DNA of 42,497 nucleotides, taken from positions 1 through 42,497 of IMG/VR virus record IMGVR_UViG_3300020161_002831; one strand, 5' to 3'. The translations under genes and the position numbers were made by a program. The stretch is from a virus. Taxonomy: Duplodnaviria > Caudoviricetes. Below the pieces are notes generated by a model. The model did no database searches. It worked only from the letters and a program-made list of their open reading frames with translations, and had not been told where the DNA came from. Shown piece by piece: positions 1 through 42,497 of this stretch. Every line of letters starts with the position of its first letter. The first letter of the stretch is position 1.

Positions 1-312
1 ACTTGCGTCCTCCATGTCAAATTCCAACTCGGTTAGCTTTGCTTTTTCGGCCGCACATTCGTCGGCCGCGTCTCGTAGCAGCGCGACAACTTCAAGAACT
101 GTAGGCTGTGTGATCGGGAGCTGTTGTCCGTTCAGAGACGTGAATCTGACTGGGCTTCCGTCTTCCTGAACCAGCGACGGTAGCCCATCCGCGGCAGGCC
201 CACATTCATCCGGAAGACTCCGGAGTAGGGATGCGGCCACGTACTGCAGAAGCGCCTCTTTTTGCGCCCAGGCATCAGCATCGGTCACAACTTGTGCGAG
301 TGTTTTTGCCAT
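1..312 (-). CDS. hypothetical protein (runs off the window edge)
   Basis: Hand-translated: ATG at 312, open for 104 codons to position 1 (MAKTLAQVVTDADAWAQKEALLQY...); starts 5 nt after the stop of 318..959. Confidence 0.7.
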   Translation of the reverse strand, partial: MAKTLAQVVTDADAWAQKEALLQYVAASLLRSLPDECGPAADGLPSLVQEDGSPVRFTSLNGQQLPITQPTVLEVVALLRDAADECAAEKAKLTELEFDMEDAS

Positions 313-317
313 GCGGT

Positions 318-959
318 TTACGCCTCGATGAAAGAGCGAATCGTATCGGAGGCGCTTCTACCGGCGCTTACATCCCGCAGAATGTTAGAGCGCCTATAGT
401 AAACATGGCGGACATCTTCCCGCGCCTTCTCAATGAGCTTGCCGTAGTTCTTCACACCGTCGTGTTTGACCTCTAACGCTGCCTTAGCCTCCGCGTAAGC
501 AGCACGCGGGTGAAGCCGCATGTGGACGTCCGCGTCGCTCTGTAGCAGGTCCCAGGCGGCGGCGATGGCATTTGCAACGAGCTGCGGAGTTCCGCGGTAG
601 CCGGACTTTCTGCACAAGTCGGTCGCCTTGATAGCTGCCATACAGCGCCGACAGAAGAGCAGTTCCGTCGCGACGCTGGGCACCTCAAAAATACCCAGGC
701 ACCCAGTAGTGGGGCACCAAAGCATCGCGCTGTCTGATACGCCAAAGCCTTCTTTCGACTTGTGCCACACCGCCAGCGACGCGATCACTTCCTTGCTGCG
801 CACGTAGCGGATGTCCACATCCACAACGTACTTCGCAAACGTATCCGTGTGGTCTTCGGAGAATAGCTCCGATACCGCCGCCGAGGCTGCCTCGTCCGAG
901 TGCGGCGCGTTGAGCGCTTCGGCTACTTTTCTTGCGGAATCTCCGCCGAATACTTTCAT
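318..959 (-). CDS. hypothetical protein with possible Zn-ribbon
   Basis: 213 aa; CPTTGC...CRRC cysteines; 4-nt overlap with upstream gene. Confidence 0.7.
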   Translation of the reverse strand: MKVFGGDSARKVAEALNAPHSDEAASAAVSELFSEDHTDTFAKYVVDVDIRYVRSKEVIASLAVWHKSKEGFGVSDSAMLWCPTTGCLGIFEVPSVATELLFCRRCMAAIKATDLCRKSGYRGTPQLVANAIAAAWDLLQSDADVHMRLHPRAAYAEAKAALEVKHDGVKNYGKLIEKAREDVRHVYYRRSNILRDVSAGRSASDTIRSFIEA

Positions 960-1675
960 CGAGGCTTCCCCACTCTATCCCGACGACCGAACAAGCCCAT
1001 GTTCACAGGAAACGCCGGAGCCGCACGGAATCCTTCGAGCTGTCCGTCACGTCCTTTGATTGCACTATTCGGCGGGATGACCCCATCGCTATTCGGGTCG
1101 AACTCGCCCTTCGGTACAGGCACGCGCGCCCGCGTCACTTCCGAAACCGGCTGTACGTCAGATGGCGCGGGCTCAGTAGCCGCCAGCAGCGCACGAATCG
1201 TGGTCGGAGCGCTCTCGGCCATGTTGCTCGCCCGCGCCTCCATATTCGTAAGGTCTTCCGCTACAGCCGCGTTCGCGACAGGCTTCTGCGTCCGTGTGCT
1301 ATTACGAGCAGTCGGGTCTTCGACAGCCGAATTCGCGCACCACAAGAACGCCTCGCGGAACGCCTGAATAGCGGCCGAGATGCCGGTCTCAGACACGACG
1401 TTGATCTGCCAGCAGTACACAATCTCGCCTCGATGCTTGAAATACTGCTGCGAGACATTCAGCTTGAACCCGTGCCCAGTTGCGTGGTCCAGCAGGAAGA
1501 ACAGTACCTTCGGCCACAATGTCGCGTTGAGCACCCGAAAACGAATAACTGCCTCCGTGTCGCTGATGGACACGTTGATCGTTTCGAGTGTATTTCCATC
1601 TTCTTTGCGCAGTCGCGGAATGCCGTGCAACGAGGCGGTCAGTTCCAGCGTCAAGCGATTTCGATCATCAGACAT
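956..1675 (-). CDS. hypothetical protein
   Basis: 239 aa; GGAGG RBS before ATG; part of a tightly packed minus-strand operon. Confidence 0.75.
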   Translation of the reverse strand: MSDDRNRLTLELTASLHGIPRLRKEDGNTLETINVSISDTEAVIRFRVLNATLWPKVLFFLLDHATGHGFKLNVSQQYFKHRGEIVYCWQINVVSETGISAAIQAFREAFLWCANSAVEDPTARNSTRTQKPVANAAVAEDLTNMEARASNMAESAPTTIRALLAATEPAPSDVQPVSEVTRARVPVPKGEFDPNSDGVIPPNSAIKGRDGQLEGFRAAPAFPVNMGLFGRRDRVGKPR

Positions 1676-1702
1676 GCTAACCTCCGATTGAGCGGCAGGC
1701 CG

Positions 1703-2227
1703 TCAATCCATGTGAAAAACGACTGCGTGTGACGACTGCCCGATTTCGGCCGCCGCCATGCGATTACCAAGAAGAATGCACTTCCCATCCGGCAGTGAGC
1801 TTTCTTCAGACAAACGCCCGCCTGCGAACCAGTACGTACGCCGAGTACCCACCATTTTATTAACGGTTAATACTGATAGTGGCGCGCGCAACCAGTTCGC
1901 AAACTCTCGAATGTTCGGGACAAGAAGATGCGAGTAGATCGCACCACTTTTGGCCAGCTCAATCTGCGCGTTAAATAGCTGCTGTAACGGATGTGGGTCG
2001 GACTCCGCGATTTCTTCCATCTCGACATTCTGAAGAATCAGACGGGTATCCTCGACAACCTCGCTGAGCAGGGCTTCATCGGCCGTATGTTTCACCCACG
2101 TAACGACGAGCACGCCGCCGGGTCGAAATGACACCGCTTGCACGTCATGCACGAGCACCTGACGCACAATCTCGATGATGCTCTCCGGGTCACCGGGGCA
2201 CTGTAGTTGGGTGGATTCCTCTGTCAT
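1703..2227 (-). CDS. hypothetical protein
   Basis: 174 aa; ATGA overlap with upstream gene; carries a 15-bp palindrome read as VLTVN. Confidence 0.75.
   Translation of the reverse strand: MTEESTQLQCPGDPESIIEIVRQVLVHDVQAVSFRPGGVLVVTWVKHTADEALLSEVVEDTRLILQNVEMEEIAESDPHPLQQLFNAQIELAKSGAIYSHLLVPNIREFANWLRAPLSVLTVNKMVGTRRTYWFAGGRLSEESSLPDGKCILLGNRMAAAEIGQSSHAVVFHMD
1858..1872. repeat. 15-bp palindrome copy (intragenic)
   Basis: TATTAACGGTTAATA. Confidence 0.95.
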
Positions 2228-2397
2228 CGCCCTACCTGCTTCGCGTCAGGAACACGGCCACTATCGTGATTCTGCAACATGCGCATGTAGGCAATCACCA
2301 CTGCGGACATTGTAGTGCCGTTTTTCGCGCAGTGACTCTTGAACCAGTTGCGCAAGTCTTCCGGCACACGCGTCTGCATCATTACTTTTCTGGCCAT
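2224..2397 (-). CDS. ribbon-helix-helix (CopG/Arc/ParG-like) DNA-binding protein
   Basis: MARKVMMQTRVPEDLRNWFKSHCAKNGTTMSAVVIAYM fits the RHH strand-helix-G-x-T/S-helix pattern; AAGGA upstream of the ATG. The frame is open upstream to about 2898 with a CxxC...CxxC motif, so it may be a Zn-ribbon-RHH fusion. Confidence 0.6.
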   Translation of the reverse strand: MARKVMMQTRVPEDLRNWFKSHCAKNGTTMSAVVIAYMRMLQNHDSGRVPDAKQVGR

Positions 2398-2791
2398 GCT
2401 GCTCAATTCCTTATCTGTCGGTCGAGTGGTTTTCGGCGATGAGTTGTGCCATCCGACATAGGTGTGATTTTTGTGCACTACAAGGGAGCACCAACCGTCA
2501 AAGGTATCGGTGTTCTCTTCTCTATCTATGCGCAGGACACGACGTCGAAACTTCCGACGTAAATCACTCTTTGTCGCTTCTGGATGGATTGCTTTCAGTA
2601 GGACATCCGCCACTCCGACCAGCTGGCTGGCGTGCTCTCGAATCTGCTTACGTACGGGCCGGGTGTGCTTGCCTCCCACTACTCGTAACAAGGGAAGCCG
2701 CTCCGAATTACACGTTGCGCACTTTTTCCAGACAGGCTGGAATATGTCGACGAACGTCTGTCGAAGGCACAGACCGCAATACCAGACCAGT

Positions 2792-3118
2792 CTACGCTTG
2801 ACGGAAAACCGGCGCAGAAGAATCTGGTCCGTTTGTCTTCCGAGTGATGGTCTTGCGCTCGTCCCGGTTCGTCGCAGTGTCCGGCTCAGCGTTTTCATTC
2901 TCGTACGCCTGCGCAAAGAAATTCCCAAGAGCCTGCGTAGTCGCTACGTCCGTGGGAATCTCTAGGATTGACATATCCGCGGAGTCCATTACCTGGACCG
3001 ACGCCTCAACCACACCATCGATCGACACCCGCGTGCTGACCCCGATAATGAACAAGCGCGCTCTGGCCGCAAGTGCGCGGAGTTCGTCCAGTTCTTCCAT
3101 CGTGTCTGTGTTGCTCAT
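2792..3118 (-). CDS. hypothetical protein
   Basis: 108 aa; GAGG upstream; follows 3126..3401 by 7 nt. Confidence 0.6.
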   Translation of the reverse strand: MSNTDTMEELDELRALAARARLFIIGVSTRVSIDGVVEASVQVMDSADMSILEIPTDVATTQALGNFFAQAYENENAEPDTATNRDERKTITRKTNGPDSSAPVFRQA

Positions 3119-3125
3119 CGTAGCC

Positions 3126-3401
3126 TCACTTATCGTGCTGAATGACGATTGGGCCGCCGCGCACCCACCGGGCCAGTCGTTTCTTTAGACCGTCCTGGTG
3201 CTCTACTTGCGTGGGCAGATACGGCCACATGTTTTCTTTCACAGATGCCAGCGCGGCTTCTGCCGCTTTCGTTCCGGATTCTACCGCCAAAAGTGCCGCT
3301 TGTGCGTAGGTACTCTTGGCGTCATGTTCCGCAACCATGTGGTACGCGATTTCGGCCAAGGATCCGATTTCAGGCGGTTCGCGCAAAAACCGGAAACCCA
3401 T
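3126..3401 (-). CDS. probable -1 frameshift extension of the upstream gene (gpT-like part of a tail assembly chaperone)
   Basis: Frame is open 14 codons upstream of its ATG, back to the slippery heptamer at 3443..3449. Confidence 0.55.
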   Translation of the reverse strand: MGFRFLREPPEIGSLAEIAYHMVAEHDAKSTYAQAALLAVESGTKAAEAALASVKENMWPYLPTQVEHQDGLKKRLARWVRGGPIVIQHDK

Positions 3402-3430
3402 CTTAGCGCGAGCCCAGCCGAGCGGAGTCC

Positions 3431-4144
3431 TCAGCCAATTCCTAAAAAAAGCTGGTCCGTGTACAACATCTGGACACGAGCGTTGAACCAGCCGAAGTTC
3501 GTGAGAATGAGCGAGAGGGTCGAGTCGGGTTGCGCCATTAACCGTTTATATTTGTCCAGCGCGGCGCCGACGTCGACCGTTCCCTTGTCCATATGTGACG
3601 CCCACGGCGAGCCGTTGAACGCGTAAATGGACAACGTCAACTGAAGCCACGTAGTAAACGTGTTCGCAAACAGGGACGTCTCTCCTCGGTCAACCGCTAC
3701 CCGGCTTGCGTACGTAGAGGTCCAGTCCATTTCCTTCCCGGTCAGGCTCTGAAACTCGACCTCGACCTTGCCTGGAATGATAGGGACCAGCTGCCGCACA
3801 TTGCCACTGAGCAGCAGATCGTTGAAGTCCATCGGCTGGCAGCGCTTCTCGATCACCTTGCGGATATCGGGCGTGTCAAATCCGCGGTAAGAGAAGATGA
3901 CGCCATCCGTGGGCTTCTTCGGCGTGTCGTCTTCCTTCTTGGTCTTCGCGGCGGCAGTGGCCGCGCTCTCTGCGCGCGCCGCTGCCTCCTCTTCCGCCTT
4001 GCTCAAGACCTCCGCGGCGGTCTGCATGTCCTTCACCACAGACTCGGGCGCCCGCCGAGTCGGCGTAACGGGCGGTGGTGCTACCGAGCCACCGGACTCG
4101 ATTTCGGTCATGCGGCGCTTCACGTCGGCTAAGGTGTCACTCAC
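3431..4144 (-). CDS. putative tail assembly chaperone (gpG-like)
   Basis: GTG start after GGAGG; ends CTT TTT TTA GGA ATT GGC TGA with an in-phase T-TTT-TTA slippery heptamer. Function inferred from the frameshift architecture. Confidence 0.55.
   Translation of the reverse strand: MSDTLADVKRRMTEIESGGSVAPPPVTPTRRAPESVVKDMQTAAEVLSKAEEEAAARAESAATAAAKTKKEDDTPKKPTDGVIFSYRGFDTPDIRKVIEKRCQPMDFNDLLLSGNVRQLVPIIPGKVEVEFQSLTGKEMDWTSTYASRVAVDRGETSLFANTFTTWLQLTLSIYAFNGSPWASHMDKGTVDVGAALDKYKRLMAQPDSTLSLILTNFGWFNARVQMLYTDQLFLGIG
3443..3449 (-). other. -1 programmed ribosomal frameshift site T TTT TTA
   Basis: X-XXY-YYZ heptamer in the correct phase; the -1 frame reads RNWLRTPLGWARAK directly into ORF 3126..3401. 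Confidence 0.65.
3536..3550. repeat. 15-bp palindrome variant (intragenic)
   Basis: CATTAACCGTTTATA. Confidence 0.8.
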
Positions 4145-4397
4145 GATTTCCTCCAGAGAATGATGTGGGGCGTCCCGGTTTCGCGCACACACAGTTTGCG
4201 CAGGTAAAGGACCGCCAGTCTAGCTTGGCGGCATAGGATAAGCACGCCTCATAGCTTCCGCAATTGAATGTGCGGGAGAAAGTAACCCCCGGCCCAGGCT
4301 CCCCAAGAAGTTCAAACGGCCCCAATCCAATCAGCAGAGTGGTCTGCGCTTTACGTTTGCGACCCTCTAGGTCGAACAGATGCTGCTGGCCTGTCAT
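4137..4397 (-). CDS. small Cys-rich hypothetical protein
   Basis: 86 aa from ATG 4397; C-x5-C...WRSFTCANC motif. Confidence 0.6.
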   Translation of the reverse strand: MTGQQHLFDLEGRKRKAQTTLLIGLGPFELLGEPGPGVTFSRTFNCGSYEACLSYAAKLDWRSFTCANCVCAKPGRPTSFSGGNRE

Positions 4398-4548
4398 CGA
4401 CACACCCCAGGTATGTGTTAGTACCGCCGTATTGCAAGATATACAGTGCCAGACGCCCCGCGTAGTGTCAATAGGAAAAAGCACAAATGTGTATATCAAA
4501 GGGGTCTGTGCGGCCGGCAATTACATCTCATTTATCGATATAAGCAAT

Positions 4549-4881
4549 ATGTACGTCGGCGACATTGTCGCTTCGAGTGAGGGAACCGTGCGCGAAGTAT
4601 TCGCGGTACGTACTTACACAAAAACACTGCGGGAAGAAACGCGCGGAAAATACGCGTTCAAGATTCTCGCCAACGAACAGGAGAAGAACGTCGTCCGGCT
4701 GGACGACTGTCGAGTAGTATTCACAGGGCCGGAAGACGCTGTCTTTCCCACCGGGCCTGACATGGTGCGGTTGTACAACCCGCCAATCCGAGTAGCGGCA
4801 TTCTCAGGTGCCTATGCCGACCTTTCCGCAACCGCGGAGAGGTGGCTTCGAGAGGTCGGCGTCGAACGGAGCGCAGACTAA
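4549..4881 (+). CDS. hypothetical protein
   Basis: First plus-strand ORF after an AT-richer divergent gap (about 4400-4548); start uncertain. Confidence 0.55.
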   Translation: MYVGDIVASSEGTVREVFAVRTYTKTLREETRGKYAFKILANEQEKNVVRLDDCRVVFTGPEDAVFPTGPDMVRLYNPPIRVAAFSGAYADLSATAERWLREVGVERSAD

Positions 4882-4919
4882 ATCTCAACACTAATCCGTC
4901 GAGACGGAGACACGCGGCT

Positions 4920-5576
4920 ATGCTGCGAGCAACTCTGGGCGAAGAAGAGACCGTGACCGTGCTGATTACGGACACGGCAGAGATGGGCGTTTACGAGTGC
5001 ACGCTGTGCGTCCTCCGTGACGACTGGCGGGTGTTCAGTTATGGTACCCTTCTACTGAAGGTGACCATGGACGGGAAAGACGCGATTATGGTGGGTAGGG
5101 CTGCCAAGCAGCTCATCCACCGTGAGACCGGTCGACCGGCCGAGGGATTCGTGGGGTCGCTGCTGGCGACCATCGCCGCGGCCGAACAAGCACAGCTGCA
5201 TTCGGAAGACAATCTCCGAAAGGTAATATCTCGGTGGTTCCACCAGGAGTACGACATCCCGGCGGGCATGGATTTGACACTGGTTCCGGTAGCGGAGCCG
5301 ACCGACCAAGACGGTCTGACGGCGGCGCTGCTGCGTGTGCCCGCGCAGCTTTCGCGCGAGGCCGCCTATCAGGGCCTCAGCGTCTGCATCGAAGAAGAGG
5401 TGCTGGAGGCGCTTGTCCTCCGGGACAATGTCGGTTGGGAGATCGTCGAGGGCAAACCTTGCGGGGAGTCTGACAACTTCCTCAGCTCCATGGGGACGCC
5501 GCCGGGGGTGGCGTTCCTCGTGAACACCCATGGGTACCGCTTCCAGCGCCGTTCCGCTCGTACGGCGCAGCGTTAG
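4920..5576 (+). CDS. hypothetical protein
   Basis: ATG 4920 with GGAG upstream; acidic, globular-looking 218 aa. Confidence 0.7.
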   Translation: MLRATLGEEETVTVLITDTAEMGVYECTLCVLRDDWRVFSYGTLLLKVTMDGKDAIMVGRAAKQLIHRETGRPAEGFVGSLLATIAAAEQAQLHSEDNLRKVISRWFHQEYDIPAGMDLTLVPVAEPTDQDGLTAALLRVPAQLSREAAYQGLSVCIEEEVLEALVLRDNVGWEIVEGKPCGESDNFLSSMGTPPGVAFLVNTHGYRFQRRSARTAQR

Positions 5577-5615
5577 CGGAAACACGCTCAGATAACGGGG
5601 TGCGATCCCGTTCTC

Positions 5616-5630
5616 TATTAACCGTTAATA
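5616..5630. repeat. 15-bp palindrome copy (intergenic)
   Basis: TATTAACCGTTAATA. Confidence 0.95.
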
Positions 5631-5658
5631 CTTTTTGCAGGAGGCATTACGCGTGTGC

Positions 5659-5697
5659 GCGTATACGTATGGGTATATAATACCCATACGTATACGC
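5659..5697. repeat. perfect 18-bp inverted repeat with 3-nt loop
   Basis: GCGTATACGTATGGGTAT-ATA-ATACCCATACGTATACGC. Confidence 0.95.
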
Positions 5698-5719
5698 ACA
5701 CAGTTCCCGAGCGCCAAGT

Positions 5720-5907
5720 AGTGTCAACACGCTTGTTGACACTCGGCTAGCGCAAAAACCGCAATGATTTCAAGTACTTAGCCGCCAAGGGCCACGAGCC
5801 CGCCAACACTCGTGGCAACAGCAATGTTGACACCTTTTCTGTAATAAAATCAGGTAGTTACGGCAATCGCGCCAACACAACGTACTGTCAACAAGCATGT
5901 TGACAGT
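5720..5907. repeat. left array: three TG(T/G)CAACA-N4-TGTTGACA palindromic boxes
   Basis: Boxes at 5721-5742, 5812-5833 and 5885-5906; a second motif at 5761-5781 and 5841-5861 lies between them. Confidence 0.9.
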
Positions 5908-5927
5908 CCCTCCTAGTGTGTTTACCC

Positions 5928-7016
5928 ATGTCCCAACGCGCTCCCTCGGCCAAGTTCATCAACCATGACGCTGACGATTGCACAGTCACCATCCTGGTGT
6001 TCAAGTCCAATGACTTGTCTGCTCCGGTAGGACATCTCTACTACGATCACTCTGATGACTCTTACTGGAAAGAAGACACACTCACTCCCATTGATATGGG
6101 GAAACTCGTTCTGTGGTCCTGTAACAACAACCTCTTCAGAACCAACTTCTACCTCCCGTACCGCTACGTAGATGCTGAAGTAGCGCAGCATCTTCGCGGA
6201 CTCGCGTCCTACAGAACTGAAGAACCTGCTGCAATTGCTCTCAGCTACTCAATCGCGCGTAACCCCATGTCTGCCAAGCAGAACTTCTCTCTCGACTTGG
6301 TAGAGGGGCAGGACTTCGTCGCGCGTATGAAGCGTGCCGGCTGGGTCACTCGTGAAGACAAGGTCGATACCGCACGTCTTGCTGAGCGTGTCGACAACGT
6401 AACGACGGCGCTACTGGACAGACTTCAGCGGGTGCAGACGTTCGTACTGAAGTGTGAAGAAGACGGCGCCGAGACACGCCTGCGTGCAGACAAAGTGCAA
6501 ACTGTAGGCAACAAGCACCGTACAGAGAGCAGTGCACTCTTTGTCGAGCTACAGGACATTAGCAACCAGCTGGAGCGCGCACGTGGGGAGTACACCGGAA
6601 TCGGGGAGATGACCCCACTGCTGGATGCCTTTGGCAGAGCTAACGAGATTGCTGCGCAGCTCCGACGACTGGACGTCAGCCGCGCTCTGCGCTCCTTCGC
6701 ATCGAAGGGCTCCGCTGAGAAGTGGAAAGAACACCGACTGTCCCTCCGCAAGTCCATCAACCTATCTGGAGAGCTAGCAGCCCTTGGGAAGATTTTCCCG
6801 GTGCTGGAGCTGATTGAGGTGCTGGACCAGGGCACGGACGCGCTAAAGCTCAGCCTACCTAACGGCGTGCACATCACACTCACACCCACCACTATCAAGC
6901 TCGACGGGCCTTCGGACTTGCTGCAAGCGCTGGTAGCAGGACATCAGATTGCGACAGGGCAGTCCGAGCACACGGGAATGGCGAGGAAGAAGATTGTCAG
7001 ACGGGCTAGTAAGTGA
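5928..7016 (+). CDS. hypothetical coiled-coil protein enclosed by mirror-image repeat arrays
   Basis: About 362 aa; central heptad-rich region; basic C-terminus ARKKIVRRASK; start uncertain (no clear RBS). Confidence 0.7.
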   Translation: MSQRAPSAKFINHDADDCTVTILVFKSNDLSAPVGHLYYDHSDDSYWKEDTLTPIDMGKLVLWSCNNNLFRTNFYLPYRYVDAEVAQHLRGLASYRTEEPAAIALSYSIARNPMSAKQNFSLDLVEGQDFVARMKRAGWVTREDKVDTARLAERVDNVTTALLDRLQRVQTFVLKCEEDGAETRLRADKVQTVGNKHRTESSALFVELQDISNQLERARGEYTGIGEMTPLLDAFGRANEIAAQLRRLDVSRALRSFASKGSAEKWKEHRLSLRKSINLSGELAALGKIFPVLELIEVLDQGTDALKLSLPNGVHITLTPTTIKLDGPSDLLQALVAGHQIATGQSEHTGMARKKIVRRASK

Positions 7017-7063
7017 GTGTAGGTGTAGGTAGTCGGCGAGGGTGAGAGAACTAGGAGGCCGTT

Positions 7064-7239
7064 TTGGCAACAAGCGTGTTGACACCCTTGCTACAGGACC
7101 TAACCCCGCGGAATCATTGCACTTTTGGTGGCAACAAGCGTGTTGACACTCAGGGGGCGTAATCTGCGCGCAGCGGCAGTAACACCAGCTAACCCCGCGG
7201 AATCATTACGCTTTAGGTGTCAACAAGCGTGTTGACACT
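7064..7239. repeat. right array: three TG(T/G)CAACA-AGCG-TGTTGACAC boxes plus two CTAACCCCGCGGAATCATT direct repeats
   Basis: Boxes at 7064-7085, 7128-7149 and 7217-7238; 19-bp direct repeats at 7100-7118 and 7189-7207. Confidence 0.92.
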
Positions 7240-7258
7240 GACGCCTGCCTGTATTTTT

Positions 7259-7289
7259 TGACGTATATACACTATGTGTATATACGTCA
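7259..7289. repeat. perfect 14-bp inverted repeat with 3-nt loop
   Basis: TGACGTATATACAC-TAT-GTGTATATACGTCA. Confidence 0.95.
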
Positions 7290-7295
7290 GACAGC

Positions 7296-7310
7296 TATTA
7301 ACGGTTAATA
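7296..7310. repeat. 15-bp palindrome copy (upstream of parB)
   Basis: TATTAACGGTTAATA. Confidence 0.95.
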
Positions 7311-7330
7311 AAAACCAATGTTCGTTTTTT

Positions 7331-7360
7331 ATGCAAATACCCAAACGACTTTGGTATAAC
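7331..7360 (+). promoter_or_regulatory. possible sigma70-type promoter for parB
   Basis: ATGCAA, 18 nt, TATAAC preceded by TGn (extended -10-like) in an AT-rich tract about 110 nt upstream of parB. Confidence 0.3.
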
Positions 7361-7468
7361 AACTTTGCACGCGGTCATTACTGTCGCCGTCGTACATGCC
7401 TTATGGGCAAACCTGTCGACCGCGTTTTCCGCCCGAGAGGGCATTCCAGCAGAAGAAGGAAGAGCACA

Positions 7469-8602
7469 ATGGGTCAGCTTGGCAAGACCAGCGTTTCGCT
7501 CCACGACATCAACGTGGAGCAGTTCCCGAACATCCGCAGCAACATGGACCCGGGGTCGTTGCGCAATCTCGCGCTCGACATCTTCTCGAACGGGATCATC
7601 TATAGCCCCATCGTGACGCTGCTGCCCGCCGAGGGTGGCGAAGGCGAGGTGCCTTGCCTCGCAGCCGGATTCCGGCGGGTTCAGGCCCTCAAGAACCTGG
7701 AGGCGATGATCATCGACCACAACCAGCGACTGGCCGCGGGGGACGATGGTTTCAAGGACACGGACGACTCGTACCCCTTCGACAAGGTCCCCGGTGGGGA
7801 ACCGCTGGTCTTCGAGTACGACATCATCGACGTCGAGCTGTGCGCCCCGGAGGAGGTGCAGAGCATCCAGTTCCGCGAGAACATGCAGAGAGAGGACCTC
7901 AACATCATGGACCGCATCAGTGCGGTCTGTGGGTTCCTGGCCTCCGGCGTGACGCAGAACGACCTCGCGCAGATGTCCAACATCACGCAGTCGCTGATCT
8001 CGCAGTACAACACGGTGTTCACCGGCTGCATCAGCGACGTGCACGATGCGCTCCGCGCGGATCAGATCCGGTTCCGCGACGCGCTCGCCATCTCCAAGCT
8101 CCGCCTGGAGAACAAGAAGCCCGCTGTGCGGGAGCAGCGCCTCGCCCTCGACAAGCTCATCAACAAGCCCGAGAAGTCGAGCGTCGAGGGCGAGAAGAAG
8201 CGCTCGCTCGCGGACCTTCGCAAGCTGCGCCTCACGCTCAGCAACGAGCAGAACTACGCCGACGCGTCGGGTGAGCGGAAGCGCATCATCCAGGAGACGC
8301 TGACCTTCCTCGACAACCCGGACCTCACGGAAGAGGTGCTGGTCTACGGTGGTGGCGATACGCCCATCGACATCACGGTGAACATGCCTGAGCCCCCGCC
8401 CGAGAAGGTGGTCAAGGAGAAGAAGCCCGCCAAGGAGAAGGCCCCCAAGAAGGAGAAGGCGGCCAAGGGTGCGAAGGGCACCAAGGGCACCAAGGGCACC
8501 AAGACGACGACGGCTCCCGCCGCCGCCAGCCCCGCGACCGACACGGCGAAGGCCCCGACGGCGGCGCGCAAGATCGTCCGCGCGGCGAAGCCCACGGCCT
8601 GA
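7469..8602 (+). CDS. parB: ParB/RepB/Spo0J-family protein with Lys/Ala-rich histone-H1-like tail
   Basis: NIR, GIIYSPIV, LAAGFRRVQAL (GxRR box), ENMQREDLN, HTH GVTQNDLAQMSNITQSLISQY; AAGGAAG RBS; strongly GC3-biased codons. Confidence 0.88.
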   Translation: MGQLGKTSVSLHDINVEQFPNIRSNMDPGSLRNLALDIFSNGIIYSPIVTLLPAEGGEGEVPCLAAGFRRVQALKNLEAMIIDHNQRLAAGDDGFKDTDDSYPFDKVPGGEPLVFEYDIIDVELCAPEEVQSIQFRENMQREDLNIMDRISAVCGFLASGVTQNDLAQMSNITQSLISQYNTVFTGCISDVHDALRADQIRFRDALAISKLRLENKKPAVREQRLALDKLINKPEKSSVEGEKKRSLADLRKLRLTLSNEQNYADASGERKRIIQETLTFLDNPDLTEEVLVYGGGDTPIDITVNMPEPPPEKVVKEKKPAKEKAPKKEKAAKGAKGTKGTKGTKTTTAPAAASPATDTAKAPTAARKIVRAAKPTA

Positions 8603-8605
8603 GAA

Positions 8606-8620
8606 TATTAACGGTTAATA
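8606..8620. repeat. 15-bp palindrome copy (3 nt after parB stop)
   Basis: TATTAACGGTTAATA. Confidence 0.95.
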
Positions 8621-8644
8621 CCCGTTAAGGATTCCACAAGCAAG

Positions 8645-8676
8645 AAGCGGCAGTCGAAAGACTCGCCGCTTTTTTT
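8645..8676 (+). terminator. rho-independent terminator after parB
   Basis: AAGCGGC-AGTC-GAAA-GACT-C-GCCGCTT then a T run. Confidence 0.85.
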
Positions 8677-8698
8677 ATTTCTCTTCCCGGAGTTGTAC

Positions 8699-10414
8699 AT
8701 GCCCTCAAGCGAGCAGACGCTACAGACCCATCTGGACGCGACCACACCGCTCATTTGTATTCAGACATTCGAAGAGGCGAGAGTAATCGCTTACATGAAG
8801 GCGTACATCAGCACGCAATTCATGGAGCATCGCACAAAGGGTCATCTCTGGTTCTGGTCACTGACCGAAGGTTTGCAGCTGCTAGCTGCTCCGCTGGGTA
8901 GCGCCGAGCAGGTTGACATCAGCATGCGGCGGGAACTGCAGAAGAACAACATCGACCTGGAAAACGATCCGAAGTCGGGGCTTCCACGCTGCACCCGCGC
9001 CGATATGATGCAAGTGCTCACCGCCGCGATCAACCATCTCAAGATGGGAATTGGTGCGACCGACGGATCCGCCGAGACGGACGCGGTGCACACCTGGGTG
9101 TTCGCGGATGGCACGCAGTTCCTGACAAAAGGCAACGCGTATCCGATGCAGCGCAAGCTGCGAGATTTCTACCAGTACGCGATGGACTCTTCGGCCACGC
9201 ACCGCTGCATCATCCTCGATCCAAACTTCGAGTCGCCCGACCGAATGGACAAAGTGATGAGTGTCATTCGGTGGGACCTCCCAAACCGTGAAGCGATCCG
9301 CCGACTCATCGATGAGTGGAAGGTACGCCTCGACGTGGACCTTCCAATCGGCACAAGCTACGACCGCCTGATTGACGCGCTACTCGGCCTGAGCGCCCAC
9401 GAAATCTGCCGAGTGTTTCAGCTGAGCGTCGCAGTGCGTGGCACCTTCACGGCGGAGTTCGCCCTCAAAGAGAAGGAGGACATCATCCAGAAGTCCGGCC
9501 TTCTGCGTCACTACAGTTCCATCGGTGGGTTGGACAAGATCGGCGGTCTGGAGAACCTGAAAAGCTGGCTGGCCGTACGTCGCAACGCTTTCGGTGAGCG
9601 TGCCCGCGAATTCGGCCTAAACATCCCGAAGGGTGTCATGGTCGCCGGTGTGGCCGGCACAGGAAAGACGCTGGTGGCCAAGTGCATCGGTGCCGCGTGG
9701 GGCATGCCGGTCTTGCACTTGGACGTAGGCTCGCTGATGAACTCCTACCTGGGCGAATCCGAGGGTCGCTTGCGCAAAGCCCTTGCCGTAGCCGACGCCA
9801 TGGCGCCTTGCATTCTGTTCGTGGATGAGGCAGAGAAGGCGTTTGGCGGATCCGGTGGAGAGCGTGACGGCGGCACAGGCGGACGTCTACTCGGAACGTG
9901 GCTGACCTGGATGAATGACCACGAGTCCGAGGTCTTCACAGTGATGACCGCGAACCGAGTCTGGTCGCTTCCTCCAGAGTTCCTGCGGGCAGGTCGCTTC
10001 GACGCGGTGTTCTTCGTCGACTTGCCCAACCGAAAGGAGCGCGAGGCAATCCTCCGGGTGCATCTGCGGAACCGCAATCGTGACGCGGACGACAAGGTGC
10101 AGTTCCCCGATCTCAGTCGTGTTGCAGACCTACTGGAAGGCTATACTGGCGCGGAGATTGAGGGCGTGGTGAACGCCGCTATGTTCGTCGCCTTCAACTC
10201 CAACAATCCGCTCAACCAAGAAGCGCTCGTCAGTTGCGCCTCGGCGGTGGTCCCGCTCTCAATCACCATGGGAGAGGAAATCGAGAAGCTGCGTGAATGG
10301 GGTAAGGCGCGCGCTATCACCGCGTCGGCGACTTCTACCTCGGAAGCGACAACAGCCGTTCCTCCGGTGGGTAACGGACTCAAGAAAGTGTTTCGGCGGC
10401 CAGGACAAGCATGA
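8699..10414 (+). CDS. AAA+ ATPase, Ycf46-like
   Basis: Degenerate N-terminal AAA domain, IGGLENLKSWL, Walker A GVAGTGKT, Walker B ILFVDEAEK, SRH TANRVWSLPPEFLRAGRFD. Confidence 0.88.
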   Translation: MPSSEQTLQTHLDATTPLICIQTFEEARVIAYMKAYISTQFMEHRTKGHLWFWSLTEGLQLLAAPLGSAEQVDISMRRELQKNNIDLENDPKSGLPRCTRADMMQVLTAAINHLKMGIGATDGSAETDAVHTWVFADGTQFLTKGNAYPMQRKLRDFYQYAMDSSATHRCIILDPNFESPDRMDKVMSVIRWDLPNREAIRRLIDEWKVRLDVDLPIGTSYDRLIDALLGLSAHEICRVFQLSVAVRGTFTAEFALKEKEDIIQKSGLLRHYSSIGGLDKIGGLENLKSWLAVRRNAFGERAREFGLNIPKGVMVAGVAGTGKTLVAKCIGAAWGMPVLHLDVGSLMNSYLGESEGRLRKALAVADAMAPCILFVDEAEKAFGGSGGERDGGTGGRLLGTWLTWMNDHESEVFTVMTANRVWSLPPEFLRAGRFDAVFFVDLPNRKEREAILRVHLRNRNRDADDKVQFPDLSRVADLLEGYTGAEIEGVVNAAMFVAFNSNNPLNQEALVSCASAVVPLSITMGEEIEKLREWGKARAITASATSTSEATTAVPPVGNGLKKVFRRPGQA

Positions 10415-11268
10415 GGTTCAATCCGACACGTATACATCGTCTGGACTACGCGCTGGGCGGCGGTCTTCCCCCCGGAATTACGATGCTGTGGGGAAACTCT
10501 GGATCATGTCGTACGTTGTTCGGACTCAATCTACTGAAGACTGTCGAACACGGCGCACTGATTCACTTGTCGGGGCAGCCCGACATGCACCAAATAGAGA
10601 CGGCTTGGCGATCCGACGCGCCGCTCTTCCTACCAGAGAACGGTGAGGCAGCGCTGTCCATCGCGTACGACCTAGTCGACAACGGTTGCAAGGTTGTCGT
10701 ACTTGATAGTTTGCCGGGGCTACAGGCGTCGTCGTCGTTCCACGCGGGTTTCCGCAAGTTCGACTACATAGGAACCAAGCACCTACTGCTGCACGGATTT
10801 GGGGAGCTAGGCCGCTTAGCGATGGCGCGCGGCGCCACAATATTAACGGTTAATGACCACAGGCGGAATGTGAGCACCGGAAAAGTGCAGGCGTACATGT
10901 GGAATACCGTGCGTCCATTGTGCTCCTGCATACTGCGGACCTACCGGGAAGAGTACACCACCGAGTACGGTACCATTACCGAAACCTCCATACGGATAGA
11001 GGCCCAGGAGCTTCGTAGGCAGCCGCTAACAGCGGTTATAGAGACTTCGGTGTACTGGCCGCATGGATTCTCCCAACCTAGAGAGCTAATGGCTCTAATG
11101 GCTGAACTAGGTATTATGGAGCGTCGAGGCGTATACTGGCATGTGGCCGGTGTGCGCCTCGGCCCGGGTTACGCTGCGGCCTGCGAGCAGCTTGAGCCCA
11201 GCATGGTTGAGTTTGAGCAACTGGTAGCGCAACACATACGGGAGGCAAAATGCCAAGAATCGAAGTAG
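10411..11268 (+). CDS. RecA/UvsX-like protein with degenerate Walker A
   Basis: LDYALGGGLPPG, GNSGSCRT, VVVLDS, and a RecA-like C-terminal segment GIMERRGVYWHVAGVRLGPG. Confidence 0.75.
   Translation: MRFNPTRIHRLDYALGGGLPPGITMLWGNSGSCRTLFGLNLLKTVEHGALIHLSGQPDMHQIETAWRSDAPLFLPENGEAALSIAYDLVDNGCKVVVLDSLPGLQASSSFHAGFRKFDYIGTKHLLLHGFGELGRLAMARGATILTVNDHRRNVSTGKVQAYMWNTVRPLCSCILRTYREEYTTEYGTITETSIRIEAQELRRQPLTAVIETSVYWPHGFSQPRELMALMAELGIMERRGVYWHVAGVRLGPGYAAACEQLEPSMVEFEQLVAQHIREAKCQESK
10841..10855. repeat. 15-bp palindrome variant (intragenic)
   Basis: TATTAACGGTTAATG. Confidence 0.9.
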
Positions 11269-11441
11269 TCATCGGACGCGACGGAAAGTCCAAAGTCGAG
11301 ATTCACGAGGGGGCCGGAGAGGGCTGCGCGCTGCTGACCAACAAGGTGCGCAGGGCGCTGGGCGGCGAAGTCATCTCGGAGCAGAAGAAGCCCGAATTCT
11401 ATGAGGTTGCCGAGGAAGGGCAAGTCCGTGGCAGAGATTAA
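11250..11441 (+). CDS. DUF2997-like small protein
   Basis: 63 aa; IEVVIGRDGKSKVEI..G.G..C...T......LG......KKPEFY pattern; usual neighbour of Ycf46-like ATPases. Confidence 0.75.
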   Translation: MPRIEVVIGRDGKSKVEIHEGAGEGCALLTNKVRRALGGEVISEQKKPEFYEVAEEGQVRGRD

Positions 11442-12021
11442 AACTGCCCCCCGCGAATCCTGGCTACGGGTCGCCAACATCATCCCTAATTCGGAGGCTA
11501 ACGGCCCAGGCGTGCGCACGGTAGTACACTTCGGTGGATGCACACTTGGCTGCGCCGGATGCTTCAATCCGCAGCTCTGGCCGAAGGAGTCCGACAGCTA
11601 TCGTATCGTGCACCCACTGGAGCTGGCCTGCGAACTGAGCGCCATGGGGCCACACTTCACGTTTTCTGGGGGAGAGCCACTGCAGCAACCATTGCTTCAC
11701 GTGCTGATGCTGGAATTGAAGCATCTGCTGCGCGAGCAGGATCCATCTTTCGTTATCTACACCGGATACATGTGGCAAGAGCTGTGGGGCATGGCGTATT
11801 TCGCGGCGTCAATGGCGGACGCTCTGGTCATGGGGCGGTACAATCCCACCCGAGCAGCGGCAGATGGATTCTGCTCCACGACCAACCAGCAACTGCGATT
11901 GCTCAGTACGCGGTACACCCCCGCAGATTTTAATCGTAAAGTGGAAGTCATCGTCGGCCCCGCCGGGCAGAAGACAATCACAGGAATTCCAACAGAAGAA
12001 CTGCGGAAGGAGCTAGCTTGA
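11428..12021 (+). CDS. radical SAM / 4Fe-4S protein, NrdG-activase-like
   Basis: NGPGVRTVVHFGGCTLGCAGCFNP (CxxxCxxC), FSGGEP, IYTGY, STTNQ. Confidence 0.85.
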   Translation: MAEIKTAPRESWLRVANIIPNSEANGPGVRTVVHFGGCTLGCAGCFNPQLWPKESDSYRIVHPLELACELSAMGPHFTFSGGEPLQQPLLHVLMLELKHLLREQDPSFVIYTGYMWQELWGMAYFAASMADALVMGRYNPTRAAADGFCSTTNQQLRLLSTRYTPADFNRKVEVIVGPAGQKTITGIPTEELRKELA

Positions 12022-12464
12022 GCCACCTACTTGTTTGCGCTACGGAAATCAAGGATCTGAACGCCGTCGTACGGGCGCTGCGTCGTATGGGCCTCAAGGA
12101 AGGAACGGACTTTCAGGTGTCGGCTGACCAGCGGCTTGTCCACACGGCGTACAACAAAGCCGTGACGGAGCAGATGTCTCTGCTGATTCCGAAGAGTACG
12201 CACAGCGGATACGGAGACTTCGGGCTGAAGAAGCGCGGAGAGAACTACGTCGTCTACGTCGATGATATTGACGTGCGGAGTTCGCTGACGTCAATGGTGA
12301 GCCAGCGTGGCGTCGACAAGAGCATGCGCGACTCTGGATTCACTGACCGCTTGCTACAGTGGTACGGGGTGGTATGCGCAGAAGACACACTGCGTGCCGA
12401 AGGTATGTCCCCGACTACGGTCGAGGATGCGGACGGGCGGATGCGAGTAACCGCGACCTACTGA
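12018..12464 (+). CDS. DUF1257/Ycf35-like protein
   Basis: MSH....TEIKDLNAVVRALRRMG, DFG, C-terminal DGRMRV; context with AAA ATPase and DUF2997-like gene. Confidence 0.7.
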   Translation: MSHLLVCATEIKDLNAVVRALRRMGLKEGTDFQVSADQRLVHTAYNKAVTEQMSLLIPKSTHSGYGDFGLKKRGENYVVYVDDIDVRSSLTSMVSQRGVDKSMRDSGFTDRLLQWYGVVCAEDTLRAEGMSPTTVEDADGRMRVTATY

Positions 12465-12468
12465 CCGA

Positions 12469-12483
12469 TATTAACGGTTAATA
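12469..12483. repeat. 15-bp palindrome copy (intergenic)
   Basis: TATTAACGGTTAATA. Confidence 0.95.
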
Positions 12484-12499
12484 GTGTCGCACTGACGTG

Positions 12500-12520
12500 G
12501 GAGGGTTCGCCCTCCTTTTT
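12500..12520 (+). terminator. rho-independent terminator
   Basis: GGAGGG-TTCG-CCCTCC-TTTTT. Confidence 0.75.
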
Positions 12521-12534
12521 AGCTGGGATCGAGA

Positions 12535-12819
12535 ATGCGTTCATTACTTGTACTGTTGCTTTGCGCCACAAATGTATGCGCACAGGATTTTCCTGTCGAA
12601 AGCGCGGAGCGGAACCGGACGGTTGAGACATATTTTCAAAAGGTAGCTGAGCTGGGCGAAGAGAATGGCGCGCTCAAAGAAAAGCTGAAGCAGTCACGGC
12701 TGCTGCTAGAGGCAGAAAAGAAAAAAGGCGGCTCGTGGTACGAGTCGCCTTCTTTGTGGGTTGGTCTGCTATTTGGGGCGGCAGCAGGATTTACCGCGGG
12801 TTACTCTTTGCTCCGGTGA
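12535..12819 (+). CDS. small exported coiled-coil protein with C-terminal membrane anchor
   Basis: N-terminal signal-like stretch, coiled coil, then WYESPSLWVGLLFGAAAGFTAGY. Confidence 0.6.
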   Translation: MRSLLVLLLCATNVCAQDFPVESAERNRTVETYFQKVAELGEENGALKEKLKQSRLLLEAEKKKGGSWYESPSLWVGLLFGAAAGFTAGYSLLR

Positions 12820-13208
12820 CGCCGTGCGGCTAGGGCGCCCGCGCCTAGAACTGCCGCAGACGGAATACCGAGCATGAGTGCGGCGTTGCGGACCTCTTCG
12901 GAGCGCATCTTGTTCTGCGCCCGCGCAGCCGCGTGACCCAGCGCACCCATCGGTAGACCCAGCGCTAGTGCGCCCAGGGCAACGTCACTCCCTCTGGCCG
13001 GAATGCGCTCTGTGCTCCGAAGAAGAAATGGGCCAACGCGCGTGAAGCGATGCACAGCGCCGCGTGACTCGGCGCCCATCGCAGCGCCACCCAAAGCCCC
13101 AATCGAGCCTAGCGCCAGCGCTGCCGCGCCCTCGTTTACTTTGGGCGTAAACCGAAAGAACGCGGTCTTCTCCAGCACTTCTGCCGTCTCTCGGAGTGTA
13201 GGAAGCAT
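12801..13208 (-). CDS. Gly/Ala-rich membrane-type virion protein (K-x-A motif)
   Basis: LEKTAF near the N-terminus, three GxxxG hydrophobic segments, basic tail RRHRSKE; coupled to the tube gene. Confidence 0.65.
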   Translation of the reverse strand: MLPTLRETAEVLEKTAFFRFTPKVNEGAAALALGSIGALGGAAMGAESRGAVHRFTRVGPFLLRSTERIPARGSDVALGALALGLPMGALGHAAARAQNKMRSEEVRNAALMLGIPSAAVLGAGALAARRHRSKE

Positions 13209-13996
13209 CACACCATTCCCTGGTTCACGTTGGGTCCGGTCTCATCCGGAATGTTGAACTGGTCGACCAGACCAAGCTGCGACAAGCGGATGGGCTGGAT
13301 ACGCTCGTACTGAATCGAGCACTGCTCCTGAATGATCAGGCCCTGGGCATCGAAGCCGAAGCCATACTGCGGGATGTAGCAGTTCTCGATGTAGCAGGCC
13401 GCGACGTTATTCTCTTCGTTGTCCTTGAGGACGATCATCAGCCCGAGGGGCTGGCTGAACAGGTCCGACGCAAGGTTCATGAAGACGTTGTCGTAGCCCG
13501 GCGGGATGCGCACGGAGTGCAGGCCCGCGGAACGCTTGGCCGAGTTGCTTCCATCCGTGAGGAACGGGTTGGAACCAACGCCGCCGGCCTCGAAGAGCGG
13601 ACGGATCTTGACTGAACCGACCGTCGTGTCGGCCCGCGTGTCGTAGTACGCGTACAGCGTGCGGAGCAGGCTGTTACCGTGGTACATCACACGACCGAGA
13701 TTCAGCTGGCCAACCGCACGACCGGTGATGGTGTAGCTGCGGTTCGAACCGACCTCGAAGATTCGCGAAATGGACTGGTTCTGACCAACCGAGAAGTTCT
13801 GGATGAGACCGATGGGGTAGACCAGCGTCCGCCCCAGTTCTGCGTCATCGGCGCCAGCGCCGGGGAAGCCGATCATGTTGAAGAACGGCGGCCCTGCGCA
13901 CACAAGAGCGAACTGCGCATTGATGAAGTTGCCGTCCGGCAACCCACCCTGCACCCGCGTGTGATGGGGACTCCAGCTTTCGATTCCGTTACCCAT
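13208..13996 (-). CDS. tail tube protein
   Basis: IGLIQNFSVGQNQSISRIFEVGS and YIENCYI...IIQEQCSIQYERI are tube-like; lies downstream of the sheath gene. Confidence 0.75.
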   Translation of the reverse strand: MGNGIESWSPHHTRVQGGLPDGNFINAQFALVCAGPPFFNMIGFPGAGADDAELGRTLVYPIGLIQNFSVGQNQSISRIFEVGSNRSYTITGRAVGQLNLGRVMYHGNSLLRTLYAYYDTRADTTVGSVKIRPLFEAGGVGSNPFLTDGSNSAKRSAGLHSVRIPPGYDNVFMNLASDLFSQPLGLMIVLKDNEENNVAACYIENCYIPQYGFGFDAQGLIIQEQCSIQYERIQPIRLSQLGLVDQFNIPDETGPNVNQGMV

Positions 13997-14053
13997 GGTG
14001 GAGTTCTTTCCTGAGTGAGAGTTTGTGGCGGGAGTCCCCGGAGCACTAACCGC

Positions 14054-14068
14054 TATTAACGGTTAATA
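14054..14068. repeat. 15-bp palindrome copy (intergenic)
   Basis: TATTAACGGTTAATA. Confidence 0.95.
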
Positions 14069-14072
14069 CTAC

Positions 14073-14579
14073 TTAGCGGCGGATGACCGTGACGAATACG
14101 GAGCAGGCGTTGTTGTCGCCGTTGTCCGCCTTGGCGAACACGAGTTTGATGTTGTCGCCTTCATCCACGTTCGCCGCCGCGTCATCCCACGACGTGACCA
14201 TCCGGAACAGCGCCTTGTCGTCGCAGTTGCGGATGCTGATCGCCGGGGAGATGGCCGTGCCGGCCTGATTCGCCACGGTCACGGTATTCGCGCCGGCATT
14301 GTTCGCACCAGACGCCGTCTTGACGACGTAGAAGTCGACGACCGTGAGGTCGAACTCCGCCTCGATGGAGATGGTGTCGCCACCGTCAAGGTCCGCATGA
14401 TCGTAGCGAATGACAACCGGATTGACAGACGCGGCTTCGAGAGCCGTCGTGCGAGCCTCGTGCGTCTCGAAGGCGTCATCCACGTCCTTGTACAGATCCG
14501 AGAGGGCCTCGCCGAGAAGATCCTCACGGAAGGCCCGGCCGGCGGGGCGCTTCTTGCTGCCAAACGAATCAGATGCCAT
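14073..14579 (-). CDS. virion structural protein (beta-rich, decoration-like)
   Basis: Between sheath and tube; short coiled coil then a beta-sandwich-like domain; high GC3. Confidence 0.6.
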   Translation of the reverse strand: MASDSFGSKKRPAGRAFREDLLGEALSDLYKDVDDAFETHEARTTALEAASVNPVVIRYDHADLDGGDTISIEAEFDLTVVDFYVVKTASGANNAGANTVTVANQAGTAISPAISIRNCDDKALFRMVTSWDDAAANVDEGDNIKLVFAKADNGDNNACSVFVTVIRR

Positions 14580-14596
14580 GTGTCGACTCCTGGGTG

Positions 14597-14611
14597 TGTT
14601 AACCGTTTATA
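14597..14611. repeat. 15-bp palindrome variant (intergenic)
   Basis: TGTTAACCGTTTATA. Confidence 0.75.
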
Positions 14612-14637
14612 CCACGTTCGCGGAATGCGTCCGAGTA

Positions 14638-17600
14638 TCAGGTGGTGATTACGACGTCAATCGCATTCACGGGGAACCAAGGCGTTACCTTGCACGCCGC
14701 CACGATGCCGTCGAGACGATTGGGATTGCGACCAATCGAAGTAACTGCCGCCTCGGCGAGCGGGCGGTTCTCACCGACGAACGCGGACGAGACGCCGTTC
14801 AGTCCGAGACCAAGCGCCTGCAGGAACGTCTTGGTGATGTTGTTACGGCCAACGCGACCGCGAATCTGATTCCGGATCGCCTTCGCGTACACATCCACCG
14901 AACGACGGATGGACATTTCCTGCGCCACAATCGACGAGGTGTCGGTCGATAGCTGGTGTCGCACCAGCAGCGGCGCACCCTCGGTATCCTGCACTACCCA
15001 CAGGATGCCGCCGGAAGCGGCCGTGGCCATCTCGTCTTCACTGAAGATGTCGCTGGACCCCTCGACACCCATAAAGCCCACGAGCGGGTAGTTGGAGAAC
15101 GACTGCTGCGGAGGAAGCTGTCCGCACATGGCGGCGAGAGCAGCGGAGATGTAGTAACCCGGAACCGACGCCTTCGTGCCGTTGACGGGCATGATCACCC
15201 GCTCCGGCAGTACGAGGAACAGACGCTGGTTCTGGTAGCCGCCGGGACCGCCGGCAATCTCGGCGAGCGTCTCACACAGCGCGAGGCGACCGGCAGCGCG
15301 ACTCTTGTCAATTGCGGCCTGCCGAATGTTCACGCTGCACAGTTCTCCGTCGACCTCGAAGCTGCTCAGGTGCGACGAGTCCGTCTGGAAGTACGCATCG
15401 CCGTTCCCGCCAGTGCCAGGACCCTGACCCGGTAGGTACAGATTGGTCGTATCGATCTGCACCGTGGTCGCGCTGACAATCTTCGTGATCAGCCAGCGGA
15501 AGGCGTCGCCACCGCGGTCGAGGAACAGGCCGACCTCGGGGCCGTAGTCCTGGCCAACCGACGCGGAGATCGTATTGCCGTTCGCATCCGCCTTCCCGTC
15601 GAGTGCCGTCACGACGTTGAGGGTGTCGTCAGTGAAGGTAAGCTCGTACTTGCCCCCGCCCACACTCTCGATGGTCATGTTCCCCGAGATAGCGAGCTTG
15701 GGCTCCTTCTCCGTGGGGAGCTTGAGGTTACACAGACCGATACGCTCCTTGCCCTGGTCAGCGCCAGAGAAGGTGGTCACGTGCGCGCCCACTAGGTCGG
15801 CAATAACGCGGTCCTGCGAGCAGGTTGCGAGCGAGTAGACCTCCTTGCGACCGAGGAAGCCGAGCGCCTGCTCGTAGGCTTCTAGCGTCCCGTTAGGAGC
15901 GTCTGCGCTCACGTCCGACACGCCAAGTGCGGCGAGCTGGATGCTGGGCGCGTTGAGGAAGCCGCAGTACAGTGCGTACGCGAGCGGATTCTCCGGGGAG
16001 ATAGGCCCGATGAGCGCCGCCACCTCGTCCGTGTTGTTGAACAGCAACAGCTGCGGAACACCGGCGGCTGCCGTCACGTCCAGACGGAGGGCCTTGTATC
16101 CGACGTACAGCGGAGCGTTGCCGGCCAGCGCCAGACCGGCACTGGAGCGGTTCAGTACGTGCTTCAGTTCAAACGACTGCGTCGTCGTGTTGACGGTCAT
16201 CTCAGGCTGGAGGCGGTCGTTCGCCTCGGCATCAAGACCATGCGCCACGATGTACCAGTCGTAGAGGTAGCCGGCGTTGGCCACTGCGTACTCGCTCAGC
16301 GCGAGCTGCGCACCAGTGAACACGCTGCTACCGACCTTGAAGTCCTGCACAGCCACAACGCGGCCCAGAACGTTGGTACCGTTCTTGATCATGTCGCCGA
16401 CGTACACCGGGTGGCTATCGCCGTGGAACACGCGACCGCTGTATGACAGCTGGTTGGGATTCAGCGCGGAGTACCAGTCGCGCACGAAGGTGACATCCAC
16501 CCGCGGAGTCGCGGGGAATCGAGCGAACAGCGCCGTCTTGTTGGTGGCGTTATGCCCGGCCGTGTCGTCACCGCGAAGCACGATGGTGATGTCACCGGGG
16601 TCCGTGCTCGTCGCGTCAGCGCTGTACACGACCTTCGACGTAGAGTCCAGCAGATAAGTGGTCAGCACGGACGGGCTGGAGAAGTCGAACGTGTCGGCCG
16701 AGAACACACCGTTGCGCAATCCGTTGCTCACGGAGATGACGCGCAGTGCGTTGGACTCGCCATCATCCTTGACCAGAATCGAGGCAACAGCGCTGGAGGT
16801 CTCGGTATCGAGCAGCCCGGTGAACAGCGCGGTCAGCAGCGCGGAAGAGCCGGCAGTCACGATCTTGAACGTGGCGGGGGTCGCCGCCACATCGTAGATA
16901 CACAGTTTGCCATTGACCGCGGAGGTGTACAGCTTGCCGTTAAGCACCGTGGCGGCAATACGCGCGTTCAGTACGACAACGACTTCAGCCAGGGTCGGAT
17001 TCGCGTCAAACGCACCGATGGCCGCGGTAATCGTCGTCTCCGCACCGTTGTACGAAAACACAAGCGGCAAAGCGGCGGCGTTACTTGCCAGATCCGCGAG
17101 CGCCTCGGCCGTGACCTCCGAAAGAATGAAGGAGGGAATCAGGAGGCTGCGCAGCGTAAGGGACAGGTTCCCTGGTACGAGCGTGGTCTCGCCGCGTGTG
17201 GACGCAGACGGGTTGTAGACCGCCGGCCCCATCGTCGCGCCACGGCGCTTTGCATTTGCGTCGTAGGCCGCGAGAAGTTCCATGGCGGCATTGGTGACCG
17301 TACGCTGGCGGAAGCCACCGAACAGGTTCTCAATTAGCCGTGGGGAGCCCTTCAACTGGATGGTCGAGTCGTGGCAGTCTGGGGCGGTTGCCGCAATCTG
17401 CAGAACCGAGACTTCCTCACCTCGCGGGTTGTTCAGCGTGACCACGCTCGCCGACCCGAGTGCATCGGGCTCGATGACGGCGTTGATGGCAGTGACCACA
17501 GACACATCGGACGAGAACGACACTTCGCGCCACGTCGAACCGCCGATGGAGAGCAGAAGCGACTCACCGACGATATCCAGGTCGCCACCGGTAACGTTCT

Positions 17601-18909
17601 CGGTCGCGTGCTGCACCGCACCCGTCACAGTCGCGATCTGTGTTTCAACTCCGGGGGTCGTCCCGAAGTTCACCGGGTCTACACCGTTGGAGAGATAGTG
17701 CGTCGCGAAGAACGGCTCGCAATCCGTCTGGTAGCAGACGGAATCAGCCAGGGTGGAGTCGTACGCGAACTCCAGTAGCACGTGCTGTGCCGCGTCGAGG
17801 CCGACCGGCGAAGACAGCGCGTCAGCCAGCTCAGCGAACGTGCAGTCCGTACCGATATTAACGGTTAATACATCGCCGGCCCACGACACGCTCGTCGCGT
17901 CCTCGGCCGAGACCACCACCGTAATATCGTTGCCGGCAGCGCCGATGTAGTTACCAACCGTACCGTTCGAAGCTGCCAGCCAGTTCTGTAGACCGACGGC
18001 CGTGACGCGCAGGTAGTTCTGCCCGGCGCAGTCCGGCCATGCAGCCGTCGTCCCATCCGTGATGTCCGCGCCGTGGTTCTTGTAGTGCACGAACGGGATC
18101 GTGACGGATGCGTGCACGCCGGGATTCACGACGAGATTGGTCTTCGAGGTCGAGGACCGCTTACCGAACAGTGGCGTGCGCGTGTTCGACAGCGCGGGCT
18201 GGCAGGCACGCGTCACCGCTACGTTCGACACCTTGCTGTCGCCACCCGTGTAGGAGTTCCAGTTCACAGCCGATTCCTGGCTGAGACTGAGCAGCGTGTT
18301 GTTGAAGAACCGGTATACCGCCACGTCCTGTGAGTCGAACGTGATCTCGTCGACCGATGCCTTCGGAGACGGCATGTCCTTGTACGAGATGCTGGCGGCC
18401 AGACCGTCGTACGCGGACATGCCAGAGATGTCGCGCTCCACGAACGACGCGAGACCCAGGTCGGTGTACCCGTCGTCGTCAATCGTCATGAGCTTCAGAC
18501 GCGCCGACGCGCCCTTGGCCAGCGTGCGAATCACGAGCTGATTGTTCAGGAAGCGCGCGTACGCCCCCGACAGCTGCGAGTTGATGCTGTTGACGACGAG
18601 TGCCTGCGAGATGGGCATCGAGTTCACAGTGATCGGGAAGCCAATCACCTGACCCGAACCGCCGCCGACCGCGATCTTCAGCTTCTTACCGCTCAGCGAG
18701 ATGAGGTCGCCTACCGAGTCAGCGCGCACCTGTGCGGCAAGCAGCACGAGAGCGTCGGAGTTCTTCTCACCCGCGGGAGTCAGCGGTTCCACAATCTGGA
18801 AGCACGGACCGACCATGCAGGGGAGAAGGGAGGGAGTCAGAACGGTAGGCGGCTGCGCCGTGGTTACCTGACTGACTGTAACGCGTGGACGGTAAAGCTT
18901 GGCAGCCAT
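14638..18909 (-). CDS. contractile tail sheath protein (very large)
   Basis: N-terminal YRPRVTVSQ...MVGP; C-terminal VPGYYISAALAAM, FSNYPLVGF, GGILWVVQ, VRHQLST, EMSIRRSVD, PVNAIDV. Confidence 0.85.
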   Translation of the reverse strand: MAAKLYRPRVTVSQVTTAQPPTVLTPSLLPCMVGPCFQIVEPLTPAGEKNSDALVLLAAQVRADSVGDLISLSGKKLKIAVGGGSGQVIGFPITVNSMPISQALVVNSINSQLSGAYARFLNNQLVIRTLAKGASARLKLMTIDDDGYTDLGLASFVERDISGMSAYDGLAASISYKDMPSPKASVDEITFDSQDVAVYRFFNNTLLSLSQESAVNWNSYTGGDSKVSNVAVTRACQPALSNTRTPLFGKRSSTSKTNLVVNPGVHASVTIPFVHYKNHGADITDGTTAAWPDCAGQNYLRVTAVGLQNWLAASNGTVGNYIGAAGNDITVVVSAEDATSVSWAGDVLTVNIGTDCTFAELADALSSPVGLDAAQHVLLEFAYDSTLADSVCYQTDCEPFFATHYLSNGVDPVNFGTTPGVETQIATVTGAVQHATENVTGGDLDIVGESLLLSIGGSTWREVSFSSDVSVVTAINAVIEPDALGSASVVTLNNPRGEEVSVLQIAATAPDCHDSTIQLKGSPRLIENLFGGFRQRTVTNAAMELLAAYDANAKRRGATMGPAVYNPSASTRGETTLVPGNLSLTLRSLLIPSFILSEVTAEALADLASNAAALPLVFSYNGAETTITAAIGAFDANPTLAEVVVVLNARIAATVLNGKLYTSAVNGKLCIYDVAATPATFKIVTAGSSALLTALFTGLLDTETSSAVASILVKDDGESNALRVISVSNGLRNGVFSADTFDFSSPSVLTTYLLDSTSKVVYSADATSTDPGDITIVLRGDDTAGHNATNKTALFARFPATPRVDVTFVRDWYSALNPNQLSYSGRVFHGDSHPVYVGDMIKNGTNVLGRVVAVQDFKVGSSVFTGAQLALSEYAVANAGYLYDWYIVAHGLDAEANDRLQPEMTVNTTTQSFELKHVLNRSSAGLALAGNAPLYVGYKALRLDVTAAAGVPQLLLFNNTDEVAALIGPISPENPLAYALYCGFLNAPSIQLAALGVSDVSADAPNGTLEAYEQALGFLGRKEVYSLATCSQDRVIADLVGAHVTTFSGADQGKERIGLCNLKLPTEKEPKLAISGNMTIESVGGGKYELTFTDDTLNVVTALDGKADANGNTISASVGQDYGPEVGLFLDRGGDAFRWLITKIVSATTVQIDTTNLYLPGQGPGTGGNGDAYFQTDSSHLSSFEVDGELCSVNIRQAAIDKSRAAGRLALCETLAEIAGGPGGYQNQRLFLVLPERVIMPVNGTKASVPGYYISAALAAMCGQLPPQQSFSNYPLVGFMGVEGSSDIFSEDEMATAASGGILWVVQDTEGAPLLVRHQLSTDTSSIVAQEMSIRRSVDVYAKAIRNQIRGRVGRNNITKTFLQALGLGLNGVSSAFVGENRPLAEAAVTSIGRNPNRLDGIVAACKVTPWFPVNAIDVVITT
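17856..17870. repeat. 15-bp palindrome copy (inside sheath gene)
   Basis: TATTAACGGTTAATA. Confidence 0.95.
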
Positions 18910-18997
18910 TGGCTAGGACTCCATCACAGTGTTTGCGGTCAAGAGGAGTATACAAACGAACAGTGGCAAGACCAAAGTCCCGCGCTATTCGAATCCG

Positions 18998-19618
18998 CTA
19001 TTTCGTAGTAGCGGTCATGATGAAATGGCGAATCTTGCCAAAAAACTGTTCCGAGTCAACGAGCAGGCGGTCCTGCATGTACACTGGAACAGAGAGCTGC
19101 ACACCGCGAAAGTCGCCGCTCGGGGACCCCGGCATGAAGCGCGAATAGTCATCTTCCTGGCTCATCTGCATACGGCCGGTCAGGATGGCATGAAGCTTCG
19201 CCGCTCGCTGTAGCTCTCCCTTGAACGGAATCACAAGGCGAAATAGCAGGTACGCCAGCCACTGTGCCTCCGCACCCTCTCTGGCGCCGACCGTGATGAT
19301 GATCGTCGAGGACATCAAGTCGGAGGTGGACCGACTGGTATCCATGAGAGATTGCATTTCCATCTGGTTGATCGAGAGTCCAGAGAATCCGATTGGCCCT
19401 CGCGAAACGATGACGCGCGGGCGCTGCATCCCGTTCACTTCAGGTTCCTGGCCCGCGACCAGAATTTCAGAAGTCTCCGGGTCTTCGGTCCACCGGTAGC
19501 GCCCAAGCGGCAAGCTAGCGAACACTCCCTGCGCCCAGATAATCCAGGCGCGTGTAACTCCCTGCCAGGGGTCGTTGACCTGAACCTGCGCGTTAGTAAT
19601 CGGTGTGAGGGGCTGCAC
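18998..19618 (-). CDS. putative tail terminator/completion protein
   Basis: Position between neck and sheath genes; RPRVIVSRG and alpha/beta pattern. Confidence 0.5.
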   Translation of the reverse strand: MQPLTPITNAQVQVNDPWQGVTRAWIIWAQGVFASLPLGRYRWTEDPETSEILVAGQEPEVNGMQRPRVIVSRGPIGFSGLSINQMEMQSLMDTSRSTSDLMSSTIIITVGAREGAEAQWLAYLLFRLVIPFKGELQRAAKLHAILTGRMQMSQEDDYSRFMPGSPSGDFRGVQLSVPVYMQDRLLVDSEQFFGKIRHFIMTATTK

Positions 19619-19622
19619 AGTG

Positions 19623-20525
19623 TTAACCTCTTGTCGGATCGTAGATATAGCGTAACGCAGTGTCTAAGTCCGACGATTCCACGTTCTGTGGCGCGGTGTA
19701 GTTTCGGTCTGGAGAGGCGGAGAGGTTGCGTACCTCCTCGGTTGTGAGTCGCAGCGGTATGCGGTACTCGATGTCAGACAGAGGTATTCTGAACAGCGTG
19801 CCCTGCTGCCGAACCAACGCTCTCCCGAACATCACTTTCTGTACGCGCGAGCCGACCTTCCACCGGACGTTCTCCGCCTCAATCACTAAGAACTTATCGC
19901 CGAGTTCTGGGTAGTTCCCGAGCGCGAAGGTCGTGTTCTCGACCTCGGTCTGCGCCGACTGCGGAGTCCGCATTACTGCCTGATCAGGAGTAACGATCTG
20001 CATGTAGCACTCAATGGGCGCGAAGTAGCCGCCGGCCCAGCCGGTACCGAAACACGCGCCGCAGTTACCCAGAAGTCTCTTCTGCTGCACGCGGTCCCAA
20101 CAAGTCGTGCAACGCTGCCCTCCGGTGCGGATTGGGAAAATCCAGACCTTTCGCCCCTTGGCCTCGCGGAGAATCAGGTTCTCCATGCGCGCCATCTCCA
20201 GCGCCGTAAGGTCTGGCTCTGCCGATAAGCGTACGCCCCCTTCCGCGGGGTACACGAACTCTTCGACGGCAGACCGACGCCGGACGCGTAGCCGATACCA
20301 CAGGCGGTCATAGAACGAGTGCTGACCGCGAATGGTTGTGTCTCTAAACCAGAACTGCCCGATTTGTGCTGCGCCCACATCGGCATACGGGCCGTACTGC
20401 GAGATTGACCGCTGGACGAAGCACTCGTAGTCCAGCACGTCGTCGTAGCAGGGTGCTACGTCCCAGAAAATGTCTAGGTAATCGATACTGAAGCTGCGGA
20501 CGAGAAGGCGGGTTATGTTCAGCAT
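19623..20525 (-). CDS. putative neck/head-closure protein with Zn finger
   Basis: FN3-like N-terminus, CTTCWD...CGACFGTGW, position among neck genes. Confidence 0.55.
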   Translation of the reverse strand: MLNITRLLVRSFSIDYLDIFWDVAPCYDDVLDYECFVQRSISQYGPYADVGAAQIGQFWFRDTTIRGQHSFYDRLWYRLRVRRRSAVEEFVYPAEGGVRLSAEPDLTALEMARMENLILREAKGRKVWIFPIRTGGQRCTTCWDRVQQKRLLGNCGACFGTGWAGGYFAPIECYMQIVTPDQAVMRTPQSAQTEVENTTFALGNYPELGDKFLVIEAENVRWKVGSRVQKVMFGRALVRQQGTLFRIPLSDIEYRIPLRLTTEEVRNLSASPDRNYTAPQNVESSDLDTALRYIYDPTRG

Positions 20526-20528
20526 ACG

Positions 20529-20543
20529 TATTAACCGTTAATA
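20529..20543. repeat. 15-bp palindrome copy (intergenic)
   Basis: TATTAACCGTTAATA; a decayed copy TATTAACGGAAATA follows at 20560-20573. Confidence 0.95.
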
Positions 20544-20574
20544 ATAGGGAGTACCTACATATTAACGGAAATAC

Positions 20575-21327
20575 TCAGGGAGTGGTTGCGGGCTGGGTTT
20601 CTGACTGCGCGGCGCGCTGTGCGGCGCGGCGGCGCATAACGAGCGCAAGTGTTCCGGCTCCGGCTACTGCGCCAGCGACCGGAAGAACGGCTGAATTCAT
20701 CTTGAAGCGCTTATTTGCTTGCCGTCTCTGCGAGATTTTGTCTGCAACGAAGCCGAGATTTTCTTCAACCGACCGACCGGTCAAAGCGCGAGACTTCAAC
20801 AGCGCGGGTACGCCCTGTACTGGATTCGAACGGGCGTGTCGCGCTAACGCGGCAAGCTCCTGCGCCTTCTTAGCTCCGCCGCCCATGGCAGCGTCCGCGC
20901 GCAGTACATTCTGCACGGCATTCTGATAACCCGCGTTTGGGTGCCGAGCAACGTCACGATGGAATTTGTCTAGGGGCTGCTGACTGCGAAAGCTGCGAGC
21001 CTTAATCCGCGCTTTCAGTGAAGCCCAGCGCCCCAGTTCCGGAGCAGTGGCCGCGCCGTAGTAGTCGTGCGCGGCTTGCCGTAGTAGTCGGAGTTCACTC
21101 TTCACGCCGGCCGTCTTTACGGGCTTCGCTTCGGGAGCTTTCACCGTAGCGGATCTGACCGCGAACGTGTTGGTAGGCCCCATGGCGCGAACCGTGTTAC
21201 GCGCCTTGACGTCAACTGGAGTCGTTCCGCCGGTCTTCAGAAGGTTGAAGAACTGAGCAGCCGCGAGCTTCTGCTGTACGTCGGGAGCCCGTTCTTCGGT
21301 CAACATTGCGAGAAGTGTGCTGGACAT
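20575..21327 (-). CDS. basic virion protein with K-x-A motifs and C-terminal hydrophobic helix
   Basis: QKLAA, VKTAG; VLPVAGAVAGAGTLALVMRRR. Confidence 0.65.
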   Translation of the reverse strand: MSSTLLAMLTEERAPDVQQKLAAAQFFNLLKTGGTTPVDVKARNTVRAMGPTNTFAVRSATVKAPEAKPVKTAGVKSELRLLRQAAHDYYGAATAPELGRWASLKARIKARSFRSQQPLDKFHRDVARHPNAGYQNAVQNVLRADAAMGGGAKKAQELAALARHARSNPVQGVPALLKSRALTGRSVEENLGFVADKISQRRQANKRFKMNSAVLPVAGAVAGAGTLALVMRRRAAQRAAQSETQPATTP

Positions 21328-21689
21328 CACAGTTTCCTCGACCAGTTGTACACGTTGTTCACCATGGAGATGTACAGGTGCGCCTCGTCGCCGGCATTGT
21401 CAGGTACACGGATTCGCAAGCCGCCGCGGGAAGGTACGTCCATATCGAAGCTGATGACGTAGGTTCCATCGGCCGCCGTCTGCTGGTTATCCGCGACGAG
21501 CTGAGGGCTCGCGGCCCACACCGAGTCAGAGGGTGACACGTCGATGTACACGTTCTGCGTAGCCGTGACGCCGGTCAGTACGATCTGAAACTTGGTGAAA
21601 CACTGCGCTTCCGGTACTTCGACGCTAATTGCTCCGTCTAGCGCGTAGTCCTTCCGGTAGTAGTCCGACTGTCTGTAGTCGATACCCAT
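21327..21689 (-). CDS. small beta-rich virion protein
   Basis: ATG 21689 after GGGGAG; 120 aa. Confidence 0.65.
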   Translation of the reverse strand: MGIDYRQSDYYRKDYALDGAISVEVPEAQCFTKFQIVLTGVTATQNVYIDVSPSDSVWAASPQLVADNQQTAADGTYVISFDMDVPSRGGLRIRVPDNAGDEAHLYISMVNNVYNWSRKL

Positions 21690-21693
21690 GCTG

Positions 21694-22242
21694 TCACTCC
21701 CCGCCAAATAGGCTGTTTACAAGTGCGTACTCTGACGCAACACCTGAGCCGTTGAAACCGCCGCCCAGATTCTGCGCAATCTTGATTCGCTGCTTCTTGC
21801 CTTCGTACCCTTGTTCGAACATGGCTGCCCACGCCCGGTACGTATCTCCCTTATCACTGATACTGACCTGCTGCCCCTGCCCGTCCGAATACCGAAGTTG
21901 ATTACGAGTTTGTAGCAGCCCTAGCGAGTAGAGCAGTGACACAATCGCTTTGTCGATCAACAGCGGGATACTGGGGTGGGACGAGAAAGTCACTGCGTCC
22001 AGCAACGGGGGCGTGGTATTCCAGTCAGTCAGCGCCTCGACAAGCGCAAGCGCGATCTGCCGATCAGAGTGTTCCACCCCGGCGGTCAATCGGTTCAGCT
22101 GCGGGTAGTCACGCAGCTTGGCGCGCACGACTGCGATGAGAGAGCGCAGCTCTTCGCCCGCACGGAGTAGCCCCGCGTCCGCCACGGCTTCGGTTCCGGC
22201 CGGGATATTTCCTGGGAAGTTGCCGTTATCCGGGTCAGACAT
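21694..22242 (-). CDS. putative head-tail adaptor protein
   Basis: Helical N-terminus VRAKLRD...ALTDWNTTPP then a beta-hairpin YSDGQGQQVSISDK; downstream of the capsid gene. Confidence 0.55.
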   Translation of the reverse strand: MSDPDNGNFPGNIPAGTEAVADAGLLRAGEELRSLIAVVRAKLRDYPQLNRLTAGVEHSDRQIALALVEALTDWNTTPPLLDAVTFSSHPSIPLLIDKAIVSLLYSLGLLQTRNQLRYSDGQGQQVSISDKGDTYRAWAAMFEQGYEGKKQRIKIAQNLGGGFNGSGVASEYALVNSLFGGE

Positions 22243-22257
22243 TGATTGGCTCCAGAG

Positions 22258-22272
22258 TATTAACCGTTAATA
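22258..22272. repeat. 15-bp palindrome copy (intergenic)
   Basis: TATTAACCGTTAATA. Confidence 0.95.
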
Positions 22273-22335
22273 ACGCTGTTAGCTAACGGCTTTTATAGCA
22301 GGCCGGCGTGCGCGGTATGACCAAGCCACACGAGG

Positions 22336-22935
22336 TCAGCCTTCGGGCGCGCTAACCGGTCTAACGCGCGGCATGATGGCTTTACGTACAGGGCGGGCCG
22401 CCTGCTTTGAGTTTACATCAGACGTGGGAGCGGGCGTAGCCACTTCGGGTACCTCGTCGACAGGCGCGTCACTTACGGCGGGCGCATCGGTGGTCTCCTC
22501 CACTTCCGCGTCGGTTTCGGCCGCTACCGGCGGAGCGTCCGCAATCACCTCATCCACGGCAGCAGGCGTTTCATCTACGACCGCCGGTTCCGCCGACTTC
22601 TCTTCCACCACGGGTGCTGGTACATCCGCCGCCTTCGCCTCGACCTCGGCCTCGGTATTAACGGTTAATACCGGCGACGCCTCGGGTGTGGCCCACCGCT
22701 CCCACATGCTCTCATCGGTGCCCGGCAGCTTCTCCACGGTGAGCAGCCCGGCCGTAACATAGCTGCGGATACGCCCCATCGTACGCTGGAAGGCGGCGTC
22801 CTGCAACACTACTGGGCGCTTCAACTCCTTGCCTTCCAACATGACCTTACCGCGGCGCGCTTCTACGGAGATACCGGCGCTGGACCGACGGCGAGGATCA
22901 CGGCGCGTATTCACAAGAGGAATGAGCTTTACCAT
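22336..22935 (-). CDS. hypothetical protein with acidic Ala/Pro/Val-rich tail
   Basis: GGAG RBS; low-complexity C-terminal half; carries a 15-bp palindrome read as VLTVN. Confidence 0.7.
   Translation of the reverse strand: MVKLIPLVNTRRDPRRRSSAGISVEARRGKVMLEGKELKRPVVLQDAAFQRTMGRIRSYVTAGLLTVEKLPGTDESMWERWATPEASPVLTVNTEAEVEAKAADVPAPVVEEKSAEPAVVDETPAAVDEVIADAPPVAAETDAEVEETTDAPAVSDAPVDEVPEVATPAPTSDVNSKQAARPVRKAIMPRVRPVSAPEG
22656..22670. repeat. 15-bp palindrome copy (intragenic)
   Basis: TATTAACGGTTAATA, extendable to 21 bp (CGG...CCG). Confidence 0.95.
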
Positions 22936-22954
22936 CTCGAAGTCTCCTATCTCC

Positions 22955-22991
22955 AAAAAGAAAAAACCCGGTCGTCAAATGACGCCGGGTT
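22955..22991 (-). terminator. rho-independent terminator after the major capsid gene
   Basis: Minus strand AACCCGGCGTCA-TT-TGACGACCGGGTT then TTTTCTTTT. Confidence 0.8.
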
Positions 22992-23035
22992 ATCGTAACA
23001 TCTTCGGGGTGTCGGGCGACACCCTTGTTACGGGA

Positions 23036-24232
23036 TCAGAACTGCGACATGTTCGGGACGGTCACGCCCTGCTCAACGAGGTTGTTGAGCTTGCCCTGCT
23101 CCTTCTCGGGAAGCGGGAGGAAGCGTGCACGGAGCACCGAGTTGTCCGCGGAGGTCGTCTCCACGGAGCCAGCGAACAGCTCCAGCTTGCGGACGGCAGC
23201 GACGTTACCGAAGTACATCGTCGTGTCTTCCCAGCCCTCGAAGCTGAACCGGTTGCGCTCCTTGGCGGCCCAGAACTGCAGCTTGTTGAACACCAGGAAG
23301 CCGCCGAGGAAGTCTTCCGCGGTGAAGGCGTAGATCGAGCCGGGACGAAGAACGCCCGTCTTGATCGTACGCACGTACCGAGTGTTGACCACCTTGTCGT
23401 ACTTCCAGCCGTTGACAGCCGTCTCGCCGACGATGTTGTTGCCGACATCGTTGACAGTCCAGGCAGAGAGGTCACCCTCGTCGGCCTCGGACATGAGGAA
23501 CAGCTCACAGCGCAGCGGGCCGGGGCTCGCCGTACCGACACCACCGGTGCCGGGGAACAGCTTGCGTAGCTTGATCAGGTCGTCCTTCTGCACCGCGTAG
23601 TGCAGCGACTCGGTGACGCTGGCCGTGCCAGCAGCAGCGGACGTGTTCTGAAGCACGTCTACCGACTTCACCTTGCCGACCTCGGGGACACCGGCGTTCA
23701 CGTTCGCAGCGGTGAACGCTGCAGCGTCGGCGTAGCTGGCGCCGAACACGAGACCCTGCGCAGCCTGCTGCAGATTCTGCGTGCAGCTCTCGCTGTGCAG
23801 AAGGAACGTGATGTCCTGTACGGTACCGATGTCGTTCACGATGTTCTTGCGGATGAACTCCGTGATCGGCCAGGGGTACGCCATCAGCTCCTGCTCGGTC
23901 TGCTCGTAGCGGTCGGAACCTACGGTACCGAACGCGACCTCAAACTTCGGCGCGGAGAAGTAGTTGGCCGACGGCTGGGCGCGGAAGGACATGGAGAGAG
24001 CCCGCGTACGGGGCTCGGTCCACACCAGCTTGACCAGCGTGTCGTGGTTGACGCTGAACTGAAGCTCGTCGCGGGACACGGACTTCTTGGTCAGGACCTT
24101 CTCAGCGAAGGACTCTTCGCGGAGGTGATCCTTGCAGAAATCGGCGGCCTGACCTGCGAACTTCTCTTTGAACCCCGGTTCCTCGAAACGAGTCAGGAAC
24201 AGGGAGTTCACGGTGGCGGCATTATCGCTCAT
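23036..24232 (-). CDS. major capsid protein
   Basis: 398 aa, extreme GC3 bias, own terminator, downstream of protease/scaffold/decoration genes; LREESFAEKVL and C-terminal FSFEGWEDTTMYFGNVAAVRKLEL fit an HK97-fold layout. Confidence 0.75.
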   Translation of the reverse strand: MSDNAATVNSLFLTRFEEPGFKEKFAGQAADFCKDHLREESFAEKVLTKKSVSRDELQFSVNHDTLVKLVWTEPRTRALSMSFRAQPSANYFSAPKFEVAFGTVGSDRYEQTEQELMAYPWPITEFIRKNIVNDIGTVQDITFLLHSESCTQNLQQAAQGLVFGASYADAAAFTAANVNAGVPEVGKVKSVDVLQNTSAAAGTASVTESLHYAVQKDDLIKLRKLFPGTGGVGTASPGPLRCELFLMSEADEGDLSAWTVNDVGNNIVGETAVNGWKYDKVVNTRYVRTIKTGVLRPGSIYAFTAEDFLGGFLVFNKLQFWAAKERNRFSFEGWEDTTMYFGNVAAVRKLELFAGSVETTSADNSVLRARFLPLPEKEQGKLNNLVEQGVTVPNMSQF

Positions 24233-24247
24233 GTTCGCTCCTCTTCC

Positions 24248-24832
24248 TTACGGTGCGGTCCGCTCGACGCGGAACGTGGGGTGCTTGTAGATGCGGACCT
24301 TGAGACGCTGACCCGACGCCGGCAGCGCCGCCGGACCAGTCTCAAGCACATGACCGACGACCCACCCGAACTCCGTGGCCGCGAGCGGGCGAAGGACGAG
24401 TCGGGCCGTCGAGCCCTGCACTGTCCCGGAGGCGACCGCTACCGTCAGCGGGGTACCTGCGGGGTACTCGCTGGCCACGGTGGCATCTTCACTGGCCATG
24501 TTGTACAGGTTGGTCTCGACATCGATGTCACCATCGAAGTAGGGGACCCGCTTGTGGCCGGACGAACGGCGGTCCGTGTGCTCCGCGGAGCCCCAGACCA
24601 TCCGAAGACTGCGCCCATCAGCGTCGGACATCGCCACGTTGCCGAGTGCAGCGCCGAAGGCTGCATCCGTCTCGTGCGAACCAACACCATCGAGCACTAC
24701 GATGAACTGGCCGTCCTCGGGCGTGACGGCCATTGCGCTGCAGTCAGCATCGCGAACCAGATCAGGACGAATGATCGAGCTGATCGGCTTGGCGTTCTGA
24801 CGGCGGGCGTTACTGGCGGTTGTTGCTGCCAT
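24248..24832 (-). CDS. putative head decoration/cement protein
   Basis: Immediately upstream of the capsid gene; beta-rich; YPAGTPLTV and GWVVGHV. Confidence 0.55.
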   Translation of the reverse strand: MAATTASNARRQNAKPISSIIRPDLVRDADCSAMAVTPEDGQFIVVLDGVGSHETDAAFGAALGNVAMSDADGRSLRMVWGSAEHTDRRSSGHKRVPYFDGDIDVETNLYNMASEDATVASEYPAGTPLTVAVASGTVQGSTARLVLRPLAATEFGWVVGHVLETGPAALPASGQRLKVRIYKHPTFRVERTAP

Positions 24833-24851
24833 GTTACGTTCCTTCCGTTAC

Positions 24852-25232
24852 TCAGGTACTGTGGTGATAGATGGCGTCGAGAAGCCGGTCGTCGGGCGAA
24901 CCGCCCGCGTTACCGCGCTTTTCGGCGACTTTCGCAAAGCCCATCGCTGGTGGCTGTAGGAGCAGTGCCTGCTTCAGAGTGGCCAAGTCCTGGCCGGAGT
25001 CCAGCAGTGCCGCAACCTTCTCACGAAACGGGATACGACTGTCTCCCTGTCCGCGATTTTCCAGCAACTCAACGATATCCGCGGCGAGGTCTTTCCGTGT
25101 CAACTGGGCAGCCAGTTCGCTATTTTCAGCGGCCAACTTCACGTTGTTCGCCTGTAGCGTCAGCAGCGTATCGGAAGCTGTTTTCATCAGCGCCGCTACG
25201 TCTACCATGCTGGTGTTCGCACGATTGCTCAC
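24852..25232 (-). CDS. scaffold-like coiled-coil protein
   Basis: 126 aa, heptad pattern; KTAS, KLAA, KVAA, KVAE. Confidence 0.6.
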   Translation of the reverse strand: MSNRANTSMVDVAALMKTASDTLLTLQANNVKLAAENSELAAQLTRKDLAADIVELLENRGQGDSRIPFREKVAALLDSGQDLATLKQALLLQPPAMGFAKVAEKRGNAGGSPDDRLLDAIYHHST

Positions 25233-25768
25233 GTTGCACCTCCTAGCCGACGAGCCCGAAAACGCTGGCGAAGCGAGTTCAGCCCGTCTTCACTTCTAGC
25301 CGCCGCAGCAGTCTTTGCGAGGGTATCACCCCCGCTAGCGGGCGCTTCATGCCCAAGGGCTTCACGCAGCATTCCTGCGAGCGTTGTGCCCTGGTCGTCA
25401 TCTGAGTCATCCGCGTTGCTCGACTCGTCTACGACTACCGTAGGAGCCGCCGCGGCGTTCTGCGCAAGAGCCGCAACCTTCTGTACGGCCGCATCCACGA
25501 TGCGCTCGTCAGTGGTGGAAATGCGGCTTGCCTGCTTCGTCTTCAGTCGATCCAGCACCCCACGGAGCACGGAACTTCGGTCGAGCGGTGCTTCCGGCGC
25601 ATGCACAGAGTGCTCAGCGTCCGACAGCTGCTCGCTTGCGTAGTCCAGTGCTGCTGCGAGTTTTTCCACGTACTCGGCCGTAGGCGCAGGTGCTGGCGTC
25701 GAGGCAGCTGCCACAGAAGCCGCCCGAGCAGCGGCCAGCTTCTGCAGTAGTCCATCTGTTCCAGCCAT
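25229..25768 (-). CDS. scaffold/core-like protein
   Basis: Ala-rich and helical; KLAA x2, KQAS, KVAA, KTAA. Confidence 0.6.
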   Translation of the reverse strand: MAGTDGLLQKLAAARAASVAAASTPAPAPTAEYVEKLAAALDYASEQLSDAEHSVHAPEAPLDRSSVLRGVLDRLKTKQASRISTTDERIVDAAVQKVAALAQNAAAAPTVVVDESSNADDSDDDQGTTLAGMLREALGHEAPASGGDTLAKTAAAARSEDGLNSLRQRFRARRLGGAT

Positions 25769-25794
25769 AGCGACCTCTCTATCAGTTCGGTGTG

Positions 25795-25809
25795 TATTAA
25801 CGGTTAATA
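25795..25809. repeat. 15-bp palindrome copy (intergenic)
   Basis: TATTAACGGTTAATA. Confidence 0.95.
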
Positions 25810-25837
25810 CCCGTTTAGTCCAGCAGGACCAACTGAT

Positions 25838-26446
25838 TTAGCCGAGGTCGCGAATGGCGGTGAGCAGCATCGCGATCTTTTCGACGTCCCAGCCGGCCTC
25901 GTCGAGCAGGGCCTCGGTGCGCGCCGTGATGTACTGGTCGACCTCGTCCGGTACTTCCATCCCACTCAGCAGGTTGGCGACCTTCTCGCGGCCGTTCACC
26001 TCTTCGATGATGCTCTCATCGGTCAGCTGGTTCAGCTGCACGAGGATGTCGTTCGCATGGCACTGCGCGAGTTCTTCCATGACCTCGGGCGTGAAGTCAC
26101 CGTAGGAGGCGACCTTCTGCAGCTCGTTCAGCTCATCGAAGAAGCCGTGCGCCTGCGCGCGGCCGAACTCATAGCCCTGCTCGACGACCTCGGCGCCTTC
26201 GTACTGGCCCTCGGCAAACTGTTCCTCAGCGCTCGCGACCTTGTGCACGCCGTCCTCGCCCGAAATCACGTCAACCATCAGCGCGGCGATTTCGTCGTCG
26301 CTGAACTGCGAGAGGTCGACACCCTCGGCAGTGGCCATCTTCTCCAGCTCGCCGAGCAACTCGACGGCGTCGGCGCCAGCGATCTTCTCAAGACCGTCCT
26401 CGGACTGACCGGCGTAAAGAGCCTCAATGATCGGGTTCATCTTCAT
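25838..26446 (-). CDS. acidic scaffold/core-like protein
   Basis: Very acidic, high GC3; KIAG, KMAT, KVAS x2, KVAN, KIAM. Confidence 0.65.
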   Translation of the reverse strand: MKMNPIIEALYAGQSEDGLEKIAGADAVELLGELEKMATAEGVDLSQFSDDEIAALMVDVISGEDGVHKVASAEEQFAEGQYEGAEVVEQGYEFGRAQAHGFFDELNELQKVASYGDFTPEVMEELAQCHANDILVQLNQLTDESIIEEVNGREKVANLLSGMEVPDEVDQYITARTEALLDEAGWDVEKIAMLLTAIRDLG

Positions 26447-26572
26447 TCTCTCTGTTGTTGTGTGCCGTTGGTCGTACGTGGCAGTAGAGTCAGTCTATGC
26501 CTAAACCGCGGGCGATGGAAAGAGACGACAGAATAGCGCGTTTCTCTGGGGGATGGTCCGGGATTCTACCGG

Positions 26573-28162
26573 TCACAGTCGCAGCTGCTGAACTAGCTCT
26601 CCGAGTTTGAGTAGCCCAAGCAGGATGGACGCCGCCAGAGTAGGATTTTGCTCGACGTACGCCTCAAGGTCACCTAGTTGATCCGAATGCCCCGTATTAT
26701 CTCGGGCGTAGGCACTGTAAAGGTAAGCCATCGGCAGCGCAGATAACAAGTTACTGTGCTGCCCCTCGCCAAAGGTACGGCTTCCTCGTGGGTCACTGGC
26801 GCTGAGTGTAGAGAGCAGCGCTGGATTCTGTCGCATCAAAGAGCCGGTTAGATTGGGCATGTTCTGCATTAGCCCTAATCTGTAGCCAGTATACGGAGCG
26901 CTCAGCTGCGGTAGAACACTTTTTTCGGAAAAAGGTATTAACCGTTTATACGCGGCGTTCGCTACCGCGTGTCTCGGACACAGATTTCGGCTGGAGAGCT
27001 GATCGAACAGCCCGTCTCCAAGCGCAGAGCGTGAGAGCACGACGCCCATGATGTCGGAGAGTAACGAGCCTGAGACATTGCTTCCGGACACAATGGACGG
27101 AGCACCGTGTGCGCTGCTGCTATGCGGGAACACGTCCCCGGAGTCGTATAGCTTCTCGGCCATGTCTGGTCGCCCTGCCCGCACCAGGACGATTGTCTGA
27201 TACTCCCGCGGCGAAAGAACCACGCCGCCGGCCCCCAGAGAACTTGCCAGCGTAGGAAGGCTGTACCGGGCCGACAGACCGTGTAACTGTCCGAAAGACA
27301 TATCCGGCTGTACACGTGCTAACGCAGGCGACACGCGCCGCGCCATTGCGGGCACGTCCTTAATCAGTTCCGCGCGCTTGCGCCGAGACGCTAGCTTTTC
27401 TGCCAGACCAGAACGAAGTCCACGCAACGACGCTTCCTTACGCAGTCCATCTTGCGCAAACACCGAGGCGACCTTCTGCATCGCAAAGCTGGTGCGGTCT
27501 GCGCCAATTATTACGAAGCTGATGTCGAAGAACACGGGATCCGGGTTGTCGACGCAGACCTTGCGGCCATCCGGCATGAGCTGTCGCATCATCGTGCGCA
27601 TACACACGCAGCGGTCGCTACCGTCGGGCTTGTACGACTTGTGTGCGCAGATCCGGCAGACGTCGAACTTGACCCTACATCCCATGCTCACGGCTACAGG
27701 AACGCCAGAGTCGAGCTTGACCAGCAAGTCCTCGTGACCGAACTCCTTAGCCAGCGCGCGGTCGATCTCAATGACCAGCTCGACTCGTCGCATTACGCGG
27801 TTGTACGACGCGAAGATCACCTTGCCAAAGGACTTGGCCTTGTCCTTGTTCTGGTGATTTCGGAACACGCCCGCGTTGTAGAACGTGCGGTACCCCGCTA
27901 GATCCGAATCGCGGTCTAAGTCCTTCTCGGCGAAGTAATCCGCGTTCTGGTTGTCGCCGTAGAACTCGCCTGCTCCGACCGCATTGAGAAGCACATAAAG
28001 CTTCTCTGGACTCGACTTAATCTTCGCGACGAATTCTGTGACGTCTGGATTGACCTTGCTCTCCGCGACCTTGACCTTGAAGCCATTGCCAATGGGGAAT
28101 AGCGCCTGCACGGTCGCGGTGCCGTCGGCTCCGTATGCGGGAAGGTCGATTGTTTTGTACAT
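26573..28162 (-). CDS. prohead maturation protease (HK97/assemblin-like fold, Zn insert) with C-terminal extension
   Basis: NQNADYF, VFRNHQNKD (His), VSMGC (Ser), CRIC...CVCM, FFDISFVIIGAD; upstream of scaffold and capsid genes. Confidence 0.7.
   Translation of the reverse strand: MYKTIDLPAYGADGTATVQALFPIGNGFKVKVAESKVNPDVTEFVAKIKSSPEKLYVLLNAVGAGEFYGDNQNADYFAEKDLDRDSDLAGYRTFYNAGVFRNHQNKDKAKSFGKVIFASYNRVMRRVELVIEIDRALAKEFGHEDLLVKLDSGVPVAVSMGCRVKFDVCRICAHKSYKPDGSDRCVCMRTMMRQLMPDGRKVCVDNPDPVFFDISFVIIGADRTSFAMQKVASVFAQDGLRKEASLRGLRSGLAEKLASRRKRAELIKDVPAMARRVSPALARVQPDMSFGQLHGLSARYSLPTLASSLGAGGVVLSPREYQTIVLVRAGRPDMAEKLYDSGDVFPHSSSAHGAPSIVSGSNVSGSLLSDIMGVVLSRSALGDGLFDQLSSRNLCPRHAVANAAYKRLIPFSEKSVLPQLSAPYTGYRLGLMQNMPNLTGSLMRQNPALLSTLSASDPRGSRTFGEGQHSNLLSALPMAYLYSAYARDNTGHSDQLGDLEAYVEQNPTLAASILLGLLKLGELVQQLRL
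26936..26950. repeat. 15-bp palindrome variant (inside protease gene)
   Basis: TATTAACCGTTTATA. Confidence 0.9.
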
Positions 28163-28184
28163 GCTGGCTCGTTTCGTCGGGCGT

Positions 28185-28199
28185 TATTAACCGTTAATA
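28185..28199. repeat. 15-bp palindrome copy (intergenic)
   Basis: TATTAACCGTTAATA. Confidence 0.95.
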
Positions 28200-28234
28200 A
28201 TACTCGGTCGGCGGAAGGTCGCGTAGTGTAGATA

Positions 28235-28265
28235 TGAAAATGGCGGCACAAGGCCGCCATTTTCA
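28235..28265. terminator. 13-bp stem-loop, likely (bidirectional) terminator
   Basis: TGAAAATGGCGGC-ACAAG-GCCGCCATTTTCA. Confidence 0.7.
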
Positions 28266-28280
28266 ACGAACAATTTACGA

Positions 28281-28634
28281 CTACTTCTTACTGCGGTGGC
28301 GAACGCCGGCGACGACCAGTCCGGTAGCGCCTACACCGAGTCCCGCGGTAGCCAGTTCTTGCCTGATTCGGTTGCTACGAGCAGTTCTACCGGCAGCACT
28401 GGCCGCACCAGTTAGCGCACCAGAGAGCAGACCAACTCCGGCCCCAATACCGAGCGCCTGACGAAGTGCACCATAACCGTATTGACGCGCAAGCAGTCCA
28501 CCGCCGACCCCGCCGACCACGGCGCCACTGCCGACACCGTAAAGTCCGCCGCGCACCGCACCCCGCGCCACAGCGCGTCCAATAGACGCTGCGAATTTCT
28601 GCAGGATCTGCGCCTTGCGCCCAGCAAGCGTCAT
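28281..28634 (-). CDS. glycine-zipper membrane-type protein (K-x-A motif)
   Basis: QKFAAS; GxxxG runs; ends GLVVAGVRHRSKK; ATGA overlap. Confidence 0.65.
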   Translation of the reverse strand: MTLAGRKAQILQKFAASIGRAVARGAVRGGLYGVGSGAVVGGVGGGLLARQYGYGALRQALGIGAGVGLLSGALTGAASAAGRTARSNRIRQELATAGLGVGATGLVVAGVRHRSKK

Positions 28635-29371
28635 TTGTCGGCTCTCCACATCTGCGGCATATCCTTGCCGGTGCCGACGAAGGCAGAACGGAGGACGCCG
28701 AACTCGTTCTTCTTGTCCATGGCCTCCGCACGGAGCTTACGCGCATTCGCGATGGTGAGCACATCGGCGGGCTGGATACCCTCTTCCTTGAACATCATGG
28801 CGCGGCGCATGAAGCTCGACGCGGTAAGCGGGTCTTCCGCCATGTCCGGATTGAACTTGTGCAGGGTGTTGAAGGCCGCCTGCAGTTCCTGCGGCTTGTG
28901 CTCCTTCAGCGAAGGAGTATGCTTCAGCATCGCGTCGAACGCTCTCTTCTTCCCGTAGTGATCAGAGGTGTAGTCGATCGCCTTGGAGATGCCGGCTGCG
29001 CCAGCGCCTAGACCCGCGGCCAGGACACCGAGGCCCAACGCGCGCCGTCCGATTCCTCCGTGCCCGAAAATCTCCTGCATGACCGTAGGAGGGCGATTGA
29101 AAATCTTGCGACGAAGCGCCTCAAGACCAATGGCGCCACCGGCACCCAAGATCGCTACCGGCGCTTTTTCGGCGATACCCGCGGCAAGATGACCGCGCCG
29201 CTTGAACACCTGTCCAAACGCGTCGCGCATTCCAAGTTCAGGCTTTCCTAGAATGCCGTCTAGTTTAGGGACGGCCGGCGGAGGCGCGGGAGCCTTGGTG
29301 CCCTTCTTGGCTGCCAGCTTTACCTGAAGGCGCTGCACCAGTAGTTCACGCTGTGCGTCAGAGATTGACAT
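28631..29371 (-). CDS. virion-associated protein with hydrophobic Gly-rich helices
   Basis: VKLAA; two hydrophobic segments; helical C-terminal domain FNTLHKFNPDMAEDPLTASSF. Confidence 0.65.
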   Translation of the reverse strand: MSISDAQRELLVQRLQVKLAAKKGTKAPAPPPAVPKLDGILGKPELGMRDAFGQVFKRRGHLAAGIAEKAPVAILGAGGAIGLEALRRKIFNRPPTVMQEIFGHGGIGRRALGLGVLAAGLGAGAAGISKAIDYTSDHYGKKRAFDAMLKHTPSLKEHKPQELQAAFNTLHKFNPDMAEDPLTASSFMRRAMMFKEEGIQPADVLTIANARKLRAEAMDKKNEFGVLRSAFVGTGKDMPQMWRADK

Positions 29372-29373
29372 AC

Positions 29374-29988
29374 TTAACCCCAAGTTTGACGTGTGAGTGG
29401 ATTCTCTGCCGAAGGTGTCGCGGAGAACGTCTGCGTAGTTTCCGGGCTGATGCTTCGATCCGGAAGCTCTGGAACTGGGACGAGGGCGCGGGCGAGGCCG
29501 TAAGTTCCCTCGCGCTTCTCGGGGTTCTTCAGCATGTAGTACCCCAACGCACCCAGCCCCGCGGTCATCATCGGATGTCGTTTTGCGAATCCAACAATAC
29601 CGCCTGGGGCATACTTTCTAGCGTAGAAGACAGTCTTGCCCTCCACCGTTCCACGCAACGCTTTTCCTGGCATCTGCTTTGAGCGTATCGCGTTGTACAC
29701 ATCTTCCGGGATAACGTCTAGCCCGACGCCCGGCCCGCCAGACACCGGGCTGAGCCGGTGTCCCTTCATGGGGCCAAAGCGGGCCTTGGGTCCGAATAAC
29801 GCGTGTCCCGCGATACCACCAGCCGCATTGAACGGTGCGCCGAGAACTCTAGCTAACGGATTTGTAAAGACTCTGTCGATGCCAGAGTTTAGCGCCTGCG
29901 CCGCCTGGGCGACTCTTGGTACTTTCTCGGCAGCAGTCTTCAGGAGCAACGACCGCATTCTTCGACGAGCTTCCTTGGTGACCGGCAT
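29374..29988 (-). CDS. basic Gly-rich virion-associated protein
   Basis: LLKTAA; HPMMTAGLGALGYYML hydrophobic segment. Confidence 0.65.
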   Translation of the reverse strand: MPVTKEARRRMRSLLLKTAAEKVPRVAQAAQALNSGIDRVFTNPLARVLGAPFNAAGGIAGHALFGPKARFGPMKGHRLSPVSGGPGVGLDVIPEDVYNAIRSKQMPGKALRGTVEGKTVFYARKYAPGGIVGFAKRHPMMTAGLGALGYYMLKNPEKREGTYGLARALVPVPELPDRSISPETTQTFSATPSAENPLTRQTWG

Positions 29989-29989
29989 G

Positions 29990-30961
29990 TTAGCCCTCGA
30001 CAGTCGGGGCAGCGGCTACTGGCGCGGAAGATGGAGGCTGCACTGGGGTGCTCTGCGCAGGGCTGTTGTTGAAAATCTCCGAAGTAGGCGGACCCTGCTC
30101 AGGGGCCGTGGAGAACATCTGGTCAGCCGTCGGGGACGGTCCACGAAGGATACTCTGCAGCTGCCCGATATCGGCACGGGCCTGCTCAAGTACTGGCTGT
30201 AGCATGTCCAGCTTGGAGACCACCGAATCCAGCTCCTGCACCAGCCCGGTGATTGGATTGCCCGGGTCCGGCAACATCCCCAGCGCGGCCATCTTTTCCA
30301 GATCGCCGGTAGAGGTAACGCCGTTGTCTTCCAGCAATACACGCTCAAGCGCCGGTGTTGCGCCCGCAGAGCGGATGCACAGTTCAATGGCAGACTCGCT
30401 GTGCCGCTCATTACGCGCCTGCTCAATCACGCGATTCAGCGAAGCCACCTTCACCATCACGGCTGTTTCGAGACCGTCAACCTGTGCGGCCAGCGCCTTT
30501 TCCTGCACTATGAGCTTCGCGTATAGTGCTCTCTCGTTATCGAGATTATTAACGGTTAATACCGAGGCGGTCTTCTCGATATTACGCGTCGGAAACGCGG
30601 CATCGAAAAACGTCTGGCTGCTCTGGCGAGGAATCTGGATTCTCGACGCAGTCTTGTTCATTGGCGCGGCCGGCGGCCAGCAGATGTCAGACACCTCCGC
30701 GAGTTTGGCGAGGGGGAACTCGATGTTGCCCTTGTACCCCGCTCTGAATAGGGTAGCGAACGCGCGATTGTTCGCCTCCTCCACTACTCTCTGTGCCTGC
30801 TCTTTGTTGAGGCCAGCCTTCTTCACGATTTCGGCAACGCCAGAACTCAAGGGAACGTTATCGTTCACAAATGCGGACGCAGCCTGGGAGCCATAGTTTC
30901 TGACCGCATCGGCGGTCAGTGTTCCAGATGGCGCACAAATCATAGCTGCAAGAGCGTTCAT
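29990..30961 (-). CDS. putative head core protein (multiple K-x-A motifs, coiled coil)
   Basis: KTAS x2, KVAS, KMAA; LNKEQAQRVVEEAN; ATGA overlap with terminase. Confidence 0.65.
   Translation of the reverse strand: MNALAAMICAPSGTLTADAVRNYGSQAASAFVNDNVPLSSGVAEIVKKAGLNKEQAQRVVEEANNRAFATLFRAGYKGNIEFPLAKLAEVSDICWPPAAPMNKTASRIQIPRQSSQTFFDAAFPTRNIEKTASVLTVNNLDNERALYAKLIVQEKALAAQVDGLETAVMVKVASLNRVIEQARNERHSESAIELCIRSAGATPALERVLLEDNGVTSTGDLEKMAALGMLPDPGNPITGLVQELDSVVSKLDMLQPVLEQARADIGQLQSILRGPSPTADQMFSTAPEQGPPTSEIFNNSPAQSTPVQPPSSAPVAAAPTVEG
30547..30561. repeat. 15-bp palindrome copy (intragenic)
   Basis: TATTAACGGTTAATA. Confidence 0.95.
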
Positions 30962-32661
30962 GGATAGTCCTCGTAGGTCTCGTCGTATGAATCTATTGGT
31001 TCAGCTGGCCCACTTGCGATACCACCTGGACCGGTCGGACTGATGATATCAGGTCTTGGGTTATGGATCATAGAAGCCAAAAGACAGTACGCGGCAGCAT
31101 GTAGCGTGTCGTCTGTCATGCCGGGTGTTTTGCTCACGAGAGCGTTACCGCGTGCATCCTGCTCCTGAAACACACACAAAAACTCATCCGCGAACGGCGT
31201 CTCGAAGTCCTCCCACCTCGGAAAGACGATGTCCTTACCGGACCGAATCGCATTAATCAGCGCCATAAGAACCTCGGTTCTGTTGGCCATGAAACGCATC
31301 AACTTGCTGTCGAAGTACAACAGCTTGGTGTTCACGTACTGGTAGCGTGCGAGACGCCGTAGACCGTAGCGGTTGATCAGGCTCTGTCCATATACGTGAC
31401 CGCCGCCATGGTCGTAACCGATGATGCGCGGTTTGAACTTGTCGATCAGCCCGAGGATGTGCGGAATCATCACGTCGGCCTCGGCCTCGGCGCCCTCATA
31501 CCGCTTGAAGTAGATATAGGTGAAGCGACCGTTGCGATAGCCACCAATACAAACGGCGGTCAAAGAGGACTCGTCCGCCCCGCCGCCACCCCAGTCAATT
31601 CCCATGTAGAGGTCTTCACGGCCGATGCTTTTCTCAGCGGCGTCCATGCGCCGATTCTGGTCGCAGCAAGCACGGAGCATCTCCCGTGTCAGAAGTCGGT
31701 CAGCGTGGTCGAAGGCGAGCGCGAGTACCTCATTCATAAACTGGCCGCGTGTGTAGCCGCGGCCTTCCATCTTATCAATAATCTCGCGCCAGATCACCCA
31801 GCTAACTACAATCTGCGGTACGCGGAATCCTTGGTACACACTGCCGATGGGAGGATTGCGGAGCCACTCCTCACTACGCATCGACGCCCACTGGCAGCGT
31901 GGATTATCTGGGAAAATCTGCTTCCCGCACCGGGAGCAAATGAGGAAGAGCCGACCGATGTTTTTCTCGCCCGGGAGATTCCAGTGGTTACAAGCGTCAC
32001 AGGGAATCATCCACTCGCACTTGGTGGAAAATTTCTCCCAGTACGCGTTCATCGTGTTCTCTACCGACTTCGGCGTTCCCGCATAGCGGAACGACTTGAT
32101 CGGGCTATGAGACACGGCCTCCTGCACAATCGGGATTACGTCGACTAGAATGTCCTGCAGCTCGTCGATGATCAAACCATCCGCGGATACACCGCGGGAG
32201 CGATCTGCGCTAAGGTACGCATATCGAAAAGTGATGTCTGACTGCGTGATAAACTTCTTGTAGAGGACGTTGTCAGGAAAGCCCTTCGATGGTGCACCTT
32301 TGTAGAACTGCAGCTTCGGAGACTGTGCAATCGGGGCCGTGATACGGTCACGTGAAAACGTCTCGGTCTGCGTCTGCGTGGGCGAGATGAACAACGTGCG
32401 GTAGAACTCACGCAGGCAACAGCGCGTGAGCACGCTGTTCCCCATGGTGGTCGACTTCTCGCTCTGACGGGCGAAACAGAGCAGCAGTCGTTCCGCATTG
32501 ATGTCGTAGATTGGCTCCAGGTAGCGGCGGCCTTCAAATGAGAACGCGTTTAACTTCCCGCCGTAGGGGATGTTAATGAACGTCTCCGCAAACGTTGACG
32601 GGAGTAGACGAACTATCTCAGCGTCAGTTATGGTGGAGGCCGCAGTCTTGAATCCAAACAT
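30958..32661 (-). CDS. terL: terminase large subunit (lambda GpA-like)
   Basis: FARQSEKST (Walker A variant), LIIDELQD (Walker B), AGTP, Zn ribbon CDAC...CSRC, nuclease MGIDWG and DDTLHA. Confidence 0.88.
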   Translation of the reverse strand: MFGFKTAASTITDAEIVRLLPSTFAETFINIPYGGKLNAFSFEGRRYLEPIYDINAERLLLCFARQSEKSTTMGNSVLTRCCLREFYRTLFISPTQTQTETFSRDRITAPIAQSPKLQFYKGAPSKGFPDNVLYKKFITQSDITFRYAYLSADRSRGVSADGLIIDELQDILVDVIPIVQEAVSHSPIKSFRYAGTPKSVENTMNAYWEKFSTKCEWMIPCDACNHWNLPGEKNIGRLFLICSRCGKQIFPDNPRCQWASMRSEEWLRNPPIGSVYQGFRVPQIVVSWVIWREIIDKMEGRGYTRGQFMNEVLALAFDHADRLLTREMLRACCDQNRRMDAAEKSIGREDLYMGIDWGGGGADESSLTAVCIGGYRNGRFTYIYFKRYEGAEAEADVMIPHILGLIDKFKPRIIGYDHGGGHVYGQSLINRYGLRRLARYQYVNTKLLYFDSKLMRFMANRTEVLMALINAIRSGKDIVFPRWEDFETPFADEFLCVFQEQDARGNALVSKTPGMTDDTLHAAAYCLLASMIHNPRPDIISPTGPGGIASGPAEPIDSYDETYEDYP

Positions 32662-32673
32662 TCGTTCACGCAA

Positions 32674-32688
32674 TATAAACGGTTAATA
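32674..32688. repeat. 15-bp palindrome variant (between divergent genes)
   Basis: TATAAACGGTTAATA. Confidence 0.9.
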
Positions 32689-32702
32689 ACCGCGGAGGTC
32701 AC

Positions 32703-33026
32703 ATGGCCAAGAAAGAGCAGAAATCTCGCCTACTGCGAGAAGACCCATTGTCGATGCAGCATATCGTAGATCGCGTAAAGAGCGCACAAATAGAATGTAC
32801 GCTCGTGAACAGCGAACTACATTTCCCGCCGGATCAGAGTAGAGAAGCGTTGCTGCGCACTGTGGCTGCGTATGTACGTACGGAGGGATTCAACGCGGCG
32901 GTCGATACCAAACGGGGGACGCTGACGATCAGTCGAAGAACTTCCGGAGGTCGACGACCGGTGGTGCAGCCGATGGCCGCGCCGGTGGAGTTGCGGGAGC
33001 AGGACGTCGATGAGGGCGATGGCTAG
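32703..33026 (+). CDS. hypothetical protein
   Basis: Strong GGAGGT RBS; the only convincing plus-strand gene inside the morphogenesis block; divergent from terL. Confidence 0.6.
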   Translation: MAKKEQKSRLLREDPLSMQHIVDRVKSAQIECTLVNSELHFPPDQSREALLRTVAAYVRTEGFNAAVDTKRGTLTISRRTSGGRRPVVQPMAAPVELREQDVDEGDG

Positions 33027-33210
33027 ACGGCTTTATAGGGGCCTCGTCTGCGTCCTCCGTAGGTTCATGCTGGTCGCACACGAAGCCCTCGTGTACGAAC
33101 CTGTTAGCGAGCACTAAACAGGTCCCGTCTCCCGAGTGCGCCATGCCGGGCCGCAGATTGAAGTTAAGGCAGGTGCCGCAGCACTTGGCAGACGTCGCTT
33201 CGCGTACCAT
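32929..33210 (-). CDS. small Cys-rich metal-binding protein
   Basis: CCGTCLNF...GTC...GFVCDQH; 98-nt convergent overlap with 32703..33026. Confidence 0.5.
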   Translation of the reverse strand: MVREATSAKCCGTCLNFNLRPGMAHSGDGTCLVLANRFVHEGFVCDQHEPTEDADEAPIKPSSHRPHRRPAPATPPARPSAAPPVVDLRKFFD

Positions 33211-33225
33211 TATTAACCGTTAATA
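33211..33225. repeat. 15-bp palindrome copy (supplies the GNAT gene stop codon)
   Basis: TATTAACCGTTAATA. Confidence 0.95.
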
Positions 33226-34253
33226 TTTAGGGGACTGAGCGGATTACGGTGCCAGTTGCGTCCCGCCATCTGATTAAGACCGTGGTACGGACTTAGCGTA
33301 CGGGTAACGGCGCCAAACGCAGGTGCGACCTTTTGTGCAACTCGGGGAGCCGCATGCTCTCCGAGAGCACTTAGCGCAGCAAGTGATAACGATGATCCGG
33401 TCGCCAAATTCTCAGCTGTTCCGTGCGCGACGCTGAGCGCGTCGCTAACGATGGGCTTTGCGGACAATTTCGAAAAGAACTCCCCGAGTACTTTTAGACC
33501 CGGAAACGCGGCATTCTTTTCCACGCCAGCTAGCAGTCGACTAATCTCTTCCCGCCTCGCTGGGGTCGTCAATGAGTGCATTCGTTCACGTCGCAAATGC
33601 AGGATATCCGACTTGCGGGTTAACGCCGCTACCTCCTCTCTAACACCCTTTATTTGCGCTCGCAGTGCTCCGCGCTGCTCCGGCGACATCGGCGTGTCAG
33701 TCTTTGGGTACAGGTCATTGTGCAAGAAATCGTTCTTGGCATCTATCTCTTTTTGAAACCAGTTTCGGCGCTGCTGTGTCGGGACAGCGCGATTACCCGG
33801 GGCCAAACGCTGCGCCGTCGCTAGCGCCGTCGGTGCCTGCTGGACCGGTAAAGTACTGGATTTCCATGCGCGTTCCGGGAGCTGACCTACATAGTGCGGA
33901 GCTGTCCGTATGGCGTCTGGGTTCGTGTGCGGATTGTGCAGCACCCGATACTTCGGGTTCTCTGCTAAGCGATTCCACACGCCGTGAGCTTGCGCCGATA
34001 CGGAGGTATCTGACGCGAGACGCCCCTCCGGCATCAAGCGCATGGTCTCGCCGTACAGCTTACGCCCCAGCCCCATACCCTGAAATGCCGGATCAACGGA
34101 TGAGTAACCGATTTGTGCGACGCCACCGGGTTTGAGTGCCAACGCCCCAACTTCGCGCGAGCCCAAATTCATTCGAGCGATTAACTCACCACCTTCATTC
34201 GCGAGAGTGTGAACGATGCGCGATCGAAGTGCGTTGGCTTGTTTAGGTCGCAT
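33213..34253 (-). CDS. GNAT acetyltransferase-domain protein
   Basis: VDPAFQGMGLGRKLY (acetyl-CoA motif A), SDTSVSAQAHGVWNRL; KQAN and KNAA motifs. Confidence 0.75.
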   Translation of the reverse strand: MRPKQANALRSRIVHTLANEGGELIARMNLGSREVGALALKPGGVAQIGYSSVDPAFQGMGLGRKLYGETMRLMPEGRLASDTSVSAQAHGVWNRLAENPKYRVLHNPHTNPDAIRTAPHYVGQLPERAWKSSTLPVQQAPTALATAQRLAPGNRAVPTQQRRNWFQKEIDAKNDFLHNDLYPKTDTPMSPEQRGALRAQIKGVREEVAALTRKSDILHLRRERMHSLTTPARREEISRLLAGVEKNAAFPGLKVLGEFFSKLSAKPIVSDALSVAHGTAENLATGSSLSLAALSALGEHAAPRVAQKVAPAFGAVTRTLSPYHGLNQMAGRNWHRNPLSPLNING

Positions 34254-36064
34254 TAAAACCAACTCTTAGGTGAGAACACTGACGTCGGTGGTGGCTTCGG
34301 GGCGCTCAAAACGTCCACCCCGCCGCCCTCCTTCGGGTACACGTACTTCCACTCACCGCTGGCATCTTTGTAGCGGCTGATATACTTGTACGGCTCACGA
34401 AGGGCGGCATAGAACTTTTCCGTCTTACCGTACTTCTCGCCCGCCACGCGGTACATCCACTGATCAGTGGTGAACTGCTTCGGCGGCGCCTTCGAAAACA
34501 TCCGTGTGAACATACCGGGCTGCGCTTGTGGGGGCGGTGTGCTCTGATACCGGCGTACGTCGACTATACGCTTGTCGGGCTCGCGGAACTCCTGTCCGCC
34601 GAGACGACGTGCGCGCGCCTCTGATTGGATGATCCGCTCCGGATTGAAGTGCCCGTCGAGTGCGAAGAACGCGGTGGAGTTACGTAGGTCAAGCCCCTCG
34701 GCGCCCGCGCCACTAAGCACGATCACGCGCTTCTGCCCAGCCTTGTACTCGGCCAGCCCCGCCTCGCGCTCGCTCGACGTTACGGTATCGCCGCCAACCT
34801 CCGCACCTTTGCCAATGAACACGGCGGGCTTGATCCCGCGGGCCTTCAGCCCCGCCAGAAGCACGTCAACGCCGCCGTTGACCAAGTTGCTGTATAGGAC
34901 GACCTGGTTCTTCGGGTCTTGCGCAAGGTGTTCGACGGTGTCATCGAGAAGCTTCTTGGCCTTCGGCGTCCGCTCAGCAGATTGGGCGGGGGTGATGTCC
35001 TTACGCCCCATGCCCACCGAGTTCGCGACTTGCCGCGCCTGTGCAATTTGTGAGAACAATACATTAGCGTCGCGAATGGACACGTTCGGGTCGCCGCGCA
35101 TAATGCGTTCCTTGACGGGTCCGACCTTGTTCAATGCGAGCTGGTAGAGGTCCCACTGCTCTTGCGACATGGGGACCTCTACATTCGAGACCTGCTTCTT
35201 AGGCATAACCTTGTCGCCCTTGACGTCATCGTAGGTGATGAAGTCAATTTTCGGGTAGACCATCTGAAGCATCTCGGGGATGTTCTGCAGTTCTTTCTTC
35301 GGCTTCTTCCCCCCGTTGAATCCCGGGGAGAACCCGACGTTCCGCTCGAAAGACCGCTTGAACTGCTGCGCAGTCATCAGGCGGTGCCCTTCGGAAAGAG
35401 ATAGCAACGATGCCAGCTCGGATACGTCATTATTGACTGGGCTAGCAGTCAGCCCGATGAAGTTGGTCGTCAACGCCCTGGCGCGCTGCAACGCGCTATA
35501 TAACTGCGTTGACTCGTTGCGCGCTTTGTGGAATTCATCAAGGATCAGTGTGTCGGCCCCAGACCGCCGTATGATCCCCTCTGGGTCGCTTCTGAACACC
35601 TCGTATCCGACGATGGTGTAATCTTTACCACTCTTGACCGCATCGCGGAGTACGACATTCGGATTCATCTTCCGCTCGTCGTTCCCGCCGATCACCTGAT
35701 ACTTCGACGTGGTGAACTTATCCACGCCCTCGGTGGCAAAGTTAGTACGAAGACCGGACGGCACAATTACTAGCGCGCTTCGCGCACGGCCGTCGCGCTT
35801 CATTGCCTCGAAACCGAGCACGGCGGTCAACGTCTTTCCAGAGCCGGGCGGTGCTGTGAGCACTAACCTGCCTTTGTTCTGGAACAGCTTATTGACCGCG
35901 GACTGTTGATGCGGCAACGGGACAACTCCCGGTCGTAAAGACGGGATCGGCTGTCCCCCCGGGCCTGGGAGCATTACGGGTGCTGGCTTATCCGCCGCTG
36001 GCTTGTCCGTCACTGCGGCTAACTTGCGAAGCACCGCGGTCATCCGTTGTCTTGACAGCGGCAT
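34253..36064 (-). CDS. SNF2-family (SF2) helicase/ATPase
   Basis: PLPHQ, APPGSGKT, LILDEFH, LTASP, AGAEGLDL, QSEARARR. Confidence 0.88.
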   Translation of the reverse strand: MPLSRQRMTAVLRKLAAVTDKPAADKPAPVMLPGPGGQPIPSLRPGVVPLPHQQSAVNKLFQNKGRLVLTAPPGSGKTLTAVLGFEAMKRDGRARSALVIVPSGLRTNFATEGVDKFTTSKYQVIGGNDERKMNPNVVLRDAVKSGKDYTIVGYEVFRSDPEGIIRRSGADTLILDEFHKARNESTQLYSALQRARALTTNFIGLTASPVNNDVSELASLLSLSEGHRLMTAQQFKRSFERNVGFSPGFNGGKKPKKELQNIPEMLQMVYPKIDFITYDDVKGDKVMPKKQVSNVEVPMSQEQWDLYQLALNKVGPVKERIMRGDPNVSIRDANVLFSQIAQARQVANSVGMGRKDITPAQSAERTPKAKKLLDDTVEHLAQDPKNQVVLYSNLVNGGVDVLLAGLKARGIKPAVFIGKGAEVGGDTVTSSEREAGLAEYKAGQKRVIVLSGAGAEGLDLRNSTAFFALDGHFNPERIIQSEARARRLGGQEFREPDKRIVDVRRYQSTPPPQAQPGMFTRMFSKAPPKQFTTDQWMYRVAGEKYGKTEKFYAALREPYKYISRYKDASGEWKYVYPKEGGGVDVLSAPKPPPTSVFSPKSWF

Positions 36065-36067
36065 CGG

Positions 36068-37855
36068 TTACTCGTCTACTTTGCGGCGAAGAAGTTTACC
36101 GAGTCCTGCGGCGGCAAGAACAGGCGCACCGATATTAACCGTTAATGCCCCGTAGTCTTTCTTACGCATCTTCTTGAACTTTTTGAGCTGAAGATGCTCT
36201 GCCATCAACGCGCGGGCAGTCATTCCGGCGGATTCACCCATTGCTCTCGGTGCGAGGACCGATGGAGAAGCAACGTACTCCCCTGCACGCCAGTACCATT
36301 TCGGTTTCACTTCTCCGATACCGGACAGTCCTTTCCAGAACCCTTCCGCCATCATCTTAGTACCCGCCTGCTGCGCCGCTTTATTCGTATTTGTTACGCC
36401 ACCCTTCACCGCGTTAAAAAGCAGGTGGGTTCCGTACTTACCAGCAATCGGCGAAAGCACAGGAAGACCGGCGGTCGCGCTTACCATACCAGCCATACCC
36501 GCTAAAGCAGCAGGCGTCTCCTCGGCGATAAAGCGTAATTTGGATGGTTCTGCGTGCAGCGGACCGGCGTGCGGAAGACCTGTCGTCCCAGACAAACGGC
36601 CTGCATGCTGAAGACGGTCGAAAGTCCGTGATAGCACCCCGCCAGACGAGCGTGCTGGCTTTACTCCCTCGATGATTTTGACGGCATCAGATAGCGCGCC
36701 AGTAACTGGAGCGACATGCCCGCGTGAGGTGCGCTGCAGCTGTGGGTTTCGATCCACGAACGCAGCCATACGCTGAAGCGTGGCTAGTCGCCGTTCCTCG
36801 GGCACTCCGCGCAGGAAGTGCCCTAAACGAATTCCCATCGTGCGCTCGATGGCAAACTCTCGCGCCGTCATATTCAAAGCGGTAGTGCCACGGATCCCTG
36901 GCGTGGTGAAACCCGCCACTCCTTCGCGGATACCAAGCGCCAGATTTCGGGCGCGAGATTCGATACCGACCGAAGCCGCCGTGGGAGAAAGCGATTTCAG
37001 CCCTGCGCTATGGATTCCGCCGGACACAGCCCCGGTAAGCCCATGCAGGCCGAACACTGCGGGTAGATCCCAGGCCAGTCCCTTTGCCAACTCGCCTACG
37101 AACGCTTTCTTCTCTTTACCGCCGTCCATGAATTTCATCGCAGCATCGGTGACTCCTGCGGCAACAACGCCACCAAAGAGGCCACCCGCGGCGCCGCCCA
37201 TCAGCCGTGGACCAGCACGACGCATGATCTGCCCAATTTGTCGGACAGACCCCAGCTCCTTTACCGCACCCTCGCCGGCACGGCTGAGCGCTCCGATAGC
37301 CGCGCCCGTCAACGCGGGTGCGATGTACTTATGTAGTGCAGACCCGTGCTCGTCGGATTTATTGCGTCCTGACGCAATACTCATGCCGACAACCGCAGCG
37401 AGTGGAGCCTTGTAGAATGCGCGCATGCCACCGAGCAGCGCTCCGGCACGCAGAGACTTGCTAAGAGAAGCGCCGCTACGACGCATCTCAAAGCCGTCCT
37501 CTAACATACCCTTTAGGCCCTGATGGATGGCGGCGCTGCCCGCCAGATACGCGAGTCCTCTGTTGCGCCGCTCTTCGTCCTTACTGCCCGCTAAACGCAC
37601 GCCCTGCAAGAATATAGGGGCAGTGAGCACGCCCAGTGCGGCGCCCAGTGCGCGACCAGTGCCTCGGCCAGCAAGGCCCTGCGTTAGCAGTTTGCTGAAG
37701 TCTCTACGCGAACCGCCCGTCTTCTGTTCGACCGCGTATTCGATACCGCCTTTGGGCAAGTCACCGATAAGCGCCTTCAACCCAAAAATAGGCGCGGCTT
37801 TGGCTACGTCCGATAAGTAGCTACGACCCTCGGTTCTATGTTCATCTGTAGACAC
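36068..37855 (-). CDS. large basic Gly/Ala-rich protein with several hydrophobic helices
   Basis: 595 aa; GxxxG segments; EKKAF; ends APVLAAAGLGKLLRRKVDE. Confidence 0.7.
   Translation of the reverse strand: MSTDEHRTEGRSYLSDVAKAAPIFGLKALIGDLPKGGIEYAVEQKTGGSRRDFSKLLTQGLAGRGTGRALGAALGVLTAPIFLQGVRLAGSKDEERRNRGLAYLAGSAAIHQGLKGMLEDGFEMRRSGASLSKSLRAGALLGGMRAFYKAPLAAVVGMSIASGRNKSDEHGSALHKYIAPALTGAAIGALSRAGEGAVKELGSVRQIGQIMRRAGPRLMGGAAGGLFGGVVAAGVTDAAMKFMDGGKEKKAFVGELAKGLAWDLPAVFGLHGLTGAVSGGIHSAGLKSLSPTAASVGIESRARNLALGIREGVAGFTTPGIRGTTALNMTAREFAIERTMGIRLGHFLRGVPEERRLATLQRMAAFVDRNPQLQRTSRGHVAPVTGALSDAVKIIEGVKPARSSGGVLSRTFDRLQHAGRLSGTTGLPHAGPLHAEPSKLRFIAEETPAALAGMAGMVSATAGLPVLSPIAGKYGTHLLFNAVKGGVTNTNKAAQQAGTKMMAEGFWKGLSGIGEVKPKWYWRAGEYVASPSVLAPRAMGESAGMTARALMAEHLQLKKFKKMRKKDYGALTVNIGAPVLAAAGLGKLLRRKVDE
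36133..36147. repeat. 15-bp palindrome variant (intragenic)
   Basis: TATTAACCGTTAATG. Confidence 0.9.
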
Positions 37856-37861
37856 GGGGAC

Positions 37862-38248
37862 CTACTTGGCAAGTTCTTTGTCCACCAATTCTACAATGAG
37901 AGACGCGATTAGCATTGTCGGAGCTTCGTGCTCGATGGTAACGAAGTAGCTGGTCTCCGGAGACCCCGAGGGAGTCCGCGCAACGTCCCGGATAATCTCT
38001 AGTCGGCCACTCATCTTGCGTTGCGTGATCGTGTCGGGAATGACCTTGGCCAACGTCGTAGGCATCGGCTGGTCCGGCGACGGGCTCCAGAATCGAAGCA
38101 GAATCCGGTCGCTCTCTACGCACGCCTCCACTACGAACTTTTCCGGGGTGTAGCTCGTGGGCTTGAACGGGCTGACAAAAGGACGCAGCTTGAACCCGCC
38201 GAGTCCGAACTTGGTGAGCTTGGCTTCCGCTTCGTTGTTATCCATCAT
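37862..38248 (-). CDS. hypothetical protein
   Basis: 128 aa; AAGGA RBS; in operon. Confidence 0.65.
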   Translation of the reverse strand: MMDNNEAEAKLTKFGLGGFKLRPFVSPFKPTSYTPEKFVVEACVESDRILLRFWSPSPDQPMPTTLAKVIPDTITQRKMSGRLEIIRDVARTPSGSPETSYFVTIEHEAPTMLIASLIVELVDKELAK

Positions 38249-38251
38249 GGG

Positions 38252-39040
38252 TCATTCCTTCAGGGAGTCGATACTCGGGATCACTACGTCGACTTGCTTG
38301 AGCTGGAGCTTCCGCAGCTGTACCAGCAACTCCGCGACTTTGTCGTCAGCCGCGCCGTTGAGCTTCTCATCCGCGGCTAGGTAGATTTCCGACCACAGAC
38401 GCGCCGCGAGTGCCGCCGGTTGGCCGTTGTGCATCATACCTGTTTCGCGGAAGCGCATGAGAGATTCGTTCTGCATCAGGCGCAGCGCCTGATCACGCGT
38501 GACCTCCGTTCGATGCCCCATCTTCCACAGAACCATCTCTGGCTCTTTGAGCGTGTACGCCACCCGGTACGTGTATCCGTACGGATGTTCGTGACATAAA
38601 CGGTTAATATTTTCAGGGCCTATCGCGCGCCAGTTCCAGTAGTAATGCTCGAATGCGCGAATGGCATCGGGGCTCAGAACAACGCCGACCATCGTCGCGA
38701 TATGGCCGGCTACCTGCTCCGCGGCGATTCCCGTCAGTGACAGCCCCTCGACAATTTTACGCACGTTTGGGTCGTCAAGTATCTTCTCTTCTGCTTGCCG
38801 AACTGACGTGTCGTTGGCAAACATCGAGTAGATTTTTTGGCGGCGCAGCCAGGAAAGCGAGTCGGCAGACGAGACAGTTACCCGTGCAGGTTTGCCGCGC
38901 TCCATGGCGTCTTTGATTTTTTTGATGCTATCAGACGAGCACAGAGGGAGGTGCTTTAAGACGGCAAGATGCTCAATCTCGTTAATCCGCATTCCGCGGG
39001 CGAGTAAGCATTTGATCCAGAAGTGGTGTACGGCGTCCAT
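38252..39040 (-). CDS. hypothetical helical protein
   Basis: 262 aa in operon; no recognised family. Confidence 0.7.
   Translation of the reverse strand: MDAVHHFWIKCLLARGMRINEIEHLAVLKHLPLCSSDSIKKIKDAMERGKPARVTVSSADSLSWLRRQKIYSMFANDTSVRQAEEKILDDPNVRKIVEGLSLTGIAAEQVAGHIATMVGVVLSPDAIRAFEHYYWNWRAIGPENINRLCHEHPYGYTYRVAYTLKEPEMVLWKMGHRTEVTRDQALRLMQNESLMRFRETGMMHNGQPAALAARLWSEIYLAADEKLNGAADDKVAELLVQLRKLQLKQVDVVIPSIDSLKE
38595..38609. repeat. 15-bp palindrome variant (intragenic)
   Basis: CATAAACGGTTAATA. Confidence 0.8.
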
Positions 39041-39057
39041 TCAAAGCGAATCTACCA

Positions 39058-41154
39058 TTAACCAGCCAGTCGGATCTGAAGTTTTTTCAGTCCGGTGATG
39101 GCGCGCTCGATCCCATTCAGTGCGCTCGACACTGCATCTTCTGGCACGTCCTGCAGACCGAGCCGCACGCCGATCAGCAGCTCCGCAAGATTAGTTGCCG
39201 CATCCTCGAAGGACGCAAGACTATCTACGTAGTGCGTCACGTTGTCGGGCGTAATGAAGTTGAGCGACAGCACGGCGTCCAAAGAGTCGGGCGACCCCGA
39301 CACGGAGAGCACTGCGGCCTCCTTGACGAGATTGAGCCGAATGCCACCCAGCTCTTCGTCGGAGATTCGCACGGACGCGCACTTCTGCGGGCGCTTCTTC
39401 ACGCGAGACTTCTTGGAGGGAATGAAGCTCGCGACCTTGGCGTCCATCGCCTCGGCCATCTTGTACTTCGCGCTCAGGTCGTCAGCCCCGAGCAGTCCGA
39501 GCGTGAGAAGCGTCTCCTCGACTCCGTACGTGCGAGTGTCCTCGATGCCAGGAATGTCGAAGCCGAAACGACCGTCGACATAGCGAAGGTTGATCGCATC
39601 CGGGGTCTCATTCGGAATCCCCGCAGCGGTCTTCACGAAGCTACCGTCGAAGCGCTGTTGCACAAACACGGCGTCGTCGGGAAGTAAGAACTCCCCATGC
39701 GCGACTTTTCGCAGGCTACCGATTTTGGTGCGTGTGAGCGTCGCGCCGGTCTCCAGCGCTGTATCCACAAGATACGACCGACCACCGGCAGCGTCGGTGA
39801 CGCTCGTTCTGATCGTCAGGGGTTCCGAGACAAAACCTGTCGAGGGGAAAAAGAAGACCCCCTCGCCGTGCTCCGCGGTTTGCCCAATCGACAGGCTCGC
39901 CAGTTTGACAGGGGTGCCTACGTCACCAGCAACCGAGTCTTGGAAACCGCTGCCGATACTATTGGATAGTACGACAACCGCGTCTTCACGGCCTCCGTCA
40001 AGGCGCAGTACGTCTGTAATCACGAGCGCGTCGTCATAGACACCGTCGTGCCGCAGGACACGGCACATACGCGTAGAAGCTACCTTCTCATACGAGGTCT
40101 GCGCGACCTCTGAGATGTCCGATGGGGGCGCCAGCAAAACGACGTTGTCCTCGAAAAGACGCTGGCGTAATGCGACGTCTAGCTGCGCCACGTCTCTGGG
40201 TGATAGCTCCGCGGTCTTCTCCAGGTCGAGTAGCGTGACACCACCGCCACCTCTACGAATGAGAACCAGCACGTCGCCAAACTCAGGGGCAACCGCGCTA
40301 GTGGGTTCCCCCACGTTCTGCGTGGCTTCCGCAGCCTTCTCCAGTGCGGTACCGAAGTACGGGTCGTTCAAGGCCGTGTGGCGTAGCCACTCGTCGTTTC
40401 CGACAGCCTCCAGTAGCGCAGATACTTCCTGTTCGCCTGGATGTAGCTGTGAGAGCAACGAACCGATCTTTACCGCGTTATCGCCAGAGTATGCGCTGCT
40501 GCGCATCGAGCCACCAACGCCGCCACCGTTACCGGCGAAGTCGTTATAGCTGAAGCTCTGCGGGCCGCCTCCGACCGGGGGTGCCGTCACCGCAAACAGG
40601 TTCGCGTCAAACATCACTTGCGCCAGTCGTGTTTCCGACAGCGGAAGAAACTTCCCGTCTGACGTGATGAACACGTCGAACGACGCGACCTTTTTGTTGT
40701 TGACGATAACCGGCACGCGCACCGGCTGCGCCTGCTGCTCCATACCCGGTGGCGGGCCACCCGGCTGCTGCATCTGCTGTTGCATCTGCGACTGCGGCAC
40801 TTGCTGCGGCTGCATCTGCTGCTGCATCTGCTGCGGCGGCATCTGGGCCTGCTGCGGCATCCAGTACCCAGGGTCCTGCTGCGGAGGAGACTGCTGCCCA
40901 TTCTCAGTACTCATCGTCGGAGAGTACGTCGGCGCGCGGACGGTGAACACGCCGTACATGTATCCACGCGCGTCATCCTGATTGATGATTTCCAGGGCGA
41001 TCTGATACTTGCCCAGATACGGATGCTGCTTGTACAGCTGCGCCGTAATCTCAGACTGGTAGGTCGCCGGATTGTCACCCAAAACGATACGCGCGGCAGT
41101 CTTCGTCCGGCTAGCGAACGAAGAGGGAGGATCGACTACGCGGAGAAGCTGCAT
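39058..41154 (-). CDS. large putative internal head protein with Gln-rich linker and many K-x-A motifs
   Basis: ATG 41154 after GAGGA; KTAA, KAAE, KTAE, KVAS, KLAS, KTAA, KVAS, KCAS, KEAA; Q/M/P-rich tract about 40730-40900. Confidence 0.7.
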   Translation of the reverse strand: MQLLRVVDPPSSFASRTKTAARIVLGDNPATYQSEITAQLYKQHPYLGKYQIALEIINQDDARGYMYGVFTVRAPTYSPTMSTENGQQSPPQQDPGYWMPQQAQMPPQQMQQQMQPQQVPQSQMQQQMQQPGGPPPGMEQQAQPVRVPVIVNNKKVASFDVFITSDGKFLPLSETRLAQVMFDANLFAVTAPPVGGGPQSFSYNDFAGNGGGVGGSMRSSAYSGDNAVKIGSLLSQLHPGEQEVSALLEAVGNDEWLRHTALNDPYFGTALEKAAEATQNVGEPTSAVAPEFGDVLVLIRRGGGGVTLLDLEKTAELSPRDVAQLDVALRQRLFEDNVVLLAPPSDISEVAQTSYEKVASTRMCRVLRHDGVYDDALVITDVLRLDGGREDAVVVLSNSIGSGFQDSVAGDVGTPVKLASLSIGQTAEHGEGVFFFPSTGFVSEPLTIRTSVTDAAGGRSYLVDTALETGATLTRTKIGSLRKVAHGEFLLPDDAVFVQQRFDGSFVKTAAGIPNETPDAINLRYVDGRFGFDIPGIEDTRTYGVEETLLTLGLLGADDLSAKYKMAEAMDAKVASFIPSKKSRVKKRPQKCASVRISDEELGGIRLNLVKEAAVLSVSGSPDSLDAVLSLNFITPDNVTHYVDSLASFEDAATNLAELLIGVRLGLQDVPEDAVSSALNGIERAITGLKKLQIRLAG

Positions 41155-41164
41155 TTGTTCCTCA

Positions 41165-42430
41165 TCATGGTTCTGGCGGCGTTGGCATTGGGAAACGCGC
41201 TTGGAGTGATTGTAGCAGAAGGATGAGGTCGGCAAAAGCGAAGTGCTCTGCTAGGTCCGCCAGTGGAGGGGGCAACGCCTCTAACGCAGCAGGGATAAGC
41301 TGCAGTCCAGATATCGCCGCGGTGAACAGCGCGAATAACTCTGGGTCCGCAAATGTCATGGGGACAAGCGGATTCGCGGGTGTAAGACCGGAGAGACTTA
41401 CCGCTGGCGTGTTTAGCGCGACTACACCGTTGAGTGTGATCGCCGGCGCAGTGATGGCTACCGAGGCCGCACTAAGTTCCACAGAACCGTCAGTATTAAC
41501 GGTTAATATTACGGAATCGCCGACAGTCACCTGTGCGGCTTCCCCGACCGCCACGAATAGCTTCTTGGTTTCGACATGGATGACGGACTTGGACATGACG
41601 AACATGTCTCCGTCTTTCGACACCTGAACCGCAAAGACTACGGGCGAAACTCCGGGGAGCTTTACGGTGATGCTGATGGCACCCTCTGTGCCTTCCGTAA
41701 AGCCAAGGCCGACGTGCTCTCTGACCGCCGGGTCATGCGCGAATTTGTGCAGCTTGTCTTGGACGGAAATTAGCGTTCTATCAGACAGCTCACCTACCGT
41801 GATTTCCACGGGAAACAGTACGTCAATCACGTTGTCCTGCGCAGTGCGCTTCAGGCGGTACGTCAGACGGGCGGCAGTGTTCGTGGCGTCTGCCGTTGGG
41901 TCAACCGCAGTGACCAGTTCAGAATGTAGCCACGTCACTTCACCCAGCGGCGACACAGCTTCGTACTGCTCGAATACGTCTCTGATGAGATTGTCTACTG
42001 GAATGTACATCCGCTGCGCCATTCCGGTGGCACCGATACGAACGAGCCCGCCACGAAGCACCTCGACAAAGTTACCGTCGCGGGAGCGGATCGCGATGTC
42101 CCCCGGCTCCATCTGCGGGCGGCTACCACGAAACGAGATGCCCGCGTCGTCCTGCACGAGCGCGGGATTATCCACGAAACCAATGATGCAGCCCGTACCA
42201 TCTGCGGCAGTCATCACGTAGCAATACGCACCGGCTTCCGGCAGAATATAAATCCCACCGTCGTGGTCACCGTGACAATACAGCGCGCTTACCGCGATGT
42301 CCCGGTAGTGCTTTTCCGTAAACTCGGTGACAACGTCCACGGTGAACGCGACCGGGTCAACCGCTACGATTTTGCCTAGTTCAAATCGCGCCGCGCCGTC
42401 CGCGGAGGAAGTCGGTTGTGAAAGTCCCAT
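41165..42430 (-). CDS. baseplate spike/hub protein (gp5/gpV-like)
   Basis: N-terminal OB-fold pattern GKIVAVDP..FTVDV...IYILPEAGAYCYV then beta-helix-like repeats (DGSVELSAASVAITAPAITLNG). Confidence 0.65.
   Translation of the reverse strand: MGLSQPTSSADGAARFELGKIVAVDPVAFTVDVVTEFTEKHYRDIAVSALYCHGDHDGGIYILPEAGAYCYVMTAADGTGCIIGFVDNPALVQDDAGISFRGSRPQMEPGDIAIRSRDGNFVEVLRGGLVRIGATGMAQRMYIPVDNLIRDVFEQYEAVSPLGEVTWLHSELVTAVDPTADATNTAARLTYRLKRTAQDNVIDVLFPVEITVGELSDRTLISVQDKLHKFAHDPAVREHVGLGFTEGTEGAISITVKLPGVSPVVFAVQVSKDGDMFVMSKSVIHVETKKLFVAVGEAAQVTVGDSVILTVNTDGSVELSAASVAITAPAITLNGVVALNTPAVSLSGLTPANPLVPMTFADPELFALFTAAISGLQLIPAALEALPPPLADLAEHFAFADLILLLQSLQARFPMPTPPEP
41494..41508. repeat. 15-bp palindrome copy (inside spike gene)
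   Basis: TATTAACGGTTAATA. Confidence 0.95.
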
Positions 42431-42495
42431 CAGTACGGGTTCCCTTCATCCGTCTTGTCCTTCCGACCAAACTCCGCGGAATACACCAGTCCAGG
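42430..42495 (-). CDS. C-terminus of an upstream gene (truncated by the window)
   Basis: ...PGLVYSAEFGRKDKTDEGNPY* with its TGA overlapping the ATG of 41165..42430. Confidence 0.5.
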   Translation of the reverse strand, partial: PGLVYSAEFGRKDKTDEGNPY

Positions 42496-42497
42496 TA

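What the first reader, a model, noticed from the sequence alone, without database searches (positions are those of the whole stretch)
5616..7310. Mirror-symmetric cis-element cassette enclosing one orphan gene
Seen: left side = 15-bp palindrome (5616), long hairpin (5659-5697), three TG(T/G)CAACA-N4-TGTTGACA boxes (5721, 5812, 5885). Right side is the reverse order: three boxes (7064, 7128, 7217), hairpin (7259-7289), 15-bp palindrome (7296). The outer boxes form a perfect 23-bp inverted repeat (5720-5742 vs 7217-7239), including the asymmetric AGCG core. Outer-to-middle spacing is 91 vs 89 bp. A second motif (about STAA-N7-RAATCATTRC) sits between boxes twice per side, also inverted (5761, 5841 vs 7100, 7189); the 5841 copy contains an IHF-like AATCAG-N4-TTA. 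The cassette is next to parB and near the strand switch at about 4.45 kb. Inference: paired inverted replication origins around their initiator gene, a bipartite centromere, or recombination/inversion ends with an unrecognised enzyme. No transposase or recombinase motif is visible in the enclosed gene.
Basis: partly seen in the sequence, partly recalled or inferred. Interest (0 to 1): 0.82.

Follow-up and report, generated by a model that had tools for sequence, protein, structure and literature searches.

The report
Mirror operator arrays around phage gene
In a clade of uncultured ~180-kb bacteriophages, two mirror-image sets of three palindromic DNA boxes with fixed spacing flank one conserved gene; they are likely bound by a phage repressor-type protein, helped by the host DNA-bending protein IHF, to tie that gene into a regulatory loop reminiscent of phage lambda's switch, with a replication origin as the main untested alternative.

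Summary
The cassette is real and not an assembly artefact. Six 20-bp boxes occur only here (0.3 matches expected), and one contig spans them all. The enclosed gene X is not an orphan: 34 representatives, several on 170-190-kb contigs. A 3+3 mirror array flanks X in 9 of 10 related phage lineages although the box sequence changes. An IHF-like TTA lies at a fixed distance from the outer box in 21 of 22 spacers. X never flips (10 of 10). No integrase, resolvase, DDE transposase, protelomerase or ParA was found in the relatives searched. The likely binder is a conserved Xre-HTH gene elsewhere in the genome: four genomes carry a seventh box just upstream of it, and its recognition helix changes where the boxes change while ParB's does not. 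In 7 of 7 lower-GC (48-50%) relatives the inner left box overlaps a promoter-like -10. Best reading: lambda OL/OR-like looped operators (0.43); rival: origin (0.25).

The parts
5722..5741 (.). Left outer 20-bp palindromic box (A)
   Evidence: arms unchanged in the 40 of 56 differences shown for 4 strains
5813..5832 (.). Left middle box (B)
5886..5905 (.). Left inner box (C), 22 nt before the ATG of X; in lower-GC relatives this box overlaps the predicted start site of a TG-TATAAG promoter
   Evidence: strain differences only in its 4-nt core (5894, 5897)
7065..7084 (.). Right inner box (C')
7129..7148 (.). Right middle box (B')
7218..7237 (.). Right outer box (A'); perfect 23-bp inverted repeat with box A
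5763..5780 (+). IHF-like site 1 (8 of 9 consensus positions); its TTA is 36 nt from box A, about one helical turn further than in all other spacers
5848..5860 (+). IHF-like site 2 (9 of 9 to WATCAR-N4-TTR); 5853 G>A in all four related strains keeps the consensus
   Evidence: consensus from PMC10201428
7101..7118 (-). Mirror copy of the inter-box motif (weaker IHF match; TTA 25 nt from box B')
7190..7207 (-). Mirror copy of the inter-box motif (TTA 25 nt from box A')
5654..5702 (.). Long hairpin/cruciform, no U-run; compensatory 5663/5693 change in one strain; seen only in the window's close relatives
7259..7289 (.). Right hairpin; shares ACGTAT at the same distance from the loop as the left one
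5616..5630 (.). One of 22 genome-wide TATTAAC-S-GTTAATA sites; brackets the cassette but is not specific to it
7296..7310 (.). Second bracketing copy of the genome-wide 15-mer
5928..7016 (+). Gene X, 362 aa, clade-conserved family; predicted N-terminal alpha/beta domain, three-helix bundle, small C-terminal alpha/beta domain, basic tail; function not established
7469..8602 (+). ParB/Spo0J/Noc-family gene (start inferred), first gene of the operon ParB - AAA ATPase - RecA-like - DUF2997 - radical SAM that follows the right array

Best explanation
The cassette is two mirror-image arrays of three 20-bp palindromic boxes with phase-locked IHF-like sites, likely bound by dimers of the phage's conserved Xre-family HTH protein and predicted to pair across gene X into a ~1.1-kb loop that would control the X promoter and the downstream parB-AAA operon, in the manner of lambda OL/OR. 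Shown: the arrays, their conservation, their single position per genome, fixed spacing, invariant orientation, and a promoter-like motif overlapped by the inner left box in the lower-GC subgroup. Inferred: that the Xre-HTH is the binder (lone box upstream of its gene; helix/box co-change), that IHF binds, that the arms synapse, and that the output is transcriptional. Proposed steps: host IHF folds each arm so that the outer box or boxes meet the inner box 70-75 bp (about 7 turns) away; cooperative HTH dimers load on each arm; the arms join; the promoterless right inner box stabilises occupancy of the left inner box over the X start site, as OL3 does for OR3; the same protein limits its own gene through a single box.
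For: 3+3 mirror boxes around X in 9 of 10 distinct lineages: window, L118, L119, L120, L121 (=L122, L123), L161, L162, L163, L166 (degenerate boxes). In seven the layout is 2 adjacent boxes (21-22 bp) + 72-74 bp + 1 box, exactly mirrored. Boxes are confined to this locus in complete genomes G003 and G004. TTR at offset 23-26 from the outer box in 21 of 22 spacers (shuffle mean 3.6, max 10 of 5000; other strand 2); the offset was chosen on the first 14 spacers and then held in 8 of 8 new ones. GGTATAAG lies 3-5 nt before the inner left box in 7 of 7 lower-GC lineages and not on the right arms; the same motif precedes the HTH operon in five genomes. A strict box lies about 40-80 nt upstream of the Xre-HTH gene in G002, G006, G008 and G009 (0.15-0.17 chance boxes per genome). 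Recognition helix (S/N)RETxRx(Y/I)E goes with TGACA-N10-TGTCA boxes; G007 has R>A and its boxes relax positions 2-3 (G99/A97 to A42/A58) while its ParB helix is unchanged; G001 and G005 have other helices and other boxes; in G005 the HTH homolog lies right behind the array. Lambda precedent: two sets of three operators 2.3 kb apart, OL3 aiding PRM repression through the loop (PMC3708714 passages).
Against: No promoter consensus was found in the window's own arms, and none was evident in L118. The window's HTH gene lies outside the 42-kb fragment, so co-variation could not be tested for this phage. The upstream box is absent in G003, G004, G007 and G001; the four genomes that have it are related and it sits at a homologous place in a short ORF, so it is about one event. 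G002 and G008 each have one further strict box elsewhere (81237; 129387). The helix/box co-change in G007 is a single event. Unlike cI, neither X nor a neighbour encodes the repressor in 9 of 10 lineages. In L171 there is no array upstream of X and both arms lie downstream. The phages have their own RNA polymerase and no integrase, so no lysogenic switch is evident. The WATCAR half of the IHF consensus is weak in many spacers (6-7 of 9; overall p 0.009). Strict mirror phasing on the promoterless right arm is as typical of origins and recombination sites as of operators.
Confidence: 0.43

Rival explanations
1. Bipartite, bidirectional replication origin: the Xre-HTH acts as an autoregulated initiator/organiser on two IHF-bent arrays, and the left-arm promoter and hairpins help open the DNA for the phage DnaB/primase/Pol A.
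For: Single copy per genome, mirror symmetry, iterated boxes with IHF-like sites, next to parB. The HTH gene heads the helicase-primase-polymerase block, and one box at an initiator's own gene is usual for plasmid Rep proteins (recalled). In L171 the whole symmetric array is a 400-bp stretch of 30-35% GC that does not enclose X. The window's arms are 49% GC against 59%.
Against: No leading/lagging GC skew switch at X at fourfold-degenerate sites in 4 complete genomes (rank 81/87, 65/91, 56/91, 67/90; all signals weak). No conserved AT-rich unwinding element was seen. The hairpins are not conserved: several relatives have terminator-like stems there. I recall no Xre-type initiator.
Confidence: 0.25
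2. P1-parS-like bipartite centromere bound by the adjacent ParB with IHF.
For: ParB is adjacent in 9 of 10 lineages and has intact CTP motifs and an HTH. P1 parS is boxes around an IHF site (PMC5016525 passage).
Against: No ParA (PF13614) in 0 of 4 records, 2 complete. The ParB helix is unchanged in G007 where the boxes change. A better ParB candidate exists: the 14-15-bp genome-wide palindrome, whose invariant TATTA half-site parallels the invariant Q174/S178 of ParB.
Confidence: 0.08
3. Recombination or transposon-type ends (inversion or excision of X, or opening of the genome) used by an unrecognised or host enzyme.
For: 3+3 inverted sites with an IHF site between two of them is the layout of VchCAST/Tn7-like ends (PMC10201428 passages). 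Box cores match across X in the window and in L118.
Against: X is co-oriented with parB in 10 of 10 lineages and in the close strains; no joints in 4 of 4 runs in either lay (contigs drop rare variants). No PF00589 or PF00239 (0 of 4 records), no PF00665 or PF16684 (0 of 5). X has no invariant catalytic set (invariants F120, G327). Cores vary freely in the lower-GC group.
Confidence: 0.07
4. Packaging/terminus site: the arrays mark the two edges of a terminal repeat, or a cos/pac-like region for the small terminase with IHF.
For: Single copy; the terminase has a lambda gpA-like ATPase hit; IHF-assisted multi-box cos/pac sites are known (recalled).
Against: The boxes track the Xre-HTH and one lies at its gene. 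No contig end falls at X in the records fetched. The cassette splits a co-oriented gene run.
Confidence: 0.07

Closest known systems
Phage lambda OL/OR immunity region (CI-looped triple operators)
   Same: Two sets of three palindromic boxes in mirror order enclosing a gene; two adjacent boxes plus one; an inner box over the enclosed gene's promoter; a promoterless partner box on the far side; Xre/lambda-repressor-type HTH as likely binder (PMC3708714 passages; PMC5880393 search listing only).
   Different: Loop 1.1 kb, not 2.3 kb; boxes 70-75 bp apart with an IHF-like site between; the enclosed gene is not the repressor; the repressor candidate lies about 50 kb away; no integrase, own RNA polymerase.
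VchCAST / Tn7-like transposon ends
   Same: Three binding sites per end, inverted, IHF site between two sites (PMC10201428 passages).
   Different: Boxes are palindromic, both arms carry the IHF-like site, no DDE transposase detected, fixed locus and orientation.
P1 parS-IHF-ParB segrosome
   Same: Boxes around an IHF site beside a parB gene (PMC5016525 passage).
   Different: One box type, two arms 1.1 kb apart, no ParA detected, boxes do not follow the ParB helix.
Scattered ParB-family sites (RK2 KorB OB, N15 centromeres, B. subtilis Noc boxes) - for the genome-wide 15-mer only
   Same: Short palindromes scattered over the genome with a ParB/Noc-family gene (scattering stated in PMC5016525; Noc among the PDB hits; operator geometry recalled).
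   Different: One site per 2-4 kb with sub-random, even spacing over a ~180-kb phage genome that lacks ParA; binding untested.

Membership tests
Lambda OL/OR-type looped operator system | Two mirror-ordered sets of three palindromic operators flanking a gene | tested here: met
   9 of 10 lineages
Lambda OL/OR-type looped operator system | Lambda-repressor/Xre-type HTH protein that matches the operators | tested here: inconclusive
   Conserved HTH_3 protein, upstream box in 4 related genomes, one helix/box co-change; no binding data; gene not in the window
Lambda OL/OR-type looped operator system | Repressor gene inside the loop | tested here: not met
   X is not an HTH repressor; the HTH gene lies far away except in G005
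Lambda OL/OR-type looped operator system | Operators overlap promoters | tested here: inconclusive
   -10-like motif before the inner left box in 7 of 7 lower-GC lineages; none found in the window
Lambda OL/OR-type looped operator system | Protein-mediated loop between the arrays | not testable with these tools
   needs TPM/AFM/3C
Lambda OL/OR-type looped operator system | Lysis-lysogeny switch of an integrating phage | tested here: not met
   no PF00589 or PF00239 in 4 records, 2 complete
Invertible segment / transposon ends | Cognate tyrosine, serine or DDE enzyme | tested here: not met
   a divergent or host enzyme is not excluded
Invertible segment / transposon ends | Both orientations or variable location | tested here: not met
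   10 of 10 same orientation and place; no joints
Type Ia ParABS (P1 parS) | ParB with CTP-binding domain and HTH | tested here: met
Type Ia ParABS (P1 parS) | Cognate ParA ATPase | tested here: not met
   PF13614 0 of 4 records
Type Ia ParABS (P1 parS) | Boxes are the ParB sites | tested here: inconclusive
   co-variation points away from ParB, single event
Iteron/IHF replication origin | Strand-skew switch or coverage peak at the site | tested here: inconclusive
   no GC4 switch at X in 4 genomes but the signal is weak everywhere; no raw reads listed
Iteron/IHF replication origin | Recognisable initiator and unwinding element | tested here: inconclusive
   no initiator family among 149 G004 proteins scanned of about 200 ORFs; no fold match for X's N- and C-terminal domains, which were barely tested

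The most novel reading that the evidence does not exclude
The mirror cassette is the single organising centre (origin) of a clade of ~180-kb RNA-polymerase-encoding phages, assembled by a small Xre-type protein and host IHF. A ParA-less ParB clamp loads at evenly spaced palindromes every 2-4 kb and coats the whole genome. Together these would be a chromosome-like architecture in a phage, with a new kind of initiator and a Noc/KorB-like genome coat.
Probability: 0.22. Interest if true: 0.86.

Novelty: new variant of a known kind. Interest (0 to 1): 0.62.

Why it matters
Long-range looping between triple operators is a textbook feature of lambda. Here a similar 3+3 design, with added phase-locked IHF-like bends, has been kept across phages whose enclosed proteins are only 20-30% identical, that lack an integrase and carry their own RNA polymerase. 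The site sequence, the candidate binder and a natural specificity variant (G007) are all in hand, so the system can be tested in vitro without culturing the phage. The same work exposes a second clade-wide feature, an evenly spaced palindrome that gives a concrete candidate site for the unexplained ParA-less ParB proteins of large phages.

Tried and rejected
Assembly artefact: rejected (conserved in relatives). 15-mer as a cassette end: rejected as specific; it lies within about 110 nt of both ends in the window and G001 but not in the 5 other genomes checked. DNA pattern scans for paired boxes: 0 in viral contigs; about 880 stretches estimated in metagenomes, of which the 115 pattern loci read (plus 2 unrelated loci) showed no related cassette. 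X searches that found nothing: viral and metagenome scans with the single protein or A1, A3, ESM Atlas twice, Pfam/PHROGs for 35 members (only sporadic weak hits), PDB sequence (coiled-coil hits only; N-terminal domain none), Foldseek pdb and viral (no E<=0.001), VIA-align (generic three-helix bundles, Z up to 12.2), cultured phages. A HARP-like look of X's N-terminal domain was an impression from memory and got no support. First AlphaFold run with 4 sequences failed (pLDDT 45). The ParB scan of viral contigs gave two low-complexity hits (L001, L002), dropped. No prophage relative in genome contigs. L160 and L165 end before X and were left out of the count of 10. Upstream gene U is conserved in position but has no family or structure hit. 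No phage IHF/HU gene (0 of 5). No RNA holder listed. Contig depths over X were not used as evidence. Literature searches that found no description of this element or clade: (open-access library only). No complex prediction was run.

Full report
Setting. The window is a whole 42.5-kb virus record with a terminase, a head protease-like gene, a SNF2 helicase and, behind the cassette, ParB, an AAA ATPase, a RecA-like gene, DUF2997 and a radical SAM gene. The closest cultured phages match only at about 25-27% identity (Salmonella phage Arash, Vibrio D69 group, Bacillus phages), and no cultured phage matched the X relative used as query.

Observation. The boxes occur nowhere else in the window (0.30 matches expected). 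One contig of run X1, possibly the source sample, crosses the cassette with one difference; a contig from another study (X2) spans 5508-8364 at about 94% identity in the same orientation; no joints were listed. Over 5585-5935 four strains at about 92% identity differ in the flanks and box cores. Among the 40 of 56 differences shown, none falls in a box arm, the 15-mer or the first IHF-like motif; one strain has a compensatory pair in the long hairpin; all four have G>A at 5853, which keeps the IHF consensus. Two parts of the description fail. The 15-bp palindrome has 22 copies through the window. The enclosed gene has a family of 34 representatives, of which one (P0039) is a repeat-type hit left out of the alignment; members lie on contigs of 172-190 kb.

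Relatives. Scans of IMG/VR gave X loci in ten distinct lineages, counting the window (L122/L123 are identical to L121; L160 and L165 end before X). Gene order U - X - ParB - AAA - RecA-like - DUF2997 - radical SAM is kept, and X points toward parB in all ten. Nine have three boxes on each side of X, with the box sequence changed by lineage: TGTCAACA-N4-TGTTGACA (window), TGACCACA-N4-TGTGGTCA (L118, whose outer left box has a 6-nt core), TGACA-N10-TGTCA (L119-L121, L161-L163), and a relaxed form in L166. In the seven lower-GC lineages the layout is rigid: two boxes 21-22 bp apart, a 72-74-bp step, one box, gene X, then the exact mirror. The exception, L171, has no array upstream of X but a mirror-symmetric, 30-35% GC array with its own 22-bp box directly downstream, followed by two HTH-like genes and then ParB. 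Whether it is the same element is not proven; it shares one exact 15-mer with the window's right arm. In complete genomes G003 and G004 the strict box occurs only at the cassette; G006 has one more and G002 two more.

Inter-box motif. Read from the outer box inward, a TTA/TTG lies at offset 23-26 in 21 of 22 spacers, on both arms in mirror orientation (shuffle mean 3.6, maximum 10; other strand 2). The one miss is the window's first spacer, where it sits 11 bp further. The offset was picked on 14 spacers and held in the 8 added later. An A- or T-tract precedes it in many spacers. The match to the IHF consensus WATCAR-N4-TTR (PMC10201428, passages) is 8-9 of 9 in five of the 14 spacers and 6-7 in the rest (overall p 0.009). 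The phages encode no IHF/HU (0 of 5), so a host protein is inferred.

What is missing. No tyrosine or serine recombinase and no ParA in 4 records (2 complete); no rve-type transposase and no protelomerase in 5 records (4 complete), with controls ringing. G004 encodes Pol A, primase, DnaB, RecA and a sigma-like protein (149 of about 200 ORFs scanned), and 5 of 5 records encode an RNA polymerase beta subunit. X folds confidently (pLDDT 83) into an alpha/beta domain, a three-helix bundle and a small alpha/beta domain, with no catalytic invariants and no specific fold match (the end domains were barely tested). Fourfold-site GC skew does not switch at X in four complete genomes; the test is weak.

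Who binds the boxes. An Xre/HTH_3 gene is a core gene at the head of the helicase-primase-polymerase block, divergent from the RNA polymerase operon. A profile scan found that the only strong box outside the cassette in G002 and G006 lies 40-70 nt upstream of this gene. G008 and G009 have it too; G003, G004, G007 and G001 do not. About 0.15-0.17 strict boxes are expected per genome by chance, and G002 and G008 each have one further copy elsewhere. The four positives are related, so this is roughly one event, though the codon under the box's variable part changes while the arms stay. The recognition helix reads (S/N)RETxRx(Y/I)E where the boxes are TGACA-N10-TGTCA. G007 has R>A and its boxes lose conservation at positions 2-3 while its ParB helix is unchanged. 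G001 and G005 have different helices and different boxes, and in G005 the homolog lies behind the array. This is circumstantial, and the window's own HTH gene is not in the fragment.

Mechanism. In 7 of 7 lower-GC lineages GGTATAAG sits just before the inner left box, so that box would cover the X start site; the right arm has no such motif. That asymmetry inside a symmetric array is what lambda shows: two sets of three operators, an octamer on the paired ones, and OL3 helping OR3 repress PRM through the loop (PMC3708714, passages). I therefore commit to IHF-assisted looped operators controlling X and the parB operon (0.43). It works like OL/OR but is not a member: the repressor is not in the loop and there is no integrase. 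The main rival is an origin with an autoregulated initiator (0.25), favoured by single copy, the HTH gene's position and L171, and disfavoured by the skew test. Centromere, recombination ends and packaging termini are each below 0.1.

The 15-mer. TATTA-N4/N5-TAATA is the top or second over-represented spaced palindrome in all seven relatives examined. Its spacing is more even than random in the window (CV 0.44), G001 (0.48), G002, G003, G005, G006 and G007, but not G004. It is enriched outside ORFs and before gene starts (11 of 22 against 2.8 expected in the window) but also sits inside genes, mostly in one reading frame. ParB is a Spo0J/Noc-family protein with invariant Q and S in the recognition helix, parallel to the invariant half-site; scattered ParB-family sites are known (PMC5016525, passages). 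A role with the phage RNA polymerase is the rival. This is untested and deserves its own follow-up.

Novelty. Five full-text searches of the open library found no description of the cassette or the clade (listings only). The Arash paper (passages) does not mention ParB, and its passages give no genome termini. No supplements were read; supplementary annotations of large-phage surveys could bear on the claim that this is undescribed. The scan's index has no look-alike stretch and no note on the dispersed motif; two notes on paired IHF-like sites in other marine phages describe a different, multi-copy design. The host is unknown; a MopE/VWA gene in G004 hints at Myxococcota (my inference).

Noticed in passing
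window 1858, 3536, 5616, 7296, 8606 ... 41494 (22 sites); G001-G007 genome-wide: Evenly spaced palindrome TATTA-N4/5-TAATA, one per 2-4 kb, spacing CV 0.44-0.71 against about 0.95 random in most genomes; candidate site for the ParA-less ParB, or an element for the phage RNA polymerase.
   Followed up: partly
L171:18030-18430 (G005): Mirror-symmetric 400-bp AT-rich array with its own 22-bp box and two copies of the dispersed-type palindrome, between X and two HTH-like genes; no array upstream of X.
   Followed up: partly
G002 87404, G006 176455, G008 56930, G009 91634: Lone cassette-type box upstream of the conserved Xre-HTH gene, inside a short upstream ORF.
   Followed up: yes
L119:5705-8940 and the same place in L118, L120, L121: Operon ending in a ThiF/E1-like gene (Pfam hit in G004), with ubiquitin-like, E2-like and JAB-like genes by my reading of the sequences, upstream of U-X; absent at this place in the window.
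   Followed up: no
window 6980-7016, 8560-8602, 10380-10414: X, ParB and the AAA ATPase all end in a similar basic tail (KKIVRR, RKIVR, KKVFRR), also in relatives; could be a shared targeting or degradation tag.
   Followed up: no
G001, G003, G004, G006, G007 (e.g. G004 74330-80605): A 2100-2500-aa RNA polymerase beta-containing protein plus a sigma-like gene next to the terminase: these phages have their own multisubunit RNA polymerase.
   Followed up: partly
runs X5 and X10, 4692-nt contig: A contig carrying the 15-mer and matching window 8604-8631 about 3.7 kb further on, with other sequence between; probably another part of the same phage family's genome.
   Followed up: no
window 2224-2928 (-): Conserved gene whose G004 homolog has a C-terminal ribbon-helix-helix hit (RHH_10); another candidate DNA binder in the clade.
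   Followed up: no
G001 terminase (1002 aa vs 551) and polymerase (932 aa vs 639): Much longer than in relatives; possible inteins or insertions.
   Followed up: no
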